Source of the DNA: Phallusia mammillata
Taxonomy: Eukaryota
Assembly (NCBI GenBank): GCA_965637545.1
Contig: OZ281500.1
Coordinates: forward strand, 2,914,001 to 2,978,000
Direction: 5' to 3'
DNA length: 64,000 nt
Shown here piece after piece: positions 1 through 64,000 of this stretch. The translations under genes were made by a program, and so were the position numbers. The notes below the pieces were generated by a model that worked only from the letters and a program-made list of their open reading frames with translations, did not search any database and had not been told where the DNA came from. Position 1 is the stretch's first letter, and every line of letters begins with the position of its first letter.

Positions 1-125
1 TTGAACACTGCTTTAGACTAAAGGAAAACGGGTACCAACAAGCGAGACAGTTACTGTACGACCACTTTGGCAAGTCACATATAATCGCTCATGCATGTGT
101 AAGATGTGTTGTCAACGGTCCAGAG

Positions 126-923
126 TTGCGACCGAACGATGCCGCTGGTTTAAGCGAGTTCGCGCAGTCGCTGCGCGATTGTTTACTTACACTTTCAGAC
201 ATTGACGAGCATTCCGAGATGAATAATTACCCTACGTTGATTGCTGTTGTGAATCGTCTACCGTTCAAGATGCAAGAGGCTTGGAAACGGCGTGTTGAGA
301 AAATACTCAGAGATACTGGCCGTGAACCTTTGTTTGAGCATCTTGTGGACTTCGTGGAGACTGAGGATCGGATTGCAAATTCGTTGTTCAGCCGCATGCT
401 CGATGAGCATCGCAACGAAGCTAGGAAGGTGAAAGGTAAAAGTAGTCACGTAAAGGCTTCCAGTCATGTCGTTGTAAGCGAACAAGAATCTAGGCCTAAG
501 GTTCGTGCTGGACCTTCCCATTTTCCCACTGCCCCGCTGTGTCAGTGCTGTTCGGGAAACCACGTGCTTTCTAAATGCGAGGAATTTAAATCCCGGTGTT
601 ACCGTGATCGTCTGCGCGTCACCCGGCGCCGCAGACTCTGTGATAATTGTTTCAGATTTGGGCACTTTGCCACTAAGTGCAACAGCCCCAAGGCGTGTAC
701 CGTGAGGGACTGCAATGAAGCTCATCACACCTTGTTGCATCCGCCAGAGAAGAGTGAGGACGAGTCTCCTGTCAAAGGACCTGCGCCGGAACGGACAGTT
801 TGTTCGGTTGTGTCGGCGATTGGAAAGGACTGTCATGCTTCCTCTGGTAGACAGAGCGTCAACTTGATGGTTGCGGTCAAAGTCCGTGCTAACGGTAGGG
901 CTGTTGATATGACGCTCTTTTAG
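126..923 (+). CDS. BEL #1 Gag C-terminal part (zinc knuckles)
   Basis: CQCCSGNHVLSKC, CDNCFRFGHFATKC and CTVRDCNEAHHTLLH motifs typical of BEL/Pao gag. Confidence 0.85.
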   Translation: MRPNDAAGLSEFAQSLRDCLLTLSDIDEHSEMNNYPTLIAVVNRLPFKMQEAWKRRVEKILRDTGREPLFEHLVDFVETEDRIANSLFSRMLDEHRNEARKVKGKSSHVKASSHVVVSEQESRPKVRAGPSHFPTAPLCQCCSGNHVLSKCEEFKSRCYRDRLRVTRRRRLCDNCFRFGHFATKCNSPKACTVRDCNEAHHTLLHPPEKSEDESPVKGPAPERTVCSVVSAIGKDCHASSGRQSVNLMVAVKVRANGRAVDMTLF

Positions 924-997
924 ATACTGGCTCGGGCATTACTCTGTGCGACAAGAAACTGACAGACAAGCTTGGTCTGCGAGGTGAACCGAGCAAC

Positions 998-3900
998 GTG
1001 ACGCTTAAAACGGTCAACGGAGACAGTCGCAGGCGCGAGGGCAAAAGAGTAAATTTATCTGTTGCTTCGCTCGATGGCTCCACAACTGTGGAACTTCCCG
1101 AGGTGTTCGCTGTTGATTGTCTGCCTATTACTGCCAACAAGTTTCCGAGAAACGCGGAATTGGAAGCGCTTCCACATATTAGAGACATGTCGTTCCCACA
1201 GGTAGATTGCAGTGAAGCTTTGTTGCTCATCGGACTGGACGTTCCAGAGGCCTTTCTCGTGCAAGAGGTACGGAAGGGAAAACCGAAGCAACCTATTGCA
1301 TTCAGGGTTCCACTTGGATGGGCACTGGCAGAACCTGTCTCTAAGAAGTCAACCGATTTGTTTTCCGTCAACTTTACTCAAGTTGCCAATGATTCGCTGC
1401 GCGAGAAGTTAGAGCGAATGTGGAAGACCGACTTTCAAGACACCAACGCCGACGCGATGCCTATGTCGCGTGAAGACCGGTACGTCTTGGATAAAATGAA
1501 AACCAGTGTGCAATTCAAGCAAGGTCATTATGAGTTGCCGTTGCCATGGCGCCCGAACGCACAACCGCTTCGGTGCAACCGGGACATGGCGCTAAACCGT
1601 TTGGGTTCTTTAGAACGTCGCCTGAGACGCGATGCCGTGCTACGCGATGCGTACACAAAGACGGTACATGGCTACGTGGCTAAAGGCTATGCCGAAGAAG
1701 TTCCAGATGAGGAACAGTCTGCAGAGGTAGTATGGTACCTGCCGCATCACCCTGTTACAAATCCACACAAGCCCGGTAAAGTGCGGGTAGTTTTTGACTG
1801 TGCTGCCAAATACCGTGACCAGTCGTTGAATGATGCTTTACTCCAGGGTCCGGATCTAACCAATTCCTTAGTAGGAGTTCTTTCAAGGTATCGGATGGAA
1901 AAGGTAGCTCTTGTGGCCGACGTGGAGGCCATGTTTCATCAGATACTTGTGAAGCCGACAGATTGCGATGCACTTCGGTTCTTGTGGTGGCCTGATGGCG
2001 ATGTGTCGAAGAAGCCCACCACACACAGGATGCTTGTTCATTTGTTTGGAGCGACTTCTTCCCCTTCCTGTGCGAGTTTTTGTCTTAAACAAGCCGCTGA
2101 TGATTTACGAAGCGACTTTCCAAATGAAGTCGTCGAGACGGTAGAAAAGAATTTCTACATTGACGACAGTTTAAAATCCGTGTCGACTGAAGCAGAAGCA
2201 GTTCAGTTGGTCAAAGGTATTTGTGCACTTCTCAAGAAGAAGGGATTTCGGCTAACCAAGTGGCTTAGCAACAGCGAGCGAGTTCTCGCGTCCATTGATG
2301 AAGAGGAACGGGCTAAATCGGTGAAGGAGCTGGACGTGGATGGTTCTTCGTGCGAAAGGGTACTTGGCGTTCGATGGAACGTTTCGTCGGACGAGTTCGG
2401 TTTCAATGTCGAAGTAAAGCAGCCTACAGCCTACACCAGAAGGTCAATCCTGTCGGTGGTAAGTTCCTTATACGATCCTCTTGGCTTTGCAGCGCCTGTG
2501 ATCGTGGTGGCCAAGACGATGCAAAGAGATCTCTGCAGAAAGCAGCTGGGATGGGATGACGTTCTTTCTGATGAAGACTCCGAATCGTGGGCAAAATGGT
2601 TGCAGCAACTACCGCGGTTAGGAGACGTTGTTCTGCCAAGATGTGTGAAGCCCCACGATTTTGGTAAGGTGCGAAAAACGGAATTGCATCATTTTGCAGA
2701 TGCGTCATCTACAGCTTACGGTGCAGTGACCTATCTGAGGCTGGTAGACGAGAGATGACGCATTCACTGCTCGTTTGTAATAGGCAAGGCACGCGTTGCC
2801 CCCTTGAAGACATGTTCGATTCCCCGCCTGGAGCTGACGGCGGCCGTTGTTGCAGCCAAGTTGGATCGACTTGTGAGAAAGGAACTGCAACTGGACGAAT
2901 GCCAATCCGTGTTCTGGACGGATTCGACTGCGGTTCTCCAAAGTATTCGCAACTGCAATAAGCGCTTTCCAGTGTTTGTTGCAAATCGCTTGGCCAAAAT
3001 TGAGGACGTTTCTCGGCCTAGTCAATGGAGACACGTCAGCACCAAGGTAAATCCAGCCGATGAAGCGTCTCGTGGACTCAGTGTGAATAAATTCCTTAGG
3101 TCCAGCCGATGGCTTACTGGACCCCAGTTTCTTTGGGAGCAAGAAGATACATGGCCCACCTGTCCGGACTTGTCGTCATTGCCAATCGAATTTCTTTTGG
3201 TTAAGAAAGAAACTCAAACTGTTTGTCTGGTCGCCAGCGAATCCGCTACGGATCGACTCATTGCCAGATACTCATCACTCAATCGGCTGAAAAGGGCTGT
3301 AAGCTGGTTGCTCAGATTCAAATCGATGTTGATGTCAATGAGGTTTCCTGCCAAGTATCAAGCACCTACTGGGCAACTGGCCGTTGTTGAACTCAGGGCT
3401 GCCGAACTTGAAGTTGTAAAGTATGTACAGAGACGAAGTTTCTCAGAAGTTTACGCTGCGATGTCGAAGGCCAAAGGCGAAGCCTTTCGTTTACCAAAGA
3501 AAAATAGAGCTCTCGGAAAAAAGCTCAATCCAATTCTAGTCGATGGAGTTATGAGAGTTGGTGGAAGGCTCGAGCGTGCATGTGTCGAGTTTGATGTGAA
3601 GCATCCGATGATTCTTCCATACGACCATCGGTTTACCGACCTGGTGATTATGCAGCAGCATGACGAGGTTGGCCATGCTGGAATGGGACACACGTGGTCG
3701 TCTCTTAGACAACGCTACTGGATCATCAAAGGAGGGGTAGCAGTTCGGCGCGTTCTTGGAAAGTGTGTTTCCTGTCGCCGAAGAAATGGCTCCCTGGGCA
3801 AACAGATGATGGCAGACCTTCCTGCTTCGAGACTGCAGGCCAATAAGCCGCCGTTCTCAGTGGTCGGTATCGACTACTTTCGACCTTTCCTTGTGAAGCA

Positions 3901-4760
3901 AGGACGAAGTGAGGTAAAGAGGTACGGGTGCATCTTTACCTGTTTTTCCACCAGAGCCGCGCATATCGAAATAGCGCATTCACTGTCGACGGACTCCTTC
4001 ATCGGAGCTCTCCGACGTTTCTTCGGTCGTCGAGGACGGCCAGACCAGATCTTTAGCGACAACGGCACAAACTTCGTTGGAGCTGAGCGCATCCTGCGCG
4101 AAGAGCTGAACAGGTGGAATCAGAGGCAGATCTACAAATATCTGCAACAACGTGATATTGCGTGGAGCTTCAATCCTCCCACTCCCAGCCACATGGGTGG
4201 GGTTTGGGAGCGAATGATACGCTCTGTGCGCAAAATCCTCAACGCTCTGCTCTCGGAGCAGACCTTGTCCGATGAGAAACTGATGACGCTGATGGTGGAG
4301 GTCGAGGCCATCCTGAACTCTCGTCCCTTGGTTCCGGTGACGTTCGATTCGAAGGATGAGGAGCCCCTTACACCAAATCACCTACTGCTGCAACGTGCAG
4401 CGCCGAATATGCCCCCTGGACTGTTTACGGGAAAGGACTGTTTCCATCGTAACCGTTGGCGCCAAGTACAATACTTGGCCGACCAATTTGGGCGGCGATG
4501 GTCGCGCGAGTACCTGCCGACGCTAATGCCCAGATCAAAGTGGGCAAATGGACATTCTAATTTCGCAGTCGGTGACGTTGTGCTTGTAGCGGATGATATA
4601 ATCAACCCAGGAGCAAATGGCTTCTGGGTCGCGTGACCGATGTGCTTCCTGATCGAAAGGGAGTAGTGCGCCAGGTGGTGGTCAAGACTCACACTGGTGC
4701 CTTGAGACGCCCAATTGCAAAATTGTGCTTGCTATGCCGCGACGACGCGATGCGTGATTA
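998..4760 (+). pseudogene. BEL #1 pol (PR-RT-RNase H-IN) with a nonsense codon and frameshifts
   Basis: ORFs 998-2758 and 2804-4636 are in the same frame and separated by TGA (DER*RIHCSF). The IN tail continues after a frameshift near 4610 to ...LRRPIAKLCLL...TAG at ~4760. Confidence 0.88.
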
Positions 4761-4851
4761 GTTGTGTGTTTCTTTGTGTTCGCAATTACTGCTGATGTTT
4801 GTGTGTTGTGTTGTAAATGTCCTCCTTGGATTCGTACATTGTGGGGGGGTA

Positions 4852-5702
4852 TGTTACACCTTATTTTCCAGTAATTGCCGATTTCTATAGATTCCCGCAT
4901 TTCCTTAGTACAACTTGTGTTGTAACCTAGTGCGTTGTGTGACGTAACAATGGACTGCCAGTTTTGTGTAATAACGCAACGTGGTTTAGTTCTTTTCGTT
5001 GCTGACTTCCGTGGAGCACGGTGCTGCGTCGGTTGTTGTAGAAAAGCTGTTTATTGTCATGTTGACGATTATTGGTGAGTCACTTTGTATATATGTGTTT
5101 AATGACTCAATATTGTGAATTACCATAATGAATGCTAACCGCTGTGAACTTGACCTAAACTGCAATGACCTAAATGTAATTCCCCTTTTTTAATAGTCGT
5201 ACTGTACGTGTAGTTGGGTTCATTCAAGTTGCTAAAGTTGTAATTGTTTACGCAGCGTTCTTGTACGATACTCACGTGAAGCGTGACTTTCTACACTGTT
5301 GCTCTACATAGCTTGGTAAGCATTGTGTATGACGTCATAATGGCATATTGTGGTCTCATGTTTTTATTGTGTATTTAGGTGTGTGACAGGGATTTCTGGG
5401 ATCGCCCATGTTATTTGTTTTCTTCCGGTTCCCATAACAGTTGGTGAGCTTAAAGTTACATTCCTACATTTAAAGCACAGTGCTAATGCCATGTCTTTGT
5501 AGAAACCGTTTCCCATTCGTTTTTCATCGTTTCTTTCGCCTCCCACCGTCCTGTTCATTCTTCATTGAAAGTGTTTGAATATAAGATCTACAAAACACCC
5601 TATCTGTGTGGAGTGCTTGCTGGAGACCTTTAGGAATCGCGTTTCAATCCCCCTCGCGTGACGTTCCGCGCTGTAACCGGGGCGCGTTCACGGGACGTTA
5701 CA
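4852..5702 (+). repeat. 3' LTR of BEL #1 (~850 bp)
   Basis: Starts TGTTACA right after the PPT and ends ...GTTACA. The right boundary is inferred; there is no second LTR in the window. Confidence 0.6.
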
Positions 5703-5898
5703 ACGTTTATTTTGTTTTTTGATTTTTTTTAACTTGAAACCACTACACTCAGTTAGACTCCAGCGATCCATTTTGAAAATCACTTTCTTTACAAATATAT
5801 ACGCTGTTTATTTTAGGGCGTCGCCCCAACACTTTATATCACTGGTGAAACCTTCCACTTGATAAGCTGACAGTTTGTATACACACATGTTTGTCCAG

Positions 5899-8800
5899 GT
5901 CATTGAACACCGAGCAGACGTGGCGAGACTTCAACTTATGCTAGAGGTCGGAGGGATTTACTTGGACACCGACAGTGCGATTTTACGAAATGTTGACGAA
6001 CTCCGCAACTATTCAATGCTCTTAAGTGAATCCAACTATAACTCGCTCGGTTAGAGCCATTCAATTTTTAACCGTGTTTTTAAGTTGTTTATAGTGAATC
6101 GTAACTTGCAGAAACGCTTTTTAACTTGTTGTTAGCCTTATTTTATAATACATACAGTTGGGTGAAAAATAAAAGTCACGCAAATCTAAAAAGACAAAAA
6201 AGTGACCAAAAACTTGGTTGTCCAGTCGGTAAATTATCCACCTGGATAAAACGCCTGTTTATTTGAGCCAAAGCGAACATAGCGTAAAGTTACTTCACTT
6301 TTCTTTGAAGTAATCAACATTTTCACTGGCACAAATCGCTCTTTGATAAACTAATGTCGTTAAAGCAATCTTTTTCAACCTTTTTTTCAAAACGAGGCAT
6401 CTTTTTTCTACTGGTAAAATTTTGCCGCACTTCACTAACTAAAACTATTAACTGATGACAATTATGTGCGCACAATTTTTAACTGGAAAAAGCCAGAAAT
6501 CAAGCAATAATTAGACTGCAATTGTTACCTCGCCAGCCGTACCTTAACTTGGCCTAAAGCCTCATCGCTTTGAAAAGTAACATGATTTTTTTATTTCTAA
6601 AGGCACACAAGTCAAAAATCACTTGGTTAAAGAATATGTGATTTGATTATATATCCTAATTATTACTGAGGGCAATAAGAATCCTCTGTATCTTTTAGTC
6701 AAAATTCAAAAGCGTATATCTGTGTTTTTTCATTTACAGCAAATGGAATTATTTTCGCCAACAGAAAAGCCTGGTTTCTGCGACGATGGTATCACGAATA
6801 CAGATACTTCAAAGATGCTGCGTAAGTTTTTATTTACCGTTGGATTGTGTGTAAATACAACTGAACATTTCAGTGTTGTAAACAGGCTCTAAACATACGC
6901 CCCAAACACGAAAATACAACCAAAAACCCATACTTTTCAATGATGAATGTTGAATTGAATTCACAAAAATAAACTAATTTGTGACATATGTGTTGTGGTC
7001 AAGATGCAGTGAAGTGTGTCAATATCGATTTCTATTAGTTGTGGCGTGGTGATTGTCGTGTCTCGTGTCGTTTACCGTACGTTTTACACGAGGCACCTTA
7101 CAGTTATTGCGTAATTCCTTTTCGTGTCAGTTTTTGCAGTGCATAGGACTGTTAATTAGCATTGTATAAGGTTTATTATTGTAAAGGTAGTTGTGTGTAA
7201 GGTAACTACAGTGGATTAGAGTGTACTAGTTGATGTATGGATAATTTAAATGTGTGTGATAATCTGACCATGCTAGTCGTATATACCTTTTATCTTTTTC
7301 TCGTGTTAGTAGCTTAACTAAATTCTCTATTTTGTATTTCTATTTGAATAAGACACTAAGCAATGTAAATCTGTGTGGGAGCTGCTAACGCAGAAATCTG
7401 TTCTGTTGTGACTGTCTCGATTGATTCTGATCTGTCTTGTTTGTCCTGACTATCTGCTGTATCTTAGACTGTACTAAACTGTACTGTTATGAACTGTCCA
7501 GTTTTGTTGTACTGTGGTACTCGGTATTGGAATACAGCCTTCGTTTTATTGCTGCAACATATCAGTGTGACAGACAGCATTTGGCGGTGCAAGTAACCCA
7601 CACAGTGGCCAGTTAGAAAGCTAGCTGGGACGTGGAATCCGAACCAAAGGGTTTTGTATTCTACATAATTTCTGCGTCACAGTTTGTATTGCGCACAAAC
7701 TGTCACATTGCATCAAGTACCTGTTATACTGCACAACATGGATGAAAGAAATTCAGATGAGATGAACTCCAAGAGCAGCCATTCATCTGTTACAAGATCA
7801 AGACTTCTTAAGTTACAAATTGAAGAGCAGAAAAGAAGAAATGAGCAGCAGATTGAACAGGAACAAATTGAACTGGAACTCCAGGAAAAGAAGATGCAAA
7901 GGCAGATGGAACTGGAACTTCAGGAAAAGAAAATGCAACTGGAACAAAGGATAGAAGAAAATCGTGCACATTTGCGCAGGCAAAGGCTTAAGATGACAAA
8001 TGAACTGCAGGCTATGGTCTCAGAAAATAAAAGAGCTGAGATTTTATCCCAAGCAGGCTCTAGACCGGTATCGAGAGCAGACTCTTTAACTGATGAAAGT
8101 CCTTTGGTTAAAAATCGGGTAGGTCCTTACCAAATCAAAGATTTCTGCAAAACTCCAGTGGTACAATTAAATGCAGATGCAGATGTTTTGCCCGGACCTG
8201 TTAATATCTCACAGGAAGTAATGCCACAAGTAGTGCAAGAAGAAAACTTACCACAACCGACATGTCAATTTATGCCACAACATAATGCAAACGGACATGT
8301 TTATGGCCCTAACTTTTACCCTGTTTCACCACTTTATCCAAGTTACACTGAACCCAGTGTTTCTTACCCCACTCCCAACTACAATAATCCTCCTGTTACC
8401 AAGTACCCGCCTGTGCCCATTCCTACCTACCCCATACCCACTGTACCTAGTGCTCAAACCAATCCTCATCAAGAATCGAAGACAGATTCCCATTTTCTGA
8501 AAGCCATGAAAACAATTACAAAATCTATTAACAATGGGTTTTCAATGCCCAAAATCAGCATGCCAAAATTTAATGGCGATCCATTGAAGTACACTGAGTT
8601 TATGCAGAAGTTTGATGCAAACATAGCTAGCCAACATGAGCAAGATGAATTCAAGCTACTGTACCTTAGTGAAATGTGTGAGGAAAAGGCAAAAGATCTT
8701 ATATCAACTTGTGGTTTAATGAAGAACCCCAGTGAAGGATATACAGATGCAAGAAACAAGCTTTATCAACATTTTGGTCAACGGCATATTGTAATCAGTG

Positions 8801-11800
8801 CTCACATCAACAACCTAATAAATGGTCCAGTGATCAAACCAAATGACATTGAAGGCCTTGGTGTACTATCCAGGCCAATCCAAAACACACTTAATATATG
8901 CCAAGAATTAAATTCGTTGTCAGATGCAAATAACCAAGTATACCTTGGAAAGGTGTTTAACAGGCTTCCATACCATATGCGTGTTAAATATGCAAACAAA
9001 TGTACCAATTTGTATAGAGAAGGAAAATCGCCAGACTTTCGGCACATGACAGAATTTGTAGTTAACAAAGACGTTGGCTGCAATACATTTTATGGAAAGT
9101 TGCTGGCTGAAACAAAGGCGCCAGCTACAAGACCAAATCGAACAACAAAAATTGGAGCATTTTCAACTGTGGCTTCTGTTGAAACAAGTTCCAACATCAA
9201 GGAGAAAACTGGCACTTCAGTTGTTTCCCAAGTTACAAGAAGACAGCCAGAACTATGTCCTGACTGTAATAGCAATCACCCACTATGGAAATGTTTACAG
9301 TTTAAAGCAAGAACTGTGCAAAAGAGAGCAGAACTTGTTAAAAGGCAGAACCTTTGCTTCAATTGTTTGGGTTCGAATCATTTTATTGCTGAGTGCAAAA
9401 GTGAAAGAAGATGTCAAGTTGAAAACTGTCATGGGAAGCACCACACATTGTTGCACCAACAGAAAAGCTATCATCAAAGAGATGAAATACCGGGGTCCAG
9501 CAGGTTAAGTGGGGCCGGAGCCAACCAAGTAGAAAGAAGAACGAATACATTGCAACAGAACCCCAGTGGGGCCGGAGCTGACATCACTTCCGGTGGCATA
9601 TCATGCAATCTACCAGCCAAAGCAAAGGTTAGACTTAAAGTGGTCCCTGTATGTGTGTGGACAAATGATAAGAGTAAGTTCATTAATACTCATGCATTCC
9701 TTGATGAAGGATCAAATCATTCTCTTTGCACTCTAAGTCTTATGCAAAAATTAAGGACCAATGGAACTGGGAAAAGGTTCTCAGTGTCTACTGTCAACGC
9801 ACAGCGCCAATATTATGGTGTTCATGTAAAGCTTCATGTTCAGGGGATTGGTGAATATACCCCATACTTTCTTCATGATGTGTTGGCAATTCCTAAATTG
9901 CCAGATGTTAAAGGAAGCATCCCAGTTCAAAGTGAAGTTAGTCATCATCGTCACCTTAATTCAATTCATTTCCCCCAGTTGTCACATAATGATGTTGACT
10001 TGCTCATTGGGGCTGACATGATGGAACTGCACATCCAAAGGGAGACTGCAGCTGGAGAACCAGGGTCACCTCTTGCAATTCGGACTGGTCTTGGATGGGC
10101 TTTATTTGGGCATGACTGCAAATCATCAAGCGATGATCAAGTAAAAATAAACTCACTGTACTGACACCATACAAAATCAATTTCAAAGAATGTATGATAG
10201 TGACTTTCAAGACCTCAATTCGCATGACAAGTTACACCATTCTATTGATGACAGAAGAGCATTAAAAATAATGCAGGATTCTATTAAAATGGTAAATGGA
10301 CATTACGAAGTTGCTTTACCTTGGAAGTCAGAAGAAGCTAAACTGCCATACAACCGTTTAATGGCAGAAAGGAGGCTTACTTACCTCAATAAAAGATTTA
10401 TTAAGGATGAAGAACTTTTTGGCAAATACTGTTGTAAAATAAAGGAGCTTTTGGACTGTGGATTTGCAAAAAGAGCACCTCATGTTAAAACCCAAGGAAG
10501 AACATGGTATATTCCACACCATTCTACTGGTCAGAAGTTTAAGGTAGTATTCGATTGTGCTGCAAAGTTCCAAGATGTTTCACTCAATGATCAGCTTCTT
10601 CAAGGGCCTGATCACACTAACAAACTGGTTGGTGTACTTCTTCGCTTTCGTCAAGAAAGAATAGCTATTGTTGCAGACATTAAAGGGATGTTTCACCAGG
10701 TCAGGGTCAACCCAAAGGATCACGATGCACTATGCTTTCTTTGGTGGCCAAATAATGATATGACACAACCACCCGTTGACTTTCAAATGGTAGTACACTT
10801 ATTTGGTGCTACCTCTTCACCTAGTTGTGCTGGATTCGCCTTGCTACAAGTAGCCAAAGATAATCTACTTCAAGCTGATGAGACCACTCTGCAAACTGTC
10901 AAACACAATTTCTATGTGGATGACTGTTTGAAGTCAGTAGCTACCCCTGATGAAGCTATAAAGCTTGTAAAAAATCTTGCTGACCTACTTCACTGTGGTG
11001 GATTTCATTTAACAAAATACCTCAGCAATGATCGAGATGTTATAGCCTCAGTACCTGAAGTCGACAGAGCCAGGGCCACTTTAAATCTTGATTTGGATGA
11101 AATGCCAGTTGAACGTGCTCTTGGCGTCCAGTGGAATACTTCTAGTGATCAATTTGAAGTTCAAGTGAACATCAAACCTAAGTCAGCCACCCGACGGGGT
11201 ATACTGTCTATGTTGAGTCAAATATATGACCCATTGGGCTTTGTGCAGCCATTTATGCTTCCGATCAAGAGGCTCATGCAAGACTTGTGGGATCATGACT
11301 TAGGATGGGATGAGCAGATTAAAGATCGTCATTTGAAGGTTTGGAATCAGTGGCTGCAACTTTTACCCAATCTGGAGACTGTGTCAATTCCAAGATGTTT
11401 AAAGCCTATGCATGCAGAAGTAAAAGTATATCAAGTGCATTGTTTTTGTGATGCCAGTAATGTAGGATATGGAGCCGTGTGTTATCTCCGTTCAAAGGAT
11501 CCATTGGGCAAATGTTGCTCATTTCTGATGGGTAAAGCAAGAGTTACCCCCAAAAAGCCAGTAACAGTTCCAAGGTTGGAATTAACTGCTGCCGTTATTG
11601 GTGTGAAGTTGACCCAATAATAATAAGAAGAATTGGAATACAAAATTGATGATACCGTCTACTGGACAGATTCTACATCAGTGTTGCAGTACATTAGAAA
11701 CAAAAGTGCTCGTTTCCAGACATTTGTTGCCAATCGATTGTGTATGATACAAGAAGCCTCACAATGCCGTCAGTGGAGACATGTGCCAACTGAGAAAAAT

Positions 11801-14800
11801 CCAGCAGATATTGCCTCCCGTGGTTTGATGCCTGACAAAGTAAAACGAGCTGCAATGTGGTTTAAAGGACCAGCCTTTTTGCATGAAGATGAGGAGCACT
11901 GGCCTTCCAGACCTGCTTCTTTGCCTGCTCTGAGTGATGATGACCCTGAATTAAGGAAAAGTCCAAAGATTTTTGCTTCTATTGTGGCAAAGGACACCAA
12001 TCCAATGCAATCACTTTTTGACTACTTCTCCCAGTGGAACAAGCTTCAAACTAGTGTAGCTTGGTTTTGTCGATTTAAGCAGTACTTGCACTGGAAACAT
12101 ACTGGGCAATCCAAGCCAGTCTCTGGCAATCTAGTGCCAAAAGAATTACGCAAAGCAACCACAGACATTATCAAGTTTGTACAGTATCAGGAGTATGGAT
12201 CTGAGTTCAACAAAGTTAATGATTTGCAATCAAAGGCTCAAATGAGGAACCTAAACAAGTTGAAAAATATTCACAAGCTTAATCCTGTCATGATCGATGG
12301 AGTTTTATGTGTCGGTGGGCGCCTGCAATTGTCTAATTTGTCAAATGATGCTAAACATCCAATTCTGCTACCATATACATCACATGTAACTCACCTAATC
12401 ATTGATGCCTTCCATAAAAGGAGTGGACACAGTGGAACACTTCACGTACTTGCAAGAATTAGAGAGCATTTCTGGATTGTAAAGGGACATTCAGCTGTTC
12501 GCCAGGTGCTAAGAAGATGCACAAAGTGTGGGCAATACAATGCAAAGATTGGTGTTCAGATAATGGCACCTCTGCCCTCATCAAGGTTAACTCCTGGGCA
12601 TCCACCATTTTACCACACTGGTCTAGATTATATGGGCCCAATTCTGGTTAAAGTTGGCGGCAGCCAAGCCAAAAGATATGGCTGTATCTTCACATGCATG
12701 GCTACTCGAGCAGTGCATATCGAGATAGCCTACTCATTGGATACTTCCTCCTTCTTACAGGTTTTTCGCAGATTTGTCAATCGACGAGGATATCCCCAAC
12801 ACCTGTACAGCGATAATGGTTCCAACTTTGTGGGTGCTGAGCGAGAGCTACAAAGTGCACTGAACCAATGGAACCAGTTGCAGATCCACAACCACTGCTG
12901 TCAGCATGGAACAGAGTGGCACTTCAACCCACCTGCCTCTAGTCACCAAGGAGGAGTGTGGGAGAGAATCATTCGATCGGTTCGCAAGATTCTAAGAGGT
13001 CTAGCAGGGGAAAGGACTTTGAGTGATGAGTCACTCCATACATTTATGGTGGAAGTTGAGAGAATCCTCAATGACCGTCCACTCACTTCCTTGAGTGATG
13101 ATCCAATAGATTTGGATGCCCTGTCACCAAACTCTTTACTGATTAGAAGACTACAACCTGGTCTTCCACCTGGACATTTTGTGAAAGCAGATGGTTATCG
13201 GAAATCCTGGAAACATGTCCAGTTTCTGGCAGATGCTTTCTGGAAGAGATGGTTGAAGGAATACCTGCCTCTATTGCAGCTCAGACAAAAATGGCTGCAA
13301 CCACAACGCAACTTCAAGAAGGGTGATCTCGTGCTGATGGTCGATGAGAACAATCCACGTGGAGCCTGGCCAAAGGCGCTGATTGAGGAGACATTTCCGG
13401 ATGGCGAAGGAGTTGTTCGAAGAGTTCGAATTCGCACAGCGAATTCTTCCTACCTGAGGGACATTCGTAAAATATGCTTGCTGGAGGAAGCTGCCTGATA
13501 GCAGCTTTGATATGTGAATGTCTGTTGCATCTTGACCCTATTATGTTGTAAATAATTTCATTTGTTCAATTATTGGGGCCGGTATGTTGTGGTCAAGATG
13601 CATTGAAGTGTGTCAATATCGATTTCTATTAGTTGTGGCGTGGTGATTGTCGTGTCTCGTGTCGTTTACCGTACGTTTTACACGAGGCACCGTACAGTTA
13701 TTGCGTAATTCCTTTTCGTGTCAGTTTTTGCAGTGCATAGGACTGTTAATTAGCATTGTATAAGGTTTATTATTGTAAAGGTAGTTGTGTGTAAGGTAAC
13801 TACAGTGGATTAGAGTGTACTAGTTGATGTATGGATAATTTAAATGTGTGTGATAATCTGACCATGCTAGTCGTATATACCTTTTATCTTTTTCTCGTGT
13901 TAGTAGCTTAACTAAATTCTCTATTTTGTATTTCTATTTGAATAAGACACTAAGCAATGTAAATCTGTGTGGGAGCTGCTAACGCAGAAATCTGTTCTGT
14001 TGTGACTGTCTCCATTGATTCTGATCTGTCTTGTTTGTCCTGACTATCTGCTGTGTCTTAGACTGTACTAATCTGTACTGTTATGAACTGTCCAGTTTTG
14101 TTGTACTGTGGTACTCGGTATTGGAATACAGCCTTCGTTTTATTGCTGCAACATATCAGTGTGACAGACAGCATTTGGCGGTGCAAGTAACCCACACAGT
14201 GGCCAGTTAGAAAGCTAGCTGGGACGTGGAATCCGAACCAAAGAGTTTTGTATTCTACATTATGCAGCTACATAATTTAATTTTTTTTTTAATTTAAATT
14301 TAACTTTTTCTTAAATTACCATCCAGGTAAAGAAATATACATTAAGACACGAACCGAAAGAGTTTAATAAACCTATAAACTCGTATAACACAGGGAATCA
14401 ACAATTGCGCTCAAGCTGACTCGTAAAACACAATAGCGTTGGTGAAACGGTCTTTATTAAAACAGCCTTGTTATTTCAACTCCGTTACGGTGTATTGGCT
14501 TCTGATGAATGTGGGTTCACATTTTACCGTCCTAAATTTTCTGAGCAAAAACAACACGAGCCATTACGTTGGAGGAAAACACTACAGCATTTTCATCTCA
14601 GTTTCTGTCCCGTTCCATTCCAGCGAATAACGCCAACAGCAGCGATGTAATTTCCGTCCTTATTCAAGCGCCCACCTGTATAACGCAGTGTTATACACAT
14701 GCCGATAAAGGTGTGCTGTGTTACAACAGAAGGGCAACTGCAGCGGCTGTCACCATTAAACTAAACAGTTGTATTTAATTAAAAGAGTGCATAAATCACA

Positions 14801-16194
14801 AGATTTTTTAAAATTGTGCGTAAAATCACAAGATTTTTTAAATTTTCGATATTGTTGCCTATATTTATAGGTCTCCTTTCTTGAAGGGGACACATATTGT
14901 TTTTGTCCGTATTTTGTTGTTGTTTTTTTCTACTTTTTTTCTGTCTAACGCTACCTCGGGGCGGGATTAGAATTTCGTTTTCCCTTGCCGGTATTTCGTG
15001 TCTTTCCCTTTTTCGCGATCTTTTGGGGGATATAAGCTCGTTTAAGGACTGTGTGTCATTGAAAACCGTTTGAAAAGGTCATTAAACGGTCGTTCGGCGA
15101 CTGCACGGCGATAGGCCACTGAAGAACAATAGTAAATCGATAAACAGTATATAGGACAATATATAGGAAAGCCGCCTTACTAGTTCAGCTTGAGGCCTCC
15201 GCCATTTTTTCAAGACGTTGTTGAGGTAAAGTGAGCTCAAAAAAAGCAGTGTTACAATGCTTTTTGCAGATATAATCTTTCCTTTTTCTCATGTCCAATG
15301 GTACGTTCACTTCGAAAAGCCATGGCGCATAGGCTTGAAGAAAATAACTCTTTTTCTAACATGTAACTTTTTTCACAGCTGGGGTCACAATTCAGTTATC
15401 GTTCCATGGGCTTTATGGCGAGTTTTTCCAGACAAGGTTCATGTTGTGAAGGAATTAATATGCCGTCCGAATTGGCAGGAATTACCTTACATTTATCATG
15501 ACCTATACGATTGGCACAACAACTACATTATGCACCTATACTCTCGGTGAGCAGCTGTTTGAGTTGTTTAGCGTGACGAGCATTGGTATCAGCCGTGATT
15601 TTCAAATTGCGTGTGCCAAGAATTATTTTGCACAACGAAATTCATCTTTTGTGCACGACATCTGATTGTAGCCTTGTTTTTTTACGACTACTCTCACTTT
15701 ATGTTTAACGAATGCGGGTGTACGTTGCAATGCTTGCACTTTGTAATGTTGCCACTAAACACAGTTTCACCGATGATATATTTAGATTATTGCATTATAC
15801 TCATTGCGTTTTGGGCCCGTAAATTGTGGCGAAAAATAGAGATTGGTATGAGTGCGACTGGCTTTAAAAGTTTGACAACCATCGTATTACATCAATTTTT
15901 TTTATTGCTTAACATTTGGAACAACGCACTTGTTCAACTAAACACCGCTCAAGCATTTAGAATTCTTCCTAAACGTTCATTAGAACACTGAACCTATCTA
16001 CACACTATTTTAGGTTTGTAAAGAAGATGGACGGGACAGAGGAACACACGGTTAAGGAACTAGCTATCTTGAACACCACATATGGTCAGGTTGCACGACA
16101 TATACTGTGGGGTGATGAAAAACCACGTGATATTAAAGATTGGCTTGTCACTTGCAATCAAACGCAAGGACTGCCTGAAATTAAAAATAACTAA
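5899..16194 (+). CDS. GT32/DxD alpha-1,4-glycosyltransferase-like gene, paralogue 1 (last four exons)
   Basis: Exons 5899-6049, 6740-6821, 15379-15546 and 16014-16194 have AG/GT boundaries and compatible phases. They encode [25 protein letters not shown] (GT32 DxD motif) ... GLPEIKNN*. The first three exons lie upstream of the window. Confidence 0.88.
6991..7665 (+). repeat. 5' LTR of BEL #2 (contains a spliced-leader match at 7338-7352)
   Basis: TG...CA termini; direct repeat of 13585-14259. Confidence 0.95.
7684..13498 (+). pseudogene. BEL #2 gag-pol polyprotein, broken into three ORFs
   Basis: Coiled-coil/Pro-rich Gag N-terminus, CCHC knuckles, protease FLDEGS, RT FYVDD, integrase zinc finger and GLDYMGP core. 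Confidence 0.92.
13585..14259 (+). repeat. 3' LTR of BEL #2 (spliced-leader match at 13932-13946)
   Basis: Direct repeat of 6991-7665. Confidence 0.95.
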
Positions 16195-19100
16195 AGAACT
16201 TAAACTTGAAAGTTAGCGTTTATACCTTGCATTTTGTTTGTTACTCTTAGAATACACACATCAATCAATTTTTTTAGCTTACGGTACAATTGCCAGTTGA
16301 GCAAAACAGTTTGGCTTTTGGAGTTATAAGACAAGAAAACACAATTACCATAGATGAGTTGTTTTGTCAACTTTCGGTTTAAAACTCTTTGCAAAATATT
16401 TGCTTTCAAAAAACAAACAGATAAAGGCCTTTTTAACTATTTGACAGATGGTATTTTCCACTTGTTTTTTTAATGCATTTATGATTTCCGAGTTCCTGCT
16501 TTTGGGTGAGGTACTACTTGCAAACAAAAAGAGGAATTAAACTTTAAAAGGAAGTTTTGATATAATCTCACATTTAAGTATTGCTCATTTTAGAAAATCG
16601 CGTGCTCGTTGGTAGTAAGTACACTTGTTTGTTTTTTTCTAGAAGTTTTTTTTTCAATCAACATTTTCTCTTGTCTGTCGTTGTGGTCAATTCTGTCGTA
16701 AGCAGAGAAACAAGTACATTGGTTCTTGAGGTGGAACAACTAACGTAAGAACTCACAGTAGATCAGGTTTGCTAAATACCGATAGAGGGCGTAAAGAGCG
16801 CAGTTATTTAAAATAACAGTAAGACTGGGATGGAGCTAAATTTAAAGAACTATTTTTTAAGATTGATTTAATTGTTATTATTATCATGAAACCTCACACC
16901 AACCCTATTAGCCCTAACCGTTAGCATTTGAAATATTTGATTGCTCTACCTTCCGGAAATTAGCAAACCTTGCTACTGTGAGTTCTTTCGTCAGTAGCTC
17001 CACCTCAAGAACCAATGTAATTGTTTCTCTGCCTGACTAACAACACACCCTAGTTTGTTGTGTATGAACTTGGCTGTCTATGTTTGAGAGTCCACATTAT
17101 TAAAAACTATTTTTCTTCTGTGGCGCATTCTGTTCATTTTTTTACCCACTGTCTATTTTTCCAACTGATATTTAGCACTGTATTAAGCTTCTATGCTAAA
17201 TGAATGTTTGTGTTGTTGTGTGAATATATTTTCATTAGCATCGGTGTCTGCTGTATTGTATCGACTTTATATAATTTGCGCTAAACCTGACAAAGCTGAA
17301 AACTGTGGCAAAGGTCTATGCTGAAGGTAGGTAAAAACGCCCAGTTGAAGCGATAATCACAACCTTTTCATGGTTTGACTTCTGCTGACTAAAACATGCA
17401 AATGCTGGAATAATTGTCTATTTTTTTGATGTTATGTCGTTTCAATGCTTTTAAATTCTCAAAGTTTTTTTTTTTAAATGGCGTTTATATTCTATCAACA
17501 GCGTTCATAGCAAGAAATTGGTCAAATTGGCGCTATTACGTCTGACCAGAAGGTTCGTTTACTGCAAATGCAGTATTATCACTCTCTTTAATTTCGCCTA
17601 CTTTTATTTACGTGTTTTATCGTGTTTTGCTGATGCTTGGGCATTTTGTTCAACTGTTTGGACATGTGTTTGCACAGATCTGAAATATGGGTCCCTATCC
17701 TGCCCAAACCCGAATAAAAAAGTTAGATTTACCAAACTAAACTGAATTACTGATTTTATTGAAACTGATTTACCAAAAAATGTAACAAAGTGTAAGGTCA
17801 GGCCTAAGTGCGTGCCTTCTTGATAAAAATATTACAGGACAGACATACAAGGTGAAATAGCCTTACTCGGTCCAGAATTATGTGCTGGTAAATTCATATG
17901 TTAATTATAATTAAACGCTCCATAGACTTAAACACACAGACCAGTAAAAACACCAAAGGTCCGGACACGTATGTAAGTAATGTACATGAAACTGGTGTTC
18001 GCCTGTTTAGGTTAGAGGTCATGGGGAAATCGTGGTCTTGAATTGGTCACTAAACATAAATTTGCTTCTCGCGAGAGTATTGACACAACGACTTTTACGT
18101 CATTTCATGACATTACACGGTATATCTGCCAAAGAAACGTTTGAATTATGTAGCAAGAATTTGGTCACACAAATAGCCAAAAACGTCATAAACGCTTAGA
18201 ACTCTCACCCCTTTTATATAGGTTATGCAGATAAAGCACATTTGTCCAATCAGCATCTCTAGGTGAATATTCTCGGTAGAGCTATTAACACTATACCTCT
18301 CGTAACATCCACTGTCACAAGGGCGTAAAGAGCTGATTTTTTTGGCTAACGGCTAGAGGGGTTGGATTGGGAAATGAGTTTTTCATTTTTTTACATTAGT
18401 AACTAAATTATTGTGGTAGTTTTATTGAATTTTAAATGCTAATACCTTACCCCCACCCTAATAGCCCTAACCGTGAGCATTTTTGAAGAAATAACGTTTT
18501 AAATGTAAAAAATGCTCTTTGTGCCACCTGTCAGAAATTAGGCACTTTTGGATGTCAGTTGCTTTACGGTGTTAGTACATCCACCAATATTCTCTTGTTT
18601 ATTTCGTAATGGAAAACTTGTATAGCGCCACGTAGGTCGACAATCCCGCATTTGGTTTGCACGCAATGTTTTGTGCTTCGCTGGAAATGCAAATTCAACA
18701 CCAATATCAGTGTCAACTTGGCACTGCCAAGTCAAGTGTGACTGGCCTTCTTCTTTCGAGTAAATTTAGTTTAGACTGTATTTCGCGTTTACGTTGTAGA
18801 TCGCTGTATTTCATGTTTTATGCCTACGTTCAATTCTTTAACTAGTCTTTTGCTAAAAAAATTTCTGATTATATAAAATGCAGTGGCGTGGTACTTTACG
18901 TCAAGATAGGCAATTCTTATGGCTATCGTGTGAAATAAATGTGACTCAATTACTAGCTGATATTCGTAAGACAGGATCTATAAAGGCAGCATAAGGCGCG
19001 ACAATGACATACAAAATACAGTTTATTACGTCATAGATACAATTGTGTGCAAACAATCGCCATTTTGTTATTAGCGTAGTGGATTAAAGGACCATTTTGT

Positions 19101-19911
19101 CGTCACAAAGTTGCACAATCTGAGCTTTAAAGAATTTGGAAATACTTTAGGCTCCTCGGAGAACGTTAATTGTCGCTATATAACAACGGTCAAGAAATTA
19201 ACTCACAATTTGACGTATGTGGCCGCAATCAAAAGACCGTCGAGGTCCACATCCAACGCCCAAAACGTCAGCATATGGACCGCAGTCCGCCATTTAAGTA
19301 GCCCTTCTCTAGAATTTCAATGTCTGTGCGTTTTATTTGACTCTGTGTCGCTTAATTGCTTCTGGTTTGACGCTGGAAAAGCTACAGTATTTGTTACAGT
19401 ATTGTTTGCATGAATTTTCTAAATCACCTTTAGTTACATTTACCAAGCAAAAACAAATCAACAGAAACAAGGGTTTGGGCCTGCTTTAGGTACAAGCTTT
19501 TTTAAATAGCTCTCTGTTATACCAATTGCGGCACGAACCGCAAAACGCATTGAAATGTGAAATGAATATTGTTCGATTCTGAAAATAGGTGTGCAGTTCA
19601 AACAGACCTTTTTTCGTTTGCGTCGATCAAGACACTTAAAAGTTGTTGGTATTGATAAGTAAGACTTTCATTGCTTTTGTTTGCAAGCTTTTGTAAAACG
19701 TTCTTTTCCAGTATTTACACAAATATTTTTCTTCATCATTAATTTATTTTTTGTCAAGGTTTTAAGAGAAACTTGAAAAGTTTTTGAATCTGTTTTTTGT
19801 ACCGCACCTTTTACATATTGAAGTTATATTACTTTGTAGTGCTACAATGGAAATACAACTTTCAGCAAACAACTAATCTTCGTAAAACAAGCAATCTATT
19901 TGACCTGAGAC

Positions 19912-22900
19912 ATGATTTTCAAACACAAGCTGTTTGCCTTGCTGACAATAGCAATGGTAACTTGGATCATATATTTGAACTGGAGTAATGTTTTGAACGT
20001 TACTTTAAAGGAAGAAAAAACAATAGCATTAAACCAACATACAATTTCCAAAGCGGTGCTTTCGGCTTCCCAGCGATCTTTCGACATTTCGTCGCAAAAA
20101 AATGTCATAATTGATAATTTGAATGCGTTGCTGACTAAGCAATGTAACGGAATTTCGGTAGACCCTAGCAACATCTCAGTACTAATCAGTAACAATGGTC
20201 CATCGCTGTCGTTTGAGGAATATAAACTATGGCAAGCTAACGACTTCATCAAACGACATGCAAATCCTGGCAAAAAGAAACCGACACCTCCGAAACTTCG
20301 GAAATATACGGTACTATATGTTTGAATAGTAACGATTTTTTAAAACAGAAAGCCTTTACCCCATAAACCCTTCCCGTTTAGCCCCAAACAAGAATATATA
20401 GTCTCTTGTTGGCCTTAGGCAGTGGTGGGATTCAGCCACTCCTCACCGGTTCTATAGAACCGCCACACGAAATTTTATGAGATCAGCGAACCGGTTAGCA
20501 CTACTGGTTACTGGCAATGGACTTTCTGTAACAGAACCGGCTGAAAAATAAGACTTGTGTACTAGAACCCGTTGACAAAAAAAATTTAATTCCACCGCTG
20601 GCCTTATAGGTATGTCTCATTTGTCAAAAACTAGACTTGACACAAGATTATGAAACCAGCCTTTCGAATTTAGCAATTTCCTTCAGACGTTTTTGTCGAT
20701 AAGCTAATCTTAGTTTATCAAATCATGGTTATTTTGCTGGACATTGACACGCCAAGTATGGAGATTTACTTGAAATCGGTTATTGATTGTAACTAACAAT
20801 GGCTTTTTGTGTTAGGACGCCGAACGACCAAATCCGAAAACTTTGCTGAAAAACTGGGATGAACAGATCAATATTGAAGAGATTGAGTTAAATGTGGAAA
20901 GCGAGAGGACGGCAAGACTAAAGCAAGGCGACGATGACATATTACAGGTATCGGCTTGTGTAAAAAAGCATAGAGCCAATAAATGATAAACTGCAGACTG
21001 GGTTGTATCCTGATGCTCCCAACAAACTGGAGTGCCGTTGAATGGCTACACTAGCCTATGCGGCCGATCTCTCGTCACCAGCTGCACTGATGAGACCTTA
21101 TAGGTCAAAACAGTGTGCACTGTCTGCAGCTTATCATTTATTGGCTCTATGCTTTTACAGCGTTTAAACTGTTTTAGTAAACGGATTATTTAAGCTGTGA
21201 AATTCGTATTTCTGAAGGTTCGGTTGGCGATGTTTATAGTTAAATATATTTGTCAAGACGAAACAAGAATACTTTTGAGTGCAGCTATAGTTTATTGCAT
21301 GGACATATAACGTTTGTTTCATCACATAACGTTTTTGTAGGTTATTTAAAATTCGAATTCAACCATAGCCGGATTTATGCCCGACAGACCATAACCGCAT
21401 AATGAACACACCCTCTATGTGTGTACTGTAGAAGTCCCATTAGGTCGTTCACGGATTTTGCTCGACAATGGTGCTCCAACCTCTATATTTCATTTCCCAG
21501 TCAGAAATTTCTGTCCGGGCCAAGCATAATTATGTTAGGTAACGCTTGACAGCCACACATAGGGGCACCTGGGTGCCTTGCTTAAGTTGGAATATATATG
21601 TGACGTATGTTCAACAATGGAACATCCGAGCTCTAAGTTCCCTTCAAGTTGCTGGATGTTTAGTACACTGTACAATTTTTGGGTGGCTTCATTAACCTAC
21701 GTTTTTTTATTAAGACTTAAATTAAACAATATAGTCGTCGTAAACTCGTACACCTACTTGATTAAAACTTTCCCGCCACCAAGCAACACGTGTTCGCTCT
21801 TTGGGCAAATTCATATCGTTTAAGATTAGTAATAACCAATCACGACAGAGAATAGAGTTCATGGGTCAAATGATTGCGCAAGTGTTGCGCAAATCGGCTT
21901 TAACTACGTTTAATTGACATGATTCGAGATATGTGTAATATCTATATGTTACCGACTTTTTGAGTTGTCAAAGATTAGGCGGTATGGAACTGTTACGTCA
22001 ACTTTAGGCTCGCTAAATGTACAAAAAGATAATGATCATACATTAAATGCATTAGGCTACATTTACTTTTAAATGTTCAGCAAATTAAAGTCGTCGTAGG
22101 GGCTGCTTCAAAACTATCGCGTGAAAACGGTGTCAATAATAACCAGTATTTCATACCAGAACGAAATATTGCACTCGGAATATTGCACTCATTGTTGGTA
22201 GCCATGTAATAGAGGTGAATTTTAAAGTTCCTGATATTATTCGCATTGTTTTGTTCAGTTAAATGTCCAATTTTTTAGAGTGAGTACTACGCTCCCATGT
22301 TGGAGCACAGTATTCTGCTGCGCTGTAACACAAAGTCAAGGCATATGTTCTCAGGACTCACTGACTGGCTCCCCATCTAGTGGCTGCTAGTTTGTTGATC
22401 AGTGAGTTTCTAGTTTTTATCTTGTTTGATAGTTTCTTCAGATGATCTCTATAATTTAGAGTTCTGTCTAATGTTATTCCAAGATACTTCGGATTGGGGT
22501 CCGTGGGCAGTTGCTTTCCATCAATGGTAATATTGAGCTGTTGGTTTGGACGGTGATTGTTCAGGTGGGAAAGAGTTGTCACTGTTTTAGTGGTGTTCAT
22601 TTGTAGGTACCATGTTGTGAAGTAATCCCGGAGAGTGGTAAGTTCTGCTGTGAGTTGGTTTTGAATCGTTGTTAGATTATTTGCTTGATAAGTACGTGCC
22701 CAGACATCTTTATAGCCGAATTTAAGACATTTGGTTTTTGGCATGTCGCTAATGTATACGTTGAATAGTGTAGGGGCCAGTACGGAGCCCTGAGGTACCC
22801 CATTTTTTATTTTGAAAGTTTTGCTGGTATCGGAACCTACACATGCATAAAAGCGGCGAGTACCTTTCATTTTAGAGAGATTCGCAGCGTGGTTCTGCAT

Positions 22901-25900
22901 TTAATATTTTTGCTAGTTTCAGCAGAAGACCATCATGCCATACTGTATCATAGGCAGCTGATAAATCTACAAATATGGCTCCAGTTGTAGTTTTTAGTTC
23001 ATAACCCGTTTAATGTGTGATGTTAAAGCCAGGACTTGTTCACTGGTACAACGTTGTTTTCTGAACCCAGATTGTTCAGGAGGTAGGAATGGTTTGATTA
23101 TTGGGGTAATTCTGGCAAGGGGATGATTCTTTCCAATACTTTGTAGGTGCAGCATAGAAGAGAAATTGGCCTGTAGCTGCTTGGTTTGGTTGGATCGTTT
23201 GTTGGTTTCAGGATTGCTATCACTTTAGTTGTTTTCCAATCTTTGGGGAGTTTTCCGGATGGAATAATGTCTGTCAGTGCGTTCCTGAGCCATTAAAAGC
23301 TTTAGTAGCTCTTTTATTTCTGACATTAGTGTGTGTGATGACAGGTTAGAATCGTCGGTGTATGTGTGGTATAACTTAGTTGATGGTATTCTTTCCTTAC
23401 ATATCTTTCGAAAGTGTGGTTTGGTCGATACTGTTCTCGTTGTTTGATTTCCTTTGCGATTTTGTTTGCACTGATCGGAGCTGCAGTTTTGGGCATTGAT
23501 GTTGAATTCGGGTCCAGTTCATGTAAAAGTGTCCATGCTTTACGACTTGAATGCTTGAAGTCAAGATTTTCAACTATGTTCATCCATCTCCTATCTTTAT
23601 TAAGCGATGATAATAGTAGGTCTGCTGTGTTATTGTCTTGTTTTTAATCCAACTGTAATTATTATAGGCCGGTGTTGGCTGTGTGGGAAGGTGGGCAGCA
23701 TTTCTGTAGTTGCTGGCAATGCATTAAGTTCATCGTTTTTGGAAACGAGACATCGAACTTTTGAGTAATCTTTGTTCCATCTTGAGGAATGAAAGGTACC
23801 CTGGGTTTTGCTGGGGTCTTATAGTAGATGAAGATTTGTGTCATTTATCCATTGTCCTAATTGTTCGCCTGCTTTGTCATTTTCATTATACTACCATTCG
23901 GTGTTGTGGCTGTTAAAGTCCCTAATGTAAATAGTGGGCTGAGGAAAGGGTGGAAGAGGAGGATTCGGCCATTGTTTGTTTGGTGGTTTGTACAAGTTAA
24001 CAACAGTTAGTTCATTGATTTTTACTGTCGATCTGTGAATGTTGTTGCATGTTATAACTTAGTCCAATTTTGTTGCTGTAGAAGGGTTTTTGGCATAGGT
24101 GCAGATCTCGCATTTGTCATGGCAGATTTTAGATATGATAGTGTACCCTGGTATTCGGGTCTTTGATTCCGGTGATGTTGCTGTAGCGTTGGTTTCTTGG
24201 AGTAGAGCGATGTCGACTTTATGTTGCTCGAGGATTTTCTCAAGATATTCGCATTTGGACATTTAACTTCCTTCGATGTTAAGTGATAGGATCTTTGTCT
24301 GGTTGCAGAGTTCCATGGAGCCTAACTTATTTTTCAAACCTGCTGGGCTCTGTAGGTTGTCAGCAGGAACGCGAACGTTTTTATTCTGGGCCACGTTCGA
24401 TCCAGCATTTTGTTTCTTTTCTTTGTGACGCATCATAGTAAGTAAGGTGATTATTCAGAGACGTGTACCCAGGATGACGCATTGTTGTTTGGGTACCTGG
24501 TTGGACTCGATCTTAGTGATTGTAAGCCCCTACACCAACGACAAGGTGTCGAGTCCCATAGTAAGGGACTGTTATGGTAAACGTATTTTACGTATTTTAT
24601 CTTATTTATAAAATATTGTTATGGTAAACGTATTTTATAAATAAAAACAATATGTCCGAAAACGTTTGACAAAGCATGTCGTTCATTTAATAATGTAGAC
24701 TATTCTAATACTTGGTACTTAAAAAAACACTCTTGTAAATAATTTCCCCAAAACTGTTCGTTTAAACGTTATGTTATGAACCATGTAATATTGTTGTAGT
24801 CATTTTGCCCTTGTCGTGTTTACAGATAGCTGAAGTTCAACAGGAGATTTCAAATTTGTCCTACAAAGTTCCAAATCTCATTCATTACATCTGGTTTGGC
24901 TGCAACCGAATGCGTGTTGACCATTATATAACGTAAGAAAGACCTGAGTATTAAATCTTTAATTCATTTTTTTTGGTATTGCCATTAGTAAGGGTCGATA
25001 CTAAATTAATATGACTCTTATCTGACAGAAAATCTAACCTAGTACGTATAAAGCTCAGCTAACTTTTTTGCCCTGCTTCATATACTTTAAGGGCAGTCGT
25101 TATTTTGTGACTCGGGCTTGATATTTAGCCTACGTTTCAGAGTTGTAAGTTAAATTCGGAACTGTAGCGGTCACATGCAATAGCGTAGAACGTAGGGCAA
25201 ACGGATGCATATGCCACATTTTCCCACACTATATGACGCGCGCTCTAAAAAATAAATAAGAAGCAGGGCCTGCGTTAGTTTAGAAAAGACTAAGCTGTTT
25301 AATTTAACTTAAAGCTTCAGAATTAGAAATTTTAACAGTGACTAGAATATGATAATTTCTGTTTAATTTAAGGCTTCTGAATTCGAAAATTTAACAGTGA
25401 TTAGAAAGTGATACCGTCTTTTTAATTTAATTTAAGGCTTCTGAATTCGAAAATTTAACAGTGATTAGAAAGTGATACAGTCTTTTTAATTTAATTTAAC
25501 GCCTCTAGAATTAGAAATATCAACAGCAGATAGGAAATTATAAAGTTGTAGTTTAACTTGAAGTTTCCGAATTAGAAATGTTAACAGCAGCTAGGAAATT
25601 CTAAAGTTGTAATTTAATTTGAAGTTTCTGAATTAGAAATATCAACAGCAGATTGGAAATTGTAAAGTTGTAATTTAACTTGAAACCCCTCTGGATTTAG
25701 AAATTCTAACGGCAACTTGGAAAATTATAAAGTTTTAATTTAACCCGAAGCCTTTGGGCTTAGAAATTTTAACAGCGACTAGGAAAATTATAAAGTTCTA
25801 ATTTAACTCGAAAGCGCCTGGATTTTGCGACCAGCGACCCATAAGGTCTAATTAAAACAAATTAGATCATCTGTTAATTAAACATTGATAAACTAGTGCC

Positions 25901-28900
25901 TTCCCTATAAGGGGCTAGTGTCAGCGCTAATATTTACTAGAATAAAAACATGTTTAGTTAGGTTTTAGTAAGGAGATTAATACAGGTTTAACGGCTTTTC
26001 CTTTGTCTTTCTTTGCAACACTAGTTATTAATTGCTGTTAATGTTAATTGGATTCTATTTGAATAAGTGGATTCTATTTGAATAAGTGGATTCTATTTGA
26101 ATAAGTGGATTCTATTTGAATAAGACTTCTTGAAACATCTCTGTCGCTGGAAACCAAAATAAACCAACAGTGTAGTCAACGGATTATACAAGTGGTGTTT
26201 TCTGGAGTTTATCTCCAAGGAATCTTGATGCAGCAGTTTGAACTATAAACTTAGTGAGACTCCTAGCGCAAACCTATTGCGTTGTTAATTCGTGAGAGTA
26301 GCATCACCAGTCCTTGAAAACCGCGCAAGAACTCCCGCAGAACCGAACTCATTTTTTTGTATTAAAGCCCGAAATAAGCCGAAACCGAACAAAATTACGA
26401 CATGTATATAGTGCCATGTGGTGGTGAATGCTTGGTGACCGACTGGTTCGGTATGACGTCTTTAATAGGCCTGGAGTAGCCTACTGCGATTTATTTGTGA
26501 GTGTGCTGTGATCGCTGGTCTGCATAGACGCTTAAGGGCTGATCCCAGTGTTGAATATGTGTTCATCTTAACTAAGCTATACCAGGTTGCTCCCACCAAG
26601 CACTCACAGTAATTATATCGACAAGCACGTTGTCTGCACATGGCCAGTAATATACAAACATTGTGTACGTTTGAGACCTAAGTCGTTTAGGGCTAGTTTT
26701 AAAAACTACAAGAAAAGATTTTTATCAATACTTATATGTTTGTACTTGTAGTTTTAAATAAATATAGATTTTTTTGCACCATGTCCACATTTTAACTTCG
26801 AAAAGTAATTATAGCCTACACGTCACTTTTATGTACTTTCTCATCTGCAAGTTGACTAATGGCAAGTTAACTGTCTTTTATTTTGATTTCATCAAGGATC
26901 TTAGGAGCTTTGCGGTATCAGAAGCCTCGTCTCATCCTCATCCACGGAGACTGCGCTCCATCCGGGGAGTACTGGGAGCGATTGATGAAGCAGGGAGGAG
27001 AGAAGATTCGTCTCGTTCGGAGGACTCCACCAGAAATAATATGGAGTATCCCCATCAAGGTATGTTATATAGCCGGGCTACTCAATTAGGTTTGTCATAG
27101 ATCCAGATACAAAAAGGTCAAAATCAACGAGGTCCGGACACATCTGTCAGTCGTAGTCAATTTTGGTTGTAACTAATCGTGGTCCAACATAAACACAATT
27201 GTGAAAGCCGCATGTATGTCAGCAAAACAAACGCTTGTATCAGACACTAAACTGTAATTTACTCTTTGCAAAAGTATGGCACAACATACAAAACACATTT
27301 TATCTAGTTTTGTAGGAACACTTTGGCAATGATTCAAAATTAAGTTTATTACGTCACAGATAAAATTATGGGCAAACAATGGCCGTTTTGTTAATTTTTT
27401 GGTGAAATAATGAACCATTTTTTCGTCACAGTTTCACAATCTGACCTCACTTAAGATCTTTGAAAGCTTTAGCTGTCGTAATTCCCCCCAAAAATCTGTT
27501 TTTTTTTCAATTAGGCCAAGAGCAAATTGAAATTCAATGTAAGTGAAACTCAAATATATGATCTCTGTATTCAAAAGTCTTATAACCTTGTTTGTTTTTT
27601 TTGATTTTGTTTTTTAGTTTGCAACCACTACCCACAGTTAGACTCCAGCTATCAGTTTTGAAAAACACTTTATATCACTGGTGAAACCTTCCACTTAATA
27701 AGCTGACAGTTTGTATACACACATGTTTGTCCAGGTCATTGAACACCGAGCAGACGTGGCGAGACTTCAACTTATGCTAGAGGTCGGAGGGATTTACTTG
27801 GACACCGACAGCGCAATTTTACGCAATGTTGACGAACTCCGCAACTATTCAATGCTCTTGAGTGAATCCAACTATAACTCGCTCGGTTAGAATCATTTAC
27901 TTTTTATTAACTGTGTTTTTAGTTGTTTGGCGAATCGTAACTTGTAGAAACTCTTTTTAACTTGTTGTTAGCCGAACCTGTTTTTAATGCATACAGTTAA
28001 ATAAAAAGTAAAAGTGAAGCAAATCTAAAATAGCAAAAAAAAACTTGTTGTCCAGTCTGTGCATTCTTGACCTTCTTGATAAAATATCTGTTGATTTGAG
28101 CCAAAGCGACCATAGCGTAAATTTAGTTCATTTTTCTTTGAAGTAATTTTACAATTTATATTTTTACTGGAACAATTCCTTCTTGTGAGGAAATGACAAA
28201 TGGATTTATAAAGTGTTTTTCAGCCTTTTTTGTGCCAAAAACAGAAATCAAGCAATATGTAGGCTGTAATCGTTGCCTCGAAAGTGTATTGTAACTTGGC
28301 CTAAAGCCATATCGATCTAAAAAGTAATAAGATTTTTTATGATTTATAAAAACATCAAAATCATTTGGTTAAAGAATATGATTTGGCTATATTATCCTAA
28401 TCATTACTGAGGGCAATAAGAACCCCTTGCAACTTTCTATTAAAATTTAGAAACTTGTCTTTGTTTTCTTATTCACAGCAAATGGAATTATCTTCGCCAA
28501 CAGAAAAGCTTGGTTTCTGCGACGATGGTATCACGAATACAGATACTTCAAAGATGCTGCGTAAGTTTTTACCGTTGGATTGTGTGTAAATATGCGGGGG
28601 CTCGCGCGGTATTCAAGACGTTCAAACTGCTGCCTCATATTCCTTAGAAATAAACTCCAGAAAACACCACTTGTATAATCTGATCTTCCGAAGATAATTC
28701 TGCGTAGCTGGCTAAAATAGTATCCACTGTGGCGACAACTGGGTGTTTCCCCAAACTGCGTTAATCAGTCACACGTAACCGAACCGCACAATACGTCACG
28801 TGCCTTTTTCCATTTGCAAGGTGTCTTATTTTGTTCTTTCTGTCTTGTGTTCTTTTTTTCTTTTTTTTTTATTACGATAACAAGTAAAATGAGAAAGAAT

Positions 28901-31900
28901 ACGAACAAGACAAGAAATACGCCAAGTCAGGTACGCGACAATCAAAGGCCGGACCACTTACGTAAAAAATCAGGGCGTTTGTTGGTTTTAATTGCAAGTA
29001 GAAACTCCGAGTGTTTTAGCGTTTTTAGGGAATAAATAAATCTTTGCAAAGTTGGTTTGCTTTGCGCGTATTTGCTCTGAAAAATAACATATCGCGCACA
29101 CAGAAGGATGCAGTTCAGTAACAGTTCTTGGTCATCAGTTCCAAATAAACATAAAATTGCACGAGGTCTAACATCAATTAACAGTTTGCTCGAAATCCAC
29201 GCAGTAACATTTTCCCAATACTTTGCAGTTACAGTGCATGAGTAAAAAAGATGTAAAAGGGTTTCTGGAGAATCTTTACAGAAAACGCACTGTTGTGAGG
29301 GTACTATGCCAACTGTATATAATTTATCATTAGTTATGATGGCTCTTAAATTCAATTTCATTTGAAAGGCTCTTAATTTTGTTTCTATCGTACAAATATA
29401 GTTATTAATGTATATGTGTTCCCAGTTTGGTATATTCGTTCCCGTATCCAAATCCCTTTCCCATATTTCTTGTTGGTGGAGAGGTGATTCTGTGGTGTAA
29501 TCTGTTACGTGTAGGTAGGCTTGTTTTACCTCGCTAAGTTTGGTGATTGTGTTTAACCAAAATGGGGTCTTTTGAACGTTTTCTTGGCTGGCATGTTTGT
29601 CTAGTTCATCCCAATTCGCTGGGATGGCAGAAACCAGTCTAATAAATTCAATGAATCCGTGATTGGTTGGTGTGAAGTTAAATCTTAATGCGAGGTCGTC
29701 GTAAGTCATATAGTGGCCTTCTTTGTTAATTAGATCGTAGTAACTAAGTAAACCGGCGCGAATAAGAGTTGGGATGTAGAACGCATTGGAGCGATATTTA
29801 ATTTCTTTGTTGAGCCAAAGGGGCCTAGAGATGTTTGTGGGTAACCTAGTTAGTTTAGCAAAAAGTTTGCAATCGGACACTGCTTTTCGTAGCGTGCGAA
29901 GTGGTATTGATTTTATGTAAGCTTTTGAGGTGGGCGAAATGTTACTGCTTAACCATGAGTTGAATACTCTTGAATTGGCAAGTGAGGTTTCGATGGTTTT
30001 CCAGGGAGACGTATACGAATCATCAAACAGCCGGCTGACCCATTTAACACCGAGTGACACTAAGTACGCGTCGAGGTCCAGCATATTAATGCCTCCAGCC
30101 TCAATTTTTCCACATAACTTAGTGCGCTTGACCTTTTCCCACTTTGAGTTCCAGATAAACTTGAACATTGTCCTTTTGAGGTCTTTTAGAAATGCACTTG
30201 GCAGAGCGATAGGCACGACATTAACTTTGTAGGTCAGGGTGGGAATAGCCAAACTTTTCAGTATGCATACCCGTCCGATCAAGGTAAGTCCCCTAGAGGA
30301 CCAAATATTTAGTATTGTTTTGGTTTTTTTAATAATACCAGTAAAATTTAAGTCGAAAAGTTCTTTTGGCGACCCGTTGACAGGAAATTCGATTCCGAGA
30401 TAACGAAATGACGTCTCTGGCCATGTTAGGCCTTTATCTAGGTAAGGTTTAATCTGCGATGATCTTTTGGACCCAATGTAGAACGCTAACGATTTTTTGA
30501 TGTTTATTTTACAGCCCGACATAAAGCCAAACTCATTAAGAATCGCAAAGGCTCGATCAAAATTGTTTGGTTCCCCTTTAAAAAAAACCAGCGTATCGTC
30601 TGCCAGGAGCGACACTTTAAAGTCATTGCCCAATAAATGAATTCCTACTTCGTCATCTTTTCGCATCGCAGCCGCTAGGCATTCAATGGCAAGTACAAAT
30701 AAAGTTGGAGATAAAGGGTCTCCCTGCCTTACCCCCCTTTTGATACTAATTTGCCGTGACAAAAAATTATTGTTAATTATGGTGCTTGTGGGATTCGAGT
30801 AACAGCATTGTACCCAATGCAGAACATTATTTCCGAAACCAAATGTTTTTAATGCGGCGTAAATGAACCTCCACTCGATTGTATCAAAAGCTTTGTACAT
30901 ATCTAGAGACAGTATAGCCCCTGGATATTGTTGATTATCAGCAAGGTCAATCACATCGAACAGTAAACGAATATTATCCCCGATGAACCTCCCTTTAATG
31001 AACCCGTTCTGGTCTCGGTTGACGAGGTGATCCAGGTTGGATTTTATGCGGTTGTTTATGACTTTGGACACGATTTTATAGTCAGCGTTTAACAGTGTTA
31101 TGGGTCTATAATTGGTGATGAGCTGTTTGTCTTTATTGGGTTTAGGTATGAGGGTCACCACTCCTTGGCACTGCGTTGGACTAAAGTGTCCTACTTGCGC
31201 GGAATAAGTCCATGCATCCTTAAACATGTCCTTAAGGTCATTCCAAAATGTTTCATAGAACTCGACAGGGTATCCGTCTGGGCCCGGCGATTTATTTCGG
31301 GGCATAGATTTAAGTGATGCGTATAACTCGTTTTCGGAAATCGGCAACTCACTATTTTCAAACTGAGATTGATTTAACGTTGGCAAATTAAGTTTTAAAA
31401 GGCGTGATGTCACCTCTGATGTTGCATAATGAGAATCAGGCTGTTGGTAAAGATGTTCAAAAAATTTTACCAACTCATCTAAGATCACCTTTTGGTCTAA
31501 GCAAGCGTTATTGTCTATTTTCAATTGATCGATCGATTTTTTCAACGCATGGCGTTTTTCCAGGTTTAAAAAATACTTCGTATTTCTTTCGCCTTTTTCT
31601 GCCCACTTCGCTCGACTTCTTACCATCGCACCCTTTGTTTGGGCCTCTATTAGAATGTCCAATTCAATTTTTAATTTGGTTAGTTTTTCTATTAACTCAG
31701 GGTTACCTTGGGTTATTTCCTGCTCCAGTTTTTCTATTTCGCTCTCCAACTTCCGCTGTTTAGCAGAGTTTTTTCGTTTGACTTTTATGCTGTATTTTAT
31801 GGTTTCTCCACGAATTACGGCTTTTAAAGCATCCCACCGAATATGCGGATTTGTGTCACATTGAGCGTTGTTTATCTTATAATCCTGAATTGTTTTTTGG

Positions 31901-34900
31901 ATGATGGAAATAAACCTCTTATCCGATAGTAAATTTGTGTTTAATTTCCAATACCCTTTACCTCTAACAGTTTGTGAGAATTTAAGAGAGAATGATACGA
32001 TCTTATGGTCTGATTTTACCCCCTGTACAATATCGGCAGATGTTACTTTGTTATTTAGGTATTCCGAAAGCAGGAATAAATCGATGCGGGTAGCTACCAA
32101 AGGGTTAAGTTGTACTCGCGAAAATCTTTTGGTGGTCGGATGCATCTTACGAAAAACGTCGCATAAATTAAAACTTTCCATATGTGAGAGAATACTGTTT
32201 CGTGAATTACGATTGGGATTAGGGGGCCCTTGGCTTTTGTCTAAATTATCCTGCAGCGTTACATTAAAGTCACCGCCTATGATGAGATTTGAGTGATCCT
32301 CCTCGCCTACTTTCGCAAAAAGCGTGTCGAAAAAAACTGGGTCATCGTTGTTTGGCGCGTATAGATTGCAAAGTTTCAATTCGCGGTTGTTATATTCGAG
32401 GTCGATGAAAACGTACCTCCCTTCGGGTTCTACTTCTACGACTTTGGGTGAGTGCAAAAAGTTTTTTGTGAGCAGGATTGCCACACCTTTACTGCGGGTA
32501 GAGCCATGTGCCCAAACTATTTTGTTACCCCATTCTAATTCCCATAATTTTTCCTCATTAATTGAACAATGCGTTTCCTGGAGAAACATGATATGAAATG
32601 CCTTCCTTTTAAGAAAGTGAAATATAGTTTTCCGTTTTTTATGATTTCTTATACCCCCCACATTAAAAGAGGCAACATTTAATACAGACATCACCGAAAG
32701 AGAAAATTAAAAAAGCAAAAAACAACAACAAACTATTGATATTTCTGAACACCTTCTTCTATATCCCACTCATACTCAAACCCACAATTACAATTATAAG
32801 GTTGACTAGGTTCAATGTTGACAGCGGTTTTTTTCCCACAACTGCAGTGGACTAATTTTTTTCTACAGGCGGGATTTGAACATTCTTTGCTCATAGCTAT
32901 CTTAGGAAGAGCGTTAACTGTATTACATTCACAAGTAATGGCATACCTTTGGCATCGGATGCATTCGAACAAGTTTCCGTCCATTATGTATTCTGGTTGC
33001 ATTTCGTTACAGCATGGCATCAGCCTCATTGGTGCTTGACATTTTGGACATTTTGTTTCTGTTTCGAATTGTGGCAAAAGGAACAAGGTTGCCTCATCGC
33101 AACAAGCCTTAGCCACTATATATTCTTTTTTGCATTTACAGCAGAAGAAATTCCTGCAGTCTGGGTCCACTAGGCTTCCAGTATTGCAGCTTGGGCACTT
33201 TACTGGGATTGTGTATTCGCATAGACTACGAGATTTACTTTCCGGAAAATCTGTTGGGCTATTACGTGGTCGTTTGCGAGCCACTGTCGGGGCAATAATT
33301 GCCGAGATCTCCTGTTTTTCTTGGTTGATTTGTTCAACCTCATGTAATGCCTCTGGGACAGGGTCACTATCATACTGGAGGCGTTGAGTCGTCACCTCCT
33401 TATCTGAGATCTGGGTTTGCAAGCGTGACCCAGTTTCCTTATCTTGCGGCGCTGCTTGGGTTTTGTTTTGTTGCTGCCTGTTTTCTAACAAAGGAAAATC
33501 TTCCTTTCTTTTTGCACAAGCAGACTGTTTGTGGCCTGTTTCTCCACAGTATTTACAGGTAATTGCTTGACCGTGATATGTTACATAAAATTCACAACCA
33601 TGTACCCGGATGTAGCTGGGTATGGGGTTTTTTTCTAGATCAACTTTGTTCATGGTAAGTATCCTCATACCGGAAAAAAAGTCCTTCTTTGTCTTTTCTA
33701 TGTACTATTTTATTTACTTTGCCATAGTGCTCCACGGTTACGGGACCCATCCTACGCCTACATTAATCGTATCGCTTTCATACAGCCTTGAGTTTTGAAC
33801 ATACGATACCTCCAATAATTTCCTGTGCAGGTCCAAAACGTTTTCTCTTGTTGTGCAGGTTACATCCACAAGAGTGCCCTTCATTTCAGCTATTCCTACG
33901 ATTTTTCTTAAAGGGAAATTGATTTCCTTCATTAGGTTCCATAATTCTTCTCTTTTAAGCTGTTTCGTAGCTTTAAAACTCAAGCAGTTTGGCCTTTTTA
34001 GTGCACTCACCGCACTGTCGGTTGCCGCCTGCGCATAACTTGGCTTTTTGCTCATACCTCCTTCCTTCATGAGCGCCAGACACGTCTCTGTCTTGTGTTC
34101 TTTCGATATTTGAACTCGCTGCAAATAAACAGCGCTACAGTGGTGACCCCGTAACCTGAGAACGAATTTCTCAGGATGGAAGAGCATGCAGTATCTTTAA
34201 AGTTGCCGACATTTTCGCAACCGCGTGTTTGGTTTAATCAAGTAGAAGCACAGTTTGCTTTGCGGAAGATAATCGACGATAAAACAAAGTTTTATTACGT
34301 GGTTTCTGCATTGGATCAAAACACAGCACAACGTCTAATTGATTTGTTGGAACATCCGCCTGCAGAAGGAAAATATGAAGCGCTTAAGCAGCAAGTGTTG
34401 GACACATATTTTCTTTCAAAGCAAGAGAGAACCGCTCGTCTTTTAAATTTGCCTGATTTAGAGGACCGAAAACCTTCAGCCCTAATGGATGAAATGCTGG
34501 CTTTATTAGGCGATCACAAGCCGTGTTTCCTTTTTGAGCATCTATTTTTACAACAAATGCCAGAAGACATCAGAATTATTTTGGCAAAAGAGGACATCGA
34601 CGACCTTCGAAGTTTCGCCAAGAGAGCAGATGTTTTATGGCAAGCAAGGCGCGACCCAAATTTTATTGTTTCAAAAGTGCAGAGTCAAAGCAACAAGTCT
34701 TCTCTTGATCCACATGGAGAAGGCCTTTGTTTTTTTCATCAGCGCTTTGGGCCCAAGGCACGTCGTTGCCGCCGACCATGTATTTGTCAGGGAAACGAGC
34801 CAGCCGGCCGCCCAGATTGGATGCGACAAATCCTGGTCTTTTTGGCAGATTCCGATTTTTCTGTTAGTTTTCTTTTCTTGTCATCAACTTTGGCACCATC

Positions 34901-37900
34901 TTAGGGTTTTTTGTCTTTAGAAGCTTTATTTTCAAAATCAGCTATTAAGTCTGGACAGTCTAAGTTGTCATCTGGTTCCCATGTATTGTCCGAGTCCGAA
35001 AATCCTTTCCATTTGATGAGGTATTGGATTTTTCCCTTGACAATTTTTTTTGTCCACAACCCTTTCGACCTCATATTCATCTCCTTCTTGCTCCAAATCA
35101 TTTTCTACTTCAGGTTCAGAATCCTTCTTCTTACCCATGGTATTCAAACTAAAATCGATTACACAAGTTGATCCAGATTGGCTGCGACGGCCGGCAGGCA
35201 AAACCGACTCTTTTTCGTGTCAGACCGCAACACAGGAGCCAACTTCTTAATCGACAGTGGTGCTGAAGTAAGTGTGCTACCTGCAACTGGACGGGATCGT
35301 CGCTCAAACAGACCTGGTGTTTCACTTAAAGCAGCCAATGGAACTATTATACGTACGTACGGCTTCAAAGTTTTAACTTTGCATCTTTCCATTGGTAGAT
35401 TTGCTTAGAAATTTGTAATAGCCGATGTATCTCGGCCCCTGCTGGGCATCGATTTTTTGCATGCAAATGGGTTGCTTGTCGACTTCAAGCGACATCGACT
35501 GTGGCATGCAAATTCTGCAGATAATGTGAGTTCTTCTAAGATAGCGAATTCAGCGCGTGACATAATGTCATTTGCAGCACAACCAACTTACACCAAATTG
35601 CTTTCAGAATTTCCCAATCTGACTAAAAGCAGCTTTTCTGACTCACAATCCAAGCATCAGGTAGAGCACTTTATTATCACACATGGGCCGCCAGTCCATG
35701 CTAGGGCAAGGCGTCTGCATGCTAGGGCAAGGCGAAAGACGCACTTGCAAATGCTACGCTACTTAACCACCCAGGGCTCGAGGCAAAAACCGCTTTAACC
35801 GTGGACGCTTCCCAGTTTGCTGTTGGCGCAGTTTTGGAGCAACAAATCGACAGTCAATGGAGACCTTTGGCGTTTTTTAGCAAATGCCTACGGCCTGCTG
35901 AGCTTAAGTACAGCACCTTTGACCGCGAACTGTTGGCATTGTATTTGGCTGTCCGCCATTTTAAATATTTTTTGGAAGGAAGATCTTTCACTGTACACGG
36001 ACCATAAACCACTCACATTTGCCATTAATAAACGTGGTCAGCACGTCAGCAACGACACCTTTCATACATTTCAGAGTTTACCACTGATATTAAACATATC
36101 GACGGTAAAAACAACCATGTTGCTGATGCACTCTCCAGGTCCTTGCTCGCAAGTGTTTCTGACTGTGTTAATTTTGATTACAAGTTATTGGCACCAGCCC
36201 AGCAAGAACCTCATGACGAGATGCAAGCTTACCGCACCTCTATTACTAAGCTGAAGTTCAAAGATATTGCTTACGACCACGAAGGAACTATTATTCTCTG
36301 TGATATTTCTGGCAGGAATCCTCGACCATTAGTTCCTCATGCTTGGCGAAAACGCGTTTTTCATGCAATCCACGGACTGTCACACCCCTCCATGCAGGCT
36401 ACAAGCAACTTAGTTGCATCAAAGTTTGTGTGGCATGGAATGCGAAGAGATGTTAGTACATGGGCGAAGCAATGCTTGTCGTGTCAAAAGGCGAAAATTC
36501 AGCAACACATTCGCGCTCCATTGGCTGAATATCCACCCACAGCGACACGTTTCAGTCACTTGAATATTGATATAGTAGGACCGCTGCCGCAATCACAAGG
36601 ATATACCTATCTCCTTACAATTGTCGACCGTGTTACTCGATGGCCAGAAGCCATACCGATGAAGGATCAAAGGACAATGACATGTGCTAGAGCCTTCATT
36701 AGCAACTCGATTGCCCGATTTGGCATTCCAGCAGATATTTCATCAGATCGTGGGGCGCAATTCACTTCAGAACTGTGGTCAATGATGAATCAGCTTTTAG
36801 GCATTAAGCTTCATAAAACCACATCTTTCCACCCCCAAGCAAACGGCCTGGTGGAACGATTCCATAGACACTTAAAAAGTGCTCTCATGAGCAGTTCAAA
36901 TTGGCTTGATGAGTTGCCTTGGGTACTTCTAGGAATTAGAACCATACCTAAAGAAGATTTACAAGCATCGTCCGCTCAGCTTGTATATGGTGCGCCGATA
37001 CGCATACCGGGAGACATCGCTCCACTGAAGAATCCTTCTTTGGATTTAGCAACACTTCTCCCCACTCTAGAAGACACCATTTTAAAGCAGGCTCCGGTCC
37101 GTATGTCCCGCCATGGTTTAAAAAAGTCAGGTATTCCAGCTAATTTGTCCAGCTATTTCCAGCTAATTTGACACAACAAAGTTTGTGTTTATCAGGAAAG
37201 ATTCCCATCGACTGCCATTAACGCCGCCATATGAGGGTCCCTACAGAGTCATTGAGACCGGCGCGAAGTCTTTCATAGTGGATTTGGGTGGGCGACCACA
37301 AACCGTTTCGGTTGACAGACTCAAGCCAGCACTGTTATAAGTATACCAGACAGAACCAAATTCAAATTATAATAAATAATAAGGATAGAAAGAATAACCT
37401 TTATCTATATTAACCGTTATGGTACAGCCAAACATTGACCATGTGAAAAGCACACGTAAAAGAGATCCCAGTGAAAGTGCGGCTGTGTGAGCCGGAGCGC
37501 CAGCGCGCGAGCTCGAGTTTTATGTCTGTGTGGACGTCACTGCGCCAGCGGGGCAGCTCGTGGGCGTACGCTAAGCTCGCGAGAAATCCTGTGTGGATCT
37601 ATCCTAAGGCTCACACAGCCGCACTTTCACTGGGATCTCTTTTACATGTGCTTTTCACATGGTCAATGTTTGGCTGTACCATATCAGCTAATATAGATAA
37701 AGTTTATTCTTTCTATCCTTATTATTTATTATAATTTGAATTTAGTTCAGTCTGGTATACTTATAACAGTGATTAAGGAAGTTTCCTTTGGCAAAATCAA
37801 CATGTGTTTTGCTACCAATAAACATAGTTCAAAAATGCTCCAATTTGTTTTATTTGCAAGAGTTATAAACCATAACATCATGAAATAAGCAAACTTGGTA

Positions 37901-40900
37901 GTTCTAAATAAATGTGTTGCAAAAAGGTTAAATGCAGTTTTAACAGAACCAAACTTGCTAAAAAGTTAATTCACCTAAACATAAACCACACAAACAATGT
38001 TGAACTAAAAACAATTAATCAGTCTTCTTCTGCTTCATAAACCATTAACAATATTTCTTTCCGTCAAATCCTTCTAGGAAAAAAGGCCAGTGTGGCACAA
38101 ACTGATCAGTTGTATCTGAAAACAAACAGATGAGTAAACATTTGTCTATCTGTTTGTAAATGTGTATATTGGCAGAAATTATACTTTTACAATTAAAAAA
38201 TACCTTCATTTGCAGTGTTTCCAAGATAGGTAACACAATGTTTTACAGCATCAGCCAGTTTTTAAAGTGATGACCTATCCTGAACCTCTTTTTTACTGGT
38301 GTTTGATGCTTTACTGTTAAAAGTATTTTGTAAAGTTTTTAGAAATACGAGAAACCAATGTTTGCTATCCTTTTTCCGTTTATATTTTTTTATCTCCTAA
38401 ATACAAGCTTGGCTGTGTTTACATTTTCACCTGCACATATGCAAGGCAATATCAGTTTTATAATTATATTCCTACAAGTTTCCAAAATGCATAAACAAAC
38501 TTACCACATATATTACCTTTCAAAATTATTTTCTTCCAGGCATTTTCAACCATGTCTTGCGGGTAGGCTTGAAAGCCTTGAACACATACAAAATAATTTA
38601 ACAATTCCTGATTGCTGTAAATTGACAAAACCATGCTGAATAGTGAATACAAGTCATATTTTGCTGAACTGTAGGGCAACTTCAGAACAATGAAATGGTT
38701 TCGTGGGAGCACCAAAACGAATACGAACTAGAGCAGCGGGATACGAAAAATTCATTAAACACGAACAAAGGCTATCAGGAAAGTAAACGGGTGCATGCCC
38801 AAAAGCAACTGTGCACAATTGATGTGCGATCGCTGATGTTCAAGTGCCTGCCATCATTGCAATAGAGGACATTAAATTGGTATTTCGGTTTTCTTGACTT
38901 AAAAAAATAGAACTACATGTATGTTTCTTGCCCGAAAATCACTATACATTACACACGTGATATACATTTCGCCCAGCAAGTAAAGTTCCTGAACATCAGA
39001 AGTTCACAATTCCAAACTGCGCTGGCTTGCCGGCGTGAGCTAAATCAAATTTATTTAGTCAGCGCTCACGCGCTCGGCAAAACGCGAGCGTGGTTTCAAG
39101 CTCTGCGCCACGTTGTGGGCGAAATCTCACGCTTTGCAGCCGAGTCGAAAGCGTACGCTCGCGCGCCGGCGTTTTACGCTGGCTATAAAAGAACAAACCA
39201 ACTATGCGCTGGCGCGCGAGCGTGTGTGTGGATCTAGCCTTACCTGGCGTTTATCAATGATACAGAATGAGTTATCTACATATCGTCGCCAGAACCATGG
39301 TGGTTTAGCAAAAGTTTGCAAGGCACGTTCCTCCACCGACCCAGTGATCATGTTGACAACGGCCACTGACACAAATCTCAAGCTCCAGACGTATGTCGTC
39401 ATAAGTGGATGTGGTCCTGTCTTTAAGGCTAGATCCACACAGGATTTCTCGCGGGCTTAGCGTACGCCCATGAGCTGCCCCGCTGGCGCAGTGACGTACA
39501 CACAGACATAAAACTCAAGCTTGCGCGCTGGCGTTCTGGCTCACACAGCCGCACTTTTACTATGGAGAATGTTTGGCTATAAATAAAGTTTATTCTTTCT
39601 ATCCTTATTATTTATTATAATTTGAATTTAGTTCAGTCTGGTATACTTATAACAGTGGTTGAGGAAGTTTGCATTGGCAAAATCAACATGTGTTTTGCTA
39701 CCAATAAACATAGTTCAAAGTAATGCTCCAATTTGTTTTATTTGCAACAGGTGTTATTCATGACATCATGAAATAGGCAACTTGGTAGTTTCAAATAAAT
39801 GTGTTGCAAAAAGGTTAAATGCAGTTTTAACAAACCAAACTTGCTAAAAAGTTAATTCACCTAAACATAAACCACACAAACAATGTTGAACTAAAAACAA
39901 TTATATAATCAGTCTTCTTCTGCTTCATAAACCATTTACAATATTTCTTTCCATCAAATCCTTCTAGGGAAAAGGCCAGTGTGGCACAAACTGATCATTT
40001 GTATCTCAAAACAAACAGATGAGTAAACATTTGTCTTAACTGTTTATAAAGGTGTACTTTGGCAGAATTTTTACAATTAAAAAATACCTTCATTTGCAGT
40101 GTTTCCAAGATAGGTAACACAATGTTTTACAGCATCAGTCGGTTTTTAGGGTGATGACCTACCCTGAACCCCTGTTTACTGGTGTTCCATGTTTTTCTGT
40201 TAAAAGTATATTGTAAAGTTTTTAGAAATAAAAGAGACCAATGTTTGCTTTCCCTTTTCCGTTTATATTTTATAAACTCTTAAATACAAGCTTGGCTGTG
40301 TTTACATTTTCACCTGCACATATACAAGGCAATGTCAGTTTTATAATTATATTCCTACAAAGTTTCCAAAATGCATAAACAAACTTACCACATAAAAGTT
40401 TACTTTTCAAAATTATTTTCTTCCAGGCATTTTCAACCATGTCTTTCGGGTAGGCTTGAACACATACAATATAATTTAACAATTCCTGATTGCTGTACAT
40501 TGATAAAACTATGCTGAATAGTGAATACAATCTTATTATTTTGCTGAACTGTAGGGCTACTTCAGAACAATGAAATGGTTTCGTGGGAGCACAAAAACGA
40601 ATACGAACTAGAGCAGCGGGATACGAAAAATTCATTAAACACGAACAAAGGCTATCAGGGAAGTTACCGGGTGCGTGCCCCCAAAAGCAACTGTGCACAA
40701 TTAATGTGTGATCAAGTGCCTGCCATCATTGCAATAGAGGACATTCAAATTGCTACTTCGGTTTTCTTGACTTAAAAAATAGAACTACATATATATTTCT
40801 TGCCCGAAAATCACTATACATTACACACATGATATACATTTTGCTCAGCAAGTAAAGTTCCTGAACATCAGAAGTTCACAATTCAAAACTGCGCTGGCTT

Positions 40901-42958
40901 ACCGGCGTGAGCTAAATCAAATTTATTTAGCCAGCGCTCGCGCGCTCAGCAAAACGCGAGCGTGGTTTCAAGCTCCGCGCCACCTTGCGGGCGAAATCTC
41001 ACCCTTTGCAGCCGAATCGAAATCGTACGCTCGCGCGCCGGCGTTTTACGCTCGCTATAAAGAAACAAACCAACTATGCGCTGGCGCGCGAGCGTGTGTG
41101 TGGATCTAGCCTAAGGCTGTAATCATCCAGTAGTCTTGACTCGGTTATTTCCAATGCCAGATCGATTGGTACGTTGGTAAACAGTGATGTTACATCAGCG
41201 GTTCCCAAACTGGGGTCCGCGGTCCTTTAGGGGTCCGTGAGGCAATTTTGGGGGGACCGCGAAGCGGTTGAAGTAATTCTATAATCTTATTTGGCGTCAG
41301 TTTGTGCCACTAAAAAGGTTTAAATCAAAGTAGAATTGACTGTCTCCATTGCCAAACAAAGGCCTTTATTGAATGACAACTATCAAAAATGCAATTGTTC
41401 GCGCACAATTGTAATGTTTTTTGTCCTGTTTGTGATGTCACAAGCTGTCTTTGGATGATTGTTATGCGCAAATTTTGCATAACTAGCTAAATAGTGCAAT
41501 CAACTATCGTTTTTATGTAATATACATTTAGGCTCAAGGACCGCGAGCCCTCGAAATAATGGCAAAGGGACCGTTTTGAAAAAATATGAAAAAGTTTGGG
41601 AACCACTGTGTTACATCAAATGAAACCAACTCTTCGTCTTCACACAATGATTGTTGCGCTGTTAAAGCTTTCAGAAACTCTGGAGAATTTCTGACGGTAA
41701 ATTCCGTGTTTTCGACCAACGACGCTAAAAGTCGAGCCAGATATTTGGCTTGGCTGTAAGTTCCAATAACGAAGAGGCACATTTTTCTTGTGGACTTTCG
41801 GCAATCCTTATAGATGTGGGGTTTTATTTTAGCTAATTTATTTTTGACTCCAGAACTACCCCAGAAAACAATACGTGAGTTACATATAAATTCGGAAAAA
41901 CGGCATTGTTGAACACTAAGGACTGCGTTCTATTAAAAACCGTGTCAAAAGGTCATTAGCTTGGGACGTCGGCCAAATTTTTAAGACGTTATTGAAGTAA
42001 AATGAGCTCAAAAATATTACTGCGTAGTGTTACAATCCTTACAGATAATCTTAGTCTCTTTCTTAGTGCAATGGTACTTTCAATTCGAAAAGTCATGGCG
42101 CATAAACTTGTTGAAAATAACTCCTTTTTCTAACATGTAACTTGTCTCACAGCTGGGGTCACAATTCAGTTATCGTTCCATGGGCTTTATGGCGAGTTTT
42201 TCCAGACAAGATTCATGTTGTGAAGGAATTAATATGCCGTCCAAATTGGGAGGAACTACCTTACATTTATCATGACTTATATGATTGGCACAACAACTAC
42301 ATTATGCATCTTTACTCCCGGTAAGCAGATGCTTCAATTGCGTTACGACGCAGATTTTTTTTAGTGTTACATCCGAGAAAAAAATCGATTTCGCACTATA
42401 GAGCTCCACTTAATCTTATCATACAAAATATACTCAAAAAGAGCGCCAGACGATCAGCGTCAGTTTTATCTGTTATCTTGTTGTATGCTTACTACTCTTA
42501 TCTCGTGTTTGTGTACGTGGCAATGATTGTACTTTTTAATGTCAAAAAACAATTTCACCGATGACAAATTTAGATTATTGCATTACTTTCTGCATTTGTG
42601 GCGAAAAAATAGTTTGGTGTGATGCGATAGGCTTTAAAAGTTTGGCAACCATTGTGTTTCATCAAGCTTTGTCTTTATTTTATTGCTTAACATTTGAAGT
42701 AACCGCTCAGGCATTTACAATTCTTCCTAAACGTTAATTAGAAGATTGAACTTATCTTCTCGCTATTTTAGGTTTGTACAGAAGATGGACGGGACAGAGG
42801 AACACACGGTTAAGGAGCTAGCTATCTTGAACACCACATATGGTCAGGTTGCACGACATATACTGTGGGGTGATGAAAAACCACGTGATATTAAAGATTG
42901 GCTTGTCACTTGCAATCAAACGCAAGGACTGCCTGAAATTAAAAGCACCTTTTCTTGA
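19912..42958 (+). CDS. GT32/DxD alpha-1,4-glycosyltransferase-like gene, paralogue 2, complete, 7 coding exons, 418 aa (A4GALT/A4GNT-related family)
   Basis: Exons 19912-20310, 24826-24932, 26897-27059, 27735-27885, 28479-28560, 42153-42320 and 42772-42958 splice in frame. N-terminal signal-anchor ([19 protein letters not shown]), [11 protein letters not shown], and GGIYLDTD DxD motif. The exon 1 donor (ACG|GTACTA) is weak but phase-consistent. Confidence 0.87.
20420..20600. mobile_element. hAT-type MITE (CAGTGGTGGGATTC family)
   Basis: CAG...CTG TIRs and a degenerate 8-bp TSD (GCCTTAGG/GCCTTATA); same family as 63537-63716. Confidence 0.7.
21080..21131 (+). ncRNA. Type I hammerhead ribozyme, core-mutant copy (GAAA changed to AAAA)
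   Basis: agctgca-CTGATGA-gacc ttata ggtc-AAAA-cagt gtgc actg-TC-tgcagct; differs from the 56407-56458 copy at conserved G12 (position 21107). Confidence 0.8.
22326..24540 (-). mobile_element. Decayed APE-type non-LTR retrotransposon (LINE), 3'-truncated
   Basis: Endonuclease remnant KILSLNIEG...VDIALLQET near 24200-24316; RT remnant [20 protein letters not shown] in ORF 22358-22900; many stops and frameshifts. Boundaries are approximate. Confidence 0.78.
25294..25820. repeat. AT-rich minisatellite, ~8-9 units of ~59-64 bp
   Basis: The recurring AATT(A/C)GAAAT..AACAG..AG.AA...TTTAATTT unit recurs at ~25321, 25380, 25444, 25508, 25570, 25631, 25695 and 25758. Confidence 0.85.
26049..26124 (+). 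repeat. Four perfect tandem copies of TGG + ATTCTATTTGAATAAG (ascidian spliced leader)
   Basis: SL copies at 26052-67, 26071-86, 26090-105 and 26109-24 are identical to the published Ciona 16-nt SL. None is followed by a GT donor, so this is not an SL RNA gene. Confidence 0.9.
28593..28727 (-). repeat. LTR 3'-end fragment related to the solo LTR at 25163-26339, cut by the Gypsy insertion
   Basis: Its reverse complement shares GATTATACAAGTGGTGTTTTCTGGAGTTTAT...GCAGCAGTTTGAAC and the terminus CTTGAA.ACCGCGC.AG..CCCGCA with 26182-26339. Confidence 0.65.
28942..32694 (-). CDS. LINE ORF2: APE endonuclease - reverse transcriptase - C-terminal Cys/His finger, intact 1250 aa
   Basis: SFNVGG...FLQETH, GGDFN, SDH; [15 protein letters not shown]; [18 protein letters not shown]. 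Confidence 0.95.
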   Translation of the reverse strand: MMSVLNVASFNVGGIRNHKKRKTIFHFLKRKAFHIMFLQETHCSINEEKLWELEWGNKIVWAHGSTRSKGVAILLTKNFLHSPKVVEVEPEGRYVFIDLEYNNRELKLCNLYAPNNDDPVFFDTLFAKVGEEDHSNLIIGGDFNVTLQDNLDKSQGPPNPNRNSRNSILSHMESFNLCDVFRKMHPTTKRFSRVQLNPLVATRIDLFLLSEYLNNKVTSADIVQGVKSDHKIVSFSLKFSQTVRGKGYWKLNTNLLSDKRFISIIQKTIQDYKINNAQCDTNPHIRWDALKAVIRGETIKYSIKVKRKNSAKQRKLESEIEKLEQEITQGNPELIEKLTKLKIELDILIEAQTKGAMVRSRAKWAEKGERNTKYFLNLEKRHALKKSIDQLKIDNNACLDQKVILDELVKFFEHLYQQPDSHYATSEVTSRLLKLNLPTLNQSQFENSELPISENELYASLKSMPRNKSPGPDGYPVEFYETFWNDLKDMFKDAWTYSAQVGHFSPTQCQGVVTLIPKPNKDKQLITNYRPITLLNADYKIVSKVINNRIKSNLDHLVNRDQNGFIKGRFIGDNIRLLFDVIDLADNQQYPGAILSLDMYKAFDTIEWRFIYAALKTFGFGNNVLHWVQCCYSNPTSTIINNNFLSRQISIKRGVRQGDPLSPTLFVLAIECLAAAMRKDDEVGIHLLGNDFKVSLLADDTLVFFKGEPNNFDRAFAILNEFGFMSGCKINIKKSLAFYIGSKRSSQIKPYLDKGLTWPETSFRYLGIEFPVNGSPKELFDLNFTGIIKKTKTILNIWSSRGLTLIGRVCILKSLAIPTLTYKVNVVPIALPSAFLKDLKRTMFKFIWNSKWEKVKRTKLCGKIEAGGINMLDLDAYLVSLGVKWVSRLFDDSYTSPWKTIETSLANSRVFNSWLSSNISPTSKAYIKSIPLRTLRKAVSDCKLFAKLTRLPTNISRPLWLNKEIKYRSNAFYIPTLIRAGLLSYYDLINKEGHYMTYDDLALRFNFTPTNHGFIEFIRLVSAIPANWDELDKHASQENVQKTPFWLNTITKLSEVKQAYLHVTDYTTESPLHQQEIWERDLDTGTNIPNWEHIYINNYICTIETKLRAFQMKLNLRAIITNDKLYTVGIVPSQQCVFCKDSPETLLHLFYSCTVTAKYWENVTAWISSKLLIDVRPRAILCLFGTDDQELLLNCILLCARYVIFQSKYAQSKPTLQRFIYSLKTLKHSEFLLAIKTNKRPDFLRKWSGL
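32733..34070 (-). pseudogene. LINE ORF1 (RRM-like region, CCHC knuckle, Cys-rich C-terminal extension), disrupted
   Basis: [15 protein letters not shown]... stops after GWVP (~33738, apparent small deletion). It resumes TVEHYGKV..., shifts frame in a T-run (~33675), then continues MRILTM...[14 protein letters not shown]... Confidence 0.82.
34176..34811 (+). CDS. Gypsy (CsRn1-like) Gag
   Basis: AVSLKLPTF...[13 protein letters not shown] knuckle; the track ORF runs on into the inserted HP1 fragment. Confidence 0.85.
34828..35172 (-). pseudogene. HP1: 5' fragment of an HP1/CBX mRNA (chromodomain + hinge), inserted in the Gypsy gag-pro junction
   Basis: [31 protein letters not shown] / [38 protein letters not shown]. 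There is a +1 frameshift in an A-run and a premature stop. Flanked by the near-perfect 16-bp repeat CCAGATTGG(A/C)TGCGAC. Confidence 0.88.
37331..39239. mobile_element. Rearranged Harbinger-like non-autonomous element with a 163-bp fold-back at its left end
   Basis: Homologous to 39427-41111; right TIR GTGTGGATCTAGCC followed by TTA. Arms 37331-37493 and 37608-37770 are inverted repeats. Confidence 0.75.
39427..41111. mobile_element. PIF/Harbinger-type non-autonomous element (1685 bp)
   Basis: 14-bp TIRs GGCTAGATCCACAC/GTGTGGATCTAGCC and a 3-bp TAA TSD on both sides. Confidence 0.88.
41196..41608. mobile_element. hAT-type MITE
   Basis: TIR CAG(C/T)GGTTCCCAAAC; perfect 8-bp TSD TGTTACAT. Confidence 0.88.
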
Positions 42959-43242
42959 AGCTGAAACTTTTTACCTTGCAATGCATTTAGAATACACACG
43001 TTAACCAAAGTTTTTTAGTTTACTGTTCAATTGCCAGTTGGGCAAAACTGTATGCAGTTTTTTTGGAGTTTTAAGACAAGAAAACACAATTCACAATACA
43101 ATTTTTAACACAATACAATTTTTTTTTAAATTTAAACTTTTGCAATGTAGAAATTAAAAATAGCATTGACAAAAAATGGAAAATAATTTCTTCCCCTTTT
43201 TTAAACATAAAAAACAACGAATAAAAATCTTTTTATCTATTA

Positions 43243-43477
43243 CAGTGGTCGGCAACCGCCGGTCCGCGGCCCGGTACCGGTCCGCGAGGAGTTCGTTACC
43301 GGGCCGTATAATTTTTCAGGTTAAATGCTGTTAAACATTTTGCCCATGTATCCCGGGGATGATAAACTAATTTAAGAGTTTTTATTGCTAAATATTTGTA
43401 GTGTTTTGAAGACCGGTCCGCGATAAAATTTTAGTTTCAAAACCGGTCCGCAGTGCAAAAAAGGTTGCCGACCCCTG
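43243..43477. mobile_element. hAT-type MITE
   Basis: TIR CAG(T/G)GGTCGGCAACC; perfect 8-bp TSD ATCTATTA. Confidence 0.88.
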
Positions 43478-43777
43478 ATCTATTAGACACATGGTATTTT
43501 CTTCATGTTTGTTTTAATGTATTCGGGATTACCGAGTTTCTGCTTTCGGATGATGTAAGTTACACTCGCAAACAAAAAGTGGAATTTTGATATAGTCTCA
43601 CAAATATTGCTTTGAAAGGGAGGTTTTGATATAATCTCACATTTCAATATTGCTCGTGTTAGGAAATCGCGTGCTCGTTTGTAGTAAGTTGGTAGCACTT
43701 GTTAACTGTTTACTTTCTCTTGTCTGTCGTTGCAGGCAATTCTGCCATATCCACGCTTACTGATTATGTGCCTATAG

Positions 43778-44088
43778 CAGGGGTTCCCAACCTTTTTACG
43801 ATCTCGTACCACTTGGACGCTCTGCACTGCCACGCGTACCACTTCTTGCAGAACAACTAATTTGATCGAATCATATTTTATTCAGAATAATAATATTGGT
43901 CTACTAAAATAACACTAAAACACCACAACTGAATTGAATGAGATTTTGGTTTTTGTTTACTGTAAACAAAATATAAAGTTGTGAAACCAGGCTTTTGTGA
44001 AAAAAAAAAAACGGAAGCTACTCGCGTACCACCTGAAAAACCTTCGCTTACCACTAGTGGTACGCGTACCACAGGTTGGGAAACCCTG
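43778..44088. mobile_element. hAT-type MITE
   Basis: CAGGG..TCCCAACC TIRs; perfect 8-bp TSD GCCTATAG. Confidence 0.88.
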
Positions 44089-44438
44089 GCCTATAGTCAT
44101 CAATGATTAAGTATCGCATGTCACGAACCAATGTACTTGTTTCTCTGCTTGACTAACAACACACCCTAATTTGCTGTGTATGAACTTCGCTGTCTATGTT
44201 CAAGAGTCCTCATTATTAAAAACTTTTTTTTTTCTGTGGCGCATTCTGTTGATTTTTTTACCCGCTGTCTTATTTTTTTATTAATACTTGTATTAAGTGT
44301 ATTAAGCTTCTATGCTAAATGAATGTTTGTGTTCTTATTTTCACTAGCTTCGGTGTCTGCTGTATTGTTCTGTCAGTTGGCTTTATATAATTTGCGCTAA
44401 ACCGGACACAGCTTAAAACAGTTGCTAATGCTCTAGCC

Positions 44439-44733
44439 CAGTGGTTCTCAACCTTTTTTCTTTCGTGGCCCACTTTCATTGCAAAAAATTCTGTGGCCCA
44501 GTAATTTTTTAAGATAGAAAGAAATCAACTATAAAATAGGTTCCGAACAAAAAACAAAACAAAAATATTCCTTCTCAATTCCTCCCCAAGCCATTATTCT
44601 TGTAAAATTGAGTGTAGTGACACAAATGAAAGTAAATTCTCAAAAAAAGCTTTCTATTTGGTTGGTCTGTGGCCCAATCAAAATGCTTCCATGGCCCACC
44701 AGAGGGCCATGGCCCACTGGTTGAGAACCACTG
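44439..44733. mobile_element. hAT-type MITE
   Basis: TIR CAGTGGTTCTCAACC; perfect 8-bp TSD CTCTAGCC. Confidence 0.9.
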
Positions 44734-45308
44734 CTCTAGCCTACTCGATAGAACAGATGGCGCATTCTGTTCATTTTTTTACCCACTGTCTATTTTTCCT
44801 ACTGATATTTAGCACTGTATTAAGCTTCTATGCTAAATGAATGTTTGTGTTGTTTTGTGAATATATTTTCACTAGCAACGGTGTTTGCTGTATTGTTCTA
44901 TCAGTCTACTTTATCTAATTTGCGCTAAACCTGACAAAGCTGAAAACTGTGGCAAAGGTCTATGCTGAAGGTAGGTAAAAACGCCCAGTTGAAGCGATAA
45001 TCACAACCTTTTCATGGTTTGACTTCTGCTGACTAAACCATGCTAATGCTGGGATAGTTGTCGATTTTATTGATGTTATGCTGTTTCCATGGTTTTAAAT
45101 TCTTAAAGTGATTTTTTTTAATTGACATATTCAATCGATAGCGTTCATAGCAAAGGAATATATCGAATTACTGCTATTGCATTTTTATCACTCTCGCAAG
45201 TTACACCTGCTTTTATTCACTTGTTCTATTGTGTTTTGTTGGTTCGATCACCCAGAGGCTAAAGTCGTTTTATTTTCTCGTTTTTGTCCCCTTATAGCTT
45301 ATGATAAC

Positions 45309-48030
45309 TGTTGCGCTGTCTTTTAATTGGTAGAGGGCGTGACTCTATGCGCTCAGACAGCACAGCAGGGGTGATCGCTTAAATTCCTAGAACGATTCTC
45401 AGCGCGCCTTTCCTCGCGCTCAACAAATCCAAGGCACCAAGAGCCAAAATAACGAATTCTTTTATTAAGGCAATTTAGGACAGAGATGGCGCTCGAGGGT
45501 TCAGCAGCAAGACGAGCACAAGGGCAAATGCGGTTTCTGCAAATATGCACTAATTTAGTTAAGGAAACAGACGAGAAATTATCAGTAGTTTACTCTTACC
45601 GAACTATTATAGGACCAGAGTCACAGTAACATTCAAAGCGATCAGGAGATTTTAGGTTCTGCAAATACAGCATCAAATTCAATAAACATCACCAAAACAC
45701 ATTAGTAACGAACTGCGAGACTTTAAGCAACAAGGCTTACCGGAAAAATACAATTATTTACAGCAAACAGCAAGTTGGCTGACGACGGTGGGATCCGTGG
45801 GCCAGAAATGCACAAATTACACATTGGACGACCGGCAACAGTTCAGTTAGCACAAATTTCCTATTCGTTAGCAAAGAAACAAACATAACCGGTCAATTAG
45901 ATAAAGCATGCTGCCTCTATAACATCCAGTCGCTAATAAACACGAGGCAGTCACGCTTACAAGTTGGGACTTCAGTAAAACAATGCCAAGGTTGTGACAT
46001 CATAAGCACCAAATGTGTGACAGACAATGTCACCAGGTTGCACAACATTGCGCCATACAAGTGAGTTAAGGCTACTGGCGGGAAACATAGAAAACATAAT
46101 AATACGTACGATGGCGATGTAACACTCCCCCACAAAATGTGGGACACATTTTCAAACACAACATCGCCAATCGCGCGCGCATCGCAATGCGGCAAAAACA
46201 ACGTCGGACAGTCCTCAACACCAGCGCACCGCACAGTCAACTCGGCGTTCATCCCAGAAGTCTGGGCTGCAATCACTCGGAGGGGTTGATGCCGAACTCT
46301 CAACAGAATCAATAATGTGGTCAAGTCCTTCAACCGGACGCCGGAGCGTACGGCCGCTCGCCAGTGCGAGCTCGATATTACCTCCTCGAAATCCACCAGG
46401 ATTGGCACGAAAGATGAGCTTCTCACTGAAGTGGCAACGGGAATCATAGACCAGTGGAACAATGTCGTCACCACAAGACGATCGCAGATCACACAACCAG
46501 GACCCAAACATGGGCACTTTCATCCCATGAGGCGTCGGAGAGCAACATGAATTTCCATCAGGCCATAAATGAAAACAAATTCTGTCAACATTCGGAGGCT
46601 CCACAGCACAACCCAAGTGAGGACCCAGCACTTCAGCGTTATCAGGACAGACCTTTGGGCTCCTGGCACAACAGTAACGCTGCCTGTCTAGCTTGTTCTC
46701 ACTCGAATTCAAGTTGCACGGCAAACACAAAAATTGCCCGGGAGTAGAAACCTCTTCAGCACGACCCTTGGAATTGTAAGTCTGCATCGTATCAACATCC
46801 TTTTCACACAAGCCTTCGCTGTGTATACCGGCGAGACGCTTGTCTACCATTGAGCGGTCAGCTGACAGCGTTTCTGTACGACCCTTCCGTGACAACGGAA
46901 GTTTTAAACGTTTATCGCGGTGCTTGACAGACCCCTTTATTGAATCCTGGGCGATCCGGTCCTTGCTAGATGTGGGCCCACCGAGAGCTGACGTCCAGTC
47001 GCTATATTCACTTTTCCTCTCCTGTTGGTGCATAACCTTGGCCACTCTCATGCATTGGACGTCGGTCTTGTTCGTAGCGGACGAACTAACTTCGGGACCA
47101 AAAAGTGACCACCCAAGGGGTGTCTTTAGAGCACACGGACCTTGTGGACCAGAGCACGTACAGAGGACGTTGAAGGCAGCCGGGACGTCAGCGCCAATGA
47201 GGATGGTGACCGTTCCTCCTTTCACACGGGGCAGGCTGCAACCTTGAAGGTGTGAATACTCATGAAGAACACTTGGCGCTGGATTACAATTGGGCGACAC
47301 AGGAATTTTGTCAATGGATATAACCTCACTCAGCTTTAGAGGTTCTCCTCCATCAAATGGCATGACAGTTAAGGACACCGTGGAACCTTGATACACTCGG
47401 GATTTGTCAGTGAGTGTACTCAAGCAGATTTTTCGACCTTTACGCTGCAGGCCAAGTTTGTCAATTAGTCGTTGTTCGCAAAATGTAGAAGTAGAGCCCT
47501 GGTCAAGGAAGGCATATGTGTGTACCTCAATTCCGTTGTGTCTGACCTTTACCGGAACGATATTGAGGTAGACCCCGCAGTTATTGTTGGACGCATTCGA
47601 AGCCGACCCCGTTCGCGGCGTCGTTTCCATGGCAGAGTTTGTCGAATTTTTGAAAGCTGGCCTTCTCTTGAAGGTTCCATGCAACTTCGTGTGATGATAG
47701 TTACCAGCGCAACCCTCAACGGAGCACGATTTCCGAATCGGACATTTTCGACAACGATGACCCGAACAAAGACATTTGAAACAAAGGCTATTTGAGCGCA
47801 CAAACTCACGACGCCTGAGCAATGTCATTTTGTCGAATTCCGGGCACACGGACAATTCATGTGACTGCTTGCAACAGACACACGAAACAAGAATTGGCGA
47901 ATTCTTAGAACGTGCCCTGTCGAACTTCGATAATGAGATGCTGTATGCCGCGGCCCTTGAACTTTTTTTTTTCCGAATTGTTTATGCAACTTCGTGGCCC
48001 TCTGCTAAAAAACCGCCACTGTATATTTAG
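45309..48030 (-). mobile_element. BEL/Pao element #3: internally deleted, 5'-truncated derivative with its 3' LTR
   Basis: ORF 46215-47855 has BEL knuckles, protease YAFLDQGS, LKTPLGW, an eroded RT N-terminus and the IN tail (TLRRPV). PPT gtgggggag precedes an LTR at ~46124-45309 (TGTTACA...GCAACA on -). Confidence 0.82.
46215..47855 (-). CDS. BEL #3 Gag-protease fused to eroded RT/IN remnants (546 aa open)
   Basis: Collinear with the BEL #1 protein up to about FHLWPDG...MFG; no YxDD, RNase H or DDE core. Confidence 0.7.
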   Translation of the reverse strand: MSVCPEFDKMTLLRRREFVRSNSLCFKCLCSGHRCRKCPIRKSCSVEGCAGNYHHTKLHGTFKRRPAFKNSTNSAMETTPRTGSASNASNNNCGVYLNIVPVKVRHNGIEVHTYAFLDQGSTSTFCEQRLIDKLGLQRKGRKICLSTLTDKSRVYQGSTVSLTVMPFDGGEPLKLSEVISIDKIPVSPNCNPAPSVLHEYSHLQGCSLPRVKGGTVTILIGADVPAAFNVLCTCSGPQGPCALKTPLGWSLFGPEVSSSATNKTDVQCMRVAKVMHQQERKSEYSDWTSALGGPTSSKDRIAQDSIKGSVKHRDKRLKLPLSRKGRTETLSADRSMVDKRLAGIHSEGLCEKDVDTMQTYNSKGRAEEVSTPGQFLCLPCNLNSSENKLDRQRYCCARSPKVCPDNAEVLGPHLGCAVEPPNVDRICFHLWPDGNSCCSPTPHGMKVPMFGSWLCDLRSSCGDDIVPLVYDSRCHFSEKLIFRANPGGFRGGNIELALASGRTLRRPVEGLDHIIDSVESSASTPPSDCSPDFWDERRVDCAVRWC

Positions 48031-48033
48031 TTT

Positions 48034-48620
48034 CAGGGTTGGGTAACGAGTCCTATTAGTCAAGTCTCACGTCAAGTCAAGTCAATGAGGTTCGAGTCGC
48101 AAGTCAAGTCAAGTAAAATGAGGTTCGAGTCAAGGCAAGTCCTAAAAAGTTCTAAAAAAGAACTTTCAAATGATTAGACATTTAGTGTTTATTACAGGAT
48201 CTTTCCCGCAAATAGTAGGCATCTTATGTCAACGATCACTGATTGTAAATGGCATTATCTGTAAGAATAATTGACGAAGCAACAGTGCTTCCTAATCAAA
48301 ATCAGTCAACAAATGTTGTTTTACGATATATATTTCACCCAAAAGGGCATCATCAGTCGTTCTGTGAAACAACGGTTGTAAAAGTAAAACAAAACAAGCA
48401 ATAAAAACTATTCAAATTACCAAAACACCAATAATTGGCGAAGCAACAGTGCTTCCTAATCAGTCAACAAGTTATTGCTGTCTTTGGTTTTCGTGCAGCT
48501 TTAGATGCAGTTCTGGCGTAGACCCTGCGTATAGTTAGCAAGAGCTTGTAGCAGGTTGCTGTTCTCCCTCTCTCTCGTTTTTTTGGTGTGTTGAGTTACT
48601 GACTCGAGTCTTCCCATCAC
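48034..48620. mobile_element. MITE-like element with internal GTCAA repeats
   Basis: CAGGGTTGGGTAACGAGTC ... GACTCGAGTCTTCCCATCACTG imperfect TIRs. Confidence 0.5.
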
Positions 48621-49639
48621 TGGGGAATCGCCAGATTGGCCCGTATATGAGTGTGCCGTGATCGCTGGTCTGCATCAACGCTTCAGGGCTGATCCCAGTT
48701 ATACATTTATGTATATCTTAACCCAAACCGATGATGGATGTATTCGTTTAAAGACAGCTTTACCAGTTTGGTTTGTAACTAGTAGATCCTTTGGGTAAAT
48801 GCTCAGAAAACGATTTAGATACAATTTTACACCCTAATATTTTGACTTTCCAAATTGCAAACATTAAGAAGCATTGCATTTATCAAATTTATCCAAAATA
48901 ACTACAATAGTTAGTCTGTAATGTTCTGAAAACAAGTGGTGGAGTAAAGTTGATAAGCACTGCATCAATTTTAAAGACCCACTTGTAACGTTTGCACTGT
49001 ATTTGTCCACGAGCTTTTTTCTAGATAATTTGTTGTAGGAAAGTGTGTGGTAGGCCTATTCTCGCTCGGCTGATGTTGTGTTAATATAGAAGAAATTCTA
49101 CTTACACCATAACTCACGTCAGTCCCACATGTAACTAATTTTCGATAGGTGGCGCAATAAGCATAAATTCTACTGAAAACGGTATATCTCCAAATATGCT
49201 GACTGTTAGGCCTATTAGGGTTGAGGTTAGGTATTATTATGTAAAGTTCAATGAAACTAAAAAATATTAGTTCGTAAAAATATTAGTAAATTTATCAAAA
49301 ACCTACTTTCCAACCTTACCTCTCGTTAGCCGCTAATTAAATAATTCAGCTCCTGTGCCACCTATCGAAAATTAGCTAAATGACGTGAGTTATAGAGCAC
49401 AGTGTTGTGGTTCCGCTTCATGTACTGTCCTTAAGGCAGTAATCGCGTACGCGCATTCCATAGTCACGTGATTCATTAATTGTACCGCATTCATTACTAT
49501 TTTGCTTGTGGTGATTACTATTCGTGTGTGCTATGTAAATTGCCAATTATCCAAGCTATAAATGCTTGTTTCATTTATTCGTTAATCATTCTATTTTACT
49601 CTTCGAGCGAACAATACAAAGAAATACAACAGAGTTAAT

Positions 49640-49657
49640 TGGCGACGAGGATGGGAT
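49640..49657 (+). other. Primer-binding site complementary to the tRNA-Ser(GCT) 3' end
   Basis: TGGCGACGAGGATGGGAT is the reverse complement of ...ATCCCATCCTCGTCGCCA, the conserved metazoan tRNA-Ser(GCT) terminus as I recall it. Confidence 0.75.
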
Positions 49658-49712
49658 CTACCAACTGAACGAGTTATACGCAGTTTGGTATCGAAGATAG
49701 TTCTTTTCAACG

Positions 49713-52700
49713 ATGGAGAAAATTGCAAAGCTGATGCAAGAACAACTACAAGAGCAGCAAAGACGCCATGATGAACAAATGAAGTTAATTCTCGCCCTAG
49801 TTGAGAAAGCTGGTTCAAGTCACAACGCTGCACCTTCCGTTGCTACGCCCAGCTTTGCCTCATTCGACTCAATATCGGAGCTATGGGACGACTACTGGTC
49901 GAGGTTTACAACGTTTATACAGGCACATGCTGTACCAGAAACGAGAGTGGCTCAAGTTTTTCTTACCAATCAAACCCCTGTGACGTACAAGCTTCTATCC
50001 AATCTGGCTGGTCAAAGCTCTCCAGTCAAGACTGTGAACGATCTTTCAATCAAAGAAATTGAAGGTTTCATGAAGGAACAGTTCGATCCGAAAAGGTTTG
50101 TTATTCGGGAACGCTTTAAGTTTTGGAGCAACATGCAACGCAAGCCCGGGGAAACAGTGCAAGAGTTAGCTGCACGCATTCGTCACGACGCAGGCACGTG
50201 CGATTTTCCTTCAATTAAAGACCCGCTGGACGAAGCGTTGCGTACAAGGTTCATTTGCTCTATAGGTAACGAAGCAGTGCTAAAGGCAATCTTCAAAATC
50301 AACGCCGATGAGTTGACATTTACACGTGCTATTGAAGTTGCAATGCAAACCGAAGACGCTGCAAAGGTTGCAAAGGAAACCGTGTATGGAACTCGCGGAT
50401 CGGTACACAAGGTACGGGATGCAAAGAAAGGTTTTAGTACGTCCACACCTACAAATGACAAGTTTAGAAAGAATACAACTTGTTACCGATGTGGAAAACC
50501 TGATCACCTGGCACTCGATTGCCGCTATAAAAGAGCCACTTGCAAATTCTGTAAACGTATAGGCCATTTGGAAAGTGTTTGCAGAAAGAAACAGGCGTCT
50601 GTTTCGCCTGTTCAACATGTGAATTCACTGCTTTCGATGAAGCCAGAAGCAGATTTCAGTCCGAAACTCGATGTAACCGTTAGCATAAACGGCAAAACTT
50701 GTCGGTTAGAGGTTGACACAGCAACAAGCGGAAATTTCATTTCAGTCAATTTCTGGAAGAAAATTGGGAAACCGAGTTTGAAGGAAACCAATCAGCGTTT
50801 CAACTCTGCAACGGAACATCTGGTACCGATACTGGGCGCATTCGAAGCTGAAGTCAAACACAGGACAACCACATGTAGTCTTACGATGTTTGTCTCCGAA
50901 ATGCCGCATTTAAATTTACTTGGTCGATGCGGAATCGAGGCGTTGCCCATATCATTGGACAAGTTACTTTATCGCACCGACGATAAGGTAAACGTATTAT
51001 CTGACGCCAGCAACCAAGCAGACGAATCATTACAACGTGCTTGCAAAAAGCTTTGCGAGGAATATCCAGACCTTTTCAAGGAAGATTTGGGGTGTTTGAA
51101 GGATTTTGCACTAGAAGTAAAATTCACTAACGACGTAAAGCCCATTTTCTGCAAGCCAAGACCTGTTCCATTTGCTCTACAGGATGACGTAAATCAAGCA
51201 TACGATGCTGGCATCGCAAAAGGTATTTGGACTCCGGCGAAATTTAACGAGTGGGGAACACCAGTAGTTCCTATACGAAAGTCACCACTTCCCGGACAAA
51301 CCAAAGCCAAGATTCGAGTTTGCGGAGACTATTCTGTAACAGTTAACCCGCAGTTATCTACACACCGCCATCCACTTCCTCTTCCAGAAGACTTGATGCG
51401 CAAGTTGCGTGGTGGTTACGGTTTTACAAAGATTGATTTAGCTGATGCCTACAACCAAATCCGGTTGGGGCCAGAGAGCCGAAAGCGACTAGCTATTAGT
51501 ACACACCGTGGGGTGCTACTGCAAAATGTTTTATCATTCGGTATAACATCTGCTCCTGGTTATTTTCAATCAATCATGGAAGAGATTACAAGCGATCTAC
51601 AAGGTGTTACAGTTTATCTCGATGATCTTTTAGTTAGCGGATCAACGGCTGAAGAGCATGTTTACAATCTTCGCCAACTTCTTGAACGGCTTAACGACAA
51701 AGGTCTACGCTGTCGTTTAGAAAAATGTAAATTCGCGCTACCACAAGTGGAATACTTGGGTCATATTTTGTCAAAAGATGGCATTTCCAAAGGATCGAAG
51801 GTGGATGCCGTTATAAATATGTCATCACCAAAAGATGTGTCAAGCTTACGTTCTTTCCTTGGTTCCGTTCAATTCTACAGCAAGTTTCTGCCATCACAAT
51901 TTTGCAAGCTGCATTTTGCAAAATGAAAGAATTGCTGTCAGCTGATACAGTTCTGACACATTTTGACCCTACTTTACCTATTGGCATTTCCTGCGATGCA
52001 TCAAATGTTGGAATTGGAGCAGTTTTGTTTCACCGCTATCAAGATGGAAGCGAGAGACCAATTGCCAACGTATCCAAATCACTAACTAAAAGCCAGCGCA
52101 ACTACAGCCAAATTCAGAAAGAGGCTCTCGCTATAATCTTCGCGCTGAAGAAATTCTATCAATATATATATATATGGTAGGAAATTTATTCTACTGACAG
52201 ACCACAAGCCACTGCTGGCATTATTCTGTCCTAATAAAGCTACGCCGGCTCTAGCTGCAAATCGCTTAGCAAGGTGGGCACTTTTTCTTGGCCAATTTCA
52301 ATACGTCATTGAATATCGAAAGACATCGCAACATCAAAATGCAGATGCACTCAGTCGGTTACCTGTTGGTGAGGATGCTGACTTCGACAGGGAGGAAAGT
52401 GCACATGACACCGACACTGTTTGTGCAATTACCAGTCTTAGTTTACAAGTGCAACCCACCGATTCGGCGTTACTCCGAAAGGAAAGTGGAAAAGATCCAA
52501 CCTTATCCAAAGTGATGCGTTTTACGAGAGAAGGTTGGCCATCTACTATTGCATACAACGATCCAGTTGCAAAGTTTCGCAAGGTTATGGATTCGTTGAG
52601 CACCAGTTATGGGTGTCTACTGTATGGTTCACGATTGGTTATACCAGAATCACTTCGTTCTGCTGTTCTACAGATCGTTCATCAAGGACATTTTGGGATT

Positions 52701-53723
52701 CAACGAATGAAGCAACTGGCAAGAACTGCAGTCTATTGGCCAAATATCGATGACGACATTACTGTTCTTTGCCACAAGTGCCAGACTTGTGCTGAACATC
52801 AAAACGCTCCGCCAAAGGCACCTGTACATCCATGGATGATGCCGGAAAAGCCATGGAGTCGCTTACACATCGATCACGCAGTTAACTTTCTGGGAAGTAA
52901 CTGGCTTGTGATGATAGATGCTCACTCAAAATACCCGTGTATACACCAAACGCAATCTATGTCATCGAGAACAACTATGGAGTTGTTGGAACAAGATTTT
53001 GCCCATTTCGGTTACCCTCATACTATTGTTTCCGACAATGCACAAGCTTTTATGTCTGCCGAATTTCAAGACTTCTGTAAACAAAGGGGCATCGTTCATC
53101 TGACCGGAGCTCCATACTTTCCTGCTACAAATGGCGCTGCAGAACGATTAGTGCAAACTTTCAAAAAGGCACTTAAGAAGTCTTCTAAACCTCCTAAAGA
53201 AGCGTTACAAGAGTTTCTACTGCAATACAGGCGTATTCCAAACGCCAGTGGATTTTCCCCAAGTGAACTACTTAACGGCAGACAAATTCGGGCGAAAATA
53301 GATACTCTGTTGCCTTCGCCAGCACATCTGATGCAACGTAAGCAAGTGCAAGCAACACGAAAACCCGTGAACATCACTTCTTTCAACATTGGAGACCCAT
53401 GTTACGCTTTGTATCTTGGTCCAAGACGTACCGAGGATGCTCGCTGGGTTCCTGCCACGATTATTAAACTGTGTGGAAGTCGTACATTTCATGTTAAAGT
53501 TCTTCCACGTGGTCCAAATTGGAGACGTCATATCGACCAACTACGCGCTCGATACGCGTCCGACGAGGATTTGGAACCGGGAGCGGCAGAAAATATTCCG
53601 CAGGCTCCTACTGCTAGTGCAGATTCAGACATGCCACTGAATCGTCGCTCTTCTTTATTCGGTCCCGACAATCCACGACGAACGAAGAGATCGCGTAAAC
53701 CTCCCGAGCGATTTCACTTCTAA
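49713..53723 (+). pseudogene. Mag-like gag-pol with a deletion near 51900 and a (TA)n frameshift near 52170
   Basis: ORFs 49713-51926, 51902-52180 and 52449-53723; about 30 codons are missing between KFLPSQF and QAAFCKMK. Confidence 0.88.
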
Positions 53724-54706
53724 TCTGAGGGGGGATTCTGATCTGCGAAGGGGAGGTGTTGTGGTTCCGCTTCATGTACTGTCCTTAAGGCAGTAATCGC
53801 GTACGCGCATTCCATAGTCACGTGATTCATTAATTGTACCGCATTCATTACTATTTTGCTTGTGGTGATTACTATTCGTGTGTGCTATGTAAATTGCCAA
53901 TTATCCAAGCTATAAATGCTTGTTTCATTTATTCGTTAATCATTCTATTTTACTCTTCGAGCGAACAATACAAAGAAATACAACACATAGTATACTCATA
54001 CATGGTACACATTTTTAAGATGTGTCTCCGACGGACTGACGTTGTCCTTTAGTCTGTATGTTTGTTTGCCTGCCTCGGTTGGTACAATGCCAAATTTTGC
54101 CACAATAAATCCAAACCTCAGTCTTAATATAACAGAATCATTGCAGATAACAGAATTAGCTAAATCTTTTTTACACATCAGCCAAAAATGTTGCTGAACA
54201 CAACGTAGTTTTTGTGAATATGAAGAAATCTTATGCCCTTTTATTGCATCACTGTTTGCCTTTTTAACTTTAATACACTAAAACCAATAGACTGTAAATC
54301 CTTGGTTAAACAGAATCAGTCGGTTTTAAATGAAGGAATATATATTTCGCCTATGTGGCATCATCAGTTCCTGTAACCGAAATACAATACGATATAAAAA
54401 TGATTGCTAAAACAAACACGCTAAAATAAATAAAAGCAGTAAAACACTAAAACAAGATTTTACTGTTTCAAACTGTCAACGCTGTCTGAACCAACCTCAA
54501 ACACAAACAGAACAAGCGAAAACTCCGGGCACTGAATCAAGGGAGAAAAAATCACGAATGGAATTAGCATCGATCAACTGTTAACCTCTAACATCCGCAA
54601 TATACTGAGAAATTTTACTTAACTGAAGCAAAATGTGTTACTCTTGTATGTTAACGTGTACGTATAACTCTTGGCTGGACAAAAACAACTGGTCCAGTTT
54701 CGGCCT

Positions 54707-57700
54707 TCAGTGGTATTGCCGTTTGAACACGGCATTGGAGAATGCGTTCTCGGGGGTCACAAGTTCTCGACACAGGGGATTATTTTCCGCGCTTTTCTTC
54801 AAGTTATACACGCCAACCGAAACCCCGGCCGGCTTGTAAAAGTTTTGCTTCATTTGAGCGTCTTTCAGTTTAGACGAGTCAACCGCCTTGCCGCCGTCGA
54901 TGCAAAGCTCGGCAAGGTTCTCGTTGGCCTGTTGCAGTGAATTTACCTTTCGCCTCATCCGATCGTAACCGAACGTCTCGATTTTCTTCCACAAGGTGAC
55001 GTTAAAGTGATCAAACAAGGCGGCGTCGACTTTGTTCCACGCTCTTGCCTTTTGACGCACGCGTGCCTTGACTTCTAGACCAAGTTTATCGCGTTTTCGT
55101 GAGTTTAAACTTAAACAAGCGACTTCCTCAATTGACCAGCAGAGGGCGTCGCTGAGCAGCACCATGGATTCCTGGTAATGGTCGGCGATAAGTATAAGCT
55201 CGAAGCGCTGCTCGATTTCTTTTATCATTTTCTCGATGAAGTTTTGATTTTGGTTCATGTTGTCGTACCCAAAATCGTAGGCGGTTGGATTTTTGGCGAA
55301 GAACCAGTAACTGCTTCGCGGGCTCGTCTCAAAGAATTCTTGAGCGTTGTCGAGCCACTTCTCGGGCGATTCTCCGTGTTTGACTCGTTTGAAGGCAGGG
55401 ACGATCTGCCAGAGATAATCGAACGTGGACTCAAAAAGGGAGCCTGGTTCCCTCATGATTGAGAAGTAGAAGGAATCCGCTGGCATCACATCACGCACGG
55501 CATCATGGTTGTATCGCATGTGGTGACAGAGAATGTTGAACTTCTCCTTTCCTGTAAATAACCGCATGTTGACATGTTAGGGATAGTCGTATAGTAAAGG
55601 ACACTTCTACGACTGCGCCCACCCATGGCATTTTGTTCAATTATAGATCTGTGTTTGCACAGAGCTGAAGTATGGGTCCTACGAATAAAAAAGTTTTACC
55701 ACAAATGTAACAAAGTGTAAGGCAGGGGTGTCAAACGTGCGGCCCTTCAGGAGTTTCTATGATGCCAACGAAGAAACTTTGAGGAATTATGTGTTTTACT
55801 CAGGCGGAATACCCTGTCAGACCATTGAGTTCACATCGTACGATTAATCTCTATTAGTGATATATGCAACGTTTTGATAGGTTCATCGCAATAACCTATT
55901 TTTAGAATCAGCAGTTGCGATTTTTGCGTCATTGTATGCCATTGTTTCATTGTATGCCAAAGCAACGAAATACAGCTGGTTCTTTCACTCTGCTACACTG
56001 TAAACCTGGTTGTTATTAAATACAGCATTGTTTTTTTACTGCAGTAAGTGGCATTAATGATTTTTTTATTTTTTACTCATGTAAATTTTCTTGTCATGTT
56101 ACACTGTAACAAATGTTTCCATAGTGCGACCCTCGATGTTTGTTTTTGGCCCTCTATGTTGTTGTTTTTTCACGGTTTCGAATCCAGACACTCCCAAGCC
56201 CGAATAAAAAAGTTAGATTTACCGAACTAAACTAATAATTACTGATTTTAAACTGATTTACCAAACAGCCAGTTTCATTTGTGCTGTATGCCCAGTTGTG
56301 GCATCGCACAGACTGGGTGATGTATGGTGTTGTACCCTGTTGCTCACCACAAACTGGAGTGCCGTTTGATGGCTACACTAGCCAATGCGGCCGATCTCTC
56401 GTCACCAGCTGCACTGATGAGACCTTATAGGTCGAAACAGTGTGCACTGTCTGCAGCTTACATACACTATATTGTGTGTTAATTTCTTCATCGTTGCTAT
56501 GTAGCGACAATTAACTCCGCATAGCGATTCTCGGAGTGCTGCGAGGAGCCTAAAGTATTTTCACAATCTTTAAAGGTCACATTGTGAAACTTTGTGACGA
56601 CAAAACAGTCCTTTGTTTGAATACACTATTAACTAAACCGCGATTGTTTGCGCACAATTATCTCTACGACGTAATAAACTGAATTATAAATCATTATGAA
56701 ATAATCCTGCAAAACTAGATAAACTGTTTTTATATGTCCTTGTGTCAACACACTCTCGAGTAAATTAATGTTTAGTGCCCAATTCAAACTTTTGTTTTGC
56801 TGACAGAAACTTTCGGCTTAAACAAATTTGTTCATCTTGGACCACGATTTCCTCATTATCTATAACCAAAATAGGCAAAGACATGTTGCATTTGCATTAT
56901 TGACAGAACATATGTGTCCGGACCTTAGGTATTTTTACCTTTTCTATCTGGACCTTTAACAAAACTAATTGAGTAGCCTGCTTCGTAGACTTCATACACA
57001 CAGACCAGGCTACTCAATTAGTTTTGTGAAAGGTCCGGATAGAAAAAGTAAAAACACCAAAGGTCCGGACACGTATGTAAGTAATGCAAATACAATATGT
57101 ATTCGCTTATTTTGACTATAGGCGGGGTTGCCATTGACCAAAACGCCAAAATAAGGACAACCGAAAAATTAAATTTTCATACGAAACGAAAGAAACGTTT
57201 TGAACAAATCTTTGCATTGATACGAGCCATGACATATCCAAAGCCATATATTTTTTCTAGAAACAATCAGTTCCAGCAACTCCTTGTTCGTAGAAAATAC
57301 TTCGTGCATCTTAAGATCGCAATTACGACATCTCAGATCTAGGTTTACTTTTCCTGTAGCAGGGATTTGACAGTCATTTTACTAAGTTTGTTCCTTGTAA
57401 TTGTTAAAAATAAGATAAAATATGGACTCAGGCCAAAAATAAGGACATTTCTAAGAAGTAGGGACAATAAATTTTGCTAAGACCAGACATGGGGCAATTC
57501 GTATTCGTCATTCGTATTCGAATGCATTCGAATACAGGTTTTGCCACCTTCGTGCTGTATTCGAATGATTTTGGCTTTCGTTCGATGGGGCATGAATACA
57601 ATTCGAATATAGTTGATGTTATCTTTTGAACCAACAATTCATGAATACAAAAGCTTGGGTAAATTTATTTGAATACAATTCGAATTGTTGTCGGCCTTTG

Positions 57701-60700
57701 ACAAGGTAACAATTCGTAAAATCGAATACATGACTACATTTGTACGAATACAATTCGAATTGTTGTCAGCCTGTGGTTACGTAACAACGTAACAAGGCAA
57801 CGTAAGATACATAAATTCGAATACATGACTACATTTTTACGAATACAATTCGAATTGTCGATTACCTCCAGACTAGGAGTAGTCGAGAATATTTTGCTAC
57901 ATATTTTTGCCAAATAGATTCGAATACAATTCAAATTGGCAGTGAATGTGACCTGTTTTGACAAGTTTTTGTTAATGTTACGAAACAATGACACATGGAA
58001 GTTTAATGGTGATGTTATATAAATGGAATTGTGTTACAAAGCTTGCAACATTGGGTTGTTCTCAGCACATGACAGGTGTAGCGTGTTCATGAAGCAAACA
58101 TCTCATGTAAATTTGGTGAAATTTATATAACGGAGACTTAAATCAGTCAAGCTAATGTGGCAACAAAAAGCTCGTTGATTTACTTTTTTTACCAATAAAT
58201 TTGCAATTCATGAACCCATGTTACTTTTTGATCGAATACATTTTAAGTTTCAGGGCGCTTTTATGTATTTTATTTTCCGCAACTACAAATATCCGAATCG
58301 GTGCATTCGAATGCTATTCGAATTGTTTGCTTCTTACAACAAGTGAACAATTCGTGAATACAAATAACTAGAACTATTAATTCGAATACAATTCGAATTG
58401 CTACATCTCACCAAGGACGAAGTATTCATGAATACGAATACACGCTTGGGGTTTATTCGAATAGTATTCGAATTACACGTTGTTGTTTTTTGGTCAACTA
58501 TTCATGAATACTAATACTTGACACGCTTTATTCGAATACAATTCGAATTGCTGCTACCATAACATTACGAAACAATTCGTGAATACGAATATTTGATTCG
58601 CATTATTCGAATACAATTCGAAATGCCGAACTTCAAAAAGTGCGTAGAATTCATGAATACGAATACATGCCTCGGTTTATTCGAATAGTATTCGAATTAC
58701 TTGTCATTGTAGTTTGGTCAAAAATTCATGAATACAAATACTTGACTCGTTTTATTCCAATACCATTCGAATTGCTGCCACTCAAAAATTACCAAAGTAT
58801 TCATGAATTCGAATACAATCATGCAAGTATTCGAAAAGTATTCGAATACAGGACGCCTGTATTCGACCCCATGTCTGGCTAAGACATTGCCCTTCAAAAT
58901 AAGGACAAATCTTAGAAATAAGGACGGTATGGCAACCTTGGATAATGGGAGAAATCGTGGTCCAAGATCAACACATTTGTTTAACAGAATGTTTCTGTCA
59001 GCAAAACTAAAGTTTGAATTGGTCACTAAACATAAATTTGCTTCTCGCGAGAGTATTGACACAACGACTTTTACGTCATTTCATGACATTACACGGTATA
59101 TCTGTCAAAGAAACGTTTGAATTATGTAGCAAGAATTTGGTCACACAAATAGCCAAAAACGTCATAAACGCTTAGAACTCTCACCCCTTTTATATAGGTT
59201 ATGTAGATAAAGCGCATTTGTCCAATCAACATCTCTAGGTGAATGGTCTCTTGTTTTTTAAGTCAACCACTTTAACACGCGATTTCGTAATGGAAAACTT
59301 GTATAGTGTCACAAAGGTTGACAAGCCCGTATTTGGTTTGCACGCAATGTTTTGTACTTCGCTGGAGCAAGTTCAACACCAATATCGATGCCAAATCGAG
59401 TGTAACCGGCCCCTTCTTCCTTCGAGTAAATGTATTTCTCTCTGTTTTTTTTTCAAATATTGCTGACTCGTCTTCAGTATATATAAGGTGTATGAGTTTA
59501 CTCAACCACTCAACCATTTTTAGGAAGCCAGTCAACCATTAATGCTTACCTTTTAGGTCATGAACTGTCCCTGGTTTAAACGCACCGGGATATCCAAAAT
59601 TTAATTTGCTGTTGGGCATCGCAAACGTGAGATTGTAATGTGTCCCGTACCTTAGTAGAATGTTCTGCCAGATACAAAAGAATTAACGTTCAAAACCTAA
59701 TTGTCCAAGAGTTGCTATGGTAATAATATGATGTTACAGGCAATCGTTAGTGCACCGTGTGTGATATTCACTTTCGATTAAGGTTTGGACCTTTTAAATA
59801 CCCTAATGCTTTCGCAAGCATTCCGTAAGCAGGCACTTACAAATGTTTTTCACGCTTACTTTAAGATTGCGTATTTGCTATATTAGTTGGAATGGGTTTT
59901 GGACTTCAACGAATCGTCCACCGAGTAATTCAGTGCTAATGTGAAGTATCGTGTATTGAAGTTATACATAAGCGCGTATATTATCGTACGAGTGTCTGTG
60001 ATTGCATGAACGTTTTGTTTCGTCATCGTCACCTTTTCAGTACTCGACCTCGATTGTCATTTGTCGCTATTTAACACCTTTTATGTAGGGGTTTTTGGGG
60101 AATAGTGTTAACTGGCATAGCTCTGAAACATTATGGATTTTGGGTGTTTGGTTTAGTTCAAACCAAACTGTTACACAAACATGACAATGTAATAGGGGAC
60201 GTCGGTGAAAACGTTGGAGACAATTTCGAGCTCCGTGATCTCCAACGGAACGACGAGTAACCAAATTGGTCACCGAGTTTCCACTATTTACTTGTGATGT
60301 TTGTAAAACAATGTTTTATTATTAACACATGATTAAAACAAAATTAAGTTATTTTGCCGCATGTGAAATGTACGTTGAAAGTTGATGCATGATGAATTGC
60401 TTTGAATCAATACTCGACACTCCAACTCAGTCTTCCCCATGATCACACAAACGAACCATCTGCTAAAAGAAGTTCAACAAACTAACGAGACTCCATCGCC
60501 AACATCTTTGTTCTTCATCACGTTGGATCAAAACATTCTTACCAGGTTGTTTACGATCGAGGCCGTGTAACACTGTGACGATCACCATCAAAACTACGAC
60601 GATGTTGACAGAGGTCATGCAAAGTCGATCGGAGATTGACTATGCAGGATATCTAACAACATCAATGTCATCGGCTACCACATCGTCAAACTCGCCACGC

Positions 60701-62613
60701 AGCTCAACGTAATTCTACGTCACGTCACATTACTGTTTATCGTCATCTTTATCAAAAGAACGTCGACCTATCTCAATCGAACGACATTTGGACAAATCAA
60801 AGATTTGATGTCATCTCCACAACACCGAATCACGATCGAATCAAAATCAACAACGTTCAACAACTGGTCATCAAGAATGAACAACAAACAATCAAAACGA
60901 AAAGACACTCGCGACTGGAACGAACCAAGAAGCAGATGGCAAAGAATCACACATGTCAAAATCGACATAAATCGGAAAAACACTTTTCGGCGGGGTGGCC
61001 TGTGTGGAGTATCGTGTATTGAAGTTATACATAAGCGCGTATATTATCGTACGAGTGTCTGTGATTGCATGAACGTTTTATTTCGTCATCGTCACCTTTT
61101 CAGTACTCGACCTTAAATGCCAGTTGTCGCTGTTTAACACCTTAAACACAATTGTACAGTTGCGTCATCGTCACCTTGCCACTATATACGTTCACGTGTG
61201 TTGTAACGATACCAGAGGAGAGTAAGAGACAAGCTCTCTCTCTACGAGAGACGCTAACATCTCTCTCTCACTTAGGACAGAACGTATAACTCTCTTAACG
61301 CAATAAACTAACTTCAAGGTTAAAACGCCGTCTTCCTTGTTGGACTAAGCCCAGACAAGCAGTAGCTCAGATAGCCAGGGACTTATAAACATCTACAGCG
61401 AAATATACATCTGTAGTAATAAGTACGACGTCATCAGGACCAATAGCCCCTACACTAACAGTTATGTCTAATTTTAAACACACAAATCGTGGAAATTTTT
61501 TAAACCTGTACTGCAGAACTGGCAGTTTTGTGGGTCTTCAGAAATACGATGTTTTTTCTTTGCGTGCATTTTGGGTTTTCTTCGGCTGGTATCGAATTCT
61601 GTTCTGAGCTACTTTTGCTAAAAAGAAAAAAGACTTAGTCGGGCCAGGCCTTCAAAGTTAAGTTTAAATAAAATAGACTTTATTTGGACCTGACTTTACA
61701 CTCGGCATTTTCTACACAATTTCACAAAAGTTTATCTAACTTATTTGCTTCAAACATTTTTACACAAAAAATAAATATTATTACACAAAAAATCATTCCT
61801 CTGAGTGTAAGACGTAAACATTTATTTTGGTTTTAAGTCCGGTTTTACTTGATTTAGTCTTTTTAATAATTCAGTAGCAGTTGCATGGGTTGTAATTTCG
61901 TAAAAGACAAATGTGTCAAATTTGATACGTTTTATTTACGATGGTTGACTTTGTGCTAGTACCCGATATAAAGTGGCGAAATTCTTTTTTTATCGGACTT
62001 AAAGGACTCAGACTGCATTGAACTCGGACTTGGACCTAAACTTGAACTAAAAAATGAGCAAGTTCAATGCCCTTTATCACAATGTTTTATTATGTTCAAT
62101 AATGAAAAACTCACAGTAACTTTTTAGATATCTCGGCTGTGTACTTGTTTTTATCCGCCGTCGATGTTTCCACTTCAAACACTGGAGAAGCTTTGTCTGC
62201 CAAATGGCTGGTGGTAAAACTAAAATAGAAAAGTTTTAAAAAATGAGCAAAAATTTTGAGGAATTCTGTAAATGGTTGGAAACCGTATCCGCGAAACATA
62301 GTTCTTTTGTCATTTAGTGTTAGATTCAACCGCATATTTTTATTATGCTGCTTTAAATTTTTAATCACTACTTTTCCATAAAATCTAAAACACTGACCTT
62401 GAATTAAGCTTTGTGAAATTTGTTAAAATGTTTCAATTCTAGGCACTGTTTTGGAAGCATGGCATATACACCAGACAAATTCTTGTTTTTGTCTTACCTC
62501 ATTCGTTTTAGATGGCTTAACTTGTAATTGGTATAGTAGAGAAGGATGCAAATCAACAGAGACACAGCAAAGAATTTACATTTTCGGGTTGAAAAATAGC
62601 AGTTCACTAGCAT
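54707..62613 (-). CDS. GAL3ST: Galactose-3-O-sulfotransferase (GAL3ST family), complete, 5 coding exons, 430 aa
   Basis: Exons 62613-62498, 62219-62115, 61617-61506, 59664-59550 and 55551-54707 splice in frame. TM anchor FFAVSLLICILLYY; 5'-PSB NIVFLKTHKTASSAVQNILLRYG; FNILCHHMRY; 3'-PB FSIMREP...FES. Confidence 0.92.
56407..56458 (+). ncRNA. Canonical type I hammerhead ribozyme (predicted cleavage after GUC at 56451)
   Basis: Stem I agctgca/tgcagct; CUGAUGA; stem II gacc-ttata-ggtc; GAAA; stem III cagt-gtgc-actg; UC. All core nucleotides are present. Confidence 0.9.
56909..57076. repeat. Fold-back (inverted repeat) element
   Basis: ACATATGTGTCCGGACCTT...GAGTAGCCTG and CAGGCTACTC...AAGGTCCGGACACGTATGT arms. 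Confidence 0.7.
57484..58877. mobile_element. 1.4-kb hAT-type non-autonomous element built of ATTCGAAT(A) repeats
   Basis: TIR CAGACATGGGG; perfect 8-bp TSD GCTAAGAC; dozens of TTCGAA/TTCATGAA motifs inside. Confidence 0.85.
59940..61397 (+). mobile_element. Internally deleted LTR retroelement in GAL3ST intron 3
   Basis: A partial 5' LTR at 59940-~60080 repeats at 61003-~61142. A G-rich PPT precedes 61003 and the LTR ends ...CTACA. Flanks GCTAA/GCGAA. Confidence 0.65.
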
Positions 62614-63536
62614 TTTTCCTTTTTGTAAGCTTACTAGTCAATTATTTCAAAGTTCACAGTAAAACAAACTAATGCTAGCTTACAATTCATGCGACTTGAA
62701 ACAAAACAAAGTTACAGCCCCAACCGAACACATTGATTAGCTTGTCTGTTTGTTGTCCTATTTCCACTTATTATAATGATTAAGTTTAACAATTACTGTT
62801 AGGTATAATTGCAACCTTAGCCAAAATGTTGATTAGATATACAAAACTTATTCTTAGCACAAACGTCAGGCCCACACGCCTGGGCAATGTTCATAAAAAT
62901 GCCAGTCATTTGTAACTGGCTACTTTTTGTTCAAAACCAAACATTTCTTTTATCTCCACTTTGCAATATTCACGAAAAGTTAAAACCCTGCAATGGCAGT
63001 GTATGTTTAAAACTTTATTGTATCAAAAAAGATTGCCACCGACATACATGTGTGCCAATAATATAGACTTAAAAATAAACTAGTAACATAAATTTAAGTG
63101 CTGGTGGGTCTGTGTTATACTATTACCAGCCCAATCCCAAATATTGCTATAACCAACACCAGGTATACACATGTGGTTCAATACATGCAACGTTTAGGTA
63201 ATGAGTCAGTATTAAAATCAAAACTATAAACGGTAGCGTACGGTTCCAACCCGAGTTGTAGGTCGGGCCAGGTTCGTACATAGCTAAGTAACCAGTTGCT
63301 GATGGACCTGACCTAATGTCAAACAGTCCTGAAACGCCTTGTTCAAGACGAATTGTCTGTTACCTAAGCACAATGTAACTTATAGTTAATCAAACTTTCG
63401 GGTCTAAGCGGGCTTCCCCAAAACGATTAGGGTCCGGCCCGGGTTCGGGTCGGGTTTGGGCTCTAATTTCAGGCTCGTTTACAACTAAGGTTCCAACTTA
63501 ACCGGAACAACTTTATTGTAACCGGTAGCCTACATT

Positions 63537-63716
63537 CAGTGGTGAGATTCAAATTTTTTTGTCAGCAGGTTCTATCATAAAGTCATATTTTGCAGCCGGT
63601 TCTGTTACTAAAAGTCCATTGACAGTAACCATTAATGCTAACCGGTTCGCTGATCTCATAAAATTTCGTGAGACGGTTCTGTACAACAGGTGCGAACCGG
63701 CTGAATCCCACCACTG
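63537..63716. mobile_element. hAT-type MITE upstream of GAL3ST
   Basis: CAGTGGTG(A/G)GATTCA TIRs; perfect 8-bp TSD CCTACATT. Confidence 0.88.
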
Positions 63717-64000
63717 CCTACATTACAAAACAGGTTTGTCTTGTCCAAAATCAAAGGGACATGTAGATGTTAGTGTAATTGTACAAGCACTGCTTTACAT
63801 ATACCATCTAATGATCTTTAGGCAGACTTAGTGTCCAATTTGAATGCCTCAACCTCCAATTAAAACGGCTTTCGTTAATATTACCTAAATGAAAACATCA
63901 TTAGTGGCACATTATCAAACTGGGAAAATAAGAAATCTAAATTAAAAAATACCTACGCTTTGATCTGTAGGCTACATCAACACGACAATTCATCCGTTTA

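What the first reader, a model, noticed from the sequence alone, without database searches (positions are those of the whole stretch)
7336..7352. Spliced leader built into both LTRs of a BEL/Pao element: a possible self-renewing trans-splice acceptor
Seen: ATTTCTATTTGAATAAG (SL plus one extra T; a 15-nt exact match at 7338-7352 and 13932-13946) sits mid-LTR after a U-rich tract. The family is unrelated to the solo LTR at 25163, so the trait appears twice independently in 64 kb. Inference: the SL ends in AG and can itself act as the trans-splice acceptor. Trans-splicing would then replace the outron with the same sequence, so the 5' and 3' R regions stay identical and minus-strand transfer still works while the RNA gains the SL cap. 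I recall SL-like sequence being noted in nematode BEL elements but cannot verify it; I know of no such description for chordates.
Basis: partly seen in the sequence, partly recalled or inferred. Interest (0 to 1): 0.8.

Follow-up and report, generated by a model that had tools for sequence, protein, structure and literature searches.

The report
Host spliced leader inside retrotransposon LTRs
A sea-squirt jumping gene of the BEL/Pao type carries, in both of its terminal repeats, a DNA copy of the 16-base leader that the host normally adds only to RNA, most likely a relic of its own RNA having been leader-tagged before it was copied back into DNA; the same has been reported for Pao elements of a nematode.

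Summary
ATTTCTATTTGAATAAG, the ascidian spliced leader (SL) plus one T, lies at 7336-7352 and 13930-13946. That is position 346 of the two 676-nt LTRs of a 7.3-kb BEL/Pao element (6991-14260, TSD TATG).

It is not chance. The genome has 3,860 exact SL 16-mers and none of the reversed control. 2,887 are SL RNA genes, so up to about 970 are dispersed.

The LTR matches only the mature SL exon. It starts at SL base 1, ends at the splice-junction G, and its flanks are unrelated to the SL RNA gene. This points to capture from spliced RNA by reverse transcription.

About 12 insertions of this family carry the site: 4 exact, 7 with the extra T, 1 with an extra C. A second BEL/Pao family (43% pol identity, LTRs unalignable) and several other repeats also carry the SL, some of them between a TATA-like box and AATAAA.

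My reading: the SL marks the U3/R border and is now inherited as DNA. The RNA data were contigs only. The heritable +T variant, absent from all SL RNA genes, argues weakly against renewal.

Brugia malayi Pao elements with SL1 on both sides (PMC7181701) are a published precedent. Earlier notes of this scan report SL-tagged LINE and Penelope-type copies on other DNA of this genome.

The parts
6987..6990 (+). Target-site duplication TATG, left copy
   Evidence: TATG directly precedes the 5' LTR and directly follows the 3' LTR (14261-14264).
6991..7666 (+). 5' LTR (676 nt, TGTTG...CTACAT)
   Evidence: direct repeat of 13585-14260 with 6 differences.
7300..7400 (+). Conserved LTR core around the SL. 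It includes the motif TAGCTTAACTAAA (7310-7322), the pyrimidine tract, the SL, and ACACTAAGCAATGTAAATCTGTGTGGGAGCTGCTAACGCAG.
   Evidence: nearly invariant in about 20 family copies and still recognisable in relatives of 72-78% identity (L023-L025; L141). Sequence beyond 7400 varies between copies.
7323..7335 (+). Pyrimidine-rich stretch resembling the first 10 bases of the SL (ATTCTCTATTTTG). It may be an older, truncated SL copy or a polypyrimidine tract.
   Evidence: In the diverged relative L141 the SL follows TTAACTA directly, without this stretch.
7336..7352 (+). SL copy in the 5' LTR: the SL 16-mer with one extra T after base 1. It contains the only AATAAA-like hexamer of the LTR (AATAAG, 7347-7352) and ends in AG.
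   Evidence: Other family copies hold the exact SL or an extra C at the same spot.
7739..10164 (+). gag-like ORF (DUF1759), ATG at 7739
10190..11620 (+). pol part 1 (RVT_1, Peptidase_A17), in another frame than gag
11633..13498 (+). pol part 2 (Integrase_H2C2, rve, DUF5641), same frame as part 1 and separated from it by an in-frame stop at 11618-11620
13585..14260 (+). 3' LTR
13930..13946 (+). SL copy in the 3' LTR, identical to the copy at 7336-7352
14261..14264 (+). Target-site duplication TATG, right copy

Best explanation
The 17-mer is a reverse-transcribed copy of the host's mature spliced leader, and it sits at the border between U3 and R of the LTR. In an ancestor of this BEL/Pao lineage the genomic RNA was SL trans-spliced, or otherwise began with the SL. 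Minus-strand strong-stop cDNA copied the SL as the extreme 5' end of the RNA. After strand transfer the SL was fixed between U3 and the rest of R, and plus-strand synthesis then placed it in both LTRs. Since then it has been inherited as ordinary DNA, mutations included (extra T or extra C). It lies inside the most conserved core of the LTR, where it probably now serves the element's own RNA ends. Its first bases fit an initiator (A+1 TTCT) and its AATAAG is the only poly(A)-signal-like hexamer in the LTR, 18 nt upstream of a GU-rich TGTGTGGG. Shown: the sequence, its exact exon boundaries, its presence in both LTRs, its spread across unrelated families, and the inheritance of the variants. 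Inferred: the U3/R position, the trans-splicing origin, and any present function.
For: (1) The match is limited to the SL exon. SL RNA genes read ...AAAACGGC|SL|GTAAGCATCATAC..., whereas the LTR reads ...TATTTTGT|SL|ACACTAAGC..., with no shared flank. The copy therefore came from spliced RNA, not from gene DNA. (2) It is in both LTRs, on the same strand, at the same offset. (3) About 12 independent insertions carry it, and LTR pairs always share the state: exact/exact, +T/+T, +C/+C. (4) It recurs in unrelated elements. A second BEL/Pao family, L136, has 43% pol identity, unalignable LTRs, and an exact SL in both identical LTRs. The window's solo LTR has four tandem SLs. Families A to D are further cases. 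(5) In families A and C a TATA-like box lies about 25-35 nt upstream of the SL and AATAAA 12-35 nt downstream, which is the anatomy of an R region that starts with the SL. Among contexts without the hammerhead-like tail, 13 of 55 have AATAAA or ATTAAA within 60 nt downstream, against 4 of 55 in a control window. (6) The base just before dispersed SL copies is G in 41 of 74 independent contexts, against a background of 18.5%. This is what reverse transcription through a cap would leave. (7) Published precedent: B. malayi PAO elements with SL1 on both sides, interpreted the same way. (8) Family contigs in RNA-type runs include one that begins at SL base 2 (X5). This fits the model but does not prove it.
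Against: No read-level evidence shows that this element's RNA begins with, or is spliced to, the SL. Contig ends can equally arise from branching between the exact and +T variants. There is no TATA box 25-35 nt upstream of the SL in this family; the TATATA at 7281 is 55 nt away and is absent from most copies. The poly(A) site is unmapped and the LTR has no canonical AATAAA, so the R boundaries are inferred. Getting a non-templated 16-nt 5' extension through minus-strand transfer needs a mismatched or microhomology-primed step that nobody has demonstrated.
Confidence: 0.6

Rival explanations
1. One reading: the genomic SL is a live, self-renewing trans-splice acceptor. Transcription starts upstream of 7336. 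The host SL is spliced onto the AG at 7351-7352, replacing the outron with the same 16 bases. The 5' and 3' R therefore stay identical and strand transfer still works, while the RNA gains the SL and its cap. In a variant of this model, poly(A) is added at the same AG in the 3' LTR, as at Ciona operon boundaries, so that R is the SL itself.
For: AG at 7351-7352 follows a tract that is 83% pyrimidine. A branch-point-like TTAAC/ACTAAA lies 31-35 nt upstream of the AG, and about 20 nt upstream in relative L141. The terminal AG is kept even in relatives whose SL has decayed. In C. intestinalis, poly(A) addition and trans-splicing use the same AG at operon boundaries (PMC1488885). Two deeply diverged BEL/Pao families both keep an exact SL although their LTRs are otherwise unalignable. 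An X5 contig starts at SL base 2.
Against: The +T state occurs in 7 independent insertions and +C in one, and both LTRs of each pair agree, yet 0 of 2,887 SL RNA genes carry +T. A full copy of a trans-spliced 5' end would reset both LTRs to the exact SL. Caveats: strand transfer may occur before the last 1-2 bases are copied, and a +T SL variant was seen on 4 ESTs in C. intestinalis. The -3 base is A and -5 to -7 are purines, so the 3' splice site is weak. Contigs in RNA-type runs X1 and X3 run from U3 through the SL into gag unspliced, though contigs may merge 5' and 3' LTR reads. C. elegans Cer1 genomic RNA is not trans-spliced at its SL1 site.
Confidence: 0.22
2. Whatever its origin, the SL copy is kept only because it supplies cis signals to the LTR: an initiator at its 5' end, an AAUAAG poly(A) signal at its 3' end, or a TOP-like or SL-mimicking leader for translation. 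It would have no continuing link to trans-splicing.
For: The SL lies in the most conserved 100 nt of the LTR. AATAAG is the only AATAAA-like hexamer in the LTR, and a GU-rich block follows 18 nt later. In family A the AATAAA downstream of the SL looks like a mutated SL tail (TTGAATAAAC). The literature suggests that the Ciona SL may act as a TOP element (PMC4691747).
Against: This does not explain why the exact host sequence, with exact exon ends, appears independently in unrelated LTR, LINE and Penelope-type elements. Diverged relatives let the 5' half decay (L023-L025). None of the proposed signals has been tested.
Confidence: 0.1
3. The match is chance similarity of AT-rich, acceptor-like sequence, or a DNA-level capture of part of an SL RNA gene.
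For: The sequence is AT-rich and the genome is about 64% A+T.
Against: There are 3,860 exact copies against 0 for the reversed control and 6 against 0.19 expected in the window. No SL RNA gene flank is shared.
Confidence: 0.02

Closest known systems
SL1-flanked PAO (BEL/Pao) LTR retrotransposons of Brugia malayi (Foster et al. 2020, Nat Commun 11:1964; PMC7181701)
   Same: The retrotransposon superfamily is the same. The host SL is found outside SL RNA genes, on both sides of the element and on the same strand. The authors drew the same inference: spliced leaders were added to expressed Pao RNA and integrated with it.
   Different: That host is a nematode with the 22-nt SL1; this is a chordate with a 16-nt SL. 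The paper scores SL1 only as lying within 1 kb of the element. Here it is placed precisely inside both LTRs, in a conserved core, in at least two deep BEL/Pao lineages plus other LTR families, sometimes in tandem.
Relict spliced leaders of dinoflagellate retrogenes (recycling of processed cDNAs; cited in PMC12014239 and from my own knowledge of Slamovits and Keeling 2008)
   Same: DNA-encoded SL copies mark the 5' ends of reverse-transcribed, trans-spliced RNAs. Tandem and truncated SL relics occur there as well. They are seen here in family A and in the window's solo LTR.
   Different: Those are cellular retrogenes, not LTR elements. Their relics are truncated at an internal AG of the SL, which the ascidian SL lacks.
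C. elegans Cer1 (Ty3/gypsy) SL1 trans-splicing (PMC3315495)
   Same: RNA of an LTR retrotransposon is a substrate for SL trans-splicing.
   Different: Only the spliced 2.4-kb subgenomic mRNA gets SL1, and the 8-kb genomic RNA does not. That paper does not report an SL1 copy in the LTR.
SL-gene-specific non-LTR elements (SLACS, CZAR, CRE in trypanosomatids; NeSL-1 in nematodes), from my own knowledge
   Same: Retroelements physically associated with SL sequence.
   Different: Those elements insert into SL RNA genes and gain SL sequence by DNA position. Here the SL is inside the element and shares no flank with the SL RNA gene.

Membership tests
BEL/Pao LTR retrotransposon | Pao-type aspartic peptidase (Peptidase_A17) with RT, integrase and the C-terminal DUF5641, plus DUF1759 in gag | tested here: met
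   Peptidase_A17 at 3e-42, DUF5641 at 3e-28, Integrase_H2C2, rve, RVT_1 and DUF1759.
BEL/Pao LTR retrotransposon | Long terminal direct repeats starting with TG and holding CA one base from the end, flanked by a short target-site duplication | tested here: met
   676-nt LTRs with 6 differences, TGTTG...CTACAT, TSD TATG.
SL-tagged retrocopy (cDNA of an SL-bearing RNA) | The match covers the SL exon only, starts at SL base 1 and ends at the splice-junction G, and is not followed by the SL RNA intron | tested here: met
   the exon is followed by ACACTAAG, not GTAAGCAT, and the upstream flank is unrelated. One inserted T in this copy; exact in 4 insertions of the family.
SL-tagged retrocopy (cDNA of an SL-bearing RNA) | The source RNA is shown to carry the SL at its 5' end | tested here: inconclusive
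   only contigs were available. One contig begins at SL base 2, but branching between variants would give the same end.
SL-flanked PAO elements as in Brugia malayi | The host SL on the same strand at both ends of a Pao-type element, away from SL RNA gene arrays | tested here: met
   copies at 7336 and 13930, both on the + strand. The SL RNA arrays listed lie on contig C3 of this assembly; the window is on C7.
Functional SL trans-splice acceptor | AG preceded by a polypyrimidine tract and a branch-point-like motif | tested here: met
   83% pyrimidine at 7323-7345, with TTAAC/ACTAAA 31-35 nt upstream of the AG.
Functional SL trans-splice acceptor | Pyrimidine at -3 (YAG), which I take as the usual 3' splice-site consensus from my own knowledge | tested here: not met
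   AAG, with purines at -5 to -7.
Functional SL trans-splice acceptor | Reads joining the SL to the base after the AG, without upstream genomic sequence | not testable with these tools
   no raw-read RNA run is served for this organism, and the single read-laying run returned contigs.
SL RNA gene | SL followed by a GT donor and the conserved intron (GTAAGCATCATACTCC...TTTTTT), in tandem arrays | tested here: not met
   the genes form 553-bp arrays. The LTR copy has no GT and no intron.

The most novel reading that the evidence does not exclude
LTR retrotransposons of an SL trans-splicing chordate have made the host's spliced leader the 5' end of their R region, or the whole of it. The primary transcript starts upstream. 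The host SL is spliced onto the SL copy's own AG, and poly(A) may be added at the same AG in the 3' LTR as at Ciona operon boundaries. The RNA would then gain a host-type 5' end and cap while keeping the terminal redundancy needed for minus-strand transfer. This would be a convergent adaptation shared with nematode Pao elements.
Probability: 0.2. Interest if true: 0.85.

Novelty: new member of a known kind. Interest (0 to 1): 0.55.

Why it matters
If the reading is right, the SL is a built-in marker of the 5' end of the RNA that these elements copy back into DNA. It would show that SL-tagged RNAs of LTR elements are competent templates for reverse transcription in a chordate. Earlier notes of this scan suggest the same for LINE and Penelope-type elements.

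The parallel with Brugia Pao elements suggests that BEL/Pao elements repeatedly come to terms with SL trans-splicing hosts. It also poses a concrete question: how does a retroelement that needs identical RNA ends survive a host that replaces 5' ends? The +T and +C copies offer a natural test, because DNA-templated and trans-spliced 5' ends differ by one base.

There is a practical side too. Up to about 970 genomic SL copies can mislead pipelines that call trans-splice sites or TSSs by trimming the SL.

Tried and rejected
RNA evidence:
- Both run searches returned only Logan contigs, with 'RNA' only guessed.
- The one read-laying run shows family contigs in three RNA-type runs. Contig ends and U3-SL-gag continuity can be explained by de Bruijn branching and by merging of 5' and 3' LTR reads. 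I take no conclusion on TSS, splice junction or poly(A) site from it.
- All RNA-type contigs replace 7406-7466 with 83 other bases, so sister copies are represented rather than this copy.

Protein routes to transcript contigs:
- The exact gag product is not on record.
- A search with gag found only distant relatives of 23-30% identity.

Phylogeny of the LTR copies:
- The backbone is unresolved. The number of switches between exact, +T and +C cannot be counted, so I make no claim of repeated resetting.

Variant SL RNA gene as the source of the extra T:
- No SL RNA gene carries it.

Rfam:
- No family matched the 553-bp SL RNA gene unit.
- There was no hammerhead hit on the SL-plus-tail loci, only spurious miRNA hairpins on the palindromes.

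The bacterial promoter/terminator scan is irrelevant here.

Similarity between the BEL post-SL sequence and the hammerhead-like tail is at background level (score 5 against a background median of 6).

Literature:
- Nine full-text searches found no report of SL copies in LTRs of tunicates.
- Matsumoto et al. 2010 is not held.

Full report
**What is there**

The window lies at C7:2,914,001-2,978,000 of a 240-Mb assembly. The sequence at 7336-7352 is ATTTCTATTTGAATAAG and is repeated identically at 13930-13946. It is the ascidian spliced leader ATTCTATTTGAATAAG (sequence as in PMC1488885) with one extra T after the first base.

The two copies lie at offset 346-362 of two 676-nt direct repeats, 6991-7666 and 13585-14260. 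These differ at 6 positions, run from TGTTG to CTACAT, and are flanked by the 4-bp duplication TATG. Between them are three ORFs:
- a gag-like ORF with DUF1759;
- an ORF with RVT_1 and Peptidase_A17;
- an ORF with Integrase_H2C2, rve and DUF5641.

This is a BEL/Pao element. A frame change lies between gag and pol, and pol holds one in-frame stop at 11618-11620.

**Not chance, and not a piece of an SL RNA gene**

- With up to two mismatches the window has 6 matches against 0.19 expected.
- The genome has 3,860 exact 16-mers and none of the reversed control.
- 2,887 of them are followed by GTAAGCAT and sit in 553-bp tandem arrays, for example at C3:11.1 Mb. These are the SL RNA genes, reading SL|GTAAGCATCATACTCCTCGGAGTAACTTTTTTCC.
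- Up to about 970 copies therefore lie elsewhere. Extrapolating from contig C1, where 85 of 86 copies are non-genic, gives about 560.
- In the LTR the similarity to the gene covers only the 16-base exon. Upstream is TATTTTGT rather than AAAACGGC, and downstream is ACACTAAGC rather than the GT intron.

A copy that begins at SL base 1 and stops at the splice-junction G is what a cDNA of a mature SL-bearing RNA would contain. A DNA-level capture would not be cut so exactly.

**The family**

A genome search with 7200-7667 found about 20 LTR copies, which amount to about 12 independent insertions.
- Four insertions have the exact SL.
- Seven have the extra T.
- One has an extra C at the same place.
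- The two LTRs of every pair share the same state: window +T/+T, L005/L009 +C/+C, L006/L014 and L007/L016 exact/exact.

The SL lies inside the best-conserved 100 nt of the LTR (about 7300-7400). This core is still recognisable in relatives of 72-78% identity (L023-L025) and in L141, where the SL has one to three changes. In L141 the SL follows the motif TTAACTA directly. In the window's family a 13-nt stretch resembling the first ten SL bases (7323-7335) lies in between, possibly an older, truncated copy.

The tree of LTR copies is star-like apart from the pairs, so the order of the three states cannot be resolved. The outgroups have the register of the exact SL. None of the SL RNA genes carries the extra T.

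**Generality**

I fetched the first 99 non-array SL copies listed for contigs C1 and C2. They fall into 74 independent contexts. One is a decayed SL RNA gene copy.

- *A second BEL/Pao family.* L136 has 705-nt LTRs that are 100% identical, each with an exact SL at position 215. Its pol is 43% identical to the window's, and its LTR cannot be aligned with the window's.
- *Family C.* This is the window's solo LTR at 25163-26339. It carries four tandem units of TGG plus SL at 26049-26124; other copies carry one or two.
- *Family A.* A full SL is followed by one to three truncated or degenerate SL copies and then AATAAACAAAC.
- *Anatomy in families A and C.* A TATA-like box lies about 25-35 nt upstream of the first SL and AATAAA 12-35 nt downstream of the last. 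That is the anatomy of an R region that begins with the SL.
- *Poly(A) signals.* Over the 55 contexts without the hammerhead-like tail, AATAAA or ATTAAA occurs within 60 nt downstream in 13, against 4 in a control window.
- *The preceding base.* It is G in 41 of 74 contexts against a background of 18.5%. Reverse transcriptases are known to leave such a G when they copy a cap (my own knowledge).
- *A shared tail.* About 20 contexts share a roughly 35-nt tail after the SL (CTGATGA, a short GC hairpin, GAAA, an AU-rich palindrome) and then diverge. Rfam did not confirm it.
- *A LINE.* Another note (s1-405475) reports a LINE beginning with the SL. I did not test it.

Taken together, the BEL LTR appears to be the LTR-element version of a genome-wide habit: retroelement RNAs carry the host SL when they are copied into DNA.

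**How the SL would get into both LTRs (inference)**

In LTR elements R is defined by the RNA ends.
1. If the RNA 5' end is the SL, minus-strand strong-stop DNA ends with its complement.
2. Once such a cDNA completes strand transfer, the new LTR reads U3-SL-rest of R-U5.
3. Plus-strand synthesis then copies this arrangement into both LTRs.

The first capture needs priming from a mismatched or microhomology-paired 3' end, which is unproven. Afterwards the SL is present in the 3' R and transfer is unhindered. On this reading U3 is 6991-7335 and R begins at 7336.

The R/U5 border is unknown. The LTR has no AATAAA, ATTAAA or AGTAAA. The SL's own AATAAG, followed 18 nt later by TGTGTGGG, is the best candidate signal. 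Relatives have AGTAAA a few bases further on.

The idea that the SL's AG is itself a trans-splice acceptor, so that splicing replaces like with like, is coherent.

It gains some colour from C. intestinalis operons, where poly(A) is added at the very G of the acceptor AG (PMC1488885). R could then be the SL itself. The site has a pyrimidine tract and a branch-point-like motif at a suitable distance.

I could not test it. All runs for this organism are kept as contigs. The single read-laying run gave:
- in X1, a contig running from 7276 through an exact SL into gag;
- in X3, a U3-deletion variant joined to an exact SL and gag;
- in X5, a contig that starts at 7338, the second SL base;
- in the DNA-type run X8, about 15% of depth lacking the extra T.

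Each of these can be produced by graph branching between the exact, +T and +C variants, or by merging 5' and 3' LTR reads. None is evidence for or against splicing.

The one discriminating observation is genetic. A strong-stop cDNA copied to the end of a trans-spliced RNA would reset both LTRs to the exact host SL. Yet +T is carried by seven insertions and +C by one, always in both LTRs, and no SL RNA gene encodes +T. The last cycles of these lineages therefore used a DNA-templated 5' end.

Two caveats apply. Transfer may occur before the last one or two bases are copied. A +T SL variant was seen on 4 ESTs from 4 genes in C. intestinalis. The AAG acceptor with purines at -5 to -7 is also weaker than the usual YAG.

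I put the renewal model at about 0.2 and the fossil-now-templated model at about 0.6.

**Comparison with what is known**

In Brugia malayi, 120 SL1 copies lie outside SL1 gene arrays and 60 of them are within 1 kb of PAO elements. Some elements have SL1 on both sides on the same strand. The authors concluded that spliced leaders were added to expressed PAO RNA and integrated with it (PMC7181701). That is the same kind of thing in the same superfamily.

C. elegans Cer1 shows SL1 trans-splicing of a subgenomic RNA but not of the genomic RNA. Dinoflagellate retrogenes show tandem SL relics. Nine full-text searches found no description for tunicates or any other chordate.

I therefore file this as a new member of a known kind. 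The added points are:
- precise placement inside the LTR core;
- at least two deep BEL/Pao lineages plus other LTR families;
- tandem and truncated relics;
- a natural one-base marker that could settle the mechanism.

**Limits**

- TSS, splice junction and poly(A) site are all unmapped.
- The survey covers 99 of the dispersed copies, from two contigs.
- Only BEL/Pao was confirmed by protein domains, so the superfamilies of families A to D are not established.

Noticed in passing
window 26049-26124 (solo LTR 25163-26339): There are four perfect tandem units of TGG plus the exact SL (period 19). A TATA-like TTATTAAT lies about 25-30 nt upstream and AATAAA about 33 nt downstream. Other genomic copies of this LTR family (L056, L079, L080, L111, L119) carry one or two SLs, and the 1-3 bases before the SL vary (TTAATTAC, TTAATTACG, TTAATTGG).
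   Followed up: partly
L037, L055, L057, L063, L074, L077, L082, L084, L109, L113, L121 (contig C1/C2 loci): About 20 of 74 independent dispersed SL copies are followed by a shared tail of about 35 nt: 2-4 variable bases, then ACTGATGATGCC, a short loop, and AGGCGAAATATATA. After the tail the sequences are unrelated. The tail has the CUGAUGA...GAAA core of a minimal hammerhead ribozyme, as in Penelope-like elements. Rfam gave no hammerhead hit.
   Followed up: partly
L077 (G000:C1:17160131-17160746) and L037 (G000:C1:2319118-2319733): These are perfect inverted repeats of 40 bp or more, centred on the 5' end of the SL. They could be head-to-head element dimers or hairpin-primed cDNA. Unexplained.
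   Followed up: no
L034, L035, L036, L072, L076, L117 (family A): In this long repeat a full SL is followed by 1-3 truncated or degenerate SL copies and then AATAAACAAAC. The poly(A) hexamer itself looks like a mutated SL tail (TTGAATAAAC). TATTAAT lies about 35 nt upstream of the SL.
   Followed up: partly
L031, L088, L092, L116, L118 and L099 (family B): Similarity between copies ends 15-21 nt after the SL. The SL is followed by C and an A-rich run (C plus ten A in L099), as if an RNA that ended just after the SL had been retro-copied with its tail.
   Followed up: no
G000:C3:11,108,338 to about 11,193,360 and elsewhere (L135): The SL RNA genes number 2,887 copies of SL|GTAAGCATCATACTCCTCGGAGTAACTTTTTTCC in 553-bp tandem units, interrupted by gaps of 4.7-9.7 kb that may be insertions. 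No Rfam family matches the unit.
   Followed up: partly
L136 (G000:C2:2525846-2535746): This second BEL/Pao family has 705-nt LTRs that are 100% identical (787-1491 and 7687-8391), long gag and pol ORFs, and an exact SL at LTR position 215. Its pol is 43% identical to the window's. AGTAAA lies 35 nt after the SL and AATAAA lies near the LTR end.
   Followed up: partly
74 independent SL contexts: The base before the SL is G in 55% of contexts against an 18.5% background, mostly as TG or AG. The base after the SL is G or A in 86%.
   Followed up: partly
PMC1488885, Table 1 (C. intestinalis oligo-capped ESTs): The SL variants recorded on mRNAs include ATTTCTATTTGAATAAG (4 ESTs, 4 genes) and GTATTCTATTTGAATAAG (3 ESTs, 3 genes). 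The first equals the window's +T form. The second equals the exact-SL copies of this BEL family read from 2 nt upstream. Such ESTs might be genome-templated transcripts.
   Followed up: no

Follow-up and report, generated by a model that had tools for sequence, protein, structure and literature searches.

Within the window, the 64,000-nucleotide stretch of Phallusia mammillata DNA analyzed here, positions 25163–26339 of the plus strand are occupied by a solo LTR of 1177 bp that opens with TGTAGCGG, closes with CCCGCA, and is flanked by the target-site duplication GAAC on both its left (25159–25162) and right (26340–26343) sides. The first-pass annotation had called a solo LTR at this position, and the call is upheld by the TG...CA termini, the target-site duplication, the existence of full-length relatives, and BLAST of the LTR against the window, which matched the LTR itself along with its internal repeats and, at 28620–28680, a 62-nt piece of U5, and revealed no second LTR copy, partner LTR, or internal region. 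The genome holds at least 57 matches to the LTR, and the same termini recur with other 4-bp duplications, namely GATC (L006), GATT (L008), and CCTC (the L041 element); the copies, with their 4-bp duplications, are genuine LTRs made by integrase. On the plus strand, the putative U3 region (25163–26048) harbors an enhancer-like tandem array at 25300–25812 (8.2 copies of ~61–64-bp units by Tandem Repeats Finder), whose repeats are also found in relatives, and a TATA-like TTATTAATT at 26025–26033, for which position only suggests a promoter role. All of this U3 sequence lies 5′ of a stretch at 26049–26124 that consists of four tandem units of TGG plus ATTCTATTTGAATAAG, the exon of the host spliced leader (SL); the first SL lies 19–27 nt past the TATA-like motif. 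The array is followed by the presumptive remainder of R (26125–26185), which holds an AATAAA at 26158–26163, 33 nt past the last SL, and whose 3′ limit is guessed at ~20 nt after that signal, and by a putative U5 (26186–26339) that terminates in CA.

The four SL copies (26052–26067, 26071–26086, 26090–26105, and 26109–26124) are perfect and each is preceded by TGG, so that the four perfect copies first annotated at 26049–26124 are indeed present in the assembly sequence, where Tandem Repeats Finder describes them as 4.2 copies of a period of 19 with 98% matches. The 16-mer is identical to the published SL of Ciona intestinalis (PMC1488885 Table 1). In the present genome it occurs 3,860 times and is followed by GT in 3,179 of these copies, many of which belong to long tandem arrays of SL RNA genes with a 553-bp unit, in which the SL runs directly into GTAAG, a hairpin, and a U-rich Sm-like site and is directly preceded by a C (upstream ...AACGGC); the sampled dispersed copies with GT are not genes. 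These arrays and counts identify the 16-mer as the species’ own leader, as had been assumed at first pass, and they also bear out the distinction drawn there between the SL RNA genes, in which GT follows the leader, and the LTR, in which it follows none of the four copies and ACTT takes the place of GTAAG. We discarded the possibility that the LTR sequence is itself an SL RNA gene or pseudogene, as the GT donor, hairpin, and Sm-like site that are present in the 553-bp unit are all absent. Rfam searches at 20 loci, among them the SL gene array, the LTR, and sites combining the SL with hammerhead-like sequence, gave no match at the gathering threshold.

The leader is not a peculiarity of the window copy and represents an inherited, single-copy feature of the LTR lineage. 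When SL number and position were compared across the family, as the first-pass annotation had proposed, one SL was found at the identical position in 30 of 30 sampled copies, 18 of which have it intact and the others in mutated form, and its presence at the same spot in every sampled relative suggests that its transfer from RNA into the LTR is ancient. The family SL is preceded by a conserved TTAATTGCT motif, the core of which is common to both U3 subfamilies, and followed by ACTTCTTGAAAC... and, 33 nt on, by a conserved AATAAA; its distance from the TATA-like motif is about 20–26 nt across the family. In a conservation profile of 28 copies over a 285-nt LTR segment, conservation is at least 90% in the columns of AATAAA and falls upstream of the SL. 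The notion that the leader is more conserved than its flanks was rejected, because R-U5 is equally conserved, and the SL, faring no better than these neighbors, gives no sign of extra selection or of refreshment by trans-splicing. Its position between the TATA-like motif and AATAAA is consistent with the expected start of R, and the leader probably makes up the start of the element’s transcript. A junction G precedes the SL in most family copies and is absent from L017, L020, L028, and L068 despite otherwise conserved flanks, and the lineage records four independent duplication events in which the new junction starts at the SL 3′ end.

Among the relatives, L041 is a full-length, Ty3/Gypsy-type element with LTRs that are ~96% identical, TGGTGCTGCTATCGTGG 1 nt past its 5′ LTR, and DUF7041 gag-like, RVT_1, RT_RNaseH_2, and Integrase_H2C2 domains, with RT, RNase H, and integrase in Ty3/Gypsy order and an RNase H of Gypsy type; in full-length relatives the primer-binding-site-like TGGTGCTG... 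starts 1–3 nt past the LTR end. L041 shares U3 and SL with the window LTR and has a different R-U5: its 5′ LTR and the window copy are 93% identical across the SL and the 203 nt of U3 that precede it, and past the SL the similarity drops to the shuffled level (local score of 12 versus a shuffle mean of 12.9). Only one such clean chimeric junction is documented, and the two U3 subfamilies, which have distant U3 segments in common, may have simply diverged. The statement that homology between U3 subfamilies starts exactly at the SL was accordingly softened, the proximal TTAATTGCT motif being shared as well. Two further copies, L042 and L043, combine a window-type R-U5 with an adjoining TGGTGCTG... 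and decayed, mosaic interiors; the interior of L042, a mosaic of nested repeats, was set aside for element classification and no class was assigned. A search for an autonomous element with the window’s exact LTR found none. We consider it reasonably probable that the window LTR belongs to an old Ty3/Gypsy-related lineage with an SL exon fixed at the U3/R boundary. In the L041 LTR, a 305-aa ORF opens 35 nt past the SL; it matches no Pfam family and gives weak Atlas matches (≤0.82).

Leaders are also found in other elements of the genome. An unrelated BEL/Pao element in the same window (6991–14260) carries a 15/16 match to the SL in both LTRs, which extends the occurrence of LTR-borne leaders to at least two superfamilies. 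The element is young, and both of its LTRs contain the same imperfect SL, with the first A changed to T, which argues against an obligatory renewal from the host SL RNA in each cycle. Several hundred dispersed SL copies lack a following GT, and the sampled sites include SL-headed LINEs, Penelope-like hammerhead repeats, and mRNA retrocopies, which resemble the LTR in that the same 16-mer stands at the 5′ end of a retro-copied RNA. These are products of target-primed reverse transcription, in which the 5′ SL is simply the cDNA end, whereas in an LTR element the SL has to pass through two strand transfers and be regenerated in both terminal repeats. Pairs of SL copies 5,937 bp apart on C1 (L055–L058) were considered as LTR pairs and proved to be a long tandem or segmental duplication.

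The claim at first pass that the leader was reverse-transcribed from RNA finds support in the exact exon boundary and in the base directly before it. The LTR-borne SL matches the host exon at 16 of 16 positions and ends at the splice junction without SL-intron sequence, and a G immediately precedes the SL in 218 of 473 dispersed copies (46%, versus 20% G in the window) and in 14 of 21 independent families in a sample of dispersed sites, in place of the C of the SL genes. In our reading, the leader would have been reverse-transcribed from SL-headed element RNA and would now form the 5′ part of R. Transcript evidence comes from Logan assembled contigs of probable RNA runs, from which starts and strands are not readable. 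One such contig begins at the third SL base, spans R-U5, and exits the LTR, a start that may just as well reflect a break in the assembly graph at the point of divergence between the U3 subfamilies; other contigs run from U3 across a mutated SL, which indicates that read-through transcripts or DNA occur as well.

An RNA that undergoes SL trans-splicing loses its 5′ end, which in an LTR element is the R needed for the first strand transfer, so that trans-splicing should be lethal to replication. We propose that the RNA of an ancestral element was SL trans-spliced and that reverse transcriptase copied it up to the capped 5′ end, such that the minus-strand strong-stop DNA would have ended in anti-SL sequence, often lengthened by a single C opposite the cap, and would have passed this sequence into both LTRs. 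Today the LTR-encoded SL would constitute the first 16 nt of R, and the element RNA could come to open with the leader either by transcription starting at or just before the SL, downstream of the TATA-like motif, or by reuse of the AG that ends the encoded SL as a trans-splice acceptor. By either route, the strong-stop DNA would pair with the matching SL and R in the 3′ LTR, and an SL-headed RNA, normally devoid of its 5′ R, would remain replication-competent. A common SL could furthermore provide short homology for strand transfer between different elements and give rise to chimeric LTRs. A point against this mechanism is that it requires a 16-nt non-homologous 3′ tail to have been extended at strand transfer in the first instance. 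Taken as a whole, an SL that was reverse-transcribed into the LTR and now opens R, with the fourfold array as a later duplication, is the explanation to which we give moderate confidence. It is a good deal more speculative, and rather unlikely at present, that the LTR retrotransposons of this ascidian replicate from SL-headed genomic RNA in which the leader is a universal first segment of R, renewed or tolerated in each cycle, that mediates strong-stop transfer between families.

The multiplication and the source of the leader each admit other explanations. Judged by its sequence, the fourfold array arose by duplication of a 19-nt unit, TGG plus SL, in the window copy alone; it is secondary and copy-specific. 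One duplication of the unit probably came first, and out-of-register expansion would then have produced four copies. The alternative that each unit stems from a separate cycle of trans-splicing and reverse transcription, as in dinoflagellate retrogenes, draws on the 22 adjacent SL pairs at ~14 loci in this genome and on other repeat families (L049–L051 and L076) in which a perfect SL is stacked upstream of a more degenerate one, suggestive of age layering, but for the window we hold it to be improbable: the four units do not differ from one another, nor do their TGG spacers, the TGG corresponds to the three bases 5′ of the single ancestral SL, all relatives are single-copy, SL-TGG-SL is found nowhere else in the genome, and the lack of an AG acceptor before any unit and of an internal AG in the SL makes repeated rounds of trans-splicing unlikely. 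Where the first-pass annotation had left the choice between repeated rounds and slippage, it is thus unit duplication that stands; likewise, its suggestion that the G before each SL could be cap-derived fits the dispersed copies, which are enriched for G, and fails inside the array, where the Gs belong to a copied TGG and are not separate cap-derived bases. Capture at the DNA level, whereby part of an SL RNA gene was taken into the LTR or the element was formerly inserted in such a gene, would be favored by the abundance of the genes (3,179 copies with GT), and retroelements that target SL genes are known in other phyla. It is nevertheless very improbable and already contradicted by what the LTR contains, since the SL ends exactly at the exon end without GTAAG, is preceded by TGG or ACG rather than by the ...AACGGC of the genes, lies inside the LTR, with 886 bp on one side of it and 215 bp on the other, and moves with the LTR to sites with different target duplications. 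Just as remote is a chance resemblance of an AT-rich promoter or initiator motif to the SL, or an assembly artefact. The region is AT-rich and the four-copy count rests on the assembly, but the match extends over all 16 bases in the four copies of the window and in 18 of the 30 relatives, dinucleotide-preserving shuffles of the window lead one to expect 0.00 matches to the 16-mer, the reversed pattern is matched 0 times genome-wide versus 3,860 for the real one, and an array of 76 bp poses no difficulty for an assembly at chromosome scale.

A further alternative grants the origin by reverse transcription and denies any consequence: the SL would have entered once and persisted as a neutral passenger in U3 or R, uninvolved in the start of transcription, in strand transfer, or in LTR exchange, and the chimera would be due to unrelated recombination that chanced to strike at the SL. 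Such a fossil is consistent with SL columns that are conserved no better than the neighboring R-U5, with the mutated SL in about a third of the copies, and with the imperfect leader of the BEL LTRs, and we regard it as possible if doubtful, given that the break between the two LTR types and the new junctions of the four independent duplications all fall at the SL 3′ end, that the leader is placed with respect to the TATA-like motif and AATAAA as the start of R needs to be, and that LTRs of at least two superfamilies contain it.

In its TG...CA termini, 4-bp target-site duplication, U3 tandem repeats, TATA-like motif, and AATAAA, and in having full-length relatives with a primer-binding site and gag-pol, the window LTR resembles ordinary Ty3/Gypsy and BEL/Pao solo LTRs, from which it differs in that its putative R opens with a host-derived RNA-processing tag and in that this tag appears to be an exchange point between U3 and R-U5 modules. 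Dinoflagellate retrogenes carry relict spliced leaders (DinoSL-tagged retrocopies; PMC6050394, PMC12014239) and provide a parallel in which an intron-less host SL exon has become a fixed genomic sequence heading a retro-copied unit, passage through trans-spliced RNA is proven, and stacked copies occur. Here, by contrast, the carrier is an LTR, and the SL lies inside the terminal repeat, is duplicated in both LTRs, and must suit strong-stop strand transfer. In dinoflagellate stacks, moreover, older SLs are truncated at an internal AG and abut a newer full SL, whereas the tandem units in the window are full-length and spaced by TGG copied from U3, and the re-splicing route is impossible for an SL that lacks an internal AG. 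That LTR-retrotransposon transcripts can receive a host leader has a precedent in the Ty3/Gypsy element Cer1 of C. elegans, in which SL1 is found only on a 2.4-kb spliced subgenomic mRNA, the 8-kb gag-pol RNA is not trans-spliced at the SL1 site, and the LTR is not reported to contain an SL (PMC3315495); in the Phallusia lineage, the SL is part of the LTR itself throughout. We found no published description of an SL inside LTRs.

An LTR-encoded leader would turn the conflict between trans-splicing and LTR-element replication into compatibility, and a leader shared by unrelated elements would offer them a common 16-nt homology for the exchange of LTR modules. If the broader scenario holds true, strong-stop transfer between co-packaged RNAs of different families would shuffle U3 promoters and R-U5 modules, and the duplications whose new junctions start at the SL 3′ end would record places where reverse transcriptase had jumped at the splice junction. 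With several hundred dispersed SL copies that lack GT, ascidians may be a second system, besides dinoflagellates, with leader-tagged retro-copies. Confirmation would establish a new mode of retroelement adaptation to host RNA processing and provide a built-in marker of RNA 5′ ends, cap-derived G included, by which retrotransposition in tunicates could be dated and traced.

The segment at 25163-26339 of the window (1177 bp) is a solo LTR, as the first-pass annotation had described, and every feature listed there, from the TG...CA ends and the GAAC target-site duplication to the internal repeats and the AATAAA, is present in the sequence. It begins TGTAGCGG, ends CCCGCA and is bordered on either side by GAAC; a whole-window comparison detected no further copy, and so no partner LTR, within the window. 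The LTR has at least 57 matches in the genome, and the relatives that keep both ends share identical termini with differing 4-bp duplications (GATC in locus L006, GATT in locus L008). Downstream of a tandem array of ~61-64-bp units (25300-25812), the LTR carries four copies of TGG + ATTCTATTTGAATAAG at 26049-26124, with zero mismatches (period 19, 4.2 copies in Tandem Repeats Finder), where a shuffled window is expected to hold no match to the 16-mer. A TATA-like TTATTAATT lies 19-27 nt upstream and the AATAAA (26158-26163) begins 33 nt past the last copy, a placement that fits the presumed R region.

The 16-mer is the host spliced leader (SL). It is identical to the SL published for Ciona intestinalis (PMC1488885 Table 1) and occurs 3,860 times in the 240-Mb genome, against 0 occurrences of the reversed control, with GT next in 3,179 of the copies. 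Many of these SL+GT copies lie in head-to-tail arrays of a 553-bp unit, for example at C3:11.108-11.147 Mb (G000 C3:11108000-11147500; unit in L045), which reads in order SL|GTAAGC..., a short hairpin and a U-rich Sm-like stretch, has a C immediately before the SL and matches no family in Rfam. In 473 genomic copies the SL is instead followed by A, C or T. Furthermore, ten dispersed SL+GT copies sampled on contig C1 (L031-L040) all differ in their downstream sequences and are thus not SL genes; some have an ATG soon after the SL, and trans-spliced mRNAs appear to be the source from which they were retrocopied. Together, the two groups amount to several hundred dispersed SL exons that belong to no SL RNA gene.

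To compare relatives of the window LTR, 30 family loci were oriented on the sequence just 3' of the SL. The SL occupies the identical position in all 30; it is intact in 18, and the others differ by a 1-nt deletion or by one or a few substitutions. In every case ACTTCTTGAAAC(A/T)TTTCTGTCGCTG comes next, and then a conserved AATAAA. The SL is a character of the family and ancestral to the LTR lineage, rather than peculiar to the window copy, to which the fourfold array is confined. Conservation falls off upstream of the SL, where two U3 types occur, ...GTTAATGTTAATTGG|SL (the window type) and ...TTTTCTCTTTAATTAC(G)|SL, with a common TTAATTGCT motif ~20-35 nt upstream.

In L042 and L043, a primer-binding-site-like TGGTGCTGTAAAAG... 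lies no more than 3 nt beyond a window-type R-U5, and the interior of each has decayed into a mosaic of other repeats. A better-preserved, full-length relative, the L041 element (L041 with L077 and L078; C3:8.760-8.769 Mb), is flanked by a CCTC/CCTC duplication, has LTRs ~96% identical and carries TGGTGCTGCTATCGTGG 1 nt after the 5' LTR; its ORF domains (gag-like DUF7041, RVT_1, RT_RNaseH_2 and Integrase_H2C2) identify it as Ty3/Gypsy-type. The last 203 nt of U3 are 93% identical between the window LTR and the L041 5' LTR, and the SL is common to both, whereas directly past the SL the two are unrelated (local alignment score 12; shuffles, 12.9 +/- 1.7), and R-U5 measures 215 bp in the window and 786 bp in L041. 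Because R-U5 normally diverges more slowly than U3, a matching U3 joined to a mismatched R-U5 requires recombination with a breakpoint at the SL, or possibly up to a few bases past it given that ACATCT after the SL is shared by some copies. The L041-type R-U5 is almost unique, being found in its two LTRs and a few partial relatives, and its distal half has relatives ~70% identical elsewhere (~10 loci), which suggests that a different family contributed it. Such a pattern would follow if strong-stop DNA copied from the RNA of one element, with anti-SL at its end, moved by strand transfer to the SL of another element's 3' LTR. The SL as a module junction is represented by this one clean case rather than by a census. 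The same element has two further peculiarities. Its 3' LTR (C3:8761243-8762330 region) bears a 1.09-kb insertion in U3 whose terminal 72-77 bp recur with 100% identity dozens of times in the genome, suggestive of a very young small mobile element. In its 5' LTR a 305-aa ORF without a Pfam family begins 35 nt past the SL, has much of its length in the distal half of the LTR and crosses the LTR end and primer-binding site; it may represent a captured mRNA or a chance frame.

The fourfold array itself calls for a different origin from one of the two first proposed, namely repeated rounds of trans-splicing and reverse transcription. TGG forms the last three U3 bases in all relatives of the window type, and a TGG-spaced SL tandem occurs genome-wide in the window copy only; the array therefore reflects tandem multiplication of a 19-nt TGG+SL unit, a private duplication of this copy. 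Four successive trans-splicing cycles are ruled out, since no AG precedes any of the units, none lies within the SL, and the four units are identical. Four independent SL duplications are found in the LTR lineage, with units of TGG+SL (the window), GTTAATTGG+SL (L005), TTACG+SL (L024 and the L041 3' LTR) and the final 9 nt of the SL (L012/L044). In all four, one side of the new junction is the SL 3' end, and the other is an upstream point that varies (-3, -9, -5 and +8, respectively); none of the four junctions shows microhomology or boundary ambiguity. Genome-wide, 22 adjacent SL pairs occur at ~14 loci with spacers of C, AC, none, GATTGATG or TGG, including a second four-copy array at G000 C3:746155-746236 (8-nt spacer GATTGATG, 24-nt period). 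Random replication slippage is not favored because the breakpoint is fixed at the splice junction; this constancy hints at reverse-transcriptase jumps, whereby cDNA reaching a variable RNA 5' end might restart on a template ending, or entered, at the SL 3' end.

Several features suggest that the SL came from RNA and marks an RNA 5' end. In the window LTR the SL stops precisely at the exon boundary, with no SL intron after it. A G precedes the SL in 218 of the 473 dispersed copies (46%, with 20% G in the window and C at this position in the SL RNA genes) and in 14 of 21 independent sequence families drawn from a sample of 30 dispersed sites. Reverse transcriptases add C opposite the cap, and a G at this junction is thus the expected mark of copying from a capped 5' end. 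Among LTR family copies with conserved flanks the junction G varies: TTACG|SL predominates in the second U3 type, and the G is missing from L017, L020 and L068 (TTAC|SL) and from L028 (TCAC|SL). A 1366-nt contig from a probable RNA run begins at SL base 3, spans R-U5 and extends past the LTR end, although contigs cannot show RNA starts and this one may begin at a graph branch caused by the divergence of the U3 types; in other contigs U3 stands ahead of a mutated SL.

The neighborhood of the window LTR is rich in transposons, and an SL-like sequence also occurs in one of them. A young, full-length BEL/Pao element (6991-14260; ORF domains DUF1759, Peptidase_A17, RVT_1, rve and DUF5641) has 676-bp LTRs (6991-7666 and 13585-14260) that are 99.1% identical and both contain TTTCTATTTGAATAAG, a 15/16 SL match (7337 and 13931) ~50 nt past TATATA and directly preceded by a degenerate SL-like ATTCTCTATTTTG. 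As both BEL/Pao LTRs keep the same imperfect SL, and the SL columns of the window LTR family are no better conserved than R-U5, obligatory renewal of the SL in each cycle is unlikely. On the minus strand, a LINE with an intact 1250-aa ORF2 (28942-32694; Exo_endo_phos, RVT_1 and zf-RVT) and a 311-aa ORF1 (within 28942-33668) is possible machinery for SL-tagged retrocopies; a 62-nt fragment of the window LTR U5 lies just past its 3' end (28620-28680), and Gypsy fragments occupy 34-37 kb. At 58452-58691, a 75-bp tandem repeat has units that resemble the SL on the minus strand (3 mismatches), probably by coincidence.

Other dispersed SL sites comprise apparent mRNA retrocopies, hammerhead-like sites and LTR-like repeats with stacked SLs. 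At many sites, among them L048, L052, L059, L062, L067, L070, L071 and L073 on contig C1 and the X9 contig, a hammerhead-ribozyme-like core (CTGATGA, short stem, GAAA, TATATA-like stretch) starts 2-7 nt after the SL; some of these sites are head-to-head, as in Penelope-like insertions, and none has a gathering-level Rfam match. Stacked SLs on the same contig (L049, L050, L051 and L076) consist of a perfect SL, a C and an older degenerate SL, whose AATAAG has become AATAAA in L050 and L076, so that a canonical poly(A) signal is one mutation from the SL. SL sites 5,937 bp apart at C1:2666709-2690768 (L055-L058), considered as an LTR pair, belong instead to a long duplication, tandem or segmental, with 94% identity across at least 2.6 kb.

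Full-text searches, covering few of the subscription journals, provisionally recovered no account of LTRs that contain an SL, nor of tunicate retrocopies tagged with one. Relict SLs of dinoflagellates come closest, together with C. elegans Cer1, in which a subgenomic spliced mRNA can carry SL1 but the 8-kb gag-pol RNA escapes trans-splicing at that site (PMC3315495). The multiplication by repeated rounds aside, the central proposal of the first-pass annotation gains support from the family-wide position of the SL, the cap-G signature and the module junction, and reverse transcription of the host SL into R is the best explanation for its place in this LTR lineage.
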